Assembly: GCA_951406725.2 (NCBI GenBank)
Contig: OX597816.1
Coordinates: 95,914,001-95,978,000, forward strand
Source: Octopus vulgaris
Taxonomy: Eukaryota
Length of the DNA stretch: 64,000 nt
Reading direction: 5' to 3'
The notes below the pieces were generated by a model. That model did not search any database. It saw only the letters and a list, made by a program, of their open reading frames with translations, and was not told the DNA's origin. The position numbers were made by a program, and so were the translations under genes. This document shows positions 1 through 64,000 of the stretch, piece after piece; the stretch's first letter is position 1, and every line of letters begins with the position of its first letter.

Positions 1-50
1 CTGTCTGTCTGTCTGTCTCTGTCTGTCTGTCTGTCTGTATGTCTGTCTGC

Positions 51-85
<35 letters not shown>

Positions 86-93
86 TCTATCTG

Positions 94-128
<35 letters not shown>

Positions 129-240
129 GCCTGTCTGTCTATTTACCTGGTATGCGTAAGTATATACATATATATATATATGAGTGTGTATGTGTATGTG
201 CGCGCGCGTGTATGTGTGTGTGTGTGTATTTGTGTGTGTA
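1..240. repeat. compound microsatellite (CTGT)n/(CTAT)n/(TA)n/(TG)n
   Basis: Directly visible tandem repeats. Confidence 0.95.
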
Positions 241-625
241 TAATTTATCCACTCGGTCATACATATGTACACATCAACCAATTCAGATAACCTCAAACAA
301 AACGAAATGGCGACTCAAATAAAAGCCTCACATTTTGTTAGTGACCAGATTGAATTCTGCAAAAAAAAAAAAATCTGAAATAAATCCAACCCACAAATTC
401 ATACATCCGTCCGTCCGTCCGTCCGTCCATCCATCCATCCATCCATCCATCCATCCAGACGTGCAGGCTGTTAGATAGTAAGACAGATAAGTAGGGTTCA
501 GGAACAGTTTGAAGATCAGCTGAAAACGATCCAATGCGAGTAGTAAGCAGGAACCCTCTTATTACTGTATAACGAAGGAAAATTGTCCGTCTCGTTAAAT
601 ACCTTTGAAAAACAATCATTTAGAG

Positions 626-984
626 CAGTGATTTTCAACTGGGTCCATATAGCCCTTGAGGGCCCGTATAAGATTGGGCGGGGGTGAGGGTCCACGCAAC
701 AAAATAGTGAATTGGGGATGCACAACAGTATTTTAAGGACCCCCGAAAAAAGTTTGCTTCAGATGTATGTATTGGTTTGTATTGCAAGAAACAGCTACGT
801 TTCTTTCTCTAACATTTTACATAGTTCAACCCACACAAATTAATGTGCGAAAATCAAAACAGGAATCTTGAAAGAAAATTTCTATAAAACTAGCTTTTAA
901 ACAACGAATGGATATGGAGGTGGGCACCAGAATAAAATAGTAATCAATGGGGTCTAGAGAAAAAAAAATGGCTGGGAACCCCTG
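626..984. mobile_element. hAT (Charlie-like) MITE
   Basis: Left end CAGTGATTTTCAAC, right end reverse complement CAGGGGTTCCCAGC. Imperfect 8-bp TSD ATTTAGAG/TTTTAGAA resembles the NTCTAGAN Charlie target. Confidence 0.65.
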
Positions 985-2562
985 TTTTAGAAAGTTAATG
1001 TTTCATTAGATCAGGATTCCAAGAAATTCGAAATATTTACATTTGAATGAGCAAAAATTGTTGAAGACATGGTTGGGGATGCCTTGGATTATCATATCCT
1101 CAACCATGCCTTCAAGTATGAAAAGGAGGATTAAAGCAAAATTCACTCTTTCATCACACTGTATGTTAACTCTGTCTTAACTCGTTAAGTACAATTTCGA
1201 TGTAAGAAATATGAATAATAGATTTTCAGATACAAATTAAAGGATTCTTACCAAATTAAATAATGTCATCAAGCCCATATTTCCGTTACCTTATCTAAAA
1301 TTAAAATGTAACTTACAATTTACATTTTAATTTTTGGCTTTCAACACTTCTTGAACAAATATCAAAACATCTTTCATGAGTTTACGGGAATCTCCGGAGT
1401 TGAAAATATTAAACTGAATTACTCACATTGTAAGTGCATTTACTGTAATGAAAGCGTCCTCCAACTAAGATGTCTCGGTTATAGTATGTTAGGATACAGT
1501 CAATCCATACTTTGAATTTAAAAGTTCACAAAGAGTTTTGAGTTTCAATTGTGTGTGTTCGTTTATCCACTCAATAAGTGATTCAAAATGTTCTTATTTA
1601 ATACTCTTGAGTTTGTCACGGACACCTTCAGGGTGCAAATGAGATGCACAATCTGTATATACCTGCTGTTATATGATGCCATCTTCTTGACAGCTTGTGC
1701 TGCAGCGATGGATTCCCAATTCACTTTTTCAGCAACATATACTAAATGTATACGAATTACTAGTGAAGACTTCTTGTGTGACCTCTACTTATTTAACAGT
1801 TCGTGGAAGATCAATACTTACAGATTTATAAAAGGTATCGTTGCTTTCCGATTGGTTTTCCTCATGTAAACACAACATTGAAACTTAAGTGAATTGACGA
1901 AATTAATTTAGATTCAAATCGAATCAGTTGTAAATACAATCACTTCAAAATATCTACATCTATTCAGTTTAATCGAAATATCCATTACTTAATTTGCTTC
2001 GTGATTATTTTAATTTACTTCGAGGTTATTCGAATTTGCTTCGACTTTCAGTTCATGATAATTTACTGGGATATTTTCGAGGTTTTTCTTTTTCCTTCTG
2101 TTTTTGTTTGCTTCAAGTGTATTTTAATTTGCTCCAAGATTATTTTCATTTGTAAACTTTATATATAATATGAAAAGACACAGATCACATATTCCCCATT
2201 AGAATACGTGCATCCAGTTAAGTAAATCATATAAAGATACAGTACTTATTAGTATCATGGAGCTAGTGGATCTGTTGGCACTATAGCACATATTTATATT
2301 TGAGCGGTGCGTAGGCTGTGTAGTTGACGTTTCCAGACTCGAACACAAGTTATTTCAGTTGATACCCCGCTGTTCTATTACTTGAGCCCCCAGCTATTAA
2401 TTCCAGAATACCTACTATATGATTCTGTACTGTACCATCATATTTATAGAATTTAAAATTCGCTAATGTCGGATTTCCTTCTACTGGTTTCGACAATTAA
2501 ATTATCGCTAATAGATAATATTTGATTCAAATAACTTTACACTTCTCGAAAATTTTCCCTTG

Positions 2563-2566
<4 letters not shown>

Positions 2567-2626
<60 letters not shown>
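2567..2626. repeat. (TA)n microsatellite
   Basis: Visible. Confidence 0.95.
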
Positions 2627-2630
<4 letters not shown>

Positions 2631-3320
2631 AAAACCTTAGGGTGTCAAGCAAAATCACATTATTCAAATAGCAATCAGCTTATTGTAATAAAATTTATCG
2701 AAGCATAAGCTTGCAATGAAAGCGATACATGATGATCTGAACGAATTATGAACAGTGCGTAAAACTTTGTGAGATATATAATTGTTTTATATAGAATTGA
2801 AAACCAGAGATTTTGTTTCAATTAAGGAAGGAGGACAAAAATGAATTCATTTGAAAAGATATAATTGATTAACCTTGGTAGATTGTAGAATGATCAATCA
2901 TGTACAAATGAGTGTGAAATTCTTCGTGTGCTAAAGGCTACATGATTTGGGTGATCTGCTGGAAATAATTAATTTCCAAGTAATAAAATCCTAAATCGTT
3001 CCCTATTTATTGACAATTGAAGAGAAAAGAAGATATAATGACACATTTGGGGATGTAACACACAGACAAGCTTCATGTCATAAGTCCTCCAATAAAGAGT
3101 GCAATGTTAACGCAGTACACACGCACACAGACACTCCTACACATATTGTCATACGCGTCCCTTTACACATCTGCATATATACCCAACACACACACATACG
3201 CACACACACACATACACGTACACGTACACGCACACACAATCTTCCATACACATACAATGTATATAAATGAATTCAATTTATATTTAGATATTTATTGAAT
3301 AGGAAAAGAAAATTAGATTG

Positions 3321-3321
<1 letters not shown>

Positions 3322-3384
<63 letters not shown>

Positions 3385-3460
3385 ATGTATGTATGTATGT
3401 ATGTATGTATGTATGTATGTGTGCGTGTGTGTGTGTATGTACGTGTGTATGTATATATGC
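3322..3460. repeat. (TA)n/(TG)n/(TATG)n microsatellite
   Basis: Visible. Confidence 0.95.
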
Positions 3461-5035
3461 ATGTACTGTAAATTTCCTTTTGCAGATCTTTGTGCTTCAC
3501 TGGTCCCAATTTATCACCGACGTCTGTGTGGTGTGAGGAGACAAGTAAGACATTTAGTTCGTCCTTGGATGCTAGACTTCAGCTCGCAAATATTACACTG
3601 TTATTGCTATGGAAACAAGTGCAATCGAATATAATGCCCATGCACATTCAATGTCACAGTGAAAGGAAGAAATAATGACTGCATGTAGAAAACATTACTT
3701 AAGCGTTGATACAGAAAGATTATATTTCCGATGGATACGGGCAGGAAGGGGTTATCTGCAACTGAAAACAATTACAAAATAGCCACTTTAGGGCTAGAAA
3801 ATAATTGAGTAAAGAACAACAGAGCTCTAACATGAATAGCTGCAGAGCACGAATAAGCCAAGAAATATAAAATAAAGGCTAAGAGTTAATGGTTGGCAGC
3901 TGTGAGTACAAAGGGGTAATAACTATGAAAGTTAAAAATCTAAGCTAAAAAATGGGGGTGGAAAATGCCGGCAAACTAAACAGGTTGGGAACATACAAAG
4001 AAAAATTTCATTACAGGTAAAGAAGTCAAGAACACAAAGTTGATGCCGAGAGGTTTTTGATTGCAGTAAAAGTCAAAACATTTTCACCAGAAACTGCAAA
4101 AAGCATTTTTGAAGAAGCAAAGTGCATTAAGTAAATGTTGTAAATTTGGAAATGGGGAATGACCGATGCTCATAATGATTTCTGTCGTTATTTTATGCTT
4201 TGAAATGACTTCTAAAATTTTTACCTTTCTGAAAGAAAGATAATGATTTGACACGTGTCGCAAAAAAAAAAAAAAAACCCAAAAAATCTAATATTCAATA
4301 ATAGATTACGAAATACATCAAAATGGCAAAAAAAGTGCTGCTCAATAGATAAAGAAGCCAAATATATTTAACAGAAAAAGTTATTCTTCCATAGATCCTT
4401 TTACAATACACCACAATTACATTCATCATTAAATACATATGCAGTCAAGAAAGAACGGATTCATTAGGATCCGAACTTAAATCTTGAAAACGGTGTGACG
4501 AAACGAATGTCTCTCATCGACACATTCCTAGAAGTATACTGGACAAGTCGGAATACCGGATGTGTGGGTTCGATATGTAAGCTCGCCCAAAATAACAAAA
4601 ACGATAGTATTCACTTTCTCTAGTATTCTGCATGTCTGTTCAACTGCAACCATCAACAAGTTGTATATAAGAAATAAAGTTTCATTTTTGAGGTGAAAGA
4701 TAATAATGCACAGATGCTGTTTCAATTGCGAACAACACATTTTTTTATTAAACCCAGCAGGCTTTGCGCAATACCAGAGAATGTTTACTCACTGTTTTTC
4801 TATATACCGTCTAGATATGTGACTAGCGAAATACACATCATTGAAAAGCCCAAGAAAGTTTTAACGCGTCTGGCGTTGACGGGAGTCACTTCAGTGACTA
4901 AGTTCATTCTGCTCCGATCTCGTATATATACTGTTTTGTAACAAGACGTTTCAAACAAAATTCACAGCATTTCTAATTACAGTGTTTATACGTTAAGTAT
5001 GGTACATAGATGGCTCTCTCTCCCTCCCTCTCTGA

Positions 5036-5095
<60 letters not shown>

Positions 5096-5258
5096 CTGTG
5101 TGTGTGAAGAAACTACGTGTGTAACAGCAAAATTAGTAGAAGATAGATAACTAAATTTATCAATGATACAGGTACGGGACTCTTATATTCAGAAATGAGT
5201 TTCTGAGCAGCGATTCAACGCTCGCTCTACTTCATCAGCTTTTGCAAGCTTAATGCAT

Positions 5259-5334
<76 letters not shown>

Positions 5335-5920
5335 CACACACATATATATATACATACATGCATGCATACATAAATACACAAGTATGTGATGCATGAACGA
5401 CATTGGAATAGACAGAACATATAGTCATATGCCAATTTCCGTACGAAAAATTGTGTATACCATGATATACTATGAATGTATGCCCAAGACGCAATTAGAT
5501 CTACATGCGTCTGCGTAACCTTCTTGTAAATATCCAAGATGCATATGATTTCGCATACATGAATAGGTCGAACTTTCTGTGCCATAGAAGCGAACATGTA
5601 GCACTTGATGAAAATTGCGCTGGTTTGTAAAGTAGATAAGTTCTTGTAGAAATCGGTTCAGCAAAATAGCTACAGGTGAAAGGTGTTCAGTTTCGAGACG
5701 GTGTTGAGAAAAGCTCAGATTACAATCTGTTAGCTGGAATGATAAAACTGTTGAGGTGGCCACTGCTTTACACGAGGGAATCTGGACCGCTGGTCGAAGT
5801 GGTATTTGAATTGACACTACATAGCAACCCTGCGCCTGTATCTGCTTCGAGATGACTAGTAATACAGTCTCTGACCTACGTCGAAAGGCTGAGTTATTCT
5901 GACCACATAATACCGCAGTA

Positions 5921-6180
5921 GAGGTACGTGGCTTAGTGGTTAGGGTCTTGGACTCATGATCATAAGATTGTGGTTTCGATTCCTGGACCGTGCGACGCGT
6001 TGTGTTTCTGAGAAAAACACTTCATTTTATGTTGGTCCAGTCCAATCAGCTGGCAAATATGAGTAATCCTGCGACGGACCGGCGTCTCGTCCTGATGAGG
6101 AATACATACACCATGAAACCTGGAAACCGGCCCTTATGTATCGTTAATGCTCGAAAAGGTAACTTTACCTTTACTTTTTA
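5921..6180 (+). mobile_element. tRNA-derived SINE (family B)
   Basis: Head with A box TGGCTTAGTGG and B-box-like GGTTTCGATTCC. Body related to copies at 24790, 40150, 49090, 61200 and 63480. Confidence 0.75.
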
Positions 6181-6759
6181 CATAATACCACATCAGCTGG
6201 TCTTTATACTAGATAATCAATAACAATGATAGTAAGTTAACCCAAGTAAGATTGATCGGTGATTGTCGTTAATACAATATCAGTCTGTATCGCTAACTTG
6301 TTAGTCTGGTTTTGTGTCAGTTTATATGAATAAATGGATGAAACGGCGTATATTTTTATTGGTTCGAAAAAGTAATTACAGCGACCCCTGCCGCTTCTTA
6401 TTGTTACTTTGGAAACTGCTGCTGTTATTAACTAAGTAGGTTCACAAATGATTTGTCCATAAAGTTATGACATTGTAAGTATTGGTGCCCACAAGTCTCA
6501 GGTTAAAATCAATTGGTGGTGAAGTCAAACAGGAAAACCGAGGATTTACATTTGTGTGACTGGCTGGCTGGCTTTGAATATAATATGAGATATTCGTTAT
6601 TTACCATAGACCAAATAACATCTGGGTGCTTCATATCGGGCGGGCTAGAATATATAGGGCATGACAAGATTGCTACCTACTTTCATTGGACATATGTGAG
6701 GCAATGAATCCCCTTCCCATCCATCTGCAGAAAAATAGCATATGCGTAACCCATGGTTT

Positions 6760-7188
6760 ATACTCTTTTACTCTTTACTCTTTTAGTTGTTTCAGTCATT
6801 TGACTGTGGGCATGCCGGAGCACCGCCTTTAGTCGAGCAAATCGACCCCAGGACTTATTCCATGTAAGCCTAATACGTATTTTATCGGTCTCTTTTGCGA
6901 AACCGCTAAGTTACGGGGACGTAAACACACGACCATCGGTTGTCAAGTGATGTTGGGGGGACAAACACAGACACACAAACATATACACACACATAATGCA
7001 CACACACACACATATATATATATATATACGACGGGCTTCTTTCAGTTTCCATCTACCAAATCCACTTCACAAGGCTTTGGTCGGCTCGAGGTTATAGTAG
7101 AAGACACTTGCCCAAGGTGCTACGCTGTGGGACTGAACCCGGAACCATGTGAATCGTAAGCAAGCTACTTACCACACAGCCACTCCTA
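6760..7188 (-). mobile_element. tRNA-derived SINE (family A), near full length with internal microsatellite
   Basis: Minus-strand head GGAGTGGCTGTGTGGTAAG...GGTTCAGTCCC and tail GGCGGTGCTCCGGCATGCCCACAGTCAAATGACTGAAAC plus (GTAAAAGA)-like repeats. Matches the 59461 copy. Confidence 0.85.
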
Positions 7189-7249
7189 CTTACAAATTCA
7201 AATATTGTTATTTTTTGGAAAGTTATGCAGATACACAGAAACGTAGACA

Positions 7250-7251
7250 TA

Positions 7252-7290
<39 letters not shown>
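7250..7290. repeat. (TAA)n
   Basis: Visible. Confidence 0.95.
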
Positions 7291-7349
7291 TTTAATGATC
7301 ATCGAGTACTTAGATCTGTTTGGAATTGCGAGGAATGTAACGTGCTTCC

Positions 7350-9016
7350 TCAAGAGAAGTATGGTGTGATAGAAAACTGAACTGACATCTTACGGAAAAA
7401 GCTGGGCACCCTGGGTATCAGAAGAAGAATCTTCCAGAGTGACAGCCTATCTTCGTTGCTTTTCGTTCTCTGCATAATACCTCTGACATTTGTACTAAGA
7501 AAAATGAACCTGGGGTGCCAACTAAAGGAAAAATCCCAGACAATCAACCACCTCCTCTTCAAGGGCGATTTGAAACTGTATGGCAAAGATGAGACACAAG
7601 TGAGTTCCGTGGTGAACACGGTCCACTATTTTAGTACTGATACTATGTGGAGAGGCAAGGTACAGTCCCTAGCATGGTTAGAATTACCGAATAGAGACTT
7701 GATTAAGCAAACTGAAACGGAAGGATACAAATACTTTGGTGTACTAGAGTGCATCGAGATAACAGAAAAGGAAATGAAAGAGCAACTGAGGATGGAGTAT
7801 TTCCGAAGACTGAGGTTGGTAAAGTTCAAGCAATTAATACGTGGCGATAGCATCACTTCAGTATGGAGCAGGAATTATAAAATGGCAAAAGAGAGAAATG
7901 AAGACGATGGATAGCAAGAGAAGAAAAATGTTGACAGTACACGGAGTCTTCCACTCTAAGAGTGACACCGATAAGCTGTACTTGTCCAGAAAAAAGGGTG
8001 AGGGAGATTTTGATCAGTTGCTAGGACTGTATCGAAGCAGAGGAAAATAGCCTAGGGTGGTATATATAAAAATGCCGTGACCCACTGTTGAAACGCGAAG
8101 AAGGCTGGCGTCATCAAAACTGAAAATTATGTAATTAAAGAGAAATTTAAACAAGAAATGAACAAAGAAAGAAAGAAAGAAAGAAAGAAACGAAAAAGCA
8201 TGTTTGCAAGAGATGTGAACGCCAAGACGGATACAGAGGCCTGGTGGCTATGGATGAGGAAAAGTGACCTGAAGATAGAGACAGAAGCACTCATATGCGC
8301 AGCTCAGGAACAAGCGTTAAGGACCAATTATATGAAGTGCAGAATTGACAACAGTACCGATAGCGACAGCTGCAGAATGTGTGGTAAGAGGGGTGAAACG
8401 GTATGGCACATCGTTAGCGAATACCCGAAATTGGCACAACGCGAATAAAAACGATGCCATGAATGATCCATTGGAAGCTCTGTGGAAATCACGGCCTACA
8501 AAGAGCAAAGACTTGGTATGAATAAACCCCAGAAGGAGTCACCGAAAATGAGAACTGCAAAATCCTGTGGGATGTAATGATCCAGTGCGATCACCTGACC
8601 AGACATAGAAAACCGGACATTGTTGAGGTGAATAAAAATGAAGGAACATGTATGATTATCGACATAGCATGCTCCGGTGACGACAGGATCAATGTAGAAG
8701 ACAGAGTAGAAGACAAAATAAACAACTATGATGATTTAAAGTAGGAAATGGTAGTGGTCAATGAAGAGAGTAGACGTGATACCAATAGTAATTGGTGCAC
8801 TTGAAAGTATCAGCACTGAGCTACCAACATGGCTGAAAAAGATCGGTGCAAGTATGAGGGTAGAACACCTACAAGAATCAGCAATGCTTAGAACTGCAAG
8901 AATTCTTCGCAGGGTTCTTGAAACATGACCAGTAAGCAAGTGTCACCTTAGTCTGCTGGCTGTGGACAGCTGACGCTTTCTATCATACCCAGCAAAATAA
9001 GCTGCGAGTTTTCATA
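7350..9016 (+). mobile_element. R4/Dong-clade non-LTR retrotransposon, 5'-truncated and decayed (copy 1)
   Basis: RT motifs IFQSDSLSSLLFVLC and INHLLFKGDLKLYG; CCHC-type knuckle CRMCGKRGETVWHIVSE; restriction-like endonuclease ILWDVMIQ..RKPDIV..IIDIA; ends in (TAA)n. Confidence 0.85.
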
Positions 9017-9027
9017 TAATAATGATG

Positions 9028-9088
<61 letters not shown>
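9017..9088. repeat. (TAA)n
   Basis: Visible. Confidence 0.95.
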
Positions 9089-9438
9089 GTAAATATATTA
9101 AGTAATGTTCATAGAGATATCATTAAGAACAAAACAATTAACTGACTGGCGCTGAAATTAACCAAATTAGAACACAAATATTTCATGGTAGACCAAATGA
9201 ACACAGCAACAATGCAGATGAAATTGGTAACAGATGCACAAAATCCAGTTTACGAGCAGTACGTCCCAACGAAGAAGCTGAACAAAGAATAGCAAAGAAC
9301 AGAAATGAAGAAATAGAGGAAAGTATAGACCTACCTTAAGGACACCAAAATATTCATGACACAAAGTTTGAGAAGAATCATAGAGAAAAGATCATAGAAG
9401 CAAAGGAAGATATTATTAGAGGCAAGACTGAGTTTACT
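9089..9438 (+). mobile_element. duplicated 5' piece of the second R4/Dong element
   Basis: Near-identical to 10879-11236. Confidence 0.8.
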
Positions 9439-10820
9439 GTACTGATATTAGAATGGAATTTGGACTCAGAAATTCCCTAGCATGGTTAGAATTACCGAAT
9501 AGAGACTTGATTAAGCAAACTGAAACGGAAGGATACAAATACTTTGGTGTACTAGAGTGCATCGAGATAACAGAAAAGGAAATGAAAGAGCAACTGAGGA
9601 TGGAGTATTTCCGAAGACTGAGGTTGGTAAAGTTCAAGCAATTAATACGTGGCGATAGCATCACTTCAGTATGGAGCAGGAATTATAAAATGGCAAAAGA
9701 GAGAAATGAAGACAATGGATAGCAAGAGAAGAAAAATGTTGACAGTACACGTCTTCCACTCTAAGAGTGACACCGATAAGCTGTACAGAAAAAGGGTGAA
9801 TTGGGAGAGATTTTGATCAGTTGCTAGGACTGTATCGAAGCAGAGGAAAATAGCCTAGGGTGGTATATATAAAAATGCCGTGACCATACTGTTGAAACGC
9901 GAAGAAGGCTGGCGTCATCAAAACTGAAAATTATGTAATTAAAGAGAAATTTAAACAAGAAATGAACAAAGAAAGAAAGAAAGAAAGAAAGAAACGAAAA
10001 AGCATGTTTGCAAGAGATGTGAACGCCAAGACGGATACAGAGGCCTGGTGGCTATGGATGAGGAAAAGTGACCTGAAGATAGAGACAGAAGCACTCATAT
10101 GCGCAGCTCAGGAACAAGGGTTAAGGACTAATTATATGAAGTGCAGAATTGACAACAGTACCGATAGCGACAGCTGCAGAATGTGTGGTAAGAGGGGTGA
10201 AACGGTATGGCACATCGTTAGCGAATACCCGAAATTGGCACAACGCGAATAACAAACGATGCCATGAATGATCCATTGGAAGCTCTGTGGAAATCACGGC
10301 CTACAAAGAGCAAAGACTTGGTATGAATAAACCCCAGAAGGAGTCACCGAAAATGAGAACTGCAAAATCCTGTGGGATGTAATGATCCAGTGCGATCACC
10401 TGACCAGACATAGAAAACCGGACATTGTTGAGGTGAATAAAAATGAAGGAACATGTATGATTATCGACATAGCATGCTCCGGTGACGACAGGATCAATGT
10501 AGAAGACAGAGTAGAAGACAAAATAAACAACTATGATGATTTAAAGTAGGAAATGGTAGTGGTCAATGAAGAGAGTAGACGTGATACCAATAGTAATTGG
10601 TGCACTTGAAAGTATCAGCACTGAACTACCAACATGGCTGAAAAAGATCGGTGCAAGTATGAGGGTAGAACACCTACAAGAATCAGCAATGCTTAGAACT
10701 GCAAGAATTCTTCGCAGGGTTCTTGAAACATGACCAGTAAGCAAGTGTCACCTTAGTCTGCTGGCTGTGGACAGCTGACGCTTTCTATCATACCCAGCAA
10801 AATAAGCTGCGAGTTTTCAA
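9439..10820 (+). mobile_element. R4/Dong element copy 2 (tandem duplicate of 7635-9016)
   Basis: ORFs 9962-10252 and 10541-10744 are nearly or fully identical to 8158-8448 and 8736-8939. Confidence 0.9.
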
Positions 10821-10878
10821 ATAATAATAATAATAATAATAATAAGAAGAAGAAGAAGAATAAGAATAATAAGAAGAA

Positions 10879-13800
10879 GTAAATATATTAAGTAATGTTC
10901 ATAGAGATATCATTAAGAACAAAAAATTAACTGACTGGCGCTGAAATTAACCAAATTAGAACACAAATATTTCATGGTAGACCAAATGAACACAGCAACA
11001 ATGCAGATGAAATTGGTAACAGATGCACAAAATCCAGTTTACGAGCAGTACGTCCCAACGAAGAAGCTGAACAAAGAATAGCAAAGAACAGAAATGAATA
11101 AATAGAGGAAAATATAGACCTACCTTAAGGACACCAAAATATACATGACACAAAGTTTGAGAAGAATCATAGAGAAAAGATCATAGAAGCAAAGGAAGAT
11201 ATTATTAGAGAACTCAACAAGACTGAGTTTACTGACATATCCAATAGAAAACTGCTACTAAGGTTTTCAAGCAGCACAACAAATAACAATATAATCATGA
11301 TATATGACGTTGCTCTTAAACAGATCATAAGAAATAAAGGAAATGATCTAACAACCTTAAATAAAGCTATCTATTCTACTGCTAATGTAGTAACTGCTCA
11401 CCTAGGTATTAGGATGTCACAGAAAAGGATCAGACAGGTCAATAAACCTTATAAGTGAAAAGCAGCAATACAAAAAGAGATTAAATCTTTGCAGGCGGAT
11501 GTATCAGTTCTCGATGACCTTGCAACAAGAATAAATATTAAGATGCAAAAAGCTAGAAAACAAAATCAAGCAAAAATATAAAATCAAAGATTTAATAAAC
11601 CTCCCTGCAACCAAGGAACTATTGAAACAGCGCATACAGTTGAAAGCCAAACGGCTTAGAAGGTATGATAAAAGTATTAAATTTTATCAACAAAACAAAG
11701 TATTCTAGACAGATGTAAAGAAATTTTATAGAGAAATTAGCAAAAGTAAGATAGAAGTAAAGGAACCATTTAAGACTAAGAAAATAAAAGGATTCTGGAA
11801 GAAGATATGAAGCAACGAAAAAGAGTATAATGTTGAGGCTGACTGGATAGAACGTGAGAAAGAGAGACTGGATGAACTTGAAGAACAGAAATGGGAAGCA
11901 ATAGGAATAGAGGAGCTAAGGTGTGTCCTTAGGAAGGCTCATAAATGGAAAACCCCAGGACTGGATCGGATCCCTAACTTCTGGCTGAATTGTTTGACAG
12001 AGGTACACGAAAATCTCGCTGCATCTCTGTCTGATGTCATTCAGAACCCAGAGCAAATACCTGCTTGGCTGACTGAAGGAACCACCTACCTATTACCTAA
12101 AACCGAAGACACAAAAAACCCAAAGAATTACCGGCCAATAACATGTCTCAACACCACCTACAAGATCCTCACATTCATACTAAGTGAAAGAATATACACT
12201 TCAACAAGACCAAAAAGGTTGTAAACGAAATTCTTATGGGTGCAAAGAACAATTGCTCACAAACAGAATGATTGCAAAGAATTGCCGGGGAAAAACCGAG
12301 AACCTGAGTATGGCATGATTTGACTCAGGCTCGGTCTTATTTCTGGTAGGATTTATGTTAGTAGCAGGTTACTACCTGTAACCTTAAGTATCCACAAGAT
12401 TCTACTAGTCTTTCAAGTGCTTAGAAACCTCCTGATAATCTTTCCTATCTCTAAGAGGCAAACTTTCTGTAGAAGCTCTACAGAACATTCTATTTCAATC
12501 TCCAGGAAAGCGTTTGATACTTTCTTACACAAGTGGCTACTCAAGGCCCACGAGATATATAAGATCTCTCCTGTCGTCTCTAAATTCTTACAGGGTATCA
12601 TGGCCAAGTGGAAGACACGTCTCTTTCTAAATCATAATAATGGAACGAGCTAATTCAAAAACATCAACATCGAATGAGGCATCTTCCAAGATGACTCCTT
12701 TTCTCCATTACTTTTTTGCATGGTCCCACTCTCAAACAAGCTGAATAACACCAGGTATGGGTTCAAAAGTTTTAACACAATAATTAATCATCTGTTTTAC
12801 ACGGACGATCTAAGGCTGTTTGCTAGGAATGATGAAGAGCTAGTAGGGCTCTTAACAACTGTTACAGAGTTTAGCAATGACATCGGAATGGATTTTGGCC
12901 TCGATAAGTGTGCTAAAGCAACTTCTGTAAGATGCAAGCTCAAACAAACAGCTTTCATCAAACTAAGGGACTTGAAAGTTAAAAATACCAAGGAATAAAC
13001 GGATGGTATACATCATACTACAATGAAGAAAAAAAATTAAAAAGGAGTACTATAGGAGAATAAGACTTATACTGAAGACTGAACTCAACTCGAAAAATCG
13101 CATCGAAGCCATTAATACTCTGGCACTACCAGTATTCCAATATAGTTTTAACACTATTAACTGGAATCCTACGGAGCTGCAACGCTTGGATAGGAAGACA
13201 AGAGAAAATTATTTTACATCCAAGAACATGCACCACTCTAAAGCAGACGCTGACCATCTGTACCGACCTAGAGTTAGTGAAAGAAGGAAGAAATGATGCA
13301 ATTAGAACTGTGCTATAAGACCTCCACAATAGCAATGAACTGGAACTTATCTAGCACAGAACACCGGATGCTGCGACTTGTATGCAAACATGAAAGAAGC
13401 AAAAAAATCACATTCTATTGTCAAAGAAGCTTATAAATTCGCAAGGGAACTTGACATTAACCCTGAATTCGATGAAGAATCTGAAACCACTGCCAACAAG
13501 TAAGCAAAACGAATCAAGGACACTGCAAAAAAGAATGGGCAGAAACAAACTGAGGAGTAGGAGAGCCAGAAGCCCCTGCATGGACAATATATTCTTCGAA
13601 GACAAAATGCTGATGTAGACCAAGCAACAACCCATGAGTGACTGAGAAGTTCAAGACTGAAAGCAGTGACTGAAGGTTTGATATAGGTAGCACAAGATCA
13701 AAGATTGTTCACCAGAAATAATCAGGCTAACGTTCTTCAAAACGGTACTGATCCTAAATGCAGATTCTGCGACACATTTGACGAAACAATAGGCCATCTC

Positions 13801-14490
13801 GTTTCAGGATGTCCTGTCCTGACACCAAACAAATACAAAAATCGCCACGATAGGGTAGGACAGTATTTACACTGGAAAATATGTAAACATTACAAAATCA
13901 GCACTCCTGCTTACTGGTGTGAACATCAACCTGAACCAATCATTGAAGGTAAAAATCTCACTATCCTTTGAGATTTTCCAGTCAATACTGGCAGAGCGAT
14001 CCAAGATAATCGGCCAGACATAATATTAAAGGCAGGGAAGAAAATACTTGTAGACTAATAGATGTAAGTGTTCCCCTGATAAAAATATATCTGTAAAGGC
14101 ATTTGAGAAACTTAGAAAATATAAAGACCTGGAATTTGAAATACAAAAGATGTGGTATCTTAAAGCAAGATCTGTTCCTATTTTTGTAGGTGCCTAGTTG
14201 TGATAAAAGAAGGATGTCAGAAACATCTAGGCAACATTCCAAGAGAACCATGTCTCAGAGAAATCCAAAAGATTGTGCTGACAAATGCTGCCTACATCTT
14301 TAGAAAAACTCTATCAATTTAAATTTCTGTGTTGTATTACATGGAGATATTTCGCTATTGCCGCTGACACTCCCCCTCCCCAAGTTTTCACTTATACTGT
14401 AGCATCTCTTATTCTTCACTTGCCCTAGGGCGCTAGGTGTGTATCGTCAAGTAATTGCAACAAACATGCAGATTAAAAGTGAATAACAAT
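10879..14490 (+). mobile_element. second R4/Dong-clade LINE, long and decayed
   Basis: KNPKNYRPITCLNTTYKILT, INHLFYTDDLRLFA, CRFCDTFDETIGHLVSGC..RHDRVGQYLHW, NRPDI endonuclease motif; many stops and frameshifts. Confidence 0.88.
12316..12503 (-). mobile_element. inverted insertion of an R4/Dong 3' end inside the host RT
   Basis: Reverse complement matches 14582-14751; interrupts the D-x-RKAFD motif of the host element. Confidence 0.8.
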
Positions 14491-14494
14491 AATA

Positions 14495-14752
14495 ATGAAG
14501 GAATATGAAAACTATAATGGTTGTGCCTATAATGACTGGTATATTGGGAACTCTAAGAAAAGATATAGACAAATGGTTGAAGGAGATTGAAATAGAATGT
14601 TCTGTAGAGCTTCTACAGAAAGTTTGCCTCTTAGAGATAGGAAAGATTATCAGGAGGTTTCTAAGCACTTGAAAGACTTATGGAAGCTTGTGGATAGTAA
14701 CTCGCTACTAGCATAAATCCTACAAGAAATACGACCGAGCCTGAATCAAATC

Positions 14753-14755
<3 letters not shown>
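14495..14755 (+). mobile_element. R4/Dong 3' fragment
   Basis: VVPIMTGILG...LQKVCLLEIGKIIRRFL C-terminus followed by (TAA)n. Confidence 0.8.
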
Positions 14756-14789
<34 letters not shown>

Positions 14790-14796
14790 TTAATAA

Positions 14797-15062
14797 CTCG
14801 AATGTAGAATCTACGAATAGAAACAATTCCTATCATAGTGGGCACATTAGGTATGATAAAAATATATTGAGACATATACATAACAAAAACACCAGGATTT
14901 ACAGATATATATAACATACAGAAAATTGCACTACTGGGCATTGCACACACTTTCAATGTAGTAACTATATGAGCATCACAGCAAACCACGGCACATACCC
15001 AAGGCACACAGAGCTCTGCTCGGCAGTGAAGTGAATGCACGTTATAAAAATAAAACTACTGC

Positions 15063-15063
<1 letters not shown>
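14797..15063 (+). mobile_element. R4/Dong 3' fragment (another family)
   Basis: ETIPIIVGTLGMIK...IQKIALLGIAH C-terminal motif, flanked by (TAA)n. Confidence 0.8.
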
Positions 15064-15119
<56 letters not shown>

Positions 15120-15679
15120 TAATAATAGTATAATTTTCAATCAGTATATAGGTATTATTATTTCTTCAATACTTCTCTATTTGCTGAATTTTTTGAAGCA
15201 GTTAGGTATTTGCACTAATAAGCTACCGATGCCGACATGGTCAACACACATGCTGATAGCGGGAGAAAGAGCAATAACATAGCAAAAATGAACAAATACA
15301 AAACCATGAAAAACTATACAAAGAAGCAATATGTATGAGCCTAAGAGAACAAAAAGTTTCACGAAAGGAAGGAAAAGGAAAGCATCGCAATTGCTTTTAT
15401 AACTGTACTTAAAGTGAAAAGGCTAGGAAATCTCCCTTTTATACTTTATTGCTGACTGTGAAGCAAATAGAATATGATGTTTAATCTGCCACAATAACAT
15501 TTCATATCCATATACGACAATTCTTCGTATAGTGTTTACACAAGCACATATACAATGAGTGGATTAAGGCAGAATATGTGAAAGAATATTCACATTCAAA
15601 TACACATACGACATACATCAGAGATATGTGTGTGAGAGTTGTGTGTGCATGTAAGTGTTTGTATGAGTGTATTTGATAC

Positions 15680-15735
<56 letters not shown>

Positions 15736-16699
15736 TTTTGTGTGTATATATGTACGTTTATATATATTATATATAACTTATGCACACAAACACGCATGCT
15801 TAGATAGGGAGGTCGGAAGACACAAACAGTTTGATAGATAGATAGAAGTGTGTGCGCTTGCATGTGTATGTGTATGTGTGCGTGTGTGTGTGTGTGTGTG
15901 TGTTTGTGTGTGTGTTGATATGTACTCAGATATATTTTTCTAATCAACTAATTTTGCTATTTTCACACTGCTACATTCTCTGCTATTACTGCTTCATTCT
16001 CCAACTTTCTTCTCCTTCATTCTTCATGTATGCGTATATGCGTGTGTGCCTGCGTGTATGTGCGTATATGTGTGTGTATATGCATATATGCAATTGCATA
16101 TGATACGTTTCTAATAATTACATTCGGTGAATTGGAAGTATCCTCGGAGTGTTTAAGCAAATGCCCAAAGGCATTACGAGTTCAAATACCACCTTGGTCT
16201 ATATGGGTCACTTATTTGATCTGTGGTCCTGTATAACATAGTCATTTGATCATTAATGCCTTCAATGGAATCCACCCTATTGCAAACACTCGAGCAGGGG
16301 CCCCGGTTTGGATATACCCTTCTCCAATTACTCCCGAATGCTCTTTTATGAGTCGTAGGCCCTGCACCCACTTGTATGTACGTACGTTCGTATATAACTA
16401 GCTAGCTAGTTAGCTACGTAAATACATACGTACGTAACTACCTACCTACCTTTCTATGAATATTCATACATGCATTCATTTGAATACTGGTACTACATCC
16501 CAATAAAATCAATATCCAGTGCAGACACAACGTACCTGTTATTGTTGTGTGGGATATAGCACACAATTTGTATGCTATAGCTTTAAAGAGGCTTTGTTGG
16601 GTAAGGCTGGAACAGTACAAGAAGATATAAAGTAAACTACAAAAAGAAAAGAAAAGAAAAGAAAAAGGAAAACAAGATGAAGTTATAGTTTTACCTTAT

Positions 16700-17300
16700 G
16701 TTTCTATATTTCAGGGCTATGCCCACATCTTCGAGCCAAATGGAAAAGCGAGGGATGGAATAGGTTGTTTCTCAGATGTATGGAAGAAGAAGGAAGAAGG
16801 TGAAAGGAGGAAAGTGACATGCGCAGACTGATGTTGCTATATTAACCAGTCTGCATGATGAAGTTCTTTCCTGTTGCTTATGGCTGGTCTCAGTTTGTTG
16901 ATAAGGAGGACCGCCATGATTCTGAGATTGCCTTTGTTGCGTTGAGTGGCCTGGTGGATACCTTAAAATCCTGGGTTTGGCACTTCTTTAGGAGATTTTC
17001 AATCGAAGTGTTTGCGTGCATATGTTCTTTTATTCTAACATTGCTCTAAATGTAGGATTCCCCACATTTACTGTAGACTACTTCGTATACAACAAAGGCC
17101 TCGAGTACGTTTTAAATTCGTTGATGGGACAATTTGATAGTGTACACCCCAAGATTTCATCTGTGATATTATTTCTAGACAGAAATTTCTACAAGGGTGG
17201 ACCTATAATCTGTTGTAGTATTCGGCTTAAACGGGAGTGTGAAAGTAAGGTCTAAAGATGTCGAAAGTTTTAACATATATTGCAAACTACTGCAGAACTT
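16700..17300 (-). mobile_element. decayed Penelope-like element (GIY-YIG C-terminus and pLTR)
   Basis: Minus-strand fragments VVYEVVYSKCG and LINKLRPAISNRKEL; downstream hammerhead-like CGAAGA..GGGC-ATA-GCCC..GAAA at 16701-16736. Confidence 0.5.
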
Positions 17301-17879
17301 AACAGCTCTTGTATCCGGGATGTGGGTTTCCATGAGTTATTATCATAAATGCACAAGGTTATGTAGCACTAGATCTGCATAAAAGTCGTCTGGAAATGCT
17401 AGGGGTTTCCAAAAACGAGCAAAATAAATTGAGTCTCATCCTCCAAATCCAATCGATTACATGTACTGCGAATATTTATGAGACATTCCAAACGTTTACC
17501 CATTCGGGTTTCATGGAATAGACGTGCATAGTCACATGATGTGCATGTGGGCTACATATATGTGCATACATAAAGAGTCATCACTCATATTCTTGTGCTA
17601 AAAAAGACATGTAACTCATAACATGACCTCATGCATATCCACAAATTTTCGTGTCTCAAACAAAAATCTTTGTTAATTTGTTAACAACCAGATTGATTTC
17701 TGCGAACAAATTTTAAAATATCTCGAAGGTAAAACATACATGTAGATAAATATGTGATCAAGTTTATATAATTAAGTTGATTAATTAAATTTGTAATTAG
17801 AGATTCAGTTTACTGGTGTTTTGTAAATGTATTGCAACCATGAAGCAGTTTAGGACAGTTGATAATTTGAGAGCTATGC

Positions 17880-18512
17880 TATGCGTGAAGGTATCAGTTG
17901 TAGTTCGAACTGCGGTCATGAGGAGTAGGTGAATTTCTCCAGGGATTATAGGCTTTGTTTTTTTTATATTTATTATTTGTTTTTTATTTGGACAGATGCG
18001 TCCCTCTACAAGTGAACCATTTTTGTTCGGACATACCTAAGAGGATAGTTTCAATCAGCTAACTGTTGCTGATGAACGAGGAATGAAGGAAATATGCTGT
18101 CAAGGATAGCTAGAACAAAATTTGAAGAATTTCGATCAGTGTTAAAATCTGGAGAAAGAGGAGCGTTCTGTAGTTGCAAAGAGTCAGTGGTCGAGTAACC
18201 CGATAAATGCATAGACTGTTATGGTCTGGATTAGGTCTAGAGATGAAAAGTAAATCAAGGCGGATTGGAATGTTTCAGTATCGATCTGGGATGAGGCCAA
18301 ATTGTATTCGTAGTTGAGACGTGTGAAAGATTCAAATTCAGCTTCTGCACCGATAATAATGGTATGGAAGGAGTGTGAGAGTCACGAGTAGTCGTGCATG
18401 TTGAAATCACCAAGTTCGATGATTCCGGAGAAGACTAATGAGAGGTATATGTTCCCAATGCAAGCGATGTGGTCAGAGAAATGCTCTTGGTTCGGGGAGT
18501 TTGGAGAGTAGT
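17880..18512 (-). mobile_element. decayed LINE apurinic-like endonuclease fragment (CR1/Jockey group)
   Basis: Minus-strand translation YSPNS..IIELGDFNMH..IPDR..RLDLLF..GLLDH. Confidence 0.6.
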
Positions 18513-18595
18513 AGAGAGAGAAAGAGAGAGAGAAAGGAGAGAGAAGAGGGAGAGAGAAGGGAGAAAGAGATGGAAAAAGGGCTGAGGTACTTGGT

Positions 18596-18633
<38 letters not shown>

Positions 18634-18874
18634 CGAAGGAGAGAGAGAAAGGAGGAGAGGGAGAAGTAAAGAGAGGATATTTGGGAGTTGTTATTGCTGA
18701 TATCCAGGTGAGAAAGGTGAGTGACAGGGAGAGCGGAATCTATGTTTGTGCAGACAATGAAGTTTTAGTTGACTGTAGAGTGGACGGCAGAAATGGATTG
18801 TAGATAATGGTTGCTAAATTTGTGTAGTTCACAAAGAAGAATAATGAGGTCTGAAGAACCAATATACTTTTTAC

Positions 18875-18909
<35 letters not shown>

Positions 18910-18969
18910 GAGGAGGAGGAGGAGTAATAGAAGTAGTAGTAGCAGCAGCAGGAGCAGCAGAAACATCAT

Positions 18970-19010
<41 letters not shown>

Positions 19011-19090
19011 GCTGTAGTAGTTGTAGTAGCAGTAGAAAAAGACGACGAAGAAGGAGGAGGAAGCAGAAAGGGAAAGTAGTAAGGAAGTAG
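18875..19090. repeat. compound trinucleotide repeat (AGT/AGG/AGC/ATC)n
   Basis: Visible. Confidence 0.9.
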
Positions 19091-19334
19091 TTAATGAGTA
19101 CATATGCGATTGGTTGGTCACGTGAGACATTTTGTGCTTGGGGCAGGTGCAGTTACGTGATCATTTCGGTAGGAAGTACAGAGTAACCCCGTTTTTGCTG
19201 TTGTCGTTCTCGCCGTCACCGCTGCTGCTAGCGTTGTTGTTGTTGTTGTTTCTGCTCAACGTGTTGCAACTGTTGCAATATAGCAGCAGAGAATTTATTG
19301 TTCGAACAGAATAATATGCATTTATGTCTTTATT

Positions 19335-19440
19335 GCCCACAGGGGTCTAAACATAGAGGGGACAAACAAGGACAGACAAAGGGATTAAGCCAATTACATA
19401 GATCCAAATCAGTGCATAACTGGTACTTATTTAATCGACC
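19335..19440 (-). mobile_element. SINE family C 3' fragment
   Basis: Reverse complement matches 48955-49050. Confidence 0.75.
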
Positions 19441-19574
19441 ATGTTTGCCAGTCTGGCAAAAAATCCACAACCTTCCGTCTCAATAAACCAATATTGTCCC
19501 TGAAAATAGGTTTTCTTTTGTATTTATTACGGACTGCTTGAAGATAACTTCCTTCCTACACCTCGATACGTGGA

Positions 19575-19624
<50 letters not shown>

Positions 19625-20039
19625 ATAAGAAATCTCTGAGCGAGATATATATAAACATCCATCGCTCTTCAAGCATATCGTCAACATTAACATAGCTGGT
19701 ACCAATCTGATACAGAAAATAAAAGGCACATCGCGCTCGTGACCTCAACTATTTACCACTGTGAATCGAAAATCACTAGCTTCCTCGGTATGGCCTTGTT
19801 TTACAAGCTCAAGTGTTAGCAAAATCTGTATGTCTCTGGCAGAGAGATGTGAAACTGCTGCCAAGTGAAAGCAACAGCTTGTGCTGGAAATCCGCAACAA
19901 TTACAGCGAATTAATAAGGGATAATACAGAGCAGCTCAAAGTGGCGCAGTTCTCTTCTAAATGAGTAGATGTTAAGGACATCAGGTAAAATCCTAAGTAA
20001 GGCTGAAAGAACAAAGCATGTCTGACAAAATACCGAAAA

Positions 20040-20235
20040 TATCTTGTAGTCATGTGACCCTCAATATTGTGGCCTTTCTGCTCCCCTGATCGGAACCCTC
20101 TTAAATACCTGAACTGGGGTGTCACTAGAAAAAGAAACCCACCGACGGCTTCCTCATACCAGGGATACTTTACGGCAGCAGAGACGAGAACCCACTGTCC
20201 TGACATGTAGTTGTTTCCATTCATGTATTTGAGCT
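20040..20235 (+). mobile_element. Tc1/mariner transposase remnant
   Basis: WPFCSPDRNPLKYLNWGV resembles the WPPxSPDLNPLDYxxWG motif. Confidence 0.6.
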
Positions 20236-20861
20236 GTGATTGGGAAAAAGAGCTACATTCATAAATTGCCTGTTTTCTGTGTTTTATTTTTTTTTTACAT
20301 GTCTAGTAGAAAGTATTATTTTTCTGTGCATCTGTGTGTATGTATGTGTGTCTGTGTGTGCGCATATGTGTGTGTACAGGTATGTATACGTGTACATGAA
20401 TGTATATGTATATGTATAGGTAGATATGTAGGCAATTAACCATTTACGTACCCCACAGTGAAATCTTCATACATATGCAATAAAAAACTTATGAATGATC
20501 GGTCCGCAATATTTGTGTGTGGAAGTAATGCGTATATGCACGTGTTTATGTACTTATTTGTATAATATATACACATGGTCATTTGGAATATTTTTGTGTG
20601 CATATGTGGGAATATTCTCCTAACTCTCAATTATTTTTTTCTTTTTACCGCTTCTTTCCCTATATAAACATGTGTATTGTTATGTATAAACATGTATGTG
20701 TTTATATGTGTATTCTATTAACAGATTAACATCTCTGGATACATTCTAGTGTAGAATAAATGTATGTACACCCAATGCAACTTTTGGTTGAAATATGATT
20801 CGGTTTTGCTGCGACTCTCAACTGTATTTGGTCAGTTTGAAGTATAACTTGAAGCGGAATC

Positions 20862-21000
20862 GAAAAACGTTAGCACGCCGGGCGAAATGCTTAGTGGTAT
20901 TTCGTCTGTCGTTACGTTCTGAGTTCAAATTCCGCCGAGATTGACTTTGCCTTTCATCCTTTCGAGGTCGATTAAATAAATACCAGTTACGCACTGTGAT
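20862..21000 (+). mobile_element. SINE family C fragment
   Basis: GTTAGCACGCCGGGCGAAATGCTTAG...GAGTTCAAATTCC and core GCCTTTCATCCTTTCGAGGTCGATTAAATAA; matches 48832. Confidence 0.85.
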
Positions 21001-21216
21001 GAACTTGCGCTTAATTATGTTTGGCTTTATAAAAATGTATATATATATATAATTAAAAACATTTACACGCACACATACACATACATATACGTATGTATAT
21101 GTATATATGTACTTGTACACAAACACATACATATATATGCATGATTAAGGATTGACTTAGTGTCATTGATACTTTTAGCACTATTCAAAAATGAAGGCCT
21201 CTATCGTCCTTCACTT

Positions 21217-21437
21217 CCCTTTCGTTACTGTATCTATTTTGAGATGCTCTGTGTTTCTTTCAATTAATTTAAAATATAACAAAGAATTTAGTAAAATAAC
21301 TTAGTTATCATTCAGCTAGTGTTAGGAATATAAATTGTGAGTAAGGTTTGGTGGAAGATTTTAATTCAAAACTTATGAAAACAAGATATTTGAACTCAGA
21401 GCCAGAGGCGGTTTCAGCCGGGTTGGTAATGAAAGGG
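21217..21437. mobile_element. piggyBac-like MITE
   Basis: TIRs CCCTTTCGTTAC / GTAATGAAAGGG; TTAA at the right end, left TTAA not preserved. Confidence 0.65.
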
Positions 21438-22732
21438 TTAATCGACAAGAAATCAAGATACAGTAAGTATGGAATATGAAATGTTCGATTAATAATTAAG
21501 TTCTCTTCCGGCTCATCCTTAGGCTTCACTCCCCTATTTTATTAAATGAACACTTTTATTTAGCTCTAAAAGCCAATAATACAAGTAAATTATTTGCGTT
21601 TTGCTTCAGTAACAAGGCGAAATGCAAATTCTCAATACTTTTCTACTTATTAAATAATAAAACGTTCTATTTACCATTTGTACATTGGTAAATGAAACGT
21701 TCTATTTACTATTTGCACTATGATAACATCTCTATTGTTTACCCCTTGCTTTGGTGTCATAAGTACGTGTTTACGTTCTACTGTGGTTAATCCGGCACTA
21801 TACGTTATGGAGTCTATAAATACTGCGTTGGAAATTTAGTTATGACAGAAACCTATATTATAACATCCACCTATGGAAGTTACTTTATTTACTGCGGGTC
21901 TGTTTGTTTGAAATACTCCATACTTCCCCGACACTGTACTAAAAAAAAAAAAAGCACTGGACCTTGCCGTCACTACTGTGTAACTTTCACTTTTAATTGA
22001 ACCTGTCTCCGAATATTTTTTTCTTTTTTGTCATATACCACTGTTTTCCTATCAAAGATTATACATTCTTTGTCCCGATTTATTGATAGAAGATATAATG
22101 TTATTGTAAGATTCTCCATTCATTGTCTATCTTGTTGTTTTGAGACTTACATGTTATATTCCTTTTATCAGTTTCCTAACACAGCTTTCTACATTGTATA
22201 CATTACTAAACCATCTTAATCCAAACATCTCCGGCAATAACTTCGTTGTTAAGATTATTGGGTAACTGTATAGTTTATCGTTTTTCCTTCCTGTATTGAC
22301 TGATATCTTCACCATATTGATTATTGAAACACTGATTGAGGCAACGCGAAAATAAAAAAAAAAGATCTATACGCTGTCACTGGAGCTGCTAAAAATATCA
22401 GTCAAATCGCAGTCAAATGTCTTAATAATTCAATGAATATTATAGTCGTTGATACACTGTCTACAAACAAAAATTGGACGGACAGGAGTGAAGAGACTTA
22501 CATCATCGGTGTATTTAGTAACAGTACTTCCATGGCCAAACAAGAACAACAACGCAGACACAGACACACAGACACATATACACATACGAACAAACAGACA
22601 GACACACACACACGCACGCATACACACACTCATACTCATAATAAAATATACATTTATGCAAATGCACATCTGTGTAAACGAATGTGCGTGCATATGTATG
22701 CATATACATACACACAAATATATATGTACGCA

Positions 22733-22767
<35 letters not shown>

Positions 22768-22870
22768 AATACAAGTACTTTGAAATCAGAAGATCCTACC
22801 TGGATGGAGACTAGAGTTTTGTAATTCTTTGAAATTAATAATGTCTCTCCTGAAAATGTACCTTATACTC

Positions 22871-22871
<1 letters not shown>

Positions 22872-22960
<89 letters not shown>

Positions 22961-22976
22961 ATATACATATGTATAT
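22872..22976. repeat. (TA)n
   Basis: Visible. Confidence 0.95.
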
Positions 22977-22989
22977 TAAATAAACGATT

Positions 22990-23280
22990 GTGAAAAACCA
23001 AATGAGATGGCCAGACCATATTGTTAGAATGGCGGATGAAGGCACAGCTGTCTTATGGCGAGCTTGCAGAGGGGAAATGTAATCGATGTAAACCTAAAAA
23101 GAAGTTTAGGGATGTCATAACGACTACATGAAGTCACTTGTAATGGGCCCAAAGGTCATAGAAACCCTTGTGTCGTGTCGAGCTGGATGGCGAATAAAAG
23201 TGTAGAGTGGAATGAAAGCCTTTGAGGTGGCTAGGATTACACAAGCAAGACTCGGTCAGACACTGCATAAGGAGTAGATA
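22990..23280 (+). mobile_element. RTE-BovB LINE 3' remnant
   Basis: [15 protein letters not shown]...YGELAEGKCNRCKPKKKFRD, homologous to the 33920-34070 segment. Confidence 0.7.
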
Positions 23281-23284
23281 TCCA

Positions 23285-23319
<35 letters not shown>

Positions 23320-23795
23320 TATTATATTATATTATATTATATTATACACATACATGGATGTGTGTGCTAAAACTATCTCGTACAAGTGATGTTATATTGA
23401 TACAACAATAATAATCTGAAAATATACAACATCTTTTGTATTGCAATTAACTCTTCATAATATACATTTTGTAATTAAATTGTTTCATATTATTACATAT
23501 TCTAAAGTTGCTTACTTCATACCGTCTTCACTTCTATTATTCAGTGTAGTCAATGTACTGTACATGTGTAATGTCTGGAAGTTAGCCTCCAGAAAATACT
23601 TACTATGTTGTATCAACTGGACGCAGCCGTGTGTTTATGGTTGGTGTAAGCTATGCTTTTAGTTGACCTGAACATTATTTTCTTGACTAGTTTACGTAAT
23701 TTATGCACACTCGGGAAATGTTTTTCGATTAAGTAGAATAAAAGTTTTGCAAAAAAAAAAAGTAAATAAATAAATAAAAACGAAGATTTTATGCT

Positions 23796-24175
23796 GAGGC
23801 GCAGGCGTGGCTGTATGGTAAGAAGCTTGCTTTCCAGCCACATACTTCCAGAATCAGTCATACTGCGTGGCAACTTGACAAGTGTCTTCTACTATAGCCT
23901 TGCTCTGACCAAACCTTTTGAGTGGATTTGCAAGAATCTGAAAAGAATCGTGCGTGTGTGTGTGCGTGCGTGCGAGCGTGTGTCTTGTGTCTGTTTGTCC
24001 ACCCCGTTTATCAACCGGTGCTGGTGTGTTTACGTCCCCGTAACTTAGCTGTTCGGCAAAGAAACCGTTAGAATAAGAACTTGGGGCGATTCATTCGACA
24101 AAAAATAATTAAAAAATTCTCCAAGGCAGTGCTCCAGCATGGCCGCAGTCAAATAACAAAAACAAACAAAAACAA
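23796..24175 (+). mobile_element. SINE family A
   Basis: Head GGCGCAGGCGTGGCTGTATGGTAAG; tail GTGCTCCAGCATGGCCGCAGTCAAAT. Confidence 0.8.
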
Positions 24176-24789
24176 GACACGAATTGTTATACGGAGAGGT
24201 ATACCATATAACACTTGCTTAATGATTTTTAAGACTCTTACTAATTGAGACACTTAACCGTTTATTCTTTCATGTTATCCATGACAACAGCACATACAGT
24301 GTTTCATTTTAGTACTATGAAGTCCGTCTGAAAGTGGTTTCTTCTGTTATAGAAAGTACACTCAGCCACTTGTTGAGATTCATTGAAACAAACTTCATGA
24401 TGTTCAGGGGATTATTGGATACAATGAGGGCCCTATCTGGTTTCTTGAAATGTTCATACGGCCCTGGTTTTAGTTTAAGCATCATACGGAGGAAGTTTAC
24501 TTGGGTAGCATTTACACCCATGGACATTTTAAAGTTAAACCAGTTAAATGTTTTAATTATCCAATTCCCGAGGATTTCAGCTGTATGCTCTCTTACACTG
24601 TTCGAATTCATGACCTCATTCTCCTTTGGACCCGCATAATTCCAATTAAAGTATTTCTCTATTCAATGAGTACCTACTTACCTATGCATCTGTGTAAATA
24701 CGTGTATGTAAAAAAAACACGTAAATAGGTGGTACACACAAATACAGTGCACACTTACATGCACAACACACATACACATGATATTTTTT

Positions 24790-25066
24790 CCTTCTCGAGC
24801 CATGTCTGGCTCATAAAAGCCGGTTTCCCGGTTTCCTTGGCGTACAGGTTCCCCAACTGGGCGGGACTCCGGTCCATCGCAGGTGAGTTGCAAGATGCAG
24901 GAGGAAAGAGTGAGAGAAAGTTGGGGCGAAAGAGTCAGCAGAAGTTCGCCATTACCTTCTGTGGGAGCCGCGTGGAGCTTAGGTGTCTCGCTCATAAACA
25001 CACACATCGCCCGGTCTGAGACGCGAACTTACGATCCCTCGACCGCGAGTCCGCTGCTCTAACCAC
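24790..25066 (-). mobile_element. tRNA-derived SINE (family B variant)
   Basis: Minus-strand head GTGGTTAGAGCAGCGGACTCGCGGTCGAGGG; closely similar to 49095-49390. Confidence 0.85.
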
Positions 25067-25885
25067 ACACATACACATAGATGGATATAGATGTATAGAT
25101 GCATATGTACAAACAATACACACAAGAGTATGTATGTGTGTGAAAGAGAACGAAAAAGAGAGAGAGACAGACGGACAGACTGAAAGAGAGAAGCAGAAAA
25201 AGAGAGGCAGAGAGACAGAGAGACAAACAGACAGACAGACAGACAAAGTGTGATAGATAAATAGATAAGCAAGTATTCACTTTGTACGCATTCACACTCC
25301 CACATACACTCAAGCGATTTCGTACGTCAAATTGTCAAAAAGAATTTCTATACCATTTCTTTCATGTTCTGCAGAGAAAGCAGGGAAGTAATTTGAAATC
25401 AACTTAACAACTATATAAAAAGTGTTATGGATGACTACGTGAAGGCTGCACACAGTTGGATACTCTGTTACTGATTTCATATTTACAAGAAACGGATTAG
25501 GGAAGAGCTGTTGCTTCCAGCAACTGTTTTCATTCGTTGCGTGTGAGCAACCGCTACATGAATAGTAAGACGTATTGGTCGTTATATTTGGATTAGGGCC
25601 ACACATGTTGATAAAAGGAGCATTGAAATTATATATCCGTATCCAAATAGGTTTGAAGCTCGAATTATAAACACACCCACAGATACACACACAAAAGTTA
25701 TTTACTCATACATGTATGTATGTATGTATGTATGTATGTATGTATGTATGTATGTATGTATGTGGAAACATACTATTATTTATGCATATACACGCACACG
25801 TAGATCTGTGCGTGTATCTATTTAATATGACATTTAGTTTGGAAATATAAATACACTGTAGTGCAATTTAAGTTCGCTAAAGATT

Positions 25886-25934
<49 letters not shown>

Positions 25935-25959
25935 TCTCAATATGTGGTAGTAGATATTC

Positions 25960-26300
25960 TTTTATTCTTTATTCTTTCACTTGTTTAGTCATTTGACTGC
26001 GGCCATGCTGGAGCACCACCTTTTAGTCGAAGACTTATTCTTTGCAAGCCTGGTGTTTATTCTATCGGTCTGTTTTGCCGAACCGCTAAGTTACGGGTAC
26101 GTAAACACACCAACATTAGTTGTCAAGCGAAGTGGGGGTGGGGGGCATACATATGCACACACATAAATATATACGATGGGCTTCTTTCAGTTTCCGTCTT
26201 TCAAATCCACTCACAAGGCTTTGGTCGGCCCGAGGCTATAGTAGAAGCCTCGGCACTGAACCCAGAACCACACCACGGCACTGAACCCAGAACCACACAG
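25960..26300 (-). mobile_element. SINE family A
   Basis: Tail GTCATTTGACTGCGGCCATGCTGGAGCACC on plus; body matches other copies; a short segment CGGCACTGAACCCAGAACCACAC is tandemly duplicated near the head. Confidence 0.8.
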
Positions 26301-26537
26301 TCACACCGGCACCTGAAGAATTAACGCTACAGAAAAATATAGGAATTCTCGAACGCAGAAAGACGGTGAAGACAGCTTGGAATATCGGATAAATACCCTT
26401 AGAATACGGAGAAAAGCTTCTACAAGCTTGCTACATGCACATATATACATAAGTATTCACATACTTATAGACATGTGTATGTTTGTATTTATGTGTGTGT
26501 ATTTATGTGCGTGTGTGTATGTGTGTGCGTGTGTGTG

Positions 26538-26572
<35 letters not shown>

Positions 26573-27329
26573 CCATCTGCGTGTAGTGGGCTATAAAGAG
26601 TAAATAGTTCCTCGTTTGGTTTTGAACTATGGGAATTACGGAATTTACCCAGGCAGAAAGAGTGTGACATTATATGGGACAACGTTGGCCCTTTAAATTC
26701 TGGATACAATCTGTTTAGCAGACATTCTCACATCTTCCGACCCAACATCGCCGTAGGATTTTCGTGGATCTGAGGTTTCCTAAGATGCCAAGAATAGTGA
26801 TCGAAACAGAGAACTCGTTATTTTGAAACTCGTCTATGCAATTTTTATATCTACATTTATCTCTATTATCTATGTTGCAATTTTCATATCTACATACATC
26901 CATATATGCAACTTTTTCAGTTGTTTTGTAGAAGCGATGAAAATATTACACACTATTATGAGTTATTGTATCTCAGCAATATACGTACAAATTATCCATT
27001 GAAAGCCTAAGATGCTTGACATAATGAAAATATGTGAATATTCATAGATCAAAATACATTTCCTCGTGTCATTAACATTAAACATTGTTTACAGCACTGT
27101 GTGTGTATACATATTCATACATCCATTCAAACATACAAACACCCGCGCGCACACACACATACTTGCACACTACTCGGAGCGACGAATCGCGTATTTGCCG
27201 TGGGAGATTATTTGTCGAAAATACGATAAATACTATCTCCAACTTTGGTGTCACAACTACCAGCTTTGATAAATGACTGGTTAATCTTTAGATGAATTAA
27301 TTGAGAGAGCCTTTTATTCTGAAACTTGA

Positions 27330-30110
27330 ATTTAAGCATGCAGAGAGTTACTACAAACAACATGGCTAGACACATCATCAGCAACAACACAATCGAGGAA
27401 CAGAACGAAGACAACAGCTCAACAGGTAAACAAATTCTTTCTAGCTGTATTCATAGAAGAAACTGTAACTACAAAACTCATTTCTCTTGGAGTTATGAAT
27501 TGAATAATGATCTATTTAACTGCTACGTAAAAGCGAAACAAAACCTCACTGTTGGCTATATGAATCGATTGAAATCATATGGGGACGATCTGCATCCAGA
27601 ATTAAATCATTTTACTGCGAAGAAACTACGCCAATAAACAACATTTGTAGAGTATAGAAAGAAGGTTAGTAACTCTAACTTTATTAAAATATCGAAAATT
27701 AATCTTTTTTCCCAACTCTATAAACAAAAATGAAAATGTGAATGATATAAGACCACCACGTAGTTTCGCAGCTAGCGACATTCCAACAGATTCCATAGTG
27801 CCTGCCAGCCAAACTACGTTACTGGCTCAAGTAACTGACCACTGCCCCCTACTACCACTATGGATTATATTTCGGTGAAATGTGACCTTACTGAAATTTT
27901 ACGAAAAAAAATAACTTTGACTTTGAAGGACTCTCACCAGGAGAGGAAAGAGTATTCGCTACCAAAGTAAGTTAGAAAAAAAACACCAGACACAGTATTA
28001 AAAGCTGTTAACGAAATTGATGAGTACTTACAGCAGTGTAAACACTCATACATGCAGATTAACTCCTGAACTCACATACATGCAGATTAACGCCTGTCTA
28101 TATGCTCTGGCTACTACTGTCAAACAGGTTATGAATGATATTCAAAAAGTAAACAAAACCGAATTAACAAAGAAAGTAGCATCATGGGTTTTGAAAACTG
28201 AGAAAAAGATAACTAGTCATGTAATGGTGCTTATTGCATCCAAACAAGCAAATCACTATACGTCTCACCAACAGAAAGTAAAGAGGAAGATAGAAATGAT
28301 GTGTAGAGACAACAAAAAGAGAACACTCAGTTGTAAACTGATTACCCTCAAGCAGGAGCTAAAAGCTGTCAGTGAAGAACTCCGACATCAGAAGAGAATA
28401 AACGGGAGAACAATAAACACAAAAAAAAAAAAAATTAACCGCAACTAGTCAGAAGTATAGAGAGACATGGGGGGAGGAGCAGGAAACATCACGGAAGCTC
28501 CTTCACGAGAAGACATAGACTCCTTCTAGAGGAAAATCTGGAGTGAAGAGAAGGAATTTAAACAAGATGCTCTGTGGCTGGAAGAAATCGGAAGAAGTTA
28601 TTGCTCCTGCATTACATCCCAAGACATACAACATTAATGGTGAACCTCTTGCAACTGTGATCCAGAAACTCCAGGATGGAAAAACATCTGGAAGAGACTT
28701 GATTGTTGGATATTTGGACAAGAAGTTAACATTCTAACGACCATATCTTATCAATCTGTACCAGCAAGCTTTCATTGGGAACAGTAGCATCCACGTGGCA
28801 AAAAACTACCGGCCAATTGCAAGCCAGAACTTAATGTATAAGATGCATACAGCATGTTTAAACCTCTACTTCCAGGACAATTGAAACACCAATAACATTA
28901 TCACAGCAGAACAAGCAGCTGAGAAGAAGGGAGTTTGGGGATGTACCGAGCAATTGTTAATCAACAAAACCGTAATGTCAGAGGTGCGAGAGCATAGGTG
29001 GAACCTAGTTTCAATGTGGCTGGACTAAAAAAAGCTTTTGACTCTGTTCCCCATTCATGGGTGCTAGAAGCCGTTCAACTTGCTAAAGTTCCAGCGAGAA
29101 TAGTCTAAGTCTTAGCTGACCTGACTTGATCCTGGGTCACCATTTTGAAATTAAACACAAATTATCACCGTATTGGATACAGTATCGCCGATAGAATACA
29201 GCATCGCAAAGGCGTATTCCAAGGAGACAGCCTCTCTGTGATGTTGTTTATACTTTCTGTAAACCCCTTGTCATTCATGTTAAGGACGTCTGAAGGATAT
29301 CCTGGTTCGCAAGGAAGCTGAAATATCAAAATTACAGTGTTTCTTTGTGGACGACTTAAAACTTTATGCAAAGAATATGCATGCGACGGAAAAGAGCCTT
29401 GACCTAGTTACAGCAATCTCAAAGGATGCAGAGTTGGGGTTTTGGTAGGATAAATGGTGTTATATGGTTGTGAAAAGGAGGGAAACTATAAACCAGACTA
29501 GTAACATCTCCATCTGTGATTTGACTGTTTCCCCTATATTCGACGAGGAATGTTTCAGGTATCTAGCGTTGTATGAAAATATATCTTACAATGGCACCTG
29601 TAACAAAACACGTGTCACTAAAGAATATTACTGCCGAATAAAGAAAATTTGGACCTCAGAACTCTCTGCATTCAATAAAAGAGTGGCCCACAATGTGTTT
29701 GCAGTGCCAGTACTCACACCAGCATTGGGGCTGCTTGATTGGACGCTTGATGAGATCCGAGCCATTGATGTGAAAACTTGAAAAGTACTAACAAGCACAC
29801 ATAATTTCCACATAAACAGTGACGCAGGCCACCTGTACCTAAAACGAAAACAAGGCGGCAGAGGCTTAACATCGATCCAAAATGCCTTTGAATGTCGCAT
29901 CTTATCCTTTCGGCAACATCTTTAACCACCAAGTTTCGAAGTTCATCCCTTGACCAAGTTTGCATACATGAGGCTTCTAACATCATAAGACTTGGAAGGC
30001 AGCTCTTTGAGCAACACTCTTTGTCTGATAACCTAGAATACAATTTTAACACGAAATAACTTCGAAAATAGAAACTTTTCTCCACTACGCTAAGAGTAAA
30101 AGGTGTTCTA
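27330..30110 (+). mobile_element. R4/Dong-clade LINE, decayed, 3' end missing
   Basis: KNYRPIASQNLMYK, KAFDSVPHSW, GVFQGDSLSV, FFVDDLKLYA, LYLKRKQGGRGL. Confidence 0.82.
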
Positions 30111-30299
30111 TAAGACACATTCTACCAGAATACGAAGTTTCAAAATGTTTAGTTAAAAAAAAATCAATTAATCGAGCTGACCATGAAAAGGAAAAGATCC
30201 TAATTCTATAGCTGGCTGACATAATTGTGAAGTAATTCACCGATAGTTTTGCTTTCAAGTTGACCTACTATATAGTCCAAACATGTAATGGTTCGAATT

Positions 30300-30442
30300 A
30301 TGTCCCCACCTTTCAAAATTCCACTGTATTTCACATAGAATTTTTGGCCCTCCACAGTCTTCTTGGTGTATAAATCGACCTACCTTTTAGGACTGTAAAT
30401 TATGGTTTGAAAAATTCGATTTGTATGCCAGAAAATACAGTA
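30300..30442. mobile_element. pogo/Tigger-like DNA transposon end
   Basis: Terminus TCGATTTGTATGCCAGAAAATACAG-TA resembles pogo-type TIRs. Confidence 0.35.
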
Positions 30443-30870
30443 ATCAAATCGCTTTCAAAAATAAGAGTAATAATACACATGAATACAAAAATCTCACCTC
30501 TCCAAATACATATGTTTAGTGTGCCTTGGATGAAAGAGAAGCACATAGGATATCAAGGCGGTCATGCCTTTTAGAAACAGTATTGCTTGATTCCGCTTCA
30601 CTTGGCAGAGGAATAAAACCGGGTCATATTTTCTGCTGTCAACGCTTATAACCTGATAAACCTCGCACGCTATATTTCCTGTATAATATCAGTATGCAAT
30701 CAAATAATGCTAAACGAATGTATTTGATTAATATCTGAATATATTACCATATTTCCCACTAGCAGCTAATGACAAGTAATCACAAATTAATGTAGCTTTT
30801 CATATCAAGCGTTATCGAAAGTTCCTTATCAAACAATTCGTTAGCATCTACTCGAATTCTTGAATCCAGA

Positions 30871-30873
30871 CTA

Positions 30874-30960
<87 letters not shown>

Positions 30961-30981
30961 ATATCTGTCTGTCTGTTTGAC

Positions 30982-31016
<35 letters not shown>

Positions 31017-31045
31017 ATGTATGTATGTATGTATGTATGTATGTG
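30871..31045. repeat. (CTAT)n/(CTGT)n/(TATG)n
   Basis: Visible. Confidence 0.95.
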
Positions 31046-31278
31046 CGTGAGTATGCGCGTGCGCGTGAGTGTACAATGCATATACATATAAGGATATTCA
31101 TTTCGTGGATATTTTTGTACTAAATTGCTTTCATATCTGAATTATGAAGAGTTTTTCCAAGAAATGATTGCTGATCAGAAAGAATAGTAGGTGGCACCAC
31201 TGTTTCTTTCTTACATCTTATTCATCGTTTAAACGTCGTGTCTTAGCTCTTTTGGGACAGAAGTTAGTGTGTATATAT

Positions 31279-33771
31279 ACGGGGTCCAGGTTTCGGATGC
31301 GTAAAAGAGGGTTGGAATAATGACTGCCCTGTACACCATGAGTTTGGTTTCGGTTCGGATGTCCCGATCAGCAAAAACTCTTGTTCGACGCTTGCCAAAA
31401 GCTGTTCCTGCACACTTCAGACGGTGTTGGATTTCATCGCTGAGGTCTACCTTTGCAGACAGATGGCTCCCAGGGTAGCAGAAATGGTTCATATTTTCCA
31501 GTGGAATTCCTTCGAGTTGAATCGATGGCGGGTTGTCAACACGGGCATTGGGAGGAGGTTGGTAGAGTAAGTGAGTCTTCTTGATGTTGATGCTCAGTCC
31601 AAGTTTAGTATATGCATGATGGAAAGCATTTAGGATCTGTTGGAGGTGATCCTCTCTATAAGCTGCTACATTTGTCGTCGGCATATTGGAACTCTAGCAA
31701 GCTTCGCGCCATTGTCTTTGACGTACTTTTGAGGCGAGCGATGTTGAAAAGCTTGCCGTCCATTCTGTACGAGATCTCGATTCCACGTGGAAGGTCATCT
31801 CGTATGATGTGCAACACTGTCGCGATAAAGATGGTAAAGAGAGTTGGCGCTATCACGCAGCCTTGCTTCACTCCGTAGGTGACTTTAAAGGGCTCAGAAC
31901 TGCCTCCGTCGGTCTGAACTCTGGCGTGCATATTGTCGTGGAGGAGTTTGAGGATCCGGATGAACTTATCTGGGCATCCATACTGGGCGAGTATATCCCA
32001 GAGGAGCTCTCGCGAGACACGATCAAAGGCTTTGGATAGGTCGATAAAGGCCAAATAGAGCGGTTGTGTTGCTCACGACATTTTTCTTGTAGCTGTCGCA
32101 GCGTGAAGATCATGTCGGTTGTGCTTCGTGATGGCCTAAAGCCGGTCTGCGTCTCAGGAAGGATCCTCTCTGACAGCATTTTGAGGCGGTTGTTCAGGAT
32201 GCGCGCAAGAATCTTCCCAGCAGTTGCTAATAAGGAAATACCCCGGTAATTTCCACACTCAGAACGATCGCCTTTTCGTTTGTAAATGGTAATGATGTTA
32301 GCATCCCTGAAGTCGGATGGTACAACTTCATTTGTCCAGATTTTGACCAAGAGTTGGTGGAGCTGGTGTTGGACAAAATCACCTCCCAGTTTGTAGATCT
32401 CAGCTGGGATTCCGTCAGGACCCGCGGCTTTGTTGTTCTTCATCGCTGTGATAGCAATTTTGACCTCTTCGAGGGATGGAATTCGAGCGAGAGAGTAATC
32501 TTTGGCCTCTTTAGGAATCATGTCAAGTATGCTTTTGTCGATGGTAGCCTTGTGATTGAGGAGGTCATCGAAGTGTTCTCTCCATCTGTCTCCTATTTTG
32601 GTGTTGCTTTTCAGGATGGTCACTCCGTCTTTACTCTTCAGAGGAGCCTGTCCATGTGTGGAAGGTCCGTATATTTCTTTCGTGGCTTTGAAGAACCCTC
32701 TGGTGTCGTTTACATCTGCTAGCTGCTGGATTTCACGAGATTTGTGTCTCCACCACTGGTTCTTCAGGGTACGGGTTGTCCTTTGAACTGCGGCTTTGCA
32801 CTTTTTGAAAGACTCTCGTTTAGTGGCAGACTTTGGATCATTCTGTGAGCTGATGAAAGCTTTCCGTTTTTTGGTCGATCAGTTCTTTGAGAGCTTCATC
32901 ATTGTCGTCGAACCAAGTCCTGGTGTTTCCTTTTCTTGCGACCGATGGTTTCTTCGCAAGCGGTGATGATGGTTTCTTTCAGCTGGTTCCAATTTTCTTC
33001 GACGAGATGATTTGGAGTCTATTTTGAAGATTGACCTGTAGGCGCTGCTGGAAAGCGACACGAGTTTTTGGGTCTTGCAGTGCTTCGATGTTGAATTTCT
33101 TTACTCTGCTTTCCTTGCTGTGATATTTCACCTTTGGTCGGAGTTTGATTTTCATGGTGGAGGCGATGAGGCGATGATCTGTCCAGCACTCATCTGCTCC
33201 AGTGGCGGCTCTGGTGAGCAACACATCTTGCTGGTCTCGGGATCTCACGATGATATAGTCGATGAAATGCCATTTTTTAGATCTTGGATGCTGCCATGAG
33301 ACCTTATATCGATTCTTCTGGCGAAAAAGGGTGTTGGTTATCACCAGGTTATGTTCAGCACATTTGGTGAGTAGCAGAGTTCCATTGGCATTGACTTTTC
33401 CCACTCCTTCCTTTCCGATGGTTCTGTCCAGAGTTCACGATCTCTCCCAACTCTGGCGTTGAAATCTCCCAGGAGAATGATCTTGTCGTCCTTTGGGACG
33501 GTAGAGAGAATGCTATCAAGCTGGCTGTAAAACTCTTCCTTGACTAAATCCTCCGCGTCAAGGGTGGGAGCATACGCGCTGATGATAGTTGCGTGCTGAC
33601 TCTTGACAAGCTGGATTCGGAGGGTCATGAGTCGTGCGGCATTCCGATGAGCTGCTCTGTCAGTTTGGATAGGATGATGTTTCGTATTGCAAAACCCACA
33701 CCATGGATCCGTTGATGGTCTGGATTGTAACCTTTCCAGAAAAAGGTGTATTGACCGCCTTATTCTCTCAG
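31279..33771 (-). mobile_element. RTE-BovB LINE, inverted 5' segment (APE endonuclease and RT, frameshifted)
   Basis: ISAYAPTL, LLGDFNARVG, WTDHRL, NYRGISLL, AFIDLSKAFDRV, GVKQGCVIAPTLF, QYADD, YASETWTPY. Confidence 0.95.
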
Positions 33772-34363
33772 CCGTATAGTCACCACCTGAAAACGCTCGA
33801 GAAATTTCACCAACGCTGTCTTCGGAAGATCCTTAACATCAGCTGGGAAGACAGAAGAACTAACGTCAGCGTGCTATAAGAAGCAAAAATGACCGGCATC
33901 GAAGCCTATGCCATCAAAGGCCAACTAAGATGGAGCGGCCACGTGGTTAGAATGACTGACGAACGACTTCCCAAACAGATCTTCTACTCCCAACTCAAAG
34001 ACGGCAAGCGTACAAAAGGAGGCCAGAAGAAACGCTACAAGGACTCCCTGAAAACGAACCTCAAAAAGTGTGACATCGACTTCACTAACTGGGAGGAAAC
34101 GGCAAAAACAGACCACTCTGGAAAACCACCATCCATGAGGGAACGGCGACTTTCGAGTCGAAAAGGTCTGCAGAGCTGGAGGAGAAAAGACGACGACGGA
34201 AGGAGCGCCAACAACAACCACGTGCGACTCTCCCTTCCGGCACTAGATGTCCGCACTGCGACCGATCTTTTCAAGCAAGAATTGGTCTTATCGGTCACCT
34301 GCGGACTCACCAGTAAATTTGCGCGAAGACCATCATCCTCGACCTTGAGGGATTGCCATCATC
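33772..34363 (+). mobile_element. RTE-BovB LINE, forward 3' segment
   Basis: Continues PYSHHLKTLEKFHQRCLR...QLRWSGHVVRMTDERLPKQIFY; C-terminal CPHC..H zinc finger; (CAT)n tail; TSD AGTGTGTATATAT at 31266-31278 and 34364-34376. Confidence 0.95.
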
Positions 34364-34441
34364 AGTGTGTATATATTTTTACATGCATAAATGCATAATA
34401 CATATGTGTGAGTATATATATGTATGTATGTATGTATGTAT

Positions 34442-34560
34442 ACTCTTTTACTTGTTTTACTCATTTGACTGTAGCCATGCTGGAGCACCGCCTTTAGCCG
34501 AGCAAATCGACCCCAGGACTTATTCCTTGTAAGCCTAGTACTTATTCTATCGGTCTCTAA
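34442..34560 (-). mobile_element. SINE family A 3' fragment
   Basis: CATTTGACTGTAGCCATGCTGGAGCACCGCC tail. Confidence 0.8.
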
Positions 34561-34679
34561 GCGAAAACATTCGAAGACTTTCAATGAGTCATCGGTCCAT
34601 AGTTGAATCTTCCGTCTCCATGTAATATATTCTCCGCAGTAAACGGCACATCCCAAGAAAAATGAAATATTGGTTTCAA

Positions 34680-34855
34680 ATTTTGTCATAGGACCAGCAA
34701 TTTCAGAAGAGTGGGCGAAGTCGCTTACATCGAACCCAGTGATCCACTGGTGCATTTTTATTTATCTCCAAATGTTGAAAGGCGAACTCGACCTCTGCGG
34801 AGTTTGAACTCAGAACGTAAAGATGGACGAAATGCTGCTAAGCCTATTTCGTCAT
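34680..34855 (-). mobile_element. decayed SINE related to family C
   Basis: TTTGAACTCAGAACGTAAAG..GACGAAATGCTGCTAAG similar to the family C head, reverse complement. Confidence 0.55.
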
Positions 34856-35087
34856 CTTGGTTTGCCAGAGGAAATATTCCCAAACTGTAACACTCGCATA
34901 GTTTTATATAAGAATATTGGTAACAGAGATCACTAGTAAGAGCCAAACACGTAGTGGGGAGAGCTGAAATAAAGAGAAAATGGCTCAACAATTACGTGGT
35001 TTACTTCACATAATCAAATCCTCTCAAACAGAGAAACAAGAAACTTTATAACAGACACGGCATTTCTACATATTCGGATACTTGTTC

Positions 35088-35422
35088 ATGGCTAGGTTAT
35101 GTGGTTAGAAGCCCGCTTTGCAACATGTAGTCTCTGTTGTTACTGTGCGTCAAATTGTGTAAGAGTCTTCTGCTATAGCTCCGGAACACCTGATTCCTTG
35201 TGAGTGGATTTGGTTGACAGAAACTGTGTGGAAGCCCATCGTATATGTGTTTTGGTCTATTTACGTTCCGTAACGTAGCAGTTCGGCAAAATAGAGCGAT
35301 AGAATAAATACACGTCTTTAAAAAGTAAGTATTGGGGTCGATCTGTTTGATTAAAGCCCTTCAAGGTCGTGTCCCAGCGTGGTCGCAGTCCAAGGATAAC
35401 TAAAACAAGTAAACGATAAAAG
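35088..35422 (+). mobile_element. SINE family A, diverged
   Basis: GTGAGTGGATTTGGTTGACAGAAACTG body and GTCCCAGCGTGGTCGCAGTC tail. Confidence 0.75.
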
Positions 35423-37306
35423 ATATACTGAGGTATGTAACGTGATGTCATTGTTAATAGCTAAGATATTTCTGTATGGTGATGAGAAAATACTTTGAAA
35501 ACAGAGAGTCAATTATAAGTATAATGTCTGTCCTTGTTTGTCCGGTATTTTAATAACATCAATCCAATCCAGTTAAAGTATATAGTTGAAATAAAGTCCC
35601 GAAAAGTGAATCGAGGTGAGTATCGTAAGACGATATTAACATGTCGTAGAAGGGTCCTTTTCTTTTACAATAAATATATTTGTTTGAATCATAAAAATTG
35701 TCTTCCCACTGCACCTAAATTTTTTCTCTATCGTGGCTAATCGAACTGTTTTTTGCCAACTGTGTATTCGAAATCTAATATTTTAATATAATTGAAGCGA
35801 TCGATAATTTTGATGACATAAATCCGTTAATAAACAAATAGATGAAATGAAATAAGATAAACATTTGCTAGATATGATGTCAGAATCAAGAAAGCAGGTG
35901 CCAAGTTAATAACTCTTACTGTTAGTGCATCTCACTTCCATGCAAGAAAGTAATGTTTGATTACAGACTCTTGGTAGAGAATTTAGTGTACTCGGTATCA
36001 GGCCTTGTTAGTTAAAGATAAATTCAATGGCAAAGAGTAAGCTAAACAGCTTTAACGTGTATTAATCAGGAAATCAGACAGACTTATCCAAAATTAAGCT
36101 TACTTTATCACATTTTTCCTGTCAACTCGGCAATTCTCATTAGAAAAACAAAAACAAAAATAAAAGGTATCATTGATATAAATAAAGTCTTTGATCCTAA
36201 CGAAGTCCTCAAAATCTTTTCAACCTCGTATTTAGGAAATAACATCTATGTTTCCTCATTTTATTCATTTTCCTTTTTTCTCTTTCTTTTTTTGTTTTCG
36301 TTTTTTCTTCGTTTATAACAGCAATGATATTGACGAAGGTAAATATCGACAATGGGTTCAACAAAAAGATGTTGCTTTAACAAATGACTGGATGCGATGA
36401 AGTAAATGGCTACTTCACACAGTGGCATAATCTTTGCTAAAGTTAGGTTGAAACGATGCAAATTTACTAAATGAAAAACTAGTAAATCCATAATGAATCA
36501 GTTGGCTAACAAAGCTAGTTAAGATTTCCCAATAACAATAACAATAATACACTCGTGTATACAGATACATACATACATAAATATATATATTCTCTCTCTC
36601 TCATCCCGACGTGAACATCACTGTAACCATTATTGAATAACATCAAAGAAATACAGCAAACACTCGCAGAACCGCAACTAAGTCGAGACTATGAACCGGT
36701 TTCAATTCATTTTATTTACATCGATAATGACCTCTGGAAAGTATATATACTGAAGAACACAATATACTATTTGCAAAAAACTATATATACAATTTGTGCC
36801 TAATCAAAGCAAATCAATAATAATGTTCTGCTCTACACTAGCGCGAAGTCACAAGTTTGTACATTAACTGAATTGTAAGTGACTGGTATTTATTTTGAAA
36901 ATAATGGACTATAGAAGACGTCTTTATCTGATGAGAATATATTTTTAGGTTGAAAATTGATAAGAGAATAAGAACAATAGCAATAACAACAACCAAACAT
37001 ATAATCTATGTCACAAAATAAGCATTAAAATGGAAGTGTCACAGTTTGAAGAATGTAAAACATGACAATGCAAGAGGAAAAAAACAAGAATGAACTAAGT
37101 GAAATAGCTTGACGGGGAATTGAAACTTCTTCAGAACAATTGATTCATTGAAGCAATGATAGGAAGTCAGTGTACAGAATTAAACATTATAAACCTATAA
37201 CATTAAATCTAGAACACAGAAGTACAAAGTGGATTCGATTTCTATTTGCCGCTAATTTATTTCTTTAATGTTAATAAAGAAACCCATTTCCTAGTAGAGA
37301 AGAGCT

Positions 37307-37745
37307 GGATTTTCTCGGTTTGAACGGCGGTTTTTAACATAATATCTAGGTAACTAAAAAATTTTAAACTTCGTATACTAGTAGAATGTGTTTATAAAAC
37401 ATGTTTTTCTCTTGGCTTTATTGAGAAAATTCTATAGTTTGTAAGATATTTGTTGTTTTTTTCTCTTCAATTTCTGCAATTTCAACCAATCAGTGACGTC
37501 TATTGAGTTAAAAAGCATTTTGTGCCGTATGAAAATGTCCCTCGTTTAAGAAACAGATTGGGTTTATTTACATTTGTGAAGAAAAAAAGATACCCTTCCC
37601 CCACCCTTAACGCTAACCCTAACCCTAACCAACCCTAACCCTAAAAGAGATTGAAATGCAATAGATCGATTCTAGGGTCATAATTATGGGTGCCAATTTC
37701 ATATGACACCGCTAGAAAAAACTGCCGTTCAAACTGAAAAGATCC
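37307..37745. mobile_element. MITE with ~28-bp TIRs, 8-bp TSD and internal (AACCCT)n; MULE- or Merlin-like
   Basis: TIRs GGATTTTCTCGGTTTGAACGGCGGTTTTT / AAAAACTGCCGTTCAAACTGAAAAGATCC; exact TSD GAAGAGCT at 37299-37306 and 37746-37753. Confidence 0.85.
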
Positions 37746-37895
37746 GAAGAGCTTAGTAACTTTGTTAGCATGAAGCCGATTAAATGGACCTGAGTTTATT
37801 ACTGATAGTTATTCTTTATTAGTAATAACCGTACAAATAACACAATTCTTTTGTTAACTGTCAGATGGTTGGAAGTTTATAGATATCCTATACAC

Positions 37896-37933
<38 letters not shown>

Positions 37934-38134
37934 AAGAGAGAGAGAGAGAGAGAGAGGGAGGAGAGAGAGAGTGAGAGAGAGAGGTGCGTTTATGTGGATT
38001 AGCAAATTAGATATATTAAATATAATAGTTTGGGTATGAAATACAAAATGTGTATATATACATGCAAAACGAGAGAAAGCGGTGACTTTCAGACGATGAA
38101 TATTTAAGTACAAATATACAGACATATATATATA

Positions 38135-38269
38135 GTCCGCATGAGATCCAGAAATTCTCAGCATAGAAGACAGTTGTACTAAAATAATTCAAACTTAGAC
38201 ACTTTACAGGGGATCAATTCTATGGTGTAAAGAATGGCTATAAAGGGGATCAGGTTAAGCAGACGGAGG
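38135..38269. repeat. left arm of a perfect 135-bp inverted repeat (partner 39962-40096)
   Basis: Base-by-base reverse complement identity. Confidence 0.95.
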
Positions 38270-39738
38270 TAGCAGAGCGGAAGCCAAGAACTATAGACCT
38301 ATCTCTCTGACCTCACACATCAGCAAGGTCATGGAACGAATAGTCAGAAGGAAGCTGATCACCTTCCTTGAAGAGAATGACTTGCTGCCCGACACCCAAC
38401 ATGGTTTCCGACCAGGAGAAGCTGTTTAACTCAGCTCCTACAACACTATGACTGGGTGCTGAAACGGCTGCTCAACCACTCAAATGTGGAAGTGATATAT
38501 CTCGACTTTGCAAAGGCCTTTGATAAAGTCGATCATGGAATGATATGTCACAAACTGCGTGATCTCAACATAGTTGGAAAACTGGGAGAATGGCTTCATG
38601 ACTTTCTGAAGGATAGAAGTCAGGTGGTAGTAGCCAATGGGGCCACCTCCATTAACACACAAATAGTGAGCGGTGTTCCGCAGGGCACTGTTCTGGGACC
38701 ACTACTGTTCATAATGGCCCTCTCAGACATGCCCTCAGCCACGCAGAGAGCCACGATCACAAGTTATGCAGATGATACAAAAGTTTCACAGGCAATACAG
38801 AACCCTGAGGACACTAAACAACTGCAATGTGAGCTGGACGAAATATACAAGTGGGCTGAAAAGAATAGCATGCAGTTCAATGCTGGAAAGTTTCAAGCTT
38901 TATACTATCAGCATGCAAAACTGAATGCAATACCCAATGAATACACTGGACCCGGAGGGATTGCAATCCCAGAGGCACAATCAGTGCGTGACCTGGGTAT
39001 TCACATGAGTGATGACGCGACCTTTCATGTACATGTTGCTAAACTGACAATGAAATGTAGACGGCTGGCTGGATGGATTCTTAGAACCTTTAGAACAAGA
39101 GAACAAGAAACCATGATGGTCCTCTGGAAGACACTTGTCCTAATCCACTTTGACTATTGCTCTCAGCTATGGTCACCATCCAGTGTCAAGTTGATCACAG
39201 AACTTGAGGCGATCCAACGAAGCTACACAAAGAAGATAGCCTCTATGCAGAATGTAAGCTACTGGGAAAGACTCAAGAGATTAAAATTATATTCCCTGGA
39301 GCGTAGGCGGGAAAGATATGCCATAATATACATCTGGAAGATCCTGGAGGGAAGTGTCCTGAACTTTGGCATCGAGAGTTACGCAAATGCCAGAACTGGG
39401 CGCCACTGCGTGGTGCCTAGGACTCCAAACCTGCCATCAAGATGTAGGACAAGATTCTGTGATAGCCTGGGCTTCCGAGGCCCACAGCTCTTCAATATCC
39501 TCCCGAAGAACCTGAGAGACCTGCATGGGGTGGATACAGATGTCTTTAAAATGAAGCTGGATCTCTTCCTGTCAGGTGTCCCAGATGAACCAACTTCACG
39601 GCAGGAGGGGCAGATGAGGGCAGCTGCATCGAACTCTCTCATGCACCAAATAGCTAGAAAGCCTCCATGAAGTGAAACCAAGTAGCAACACCAAATGGCG
39701 GTGCCCCAGCATGGCCACAGCTCATAAGCTGAAACTAG

Positions 39739-39766
<28 letters not shown>
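38265..39766 (+). mobile_element. CR1-group LINE, 5'-truncated
   Basis: KNYRPISLTSH, RT ORF, 3' stem-loop tail and (TCAA)n. Confidence 0.92.
38456..39670 (+). CDS. LINE reverse transcriptase domain and C-terminus (404 aa open frame)
   Basis: [44 protein letters not shown]. Confidence 0.9.
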   Translation: MLKRLLNHSNVEVIYLDFAKAFDKVDHGMICHKLRDLNIVGKLGEWLHDFLKDRSQVVVANGATSINTQIVSGVPQGTVLGPLLFIMALSDMPSATQRATITSYADDTKVSQAIQNPEDTKQLQCELDEIYKWAEKNSMQFNAGKFQALYYQHAKLNAIPNEYTGPGGIAIPEAQSVRDLGIHMSDDATFHVHVAKLTMKCRRLAGWILRTFRTREQETMMVLWKTLVLIHFDYCSQLWSPSSVKLITELEAIQRSYTKKIASMQNVSYWERLKRLKLYSLERRRERYAIIYIWKILEGSVLNFGIESYANARTGRHCVVPRTPNLPSRCRTRFCDSLGFRGPQLFNILPKNLRDLHGVDTDVFKMKLDLFLSGVPDEPTSRQEGQMRAAASNSLMHQIARKPP

Positions 39767-39770
<4 letters not shown>

Positions 39771-39961
39771 TACAGACATTTTTGTTAATAGATCCAACTA
39801 ACACAGAATACAAATGACAAAGAAAATTAAAGGGAAGGAAGAAAGGTGTTATAAGTCCAACAGTTGTTTCTGTGGGCTTGGAGATCCACCATAATGTTGC
39901 TAGATGTTGATCATCACAATATGCGGCCGTAATGGAAACAATCAACATTGGATAAGTTGAG

Positions 39962-40093
39962 CCTCCGTCTGCTTAACCTGATCCCCTTTATAGCCATTCT
40001 TTACACCATAGAATTGATCCCCTGTAAAGTGTCTAAGTTTGAATTATTTTAGTACAACTGTCTTCTATGCTGAGAATTTCTGGATCTCATGCG

Positions 40094-40096
<3 letters not shown>
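39962..40096. repeat. right arm of the 135-bp inverted repeat (original flanking DNA)
   Basis: Exact reverse complement of 38135-38269. Confidence 0.95.
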
Positions 40097-40138
<42 letters not shown>

Positions 40139-40149
40139 CAGGAAGAATG

Positions 40150-40460
40150 AAGGCTCTATTCGGTTTCGACCACGAGCGCACTAGTTCATAAGATTAATCA
40201 ATCAACCTGCCTGTGACATTAACGTGCAAGTAGCTGAGCACTCCACAGGCATGCATATCCATAACGCATTTTTCAAAGATCCAGCATGGCACAGTGTGAC
40301 AAACTAGGCATTTCAGTTACAGGTATAACTACTTCTTGCCACCTGAGTGGATTGGAGCAATGAAAATAAAGAGTCTGCTCAAGCATTTAATGCACCACCA
40401 GGAATGGAATTCATGACATTACGGTCGTGAGTCGAATACTCTAGCCACAAACCGCGCGCT
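40150..40460 (-). mobile_element. diverged tRNA-SINE (family B-related)
   Basis: Similar to 61200-61490; head reverse complement GTGGCTAGAGTATTCGACTCACGACCG. Confidence 0.65.
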
Positions 40461-40582
40461 AGAAATAACATAGAAGTGTAGAAGTGACTGTATCGCACTA
40501 CTAACACAAAAGTACCACTCAGTGGTGAGTTTTAAACCTTTATGTTATGGTTGCAAAATGAAATACGGTATCCCTGTCAGCA

Positions 40583-41832
<1,250 letters not shown>

Positions 41833-42631
41833 AGGAGGGATCGAAATCCCAGTATCGAAATCAATACGGGACCTGGGGATAGACATGAGTGACGATGCAT
41901 CTTTTTCTTCACACATCGCGAAGGTGGCGACAATGTGCAGACGACTCACTGGCTGGATCCTGAGGACATTCAGGACAAGAGACTGCGAGACCATGTTGAC
42001 ACTATGGAGGACATTTGTCCTAAGCCGCCTGGACTACTGCTCCCAACTGTGGTCACCGCATAGTGTCAAACTAACCACAGAGCTTGAGACAATCCAAAGA
42101 CATTTCACCAAGAGGATTTCCACCATGAAAGAAAAGAACTATTGGGAGAGGCTTAGGGAACTCAATTTGTACTCCTTGGAACGAAGACGAGAGAGATATG
42201 CAGTGATATACATATGGAAAATCCTGGAGGGACTAGCACCAAATTTTGGAATTGAGAGCTGTTCCAATCCCCGTACAGAACGTCACTGTGTGGTGCCAAA
42301 GGTCCCGTCTTCCACATCCAGGGTAAGGAGCAGATACTGTAATAGCCTGGGGTTCAGGGGCCCTCAGCTTTTCAACAAACTGCCAAGAAAACTAAGAGAT
42401 CTACATGATGCGGATGTGGACATTTTCAAAAAACATCTAGACAAGCTGCTTTCCGGGATCCCAGATGAACCCACTGCAAGGTACGAAGGTAACCTAAGGG
42501 CAGCAGCTACAAACTCTCTCTTAGATCAGTGGCCAGCCACGGCAAACTGGACTTAGAGAGGGTAGCAACAAGGGCGGTGCCCCAGCATGGCCTCAGCCGG
42601 ATGGCTGAAACAAGTAAAAGAGTAAAAAGAG

Positions 42632-42632
<1 letters not shown>
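41833..42632 (+). mobile_element. CR1-group LINE 3' fragment embedded in (TA)n
   Basis: [37 protein letters not shown], stop at 42556; tail GGCGGTGCCCCAGCATGGCC..GAAACAAGTAAAAGAG. Confidence 0.92.
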
Positions 42633-43302
<670 letters not shown>

Positions 43303-46300
43303 GCCAACACACAAACCTGAATAACAATAAAAATAGAAACACACCATGCTGCAGTAATGCTGGTCCAGTCTTTTCAGGAAGACACAAAAACAACAACAAC
43401 AAAAGTGGAAACTACAACCCTATCCAACAGTGCAACCACACCTCCAGCCAAAAACTGCTCCCTAAGCAGGAAAATTCTTTTTTAGCCATGTTGAACATGG
43501 CAAAAGAGATACACAAAAACATTCTAGCCATCACTCAACACCATCCTATGCTATTACCCCAGTGCACCAATTCCCCACATTGCTGCCACTAACACACACA
43601 AAAAATCCAAGCCCCCTGCAACAGTCAAAACCAGCCACTACACTAACCTCCACATTCCTACTCAATGCACAAGGTGTCAGCCCTTCCATCAATGCACAAA
43701 AATGGAAGGTCCAATTCATTGAAGACTGGGTTGGTAACCATTCACACCACATCCCTTTCTTCATTCTCACTGAGACCCACCTTGACAACTCCCACTTGGA
43801 AGCCGAAGTGAGAGTGAAGAATTTCACAACCATCCGCGCGGATCGTATCGGCAGGAGGAAGGGTGGAACTGCCATTTTCCTGCATGATTCATTTACGGCA
43901 GATGGAAATAGTATATTCTCCAACGGCTACTGTGAATCAGTCACCGTGCACAACAAAGCCAATGATCTGACAGTAATTGGACTCTATAGGCCGCCCCAAA
44001 CACCCATACTGTGCTTTAAAGAATGCCTCAACAGCATTAAGTGCTTTATTCAACAGTGCCATTCTAGCAACATACTCATGATGGGAGACTTCAATCTACC
44101 CTGTGTTGACTGGACTACAAACTGTTTGAAACCAAGCACTCCCGCCTCAACCGCTGACAAAGAAGCAGCAGAGTCACTTTTCGACTTTACGAATGAGTTT
44201 TTCTTGTCCCAACTTGTCCTTGCACCAACAAGACATCAGAACATTTTGGACCTAGTGTTTAGTAACCACACTAACACTATACATAACGTTACAGTGGAAA
44301 AAACCCTTCTTTCAGACCATGACATGGTTCTCTGTAACATGAAATTCCACCAGCCGAAAGCTAATCCTAGTGACCTTCCTCCAGCCCACCCATTTGACAA
44401 CATGGATCTCCATAAAGCCAACTGGGATGCAATCAGGAACGAGCTATCAAATGTTGACTGGTCCTTTACACATACACACATCTCCACCAACCATAAAACA
44501 TCTTGGCAGATCTTTGTAGACACCGTCACAGACATATGTGCAAAACACTCCCCACCAAGACCTGTGAACAAAAAGTGCAGAATCCCCCAAAACAGAAAAA
44601 CCATTATCAGAAAAATAAAAAGAACAAACAAAAAAATTAACAAACTAAAGTACTGCCAACAGCAACACACACATTCGACGGCTATCGCACTGCTTGAATC
44701 CAAAAAATATAACCTCCAACAATGCATGAAGTCCCTCATCAATAACCAAAGATCAGCTGAGGAGAAGTGGGCCATTGAAAAAATCAAACTCAACCCCAAA
44801 GTGTTCTTTTCATTTGCGAGGAAACGCAGGGTCACTGTCTCCACTGTAGGCCCTCTAATTGACGAAACTGGCACTCTCCAAGATAATGCCAAATCCATGG
44901 CCGAGATACTGCAGAAACAATACTGCTCTGTTTTCAGCAATCCTGATATGGCCGATCTGGGCTGTATCAGTGATGTCAACCCCCAACACACTATATCGGA
45001 CATAACGTTTAGTGCCCCTGATGTCTTAGCGGCGATAAACGAAATAAAACACAATTCAGCAGTAGGCCCCGATAGGTTCCCTGCTTGTGTCCTGAAGGTG
45101 TGTCGACACCAACTTGCATCTCCCCTTGCTAATCTGTGGAGAAACTCACTGGATGCTGGCTATATTCCAAAAACCTTCTGTCCCAGTCTGTTGTCCCAGT
45201 TTTCAAAAAGGGAAACAAGTCCCTTGCAGTGAATTACCGTCCGATCTCACTCACCTCTCATATCATCAAGGTATTTGAGAGGGTGGTGAGATCTCAAATA
45301 ACCCAATTTCTGGAAAGCAACAGACGGCTGATCTCCAACCAACATGGGTTCCGTAATGGAAGGGACTGCCTAACGCAGCTCCTGCATCACTTTGAGGACA
45401 TTTTGAGAGCTTTGGGAGAGGGCTCCAACACCGATGTCATCTACCTTGATTTCAGTAAGGCCTTCGACAGGGTCGATCACAAGATCCTATTGAAAAAACT
45501 ATCCAACATTGGTGTCTCTGGAAAGTTACTGAAATGGATTAAGTGTTTCCTGACAGACAGATCTCAACATGTTGTAGTTGAAGGGGTAAAATCAAGCCCA
45601 GCCAAAGTCAGTAGTGGCGTTCCGCAAGGCACTGTGCTGGGCCCACTTCTTTTCATCATTTACATTAATGACATTAATGACATCATCAAGCACAGCAACA
45701 TAAAAATCTTTGCAGATGACTCCAAGCTACAGAAGGTCATAAATGAGGCGAGTGACCGGACATGCCTTCAGTCAGATCTACTGGCTGTTATCCAATGGGC
45801 AGAAAAAAACAATATGCTGCTGAACGAGGATAAATTTGAGCTAATCCACTTTGGAAAAGAGGATGCCCTGAAACTCCCATACTCCCTTCCTTCAGGTGAA
45901 ACTCCCACGGCGTCCAACAACATCAGAGACTTGGGAGTAATTGTGGACAACAACGTAAGCTGGGCCACTCATATAAACACCAAAGTTGACATGGCCCGCA
46001 GAATGTGTTCCTGGATTCTCAGAACTTTCCAGTCGAGAGATATCCACACCATTATCCTTCTCTTCTCCACTTTTGCCCGACCCCACCTTGAATACTGTTG
46101 TCCACTGTGGTCTCCCCACACAATACAAGGTATCATAAAAGTCGAAGCACCTCAAAGGGCAATCACAAAAAAGATAGATGGCATGACAGGCCTCGACTAT
46201 TGGGGTCGACTAGAAAAGCTAAAACTCTATTCTCTCCAACGTCGTCGTGAGCGCTACATCATCTGCATGATGTGGAAAATATTCCATCAGCATTGCCCAA

Positions 46301-46680
46301 ATGATGTTGGCATCACCTTTAAGGTACATCCAAGGCTTGGGCCCCGTGCCATCCGCCCAAAACAAAAATCGCACTCTCATCTCATAACAACAATACGGCA
46401 CAATTATTTCACCTCAATTGGCCCCGCTCTCTTTAACATTACACCAAAACACATTAAAACTGAAACTGACCCTATAGGGTTCAAGAAGTCTTTGGACAGA
46501 TTCCTTCAAGAAATCCCGGATAAACCCCCTACACCCGGATATGTCTCTGTAAACAATAACTCTCTACTTGAGTGGGCCATAGTGCCCAAATTCTGACTTG
46601 AAAGACTTCACCAGGTGGTGCTATTAAGTTAGACATGGCCTGGGCCAATAATGGCCGAAACCTATCAAAGTATCAAAGTA
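43303..46680 (+). mobile_element. CR1-group LINE with nearly intact ORF2 and probable ORF1 C-terminus
   Basis: APE plus RT; (TATCAAAG)2 tail; both ends abut (TA)n. Confidence 0.93.
43562..46596 (+). pseudogene. LINE ORF2 (APE endonuclease and RT), one frameshift near 45170-45180
   Basis: LTETHL, GLYRPP, MGDFNLP, ILDLVF, LSDH in frame 43562-45232; NYRPISLTSH, YLDFSKAFDRVDH, GVPQGTVLGPLLF, FADDSK in frame 45136-46596. Confidence 0.9.
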
Positions 46681-47545
<865 letters not shown>

Positions 47546-47584
47546 TAATATAATGAATTAAAAGACATAATCAAGGATCGAGCT

Positions 47585-48065
47585 ATGGTGCTTAGTAAAA
47601 GACAGCCTAAAAACTTGAAAACATTACTAACAAAGGCAAAATTTGACCTCAGCAACAAAGACCAAACATTCACGGTATCTAAATGCAATGATAGCCGATG
47701 TGGCACATGCCAATTCATACATACCGGTCAATATATAAACACAAAAACCGGAAAAAATATTCACAAACGCGAATATGAACTGCAAAAGCAGAAATTTAAT
47801 TTACTGCATCAAATGCCCAAATTGTGAAGAAATATATGTAGGTCAGACGGGAAACGCACTATTAGAACGCTCACGTGTACACCGGCAACAGATTAGAGAC
47901 CCAGAGGTCCGTCAGATACCTTTGAGTAACCACCTAGCAACATGTGGTCGGAAAATATATATAATATTTCCATTCTACAAATTACACAGCCCAAGTGAAA
48001 TCGAGAGGAAAATCAGAGAAAAGAATTTTATTGATAAATTCGAACCCAAGCTAAATAAGCAATAA
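47585..48065 (+). pseudogene. Penelope GIY-YIG endonuclease, frameshift near 47760
   Basis: LIY..C..C...YVGQT signature split over ORFs 47585-47827 and 47775-48065. Confidence 0.85.
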
Positions 48066-48559
48066 TAATAATACTTAGAGGTATTACTTCCACTGCTACG
48101 ACCATGACCACTAACAACAACAACAATACTAAAGGTGATCAAGACGAAGATAGCAGGAAAATTATCTTATTTAGGGTTAAAAGTTCTATTGCCACCACCA
48201 TCACCACTAGCAACAATAATTAAGGTGCTGACAATGATGATGATGACAATTGAAATATAAAAATATAAAAATCTCTGACAAAGGATATTTACAACATTTC
48301 TAAAAATAACCCAACAATTGCTGCTTCGGCCAGGGTCAAGATACAGGACTCTTGACCTGTCCAACAAAGCGTGATGCCTAAACCAATCAGCTCAACCAAC
48401 CAATCAGCTTAAGTAATTGAGTGATACTACACACTGATTGGTCAGAATACAGTTTGCAAAACCTAGCACTCTGGAGCCTACCCAGCTGTATTTATAGCAC
48501 AGAATCACTCATCTTGCTACAGTCAAAAATTGTGAAGCATGACTGTCAACACTACTACA

Positions 48560-48604
48560 TGAACCCGAAGATTGCAGAATTCAATGCATGAAAGTACTAG
48601 TTCA
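48560..48604 (+). ncRNA. minimal type I hammerhead ribozyme (PLE-associated)
   Basis: Stem I TGAAC/GTTCA; core CCGAAGA (CUGANGA with U4C); stem II TGCA-GAATTCAA-TGCA; GAAA; palindromic stem III AGTACT; UA cleavage site. Confidence 0.7.
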
Positions 48605-48781
48605 ATCAGAATGAATATTTAACATTCTACTATTTCATTTTATTTTATTCAATTATAATATATTATCTTATAATATATCATTATAAGATTGTAAATAAAA
48701 CGTGAAAATCAGACAAGGTTGGAATTCTTTTTATTAATATATTCTTCTATACACAATCACACACACCCATATATATATATA

Positions 48782-48821
<40 letters not shown>

Positions 48822-48831
48822 TATACATAGG

Positions 48832-49068
48832 GAGGGCGCCGAGCTGGCAGAATCGTTAGCACGCCGGACGAAATACTTAGCGGTATTTCGTCTGCCGCTA
48901 CGTTCTGAGTTCGAATTCCGCCGAGGTCGACTTTGCCTTTTTCATCCTTTCGGGGTCGATTAAATAAGTACCAGTTACGCACTGCGGTCGATGTAATCGA
49001 CCTAATCCGTTTGTCTGTCCTTGTTTCTCCTCTCTGTGTTTAGCCCCTTGTGAGTAGTAAAGAAATAA
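48832..49068 (+). mobile_element. tRNA-SINE family C, full length, Meta/MESC-like core
   Basis: Head GAGCTGGCAGAATCGTTAG, B box GAGTTCGAATTCC, core GACTTTGCCTTT..CATCCTTTCGGGGTCGATTAAATAAGTACCAG; core name is from memory. Confidence 0.8.
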
Positions 49069-49089
49069 GTATATATATATATATATATT

Positions 49090-49388
49090 GTTTGTTCCTT
49101 TTCGAGCCACGCCTGGCTCATAAGGGCCGAGTTCCCGGTTTCCTTGGCGTACAGGTTCCCCACCTGAACGGGACACCGATCCGTCGCAGGTGAGCTGCAA
49201 GATTCAGGAGGAAAGAGTGAGAGAAAGTTGGGGCGAAAGAGTCAGCAGAAGTTCGCCATCACCTTCTGCCGGAGCGGCGTGGAGTTTAGGTGTTTCGTTC
49301 ATAAACACACACAACACCCGGTCTGAGATTCGAACCCTGCGATCCCTCGAATGCGAGTTCGCTGCTCTAACCACTAGGTCATGTGCCT

Positions 49389-49390
<2 letters not shown>
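49090..49390 (-). mobile_element. SINE family B variant
   Basis: Similar to 24790-25066; head GAGGCACATGACCTAGTGGTTAGAGCAGCG. Confidence 0.85.
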
Positions 49391-49422
<32 letters not shown>

Positions 49423-50519
49423 GTGCGCACATTTATATATTAATTGCTGTTAGGGATACCGTATTTCATTTTGCCAGCATAATGTTCTACTAAAGGCTTA
49501 CAAGTACACACACAGACATACACTTGCATGCACATATATGCAAACATACTAATATATTTATACATGTGTGTATCATGTCTGTGTGTATTGAACTGAAATT
49601 ATCTCTACCTATTTTCGTTTTCTTTTCTGGTTCCTCCACTCGTTCGTAGGTTGTACTCAGTATTCAAAGTCGTACGACTTCGTCTTCTATTCTAGCGATG
49701 TTTATAATCGCTGCTTCCCTGAAGTTGAATCGTTCTGTGCTTTCTTTTGACCTAAACTTTTATGTTTCTGGATAACACCGCTGACGTGGAGGTTTCCATG
49801 CCTCTTCTTCCCTTTCTCTTATTTGTTTTCTATGTGATATCACGTTTATTAATATTCATATTTTTGACGCACATTGCCTCTGTTTTGTTCAGTAATAGTT
49901 TTCTCTCATTATGAGGTGCTGTATCTTTTACTCCTGTTCATAGTTTGCTTTTTCCCCTTCTCTCCCCGTCTCTTTCTTTCTCACTGCCTCTCGTTCTTCT
50001 TCTGGTACCGGTCTGCTCGTCTCTATTCATCCTTCCTTTTCGCGAATGCCTTAGTGTTCGCACGTCTTATGTTCCTCTCTGCATCAGGTGGTATTCTTTC
50101 GACATTTCTCCTCCATAGCCTTTGTGTTTGTATTTTTTCCGTTTGTTTTCACCCTAAGTAGAATAATTCCGTTCTTTCTATGTTGAGCTGCCATAATCTG
50201 TATTTCTCTGATAATTTTTTGTTTTTACTCAGTTGTTGATCTCCGTATTTTTAAATCGTAAAATTTATTTTTTTAAAATTAAGTAGTGCACATTTATTAT
50301 TTTAAAGATATGCTTTCTAAACACTCTTTATTTCACACTTGCTATATGGACTTTTGTACTATCTTATTAATTAAATGTTTCAGAAGAAAATACAATTTCA
50401 AGAAAAATTAACATAAATTTTAGTTTGTATAAAAGGAAAACAAATCGCAATATCACATCCTAAAATAAAAGTATTTCAAAAAAATTACAAAATATCGACT
50501 CGATTATGGCTGGGAAATA

Positions 50520-51262
50520 ACAGTTTACTCCAAGCAGCCGCTCCTAACTTTTACCAGGGCCTCAAGACGGCTCCTGAACCTGGCGCACGTGCTTCTGGAA
50601 AAGACTTCGAACAGCTCTCTGATCTTGGCCACTCGGTGTTAGCATTGCAGGCAAGGCGGTTGATGTCTTTCTCAACTGCACCCCACAAATAGTAATCCAT
50701 AGAATTAAAATCGGAGGAATTTGGAGACCAGAAATTGGGCTGGTGAAAACGAATAAATTCTCCGACAATCACTTCTGACTTTTTCCGGAACCAAATCCCG
50801 TTGCCACACTTATGGCCTTCCAGCAACAATGCTCTCCTGCCAGGGATTAGCCACCAGCAGCTTCACGTAGCTATCTGAACTGAGCCTAAAGTCCTGTTTA
50901 AAGATATGAGAATGAATTGCGGCGTGCGGAGCTAGCTGTCAGAATGCCTACTGTGACACTTCCTGCTGGTCACGGCTTCGTAGTCTCCGTTGTAACTGTC
51001 CATATCACTCACGTCTTTACAGTGTTCACATAGCATTGAGCAGCAGTTATGATGTCAGCATTTTGATACCCGGTGGAAATCATTATGATGCAGGTAGCTC
51101 TTTTCCAATATTCAGCTGGCTTCCAGTCCGCCATGTCATCTAAATATTTCTCAATTACAACTTTAATCCTTAAGCTCTCCAACGCCGTCGACAGATCAAC
51201 AATACATCAAGCTGTTCCTTGAAAAGGAAGACATATCGTCAAATTTAGCCCGAACACACTCT
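50520..51262 (-). mobile_element. Tc1/mariner transposon remnant
   Basis: FWSPNSSDFNSMDYYLWGAVEK, resembling WPPNSPDLNPLDY..WG; TIR-like end near 51240-51262. Confidence 0.7.
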
Positions 51263-51370
51263 ACAAACTATATAAGAACTGCTACAACGCTACTCTTCTC
51301 AGTACAAATTTATTGATTCTCTATCACCACTTCATTGTAGATACTGTCACCGTGTCCTTTGGACACCATC
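51147..51370 (+). repeat. diverged direct repeat, second copy at 52733-52940
   Basis: Shared CTCTCCAACGCCGTCGA.AGATCAACAATACATCAA ... GTCCTTTGGACACCATC. Confidence 0.85.
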
Positions 51371-54300
51371 TTAGAGAAAATTACTCAGCTACTAAAGTCG
51401 TGATGCAATGACTGTTATTATATTACTACTACGACTATTAACACTGTAGACCTAATAGTTTATTACAGTTAGCACTTCACCGTACCACTTCAGTCACGAT
51501 CACGCAGCTACAGGCTTTCAACCACACAACTAAAGCCATTATGATTGAAGCTAATTTTACGCCATTGCAGCACACAGAAATACAACTAAGTATAAGTAGT
51601 GGTCGATTCTCCGTTGGTTTTCAATGATGAGGATTAAGTTGTTTAATTACCTGAACTTCCACTTGTGAAATTAACGTATAAGCGGTTAAGTATCCCACAA
51701 GACAGTTGTACTCTTTATGTAATTCTCAGGTTGAATCAGTGTGATATGCGAAAAGACAGGAGTTTGAATTACAAGCGCAACGTAGAGAGAGAGAGAGGAG
51801 TGAGAGAGAGAGAGAGAAAGAGAGAAATAGAGCTGGAGAGAGGAGAGAGAGAAAGAGAGAAAGAGAGCTGGAGAGAGGAGAGAGAGAGAGAGATAGAGAG
51901 AGATAATCAGTTTTATGACTGAAATGGTATTTAATCTATGATGCCCGATCAGAAGCAAAGTTGACATCAGCAATATTTGAACTCAGACTGAATAAAGTTA
52001 GCCGTTCAATCCGATGTGAAGATTCGCTGCTTTCACAACTACAGATAATGCTCTGCTTTTTCACTTACATCCTTAAGAACACATTACACTATCTGAGCTC
52101 TATTATGCCATTACAAACTTTACTACAAATACCACTTCAGCAATATAATCGCACATGAATATTATTGATATCACCACAGTATTAGAACATCCACTACGCC
52201 TGCAACAATATTCTGACAAATACTACTATACCGCCATTACACCACTATATTAATGGTTCAATGAGGAATCTTCAATGCAGTCACCTAATCTGCTAAAAAG
52301 TGTGACTAGTCTACTTCAAACCACACTGTTGAGTTTTAAAATAGGAGGGACACATTGAATAAAGTAGTCCTCGATAGAATACATAGAAAAAGAACTAGTT
52401 GGCACAGAAGGAAACACCTTGGTGATTAGGTCTGCTCGATCAAGACAGAATTTAAACTAAACAACAACACCAAAATAACAGCAACAATATCACACTTCTA
52501 TAGCCACCTTTAATCGTTACAAGAAACACTATACAATTACAGCTTCCACTTTATTACGGTACATCCAATTCCTGTGATAACAGCACGACGGAAATAGCTT
52601 TGATGGTGATCGATACCAGAACATACGTATATTCGACTCACTTCCTGGCTGATATGATTTAAAATACAAATATAGTTTTACACTTCAGTTTACATTAATG
52701 GTTGAAATATTTCATGAAGTATCATGTAAGTTTTTCTCAACTACAACTTTAATACTTATACTCTCCAACGCCGTCGATAGATCAACAATACATCAAACTG
52801 TTCCAGGAAAAAGGAGACATAAAATATAGTCAAATTCGAGCCCGAAACCCTGAATAAACTATTTAAGAATTGCTTCAACGCTTCTCTTCTCTATCACCAC
52901 TTCATTGTAGACGCTATCACTATGTCCTTTGGACACCATCACAGAGACATTGTGCGACGTTGTGTCATACGATTTTGAGATCTTCACTTTTTGGACTTCA
53001 TCATTATGAAATTTGGGGTCGCATTCTGATATAATTTTCTGTTTGAATTGAAAGTCTTTTGGCTGTCTTCGTAGCAGATAATTCCAGTTAATGCGAACGT
53101 TTGAGATTCATAGATTATATGAAACCAGAAAATATATTGAAGACTTCCTTATGTCATCTATCTAAGAACAGTTAGCTTAGTAGCCCACAAATGCCATCTC
53201 TTATTTATATTTTTCTCATTTCTCCCTCTCTTATATTCTAGTTATTTCTGTAAAAGAATTTGAATTTTTTTTTATAAGCTAATGAAACATTTATAAAATT
53301 TTCTGAGAAAACGTTATTTTCCCTTCTTTTTTTTTTTTTTATTTTGCCTGTGAAAAAAAAAAAAAAAAACGGACGGTCGTTATCACGAACTTAATGCACT
53401 GGTGACAAGTAATAAGCCGTAAATACTTTAATTGGTAAGCCAGTGTCTTCTCACTTTTGCTACTTCTTGCTCTTCGAATATTCTGAATCCGAAGTTCTTT
53501 ATTTTTCGTAAATGTAATTTAATTTTAATTTGGAAGTGCTGGCGATAATAGAGATTCCAGAGCCGCAATTATGAGTCGTGAGTTCATTATGATTAGCTAG
53601 GTTTAATCAAATCAGAGAAACTGACGACAATTCTGTCAATATATTTTAGATGATTGATATTAATTATTGCTAATTATATCTTCCAGGTTTTTCACAAATT
53701 TTACTTTTGATTTGTTAATTGTATTTTATAAACAAAGATCTCGTAATTAATATATGTGCACGTGTGTGTGTAAGCTTGTGTGTGTATGTTTGCCTATATA
53801 TGTCTTTTGTGCTTTATATATAATTATTTGCTATGTTCGGTATTTCATAAGATCAAGGACTTCTTTTATTGTGCAAACGATGTAAGCAAAAAATCTCGAG
53901 ACTGCATGTTCAGTTTTTGGCCTTAATGATAACGAAGAATAGAAGCGAATTTTAATATAATTTTCTGGTTTAATTTCGATTTGAATGTCATATGTCTGTG
54001 TTTAAATCACAGGAATCCAGTTAATGCGATCTTTTGAGATTCATATATTATATGAAGCCAGGAAATGTAAATATTTAGACACTGAGGACTGATAAAGCTC
54101 ATGTAACTGATTGTTTGTCTTCTCTATTGATTTATAGACTAAACCCAACCAACCAACTTTCTTATATTGACTATGATCATCGTAACTCTCCACTATATTT
54201 GTGTAAATGGATTACCATTCTAACATTGTATCTGATATAGTTAAAAATTGGCTGTTTCCGTTTCCGAGAAACCTAGCGGTCTTCATTTGTATTTATGCAT

Positions 54301-54654
54301 TTAAATGTTTTACTTTTTTCTTTTTTAAAGTGCTCACATACACAGACATATGTTGAAAGACATATGTATGAACATGTGTATATTTTAATATAAGTGAGTT
54401 TTTTGTTATATTTCTGAGTAAATACATACGTATGATAGGGTCGTGTGTCTGTACCTGTGTATGTTACTGCGTGAACATAAAAAAACCCATTAATGAACAT
54501 AGTTTATGTAACATTATTGTTTGCTGATAGTACATAAACTGATTTTGTGTTTTGACTCAACATCCTTCATCAGAAGGATTCCATTTCTCGCACAAACACT
54601 TATAAACATATAATTACACATGCATCAACTTACACACATGCATAGATACTTCAA

Positions 54655-54762
54655 AACACATGCACACACACACACTCACACACACATAGATACATACATA
54701 CATACATACATACATACATACCTACATACATACATACATACATACATACATACATACATACA

Positions 54763-54795
<33 letters not shown>

Positions 54796-54815
54796 GTGTA
54801 CGTGTGTGTGTGTGT
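54655..54815. repeat. (CA)n/(CATA)n
   Basis: Visible. Confidence 0.95.
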
Positions 54816-55141
54816 TTTATAAGGAGATCGTATAAAGCTTATGTTACATAATCTAGTTTCGGGTGATTCCACGCTACTTCAACACCGTCAACAACAAATC
54901 AGCAGAAAAGAAATTCCGTAAGAAAAAAGGGATGGTTTGGCGTTCACAATATGTATGCGGGTATTTAAGTCTTCGAGACGCACATAATACGCTTATTACG
55001 CTACAAATATAGAATCCAAGTCGCAATCGTTTTTTATGTAGCTATAATTTCTTTATATACATTGTGGCATATTTTCCACACTGCAAATTGTTAGCAAGAC
55101 GTGTATGTATGTTTGTATGTATTCATATGCATATACATACA

Positions 55142-55180
<39 letters not shown>

Positions 55181-55559
55181 TTGTTATGTATATTATAAAG
55201 TATATATTATAAAGCGCATGCACATACATATAGTATAGCACCTGACTTTCTAAATCATTTAGTCAAGTCGTCTTACGCGTATTTCATAAATGTTAAGTAG
55301 TATTCGTTGCTTAAGAAAAGAAAACTTTATATTAATATTATATTATCAAATCTTCAGAAATTTCGTAACACTCGTATATTTATAAAGGACAACATTATCA
55401 TATCAACGATTATAACTACTGAGAGTAGTTATGGTCATTGATATTATAAGGCTTGCTATAAGTTCATTATAAAACAACGACCATTATTATTGACACACAT
55501 ATGTAAATGTATAACTGTGGGATGCTCAGTGTTGCCCCAATAGCTGGATGTCAGTATCA

Positions 55560-55790
55560 CAGAGGATCTTGCGTAGCAAATGCATATGCTTAGCATTGAT
55601 TGAATCGCATCACAAAGATTTGCTTTTCTCTTAGAGACCAAAAAATATTTCTACCGCCAACAGCTACAGACATTTTACAAGACTTAAATGAGCCACAAAA
55701 TGGAGTACTGCTTCCACAGCTGGGATGGTGCTGCCGCTACCCACATAGATATATTGATCACGTTTACGGATAAACATACAAGCTCTAGCC
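55560..55790 (+). mobile_element. decayed CR1/Zenon-like LINE C-terminal fragment
   Basis: KMEYCFHSWDGAAATHIDIL resembles PxMEYCSHIWxGA. Confidence 0.5.
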
Positions 55791-56770
55791 TCCGGGCTGT
55801 CATTTGCATTTCAAACCCATTCATTTTCCCTCTTCCCGCAAATTTTGGTGCATCCAGCACCATCGGGGCCAGAATACCCATTTTACCTAGTCCTAGTTTA
55901 AGAACTACTTCAGTGTTTTGACTATGTAACCATCCGTTGAATGTTATACAGACTAATTTTCGAACAGAAGTAAGAGTAAATTTCAACCATTATCAGTCAT
56001 ATGACAGTATATAGTAACCAAGTTAGATAAATTCGATACATTTCATCTTACGTGGTTACCTTATATAATATACAATAAAATCAGAGTTGACACTCCCACA
56101 ACCAATGGTGAATTAACGAATGGAGAAAAGTGGAGAAACACTGCCAATAATATTAATATACTTTTTACGATGAATATCTTTTATTATGTCATATTTAATC
56201 TTCTTATATGTTATCATTTATGTCCTATAGCATCACATAGCATTATGTTATATTATGTAAGTTTACATGCTTATACGCAATTGCTATCATGGATATATTA
56301 ATCACATCCTTGAATGTTTATTACCCCCTCATATGCAAATGTTACAACTCCTAATACACCCTTGTAATATTAAATTCATAAATATTTAAGAATAATCAAT
56401 TTGCATAAGGTAATTTTCAAGCCAAACTATATTCATCTAAATATCGTCAAATGATTAAATATATATCTTATTCTTAACTTTAATGTTATAGCTAACTATT
56501 GTTTAGAACCACCCAAAACGCGATATCTTAAAGTCAGAAGCATATTAATTCAACGAAAATTTACTTAGATTACTCTGAACTGTATAGCTTCAAAATTTAT
56601 AACACATTTCATAAAATAATTATTTTTTGGTTTAAATTAACTTGATAAAAATATAAAAAATTCTCAAACTAATAAATCACAGATTCATTTCTCAGATTCG
56701 ACATCGATTTGAAAAACAAGAGATAAGTTATCAGAGTATAACTCAAAAAGACTCCACCAAAAATTATCCA

Positions 56771-56773
<3 letters not shown>

Positions 56774-56858
<85 letters not shown>
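56774..56858. repeat. (CA)n
   Basis: Visible. Confidence 0.97.
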
Positions 56859-56860
<2 letters not shown>

Positions 56861-57139
56861 CAAAGCAATGAAGTTATTAGATCCAGCAGTTGAGAATGAG
56901 CTATTTCCTTTTTATATAGGGTGTGCTTTTGCTTCTTATTTCGTTGTTGTATCTGTTCGCTGTTACCATTCCAGTAGATGTTTAGTCAAGCTAAACACTA
57001 ATATTAGTGATTTTCTCGGATTTTAAGAAGGAATTTTGTTAGGGCCTTGCAAAAGAATTATTTGAAGTGAAGGACGATTGTGTGCGAGTTTGGCTCGAGG
57101 CTTTGTAGTGTCTAAAACATACTTGAGACCTATAAACAC

Positions 57140-57223
<84 letters not shown>

Positions 57224-57232
57224 GTCTGTCCT

Positions 57233-57263
<31 letters not shown>
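57140..57263. repeat. (ATCT)n/(GTCT)n
   Basis: Visible. Confidence 0.95.
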
Positions 57264-57264
<1 letters not shown>

Positions 57265-58449
57265 ACAATGTACATATATATAAATATAGTATATGTAAGT
57301 TTATATATATATATATATATAACAAAGTGTACGTATGTATATATATATAATACAAAATGGGACATGAACGCAAAATATCCGGACAACTAGGTGATAGAAA
57401 AAGGAACAACAAAACATCCAGATAGACGATACCAAAAAAAACAAGGACGGGTCATTCGAAGTTTTCTATCTTTCAGCCGAAATGGCGAGGATAATCTGGT
57501 TCTTGACTGAAGAGAAGTTGACTGTAGGAGGAGTTAGCTAACAACGCCATAAACAAACACACACCGATTTTCCACATTTGTAGTAGATATGTGTATATTT
57601 TTATGAAGAGTTGAATTTTGATTCGTGGCTATAAAACCCAGTGAATCAATGAAAGCTATATTATTGTATAATATAGTAATACCCAAGAAATCGATTTGCG
57701 ATGAAGCAATTGTAAATTAATGTAATAAAAAGACATTATCTTTGGTAATCATAGTAGAAAATCCGTGGATAAAACAAAACATCTCCAAGTTATTGTATGC
57801 CTGATAGCTTGGACCCGCGATTGACCTTAATAGAACGAACTCCAGGGTTAACACCCGAGTGAAATTATATGTGAGTGTGTGTGTTTGCGTGTAGTGTATG
57901 TGTTTCTTTGGGTGGGTGTGTTTGCTGGAACATCGATCGAAGCTCTTAACCGTTCTCCCTCTCCACCCTTCTGATGGCATAATGCTTAGCAACTTTGGCA
58001 CAATTTCGAAGGCTTTTTAGTGGAAGTTATTCCGAACTGTAAGTTTTGTATACTTCACGTATGTAAATGGTAAATTTGACCTCAGCGCTATTCAAACTAA
58101 GATCACAAATAAATGAAATTATTATCTTTGACAAAATTAGCTAGGTAAAGTCATTTTAATATTAATGTGTCCGAAGTATTATCAAATATGTGATGAATAA
58201 CTAGAAATGAATATTTATTAATGGCTACATCGCTTCTTTCTTGTCTCCATCGAAGGGTCCTTGATAGTAGAATTAGTTGAGAGCCGTATAATATCCCTTG
58301 TGGTCTTCTGTTATGAACCACCATATTCTTAATTAGAATTTTCTTGGCTCGTATTTCGGCATTATGATTAAGACAGAAATAATTATTTATTCATGGCAAC
58401 TACAGGAGAAAATGCTAGATGTTTCTAATTATCTAGCATGTCAAAGTGT

Positions 58450-58662
58450 TACCGTTTAAACACTCATACATTGGCGGCGCATAAGACGCAGTGTCACATA
58501 AGACGTACCCCTATTTTACAAGTATATTTTGTGGAAAAAGCAAATGTAATGTTTTATCATACATTTATACACTCTGTATCCCATTTGTAATACGGTTGCA
58601 TTAGACGCGTAGCAATTTTTTGATAGATAATAAAAAAAGCGCACTTTATACATCGGTATAGC
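58450..58662. mobile_element. possible pogo-type MITE remnant
   Basis: TACCGT start, repeated ATAAGACGCA/ATAAGACGTACCC motifs, CGGTA end. Confidence 0.3.
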
Positions 58663-59460
58663 GCGTACACTAAGACTGACAGAAAATTAAAATTCAGTAC
58701 TCAGTGGAAGAAGACAATGTGGTTGAGATACGTATCACCTTAATTGATGGATTTCCTCAAAACACGTAAAACAACTGCACACAGACCACTCACTGTTTCG
58801 ACACACATTCACTCAAAACTCCAAATTACAGAGAATGAAGCAAGGTATTTAGAATGTAGATTAAAGAAAACATTCAATGGTAAAATGACTAAGTAAATAA
58901 CAAATAAATCGTAAGTAATGGGAATAATATTTGGTAATTAAAACAAAACCAAAAAGAATGAGATTCGATATTTAAATGCATCAAGAACTATTAGAATACA
59001 TGGTAGGAGTAGAAAAAACAGACTTTAGATGTGTACACGAACAAGAATTACTTCAAGCAATTTGTGTACAACTGCACTCGTAGAATGATATAATTTATTG
59101 GACACATGCAAAGGAAATTAAAGAGAAACGACTGAAATGGACAGTACATATTTGAGGTGTTTAGTATTAAATACTTGCACCGCTAGATTAAATTGATTAT
59201 CGCATGTTCATACACAAAAAGTTCAAAAGAAAAATGGTCTTAATAATGAAATTAACTCACTACCTCACTACGATTGTGTACATGCAAGGCACACACATTT
59301 GCGCACAAACGCACTAACACACACAAATATATAATACTTACATGCACATATGTATATAATATATATACATATATCTAGGTAGGTAATTATGTACATATAT
59401 ATATATAAACATGCGTTCACAGATATGTATGTTTATATACATGATATATATATATATATA

Positions 59461-59629
59461 GGCGTAGGAGTGGCTGTGTGGTAAGTAACTTGCTTACCAA
59501 CTACATGGTTCCGGATTCGTTTCCACTGCGTAGCACCTTGGCCATGTGTCTTCTACTTTAGCCTCGGGCCGACCAAAGCCATGTGAGTGTATTTAGTAGA
59601 CGGAAACTGAAAGAAACCCGTCGTATATA

Positions 59630-59715
<86 letters not shown>

Positions 59716-59891
59716 TCCCCCTAACGTCGCATGACAACCGATGGTGGTGTGTTTACGTCCTTATAACTTAGTGGGTCGGCAAAATAGACCGATAGAATAA
59801 GTACTAGGCTTACAAAGAATAAGTCCTGGGGTCGATTTGCTCGATTAAAGGTGGTGCTCCAGCATGGCCACAGTTAAATGACTGAAACAAG

Positions 59892-59894
<3 letters not shown>
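59461..59894 (+). mobile_element. SINE family A, full length, inserted in (TA)n
   Basis: Head GGCGTAGGAGTGGCTGTGTGGTAAG, internal microsatellite, tail GGTGCTCCAGCATGGCCACAGTTAAATGACTGAAACAAG. Confidence 0.9.
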
Positions 59895-59957
<63 letters not shown>

Positions 59958-59959
<2 letters not shown>

Positions 59960-60648
59960 TACAATATAAGGGCAAAAGAAAAAATTCTAATGCCAAATAT
60001 GCCAAAAAAGACAAAAAATTGTCGATTAACCATTATAATATATGCGTCTCGAAATAAACCGATAGAAATTTTTTTTAAATTCGTTATTACCGTATTGGAC
60101 CAATTTCGGAATTAATTCATAAGAATTTTCTCCTCTTCAGCGGCAAATACGCGAGATATAAGTGAAATACTTGGAAAAATCAAACACCAAGTCCTGAGCA
60201 GACCTAAGTACCCCAAATATATCCAAAATAGAAAAACTTCGGCACGTTTCGAGACACGTGTGATTCGAACTAGAAACTTCCACAGAGTGATAGAATCCGG
60301 AAGTGAACACTATTCAAATTTATAACTAATGTAGGATAAAAAAATTTTTTTTGGGGGGGGGGGGGGGATTTCATCAATGGCCAGCATATCAAAAAATTCC
60401 TTTAAATTTTTGTCTTTTTGGGCATATTTGGCATTATAATTTTTTCTTTAGCCCTTATATTGTAAATTATTTATAAATTTAACCTTTAAAGTTATTTTTT
60501 GTCTTTTTTTGGCATATTTGGCATTAGAATTTTTTCTTTTGCCCTTATATTGTAAATTATTTATAAATTTAACCTTTAAAGGTATTTTTTGTTATGCTGG
60601 CCATTGATGAAATGTTTTTTCCGAAAAAAAATTTTGATCCTACATTAG

Positions 60649-60650
<2 letters not shown>
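59958..60650. repeat. complex inverted/direct repeat element between TA tracts, possibly a Penelope pLTR remnant
   Basis: 59958-60020 is inverted at about 60405-60465 and 60495-60555; about 60323-60390 is inverted at 60592-60650. Confidence 0.7.
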
Positions 60651-60687
<37 letters not shown>

Positions 60688-60690
<3 letters not shown>

Positions 60691-60911
60691 TTGCGGCATT
60701 GTTCAGAACGGCATTGTTTTCGTCAGTAAAGTAGATAAAATTTTTTATCAAAGTTGTTTTATATTCTATAATTTTCACAGACAATAAATACGATATTATT
60801 TGTTATTGTCTGAGATTTTGGTGTAATTTGAGAGGGTAATACAAAAGTTATAGATGATTTAGAGATTTACTGACGAAAACAATGCCGTTCTGAACATTTT
60901 GGCCGCAACTG
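60688..60911. mobile_element. Tc1/mariner-type MITE
   Basis: TIRs CAGTTGCGGC..TGTTCAGAACGGCATTGTTTTCGTCAGTAAA and its reverse complement; TA on both sides. Confidence 0.85.
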
Positions 60912-61199
60912 TATATAAACATGCATTTACAGATATGCATGTGTGTCTACATAGATACATTTATATATATATGCAGACTCACATACATAAATGCATAATA
61001 TTTGATATATGCCATTAAGAATCATGCATTGTTTCAATTTTTATGCCTAGTTATAAAACAATGATCTCCACCAACACGAATAGAAAACTACTTTCTTTAA
61101 AAAAAATCAATACAAAGACACAGGTTGTAGTATTCAAATAAAGTATAAAAGTGTTATTGTCTGCAAAAAAGCTTGAAATGGAACCCACCCCCCACAAAC

Positions 61200-61490
61200 A
61201 AATAACCTTGCACTCCGTCTGTTACGACAGCCTGCTCCTGTAATTAACGTGCAAGTAGCCGAGCACTCCATAGGCTCTCAACAGCATTCTCCAAGAGATT
61301 AAGCGTGACACAGAATGTGACAAGACTGGCTCTTTGAAATACAAGTACAACTAATTTTTGTCATTTGAGTGGATTGGAGTAAAGTTAAAGAAAATGCTTT
61401 ATTCATGGGCGCAACTAATCGCCGGGAATCGAGCTAACGACCATACGATCGTGAGCCGAATATCCTAACCGCTAAGCTGTGCGCCTTCCC
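61200..61490 (-). mobile_element. tRNA-SINE (family B-related)
   Basis: Head reverse complement GAAGGCGCACAGCTTAGCGGTTAGGATATTCGGCTCACGATCG; similar to the 40150 copy. Confidence 0.7.
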
Positions 61491-62608
61491 TTAATGATAA
61501 TAAGGTATTACATAAAGTTAGCTATTAGATGATTTATTTGCTGTGCGCACACGTGTGACTGGTGACAGAAGGCGTACAATTAAAAGGATTAATAAAAAAG
61601 TGTTTACAAAATTTTTGAAAACATATGAAAATAAAACAACAAAATCAATACAAATATAAACAATATGAATATTGCAAGTATATGGAGTAGGAAAAGAAAG
61701 GAATATCATTGAAACAGTGAAAAAAATTATATGACGATATATAAAGTAGCAAATGAGATAGTATTCTGAGAAATATCCATTGTAAGATTAAAAGACAAGG
61801 AGAAACTAGAGAATGGGTTCGATGAGTACTGTAATGAAGAACAATAACGCTTTGAAGCTATCAGAAAGTGTTAAGTAAAAATATCACGAGTTAGGTATAA
61901 TCCAGTTAATTAGGTAATAGCATCTTCCAACTTTTTAGAAGGTACTTATGAAAGCGACGGTATTTCGTAAAGGTCTCTGATTTCGTATTTTGATAATATT
62001 CAAATTCATTATGCTTTTTGAGTCAGAAACTCTTCTGAGACATACATAAGCCACTTCATTTGGTCCAATTTCTAAATGCTTTGCATAAAGCGACATTACA
62101 TCGCTTGAAATTGAAATCGGTTGCAAGTTCATTCAGATTCCATATATATATACACTTTGCATCTTCCTTTCTGTTTATGCGAATGTAGAAATATTACTGA
62201 AGTAACGATTTTTAAAATTTTCGTTAATAAGCTTCATATATACATAAATACACAAATGGTATATGAAAATAATTTAATATATATATATTTGTGTTTTTAA
62301 TATATTTATGGTTTTTAATATATATTTATGTTCGATTTATGATAATATGGGAACGTTAAAGTTGTTTTGACCAATTAGAGCATTTATTCATTATACCTTT
62401 CAATTTATTTTTACATACCTACCTACCTAACTAACCTACCTGCATACATACATACATCCATCATACATACATACATGCATACACGCATGCCACCCAAATT
62501 ACTTACTCTTGTAATGTAACAAGCAGAACCATTACATAGTGCATAAATATATATGTACAGAGGAAAGTAACTTAGCAACGTCATTTTAATCAGACCACTG
62601 CTTTCAAT

Positions 62609-62645
<37 letters not shown>

Positions 62646-63350
62646 ATCAGTTTGTCTGTCTGTCTCTATGTCTATCCGTCTGTCTGTCTGTCTGTCTATG
62701 TATCTCTCTCTCTATCAGTCTGTCTGTTTCCCTATCCATTATATATAAATATATATAGAGACACACACACGCACATACACATGCGTACATGAATACATAC
62801 TTGCACTCTTACACATATGCGAACAGAATGCGAATAAAAGCATCCATTTAGAGAGAAATTGTAAGAATACTGATTTCAATAGGAAGCGGATGATCAGTGA
62901 GTGATGTAAACTTCATAGAAATAGAAATATAACATTATGAAATAGGTTTAGCTGAGAACAGTGTCAGAAAAATAAAACTTCAAGATGTCTACAACAAGCT
63001 GATCTTTACAAACTGACGCCACTAGGATATGTACTCCAAACAAACTTGAATATCATACACCCATCTAATTAATACCTTATTCTCTTTAACTCTGTCAGAG
63101 GTATTGGCTTCTCTCTAATGTATTCAGTATCATTCCATTCTCCAATACTACACAACGAGAAGTCTTCGACTTTATTCATCCAAGGGATTTTTAAGCTAAT
63201 ATTCTACATACTGTGATTTATAGTTTCATCTACTATGAGTTCCGGAGTTGAAGACGAGTGACTTCAGATAGCTCAAGTCTCTAAATTCTAATGGTGTAAA
63301 CAATACATACATACATTCAAACACACACAGATACCCCCCCCCCACACACA

Positions 63351-63389
<39 letters not shown>

Positions 63390-63479
63390 GCACAAACACA
63401 TACCCACACATTGTAAATGAATCTTCATCTATTTCGATAGTTGGAGATCCAGTTGTTCAATCAGTAAAATTATCTGCTC

Positions 63480-63736
63480 ATCGCACTCACAATCTTGAGA
63501 TCGTGATTTCGATACTCAGATCGGCTGCGTGTTGTGTTCTTGAGCGAAACACTTCATTACAGGTTACTCTACTCTGCTGTAAATGGGTAACCCTGCGACA
63601 GGCTATCCCTTCGATCAGTGGAATGTTGGCCGGCTCGTCTAGCCAGCGGAGTGGCATCATCCAGAAGCTAAAACGATACAAAAGTGCATTGTGACCAGTG
63701 ATGTAAAACAACATCCAATAATCTAGTCCATCCACA

Positions 63737-63740
<4 letters not shown>
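63480..63740 (+). mobile_element. decayed SINE (family B-related)
   Basis: GCGTGTTGTGTTCTTGAGCGAAACACTTCATT shared with the 5921 copy. Confidence 0.6.
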
Positions 63741-63789
<49 letters not shown>

Positions 63790-64000
63790 CATTTACATAT
63801 ACACACGCACGCACACACACCTATTCTTGACCCGTTGGGTCACCGGTGAAGTCTAAGTTTCCCAACAACGGAGTTTTGTTTCGTGGAATTTTTTTCTTTT
63901 CCATGTTATTTCGCATGCTTTCAACGAATGTGACATCAAAATCACACGTAAACAGCTCCTTTCACCAGAAAAGTAAAGGTTTGGCTGCTATTTCTTGCAC

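What the first reader, a model, noticed from the sequence alone, without database searches (positions are those of the whole stretch)
38113..40096. CR1 LINE insertion that captured a perfect 135-bp inverted copy of its own downstream flank (local template jump)
Seen: a 13-bp direct repeat AATATACAGACAT (38113-38125 and 39767-39779) brackets a short (AT)n, a 135-bp segment and the 5'-truncated LINE. The 135-bp segment (38135-38269) is the exact reverse complement of DNA about 180-320 bp downstream of the insertion (39962-40096). The junction has GGAGG microhomology shared with the LINE frame (GGSRAEAKNYRP), and the other end resolves in TA microhomology. Inference: the nascent cDNA 3' end (CCTCC) primed on nearby flanking DNA, was extended into the TA tract, then annealed to the target. 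The product is an RT gene between perfect inverted repeats with TA ends, which mimics a TIR transposon carrying an RT and could fold into a ~2 kb stem-loop.
Basis: partly seen in the sequence, partly recalled or inferred. Interest (0 to 1): 0.8.

Follow-up and report, generated by a model that had tools for sequence, protein, structure and literature searches.

The report
LINE insertion with snap-back flank copy
A broken jumping gene in what is probably an octopus-type genome has a perfect backwards copy of 135 bases of its own neighbouring DNA at its front end, most likely a one-off scar made when the new DNA strand folded back during insertion, a rare outcome already described for other such elements.

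Summary
Observation confirmed. A 13-bp target-site duplication (38113-38125, 39767-39779) brackets a TA filler, a 135-bp exact inverted copy of flank lying 182 bp downstream, and a 5'-truncated LINE (38265-39738) with an (AATC)n tail. Contigs from 3 of 3 contig runs show the family sequence matching from 38265 while the arm matches to 38269, so the 5-nt GGAGG microhomology is real (chance 0.2-0.5%). The arm is low-copy while the LINE is abundant, and one contig shows the uninterrupted site (ortholog or paralog unknown). This argues against a dispersed TIR-RT element. Strand geometry implies the cDNA end folded back onto its own strand, or an identical sister strand, then joined the TSD through 2 nt. 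That matches 'snap-back' junctions of R2 and templated insertions of L1 and ZfL2 in print. No read shown supports the left-arm junctions, so an assembly artefact is unlikely but not excluded. CR1 clade membership was not established. The scan noted similar snap-back scars, without a LINE, on other DNA. Verdict: a clean natural example of a known rare outcome; interest low to moderate.

The parts
38113..38125 (+). 5' copy of the target-site duplication (13 nt; last 2 nt AT also match the copied TA tract)
38126..38134 (-). TA filler continuous with the inverted arm; reverse complement of the start of the TA tract at 40097 onward
   Evidence: (exact IR extends to 38124)
38135..38269 (-). 135-bp exact inverted copy of 39962-40096 (templated insert)
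   Evidence: 0 of 135 differences
38265..38269 (+). GGAGG microhomology shared by the arm and the LINE 5' truncation point
   Evidence: loose ends before 38265
38265..39738 (+). 5'-truncated LINE: RT C-terminal part (ORF stop 39668-39670), 1-nt frameshift near 38416, short 3' UTR with a predicted hairpin pair
39739..39766 (+). (AATC)n 3' tail; runs 3 nt into the TSD
39767..39779 (+). 3' copy of the target-site duplication
39780..39961 (.). 182 bp of downstream flank between TSD and donor arm; part of a middle-repetitive host sequence
   Evidence: depth 1.5k-7.8k and 16-42 contigs at listed sites
39962..40096 (+). Donor arm (original flank); begins with the only CCTCC in 39780-40583
40097..40135 (.). 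(TA)19.5 tract in which copying ended

Best explanation
This is a single 5'-truncated LINE insertion whose 5' junction carries an inverted copy of nearby flank, most likely made during insertion when the new cDNA end folded back onto its own strand and was extended. Shown: TSD, tail, truncation point, 5-nt inner microhomology, exact 146-nt inverted repeat, low copy number of the arm, and existence of an uninterrupted site form. Inferred steps: (1) target-primed reverse transcription began on the bottom strand at 39767, using 3 nt of match to the (AAUC)n tail, and stopped after about 1.47 kb with a 3' end reading CCTCC. (2) The downstream top strand was likely resected or displaced for at least 182 nt. 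(3) The cDNA end annealed to GGAGG on the bottom strand at 39962-39966, a loop of about 1.7 kb on the same molecule (an identical sister chromatid would give the same product). (4) About 140 nt were copied outward into the TA tract. (5) The end was released, paired through AT with the upstream TSD overhang, and was filled in. The copying enzyme is likelier a host microhomology end-joining polymerase (Pol theta type) than the element's RT, but this is untested. The product is a dead, non-mobile scar with no evidence of function.
For: The insert sits exactly between an intact TSD and the LINE truncation point. The 5-nt overlap is confirmed from family sequence in 3 of 3 contig runs; simulated chance is 0.16% one-sided and 0.5% two-sided. 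The arm starts at the only CCTCC in the 800 bp downstream. Arm bins have summed depth 99-362 against 0.76-2.3 million in LINE bins. Run X3 has a contig joining 38131 to 39803 with 17 other letters: 6+17 = 23 = the length of 39780-39802, and 9 of those letters equal 39786-39794, which is the uninterrupted site with one TSD. At 40005 most laid depth has C (211/211, 341/376, 321/385) while both window arms carry the A/T allele, so the left arm copies this haplotype's right arm. The LINE copy is young: four 5-6 Mb or 57-61 Mb assemblies (X9-X12) hold 0.62-0.63 of words when the LINE body is 0.69 of the query. The class is in print: R2 snap-back onto 'nearby rDNA' (PMC11371274, passages); 22 L1 templated insertions in a set of about 3,600 (10.1101/2024.08.27.596794, section 4); flank-derived 5' extra nucleotides of ZfL2 (PMC4245944, section 10 and passages); cDNA self-annealing after resection (PMC11702581, passages and section 7).
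Against: No listed contig or read shows either left-arm junction (TSD-TA-arm or arm-LINE). Most rows were hidden (140 joints, 1,649 loose ends, 80,685 pieces), and no run held more than 0.85 of the words. The raw-read run X21 gave only 4 reads and is uninformative. The uninterrupted-site contig differs at 6 of 8 adjacent letters and may be a paralog, since both flanks are middle-repetitive. The outer junction has only 2 nt of microhomology, which is common by chance (16% two-sided in the null built for the inner junction). The 182-bp distance is much larger than the 'within 15 bp' typical of the L1 series. Two joints seen in all three contig runs (38184 to 38006, 38115 to 39695) are unexplained.
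Confidence: 0.78

Rival explanations
1. The LINE inserted normally; a later break at its 5' junction was repaired by templated end joining that copied the downstream flank in inverted orientation.
For: Templated inverted insertions arise without retrotransposition (general knowledge of Pol theta end joining, recalled). A second inverted fragment in this window sits in the middle of another element's RT gene, not at a 5' end.
Against: The TSD is intact to the base and the insert lies exactly between TSD and LINE, which a later random break would rarely give. Arms are identical and the LINE copy is young, leaving little time.
Confidence: 0.08
2. The left arm is an assembly or library artefact (fold-back chimera).
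For: No independent record shown spans the left-arm junctions. Contigs in X15 and X3 run from 39933 to 40089 without a break at 39962, though only 29 letters lie on the short side, under the tool's 31-letter rule for bridging.
Against: A fold-back chimera would mirror at one point; it would not skip 1.7 kb, return to the correct upstream flank, keep a perfect TSD and use a 5-nt overlap at the LINE's truncation point. The unbroken contigs are equally what non-carriers would give.
Confidence: 0.06
3. The RT switched template from LINE RNA to an antisense RNA, or to DNA of another copy of the host repeat, and the match to the neighbouring flank is incidental.
For: The flank is middle-repetitive, with 4-7 contigs at 40005. 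RNA-to-RNA switches are described for L1 and R2.
Against: 100% identity to the local arm including the minority allele at 40005 and the adjoining TA tract. The nearest copy is 182 bp away.
Confidence: 0.05
4. A mobile composite element: an RT gene between terminal inverted repeats with TA ends.
For: Superficial layout: 135-bp perfect inverted arms each ending at TA. One joint in 3 of 3 contig runs places the outer part of the arm upstream of the left flank, as a TIR on the host repeat would.
Against: The TSD pair brackets the left arm and LINE but excludes the right arm, which lies 182 bp outside. Family contigs continue with LINE sequence, not arm, upstream of 38265. Arm depth is at least 2,000-fold below LINE depth. 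The RT is truncated and frameshifted, and the stretch between the arms holds no other ORF of 150 aa or more.
Confidence: 0.02

Closest known systems
'Snap-back' 5' junctions of R2-mediated insertions (PRINT; PMC11371274, passages read)
   Same: [quoted passage not shown] This is the same geometry as here.
   Different: That is engineered R2 at rDNA in human cells. Here it is a natural, assembled genomic copy of an unrelated RT family with a TSD, and the template is 182-317 bp into non-rDNA flank.
Templated insertions at L1 integration sites (10.1101/2024.08.27.596794 section 4; PMC11702581 section 7 and passages)
   Same: Genomic DNA near the site is copied into the insertion; templates under 250 bp; proposed cDNA release and annealing to nearby DNA; inversions and inverted duplications at target sites; cDNA self-annealing after resection.
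   Different: Those are somatic or cultured-cell human L1. Templates usually lie within 15 bp of the site, versus 182 bp here. The long-range self-annealing example there ended as a chromosomal foldback, whereas here it was released and joined as an insertion.
5' extra nucleotides of zebrafish ZfL2 (L2/CR1-group) inserts (PMC4245944, passages and section 10)
   Same: Non-L1 LINEs often carry 5' extra nucleotides derived from their flanks by annealing-based joining.
   Different: The passages read describe 'several' nucleotides and TSDs near 5 bp; here 135 bp plus TA, and a TSD of 8-13 bp.
Twin-primed 5' inversions of L1 (described)
   Same: Inverted segment at the 5' end between TSDs.
   Different: In twin priming the inverted part is element sequence; here it is host flank.

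Membership tests
TPRT insertion of a non-LTR retrotransposon | RT-coding body | tested here: met
   Pfam RVT_1 E 1.6e-19; 4,553 homologs among 7,130 candidates
TPRT insertion of a non-LTR retrotransposon | 3' simple-repeat tail, 5' truncation, flanking TSD | tested here: met
   (AATC)7.8 tail; truncation at 38265; 13-nt direct repeat
Snap-back / locally templated 5' junction | Extra 5' segment identical to DNA near the insertion site, in antisense orientation | tested here: met
   135 of 135 nt identical to the reverse complement of 39962-40096
Snap-back / locally templated 5' junction | Microhomology at the priming junction | tested here: met
   5 nt GGAGG; chance 0.16-0.5%
Snap-back / locally templated 5' junction | Orthologous pre-insertion allele has one TSD and only the donor arm | tested here: inconclusive
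   An uninterrupted form is seen in 1 of 3 contig runs among the rows shown, but orthology is not shown
Snap-back / locally templated 5' junction | Junction supported by independent reads | tested here: inconclusive
   No listed piece spans it; most rows hidden; raw-read run gave 4 reads
CR1 clade LINE | RT phylogeny groups with reference CR1 elements | not testable with these tools
   No clade-labelled references were returned; named hits are generic (Argonauta hians hypothetical protein, 63%). The resemblance of the C-terminal region to CR1 rather than L2 is recalled, not tested.
CR1 clade LINE | Short tandem-repeat tail preceded by a 3' UTR stem-loop; no RNase H domain | tested here: met
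   Tail; predicted hairpins of -18.0 kcal/mol, with a similar fold in the related copy at 42554-42625 (no shuffle control); Pfam finds only RVT_1. These features are shared with L2 and related clades (recalled).
CR1 clade LINE | TSD peak of 3-5 bp (as stated for CR1 and L2 in PMC4245944) | tested here: not met
   TSD here is 8-13 nt. It is one copy and a population peak is not a strict rule, but the element is filed only as CR1-group-like.
CR1 clade LINE | Apurinic endonuclease upstream of the RT | tested here: inconclusive
   Lost by truncation; a more distant copy in the window (41% RT identity) has Exo_endo_phos_2
TIR DNA transposon / composite element | TSD flanking both inverted repeats | tested here: not met
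   The right arm lies 182 bp outside the TSD pair
TIR DNA transposon / composite element | Dispersed copies with the same ends | tested here: not met
   Arm depth 99-362 versus about 1e6; family contigs lack the arm upstream of 38265
Twin-primed 5' inversion | Inverted segment is element sequence | tested here: not met
   The inverted segment is flank

The most novel reading that the evidence does not exclude
In this young, very abundant cephalopod LINE family, long-range snap-back onto the flank is a regular way of finishing insertions. The family would then have seeded the genome with many perfect 100-200 bp inverted repeats around new insertions, which form long double-stranded RNA in introns and create new A-to-I editing substrates in a lineage known (recalled) for heavy editing.
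Probability: 0.07. Interest if true: 0.65.

Novelty: new member of a known kind. Interest (0 to 1): 0.27.

Why it matters
It is an unusually legible natural record of a retrotransposition intermediate: truncation point, priming microhomology, loop size (about 1.7 kb) and end of copying can all be read off. It extends snap-back or templated 5' junctions, described in R2, L1 and ZfL2 assays and in tumours, to an invertebrate genome assembly, with a template further from the site than usual. Practically, such loci can be mis-annotated as TIR elements carrying an RT. A single dead copy has no shown function. It would matter more only if the outcome proved frequent in the family or if the inverted repeats formed edited RNA duplexes.

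Tried and rejected
No whole genome is held for this window, so genome-wide counts of arm-LINE junctions and of other copies with templated 5' ends could not be made. The raw-read run X21 (12.9 million records, about 3% of the run) laid only 4 reads, all in the LINE body. That is far fewer than the contig depth implies; it was treated as uninformative, cause unknown. Only 4 of the 24 runs listed were laid. Summed contig depth was not used as a copy number, only as a contrast. The search for TSDs at the two related LINE copies in the window found none for 41834-42631 and only weak 6-7 nt candidates in TA-rich DNA for 43300-46680. No TSD was found for the second inverted pair at 12316-12503 / 14582-14752. 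The arm has no third copy in the window and none upstream of the left flank. A TIR-transposon reading and a twin-priming reading were rejected (see membership tests). Clade assignment by homolog names failed because names were generic or absent. Literature: 7 answered searches. None listed a paper on flank-templated inverted 5' junctions in molluscs, but these were not designed as an exhaustive test and the library lacks most subscription papers. Supplementary figures of PMC11702581 (S9, S10) and of the bioRxiv tumour paper (Supp. Fig. 4d), which may show template orientation and distance, were not seen. Searches of earlier scan notes found nothing holding all words and nothing for this genome.

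Full report
Observation. AATATACAGACAT occurs at 38113-38125 and 39767-39779 and nowhere else in the window, and it extends in neither direction. The exact inverted repeat is 146 nt, 38124-38269 against 39962-40107: 135 nt of non-repetitive DNA plus 11 nt of TA. It is the longest exact inverted repeat in the window outside low-complexity DNA. The donor arm starts 182 bp and ends 317 bp after the 3' TSD. Between the left arm and the 3' TSD lies an RT fragment (Pfam RVT_1) that ends in a stop at 39668-39670, a short 3' UTR predicted to fold into two hairpins (no shuffle control), and an (AATC)7.8 tail.

Host and element. The closest named homolog of the RT is a protein of the octopod Argonauta hians at 63% identity; an unnamed protein reaches 75%. 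With the other repeats in the window (RTE-like and Dong/R4-like remnants, labelled from recalled motifs), this suggests an octopod cephalopod. That is inference. CR1, RTE-BovB, Dong-R4 and Penelope are listed as major coleoid LINE families in PMC8967140 (passages). The family is young and abundant. 20 of 24 listed runs, under 11 organism labels, hold 0.59-0.85 of the query's words; even 5-6 Mb assemblies hold 0.60-0.62, when the LINE body is 0.69 of the query. From this I infer that the copy differs from the family's common sequence at only a handful of sites. Visible private changes are 38821, 39144 and a 1-nt frameshift near 38416. I could not place the element in a clade. The tail and UTR fit the CR1/L2 group, but the TSD (8-13 nt) is longer than the 3-5 bp peak stated for CR1 and L2 in PMC4245944, and no labelled references were available. 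It is best called CR1-group-like.

Junction tests. I laid 37990-40500 on three contig runs and one raw-read run, 4 of the 24 listed. First, loose ends before 38265 in 24, 29 and 13 contigs give the family's upstream sequence, which reads C-P-I-H-K by eye. Among 72 of 120 homologs with the NYRP motif, P, K, G and G occupy the matching positions in 67, 69, 63 and 52. The LINE therefore matches from 38265 and the arm to 38269, a 5-nt overlap. A random junction between this LINE and this flank reaches 5 nt in 0.16% (one-sided) to 0.5% (two-sided) of trials. The arm starts at the only CCTCC in 39780-40583; three more lie inside the LINE. Second, summed depth is 0.76-2.3 million over LINE bins but 202-362 over 38158-38241 and 99-142 over 40006-40089. 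Summed depth is not a copy number, but the contrast shows the arm does not travel with the family. Third, run X3 has a contig (depth 58) that goes from 38131 to 39803 with 17 other letters; 6+17 equals the 23 letters of 39780-39802, and the first 9 equal 39786-39794. This is the site without insertion and with one TSD. It differs at 6 of the next 8 letters, and both flanks are middle-repetitive (depth in the thousands), so it may be a paralog rather than the orthologous allele. Fourth, at 40005 most laid depth reads C (211/211, 341/376, 321/385) while the window has A and the left arm its complement at 38226. The left arm thus copies the local haplotype.

Results against or missing. No row shown spans the TSD-TA-arm or the arm-LINE junction; 140 joints, 1,649 loose ends and 80,685 pieces were hidden. 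No run holds more than 0.85 of the words, so a carrier may simply not be among them. The raw-read run laid only 4 reads and says nothing. Contigs of X15 and X3 cover 39933-40089 in one piece with 2 differences, as expected of non-carriers, but with only 29 letters on the short side. Two joints present in all three contig runs, 38184 back to 38006 and 38115 to 39695, are unexplained. The first would fit a host repeat with short terminal inverted repeats at some other locus; it does not account for a 135-bp identical arm. The outer junction has only 2 nt of overlap, which is common by chance.

Mechanism. The LINE is on the + strand, so cDNA grows on the bottom strand from a nick at 39767, where the target shares 3 nt with the tail. 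Its 3' end at truncation reads CCTCC. The next 135 nt of that strand read like the top strand of 39962-40096, so the template was the bottom strand there, the very strand the cDNA is attached to. This follows from the sequence. The simplest inferred path is resection of the downstream top strand, fold-back of the single-stranded tail over a loop of about 1.7 kb at GGAGG, extension for about 140 nt into the TA tract, release, pairing by AT with the upstream TSD overhang, and fill-in. A sister chromatid template gives the same product. Which polymerase copied is not shown. I favour a host microhomology end-joining polymerase over the RT, on general knowledge of templated insertions (recalled). 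The intact TSD and the exact position of the insert argue for one event rather than a later repair (0.78 versus 0.08). An artefact (0.06) would not be expected to respect the TSD and the microhomology. A remote or RNA template (0.05) does not explain the allele match. A composite TIR element (0.02) fails on TSD position and copy number.

Comparison with known cases. [quoted passage not shown] The bioRxiv tumour study 10.1101/2024.08.27.596794 (section 4) found 22 templated L1 insertions among about 3,600, with templates under 250 bp usually within 15 bp of the site. PMC11702581 (section 7 and passages) reports three insertions with flank-templated sequence, three with flank inversions, and self-annealing of the cDNA end after kilobase resection. 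PMC4245944 (section 10 and passages) states that many 5' extra nucleotides of ZfL2-2 come from flanks. The locus is therefore a new natural member of a known junction class. Its unusual features are the template distance, the length and the taxon. My seven literature searches listed no mollusc example, but they were not exhaustive, and supplementary figures that may bear on distance and orientation were not seen. Two earlier scan notes on other genomes describe snap-back scars without a LINE; they were not checked and are not support.

Verdict. The two arms would pair stably (-178.7 kcal/mol as a DNA duplex), yet nothing here shows transcription or function. Interest 0.27. The boldest reading not excluded, that this family commonly makes such inverted repeats and so supplies RNA-editing substrates, has about 7% probability and can be tested on a full assembly.

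Noticed in passing
window 12316-12503 and 14582-14752: A second inverted pair. A tailless 3'-end fragment of a Dong/R4-like element (label from recalled motifs) lies inverted in the middle of another such element's RT gene, which continues on both sides. 97 nt are identical to a copy 2.1 kb downstream; the other 90 nt differ by about 10 substitutions and a 16-nt indel. The junctions resemble the host frame. It may be a second templated inverted insertion or a converted paralog; no TSD was found.
   Followed up: partly
window 38140-38184 and 38006 (joint 38184 to 38006): In 3 of 3 contig runs one contig (depth 33-49) carries the outer part of the arm upstream of the left flank. This may mean the host repeat has short terminal inverted repeats at another locus; unexplained.
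   Followed up: no
window 38115 and 39695 (joint): In 3 of 3 contig runs one contig (depth 39-49) joins the left flank, 3 nt into the TSD, to the LINE's 3' end. It could be an independent insertion at the same site of another host-repeat copy.
   Followed up: no
window 38265-39738: The LINE is held nearly word for word in runs under 11 different organism labels. This fits closely related species sharing a young family; horizontal transfer or mislabelling was not examined.
   Followed up: no
window 41834-42631 and 43466-46680: Two more relatives: a truncated copy (68% protein identity, shares a 20-nt 3' UTR motif) and a near full-length endonuclease-RT copy with a frameshift (41% RT identity). 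Both are embedded in long TA-rich tracts.
   Followed up: partly
window 7666-9439 and 9474-11234: A tandem duplication of about 1.8 kb at 96.8% identity, containing an (ATA)n tail.
   Followed up: no
window 31229-34398: Decayed RTE-like LINE on the minus strand (RVT_1 hit; clade label from recalled motifs), with a plus-strand C-terminal piece at 33880-34398 next to its 5' part, possibly a 5' inversion.
   Followed up: no
run X21: A raw-read run with the same species label as X15 laid only 4 reads on a LINE that is extremely deep in the contig runs; the label or a read filter may explain it.
   Followed up: no
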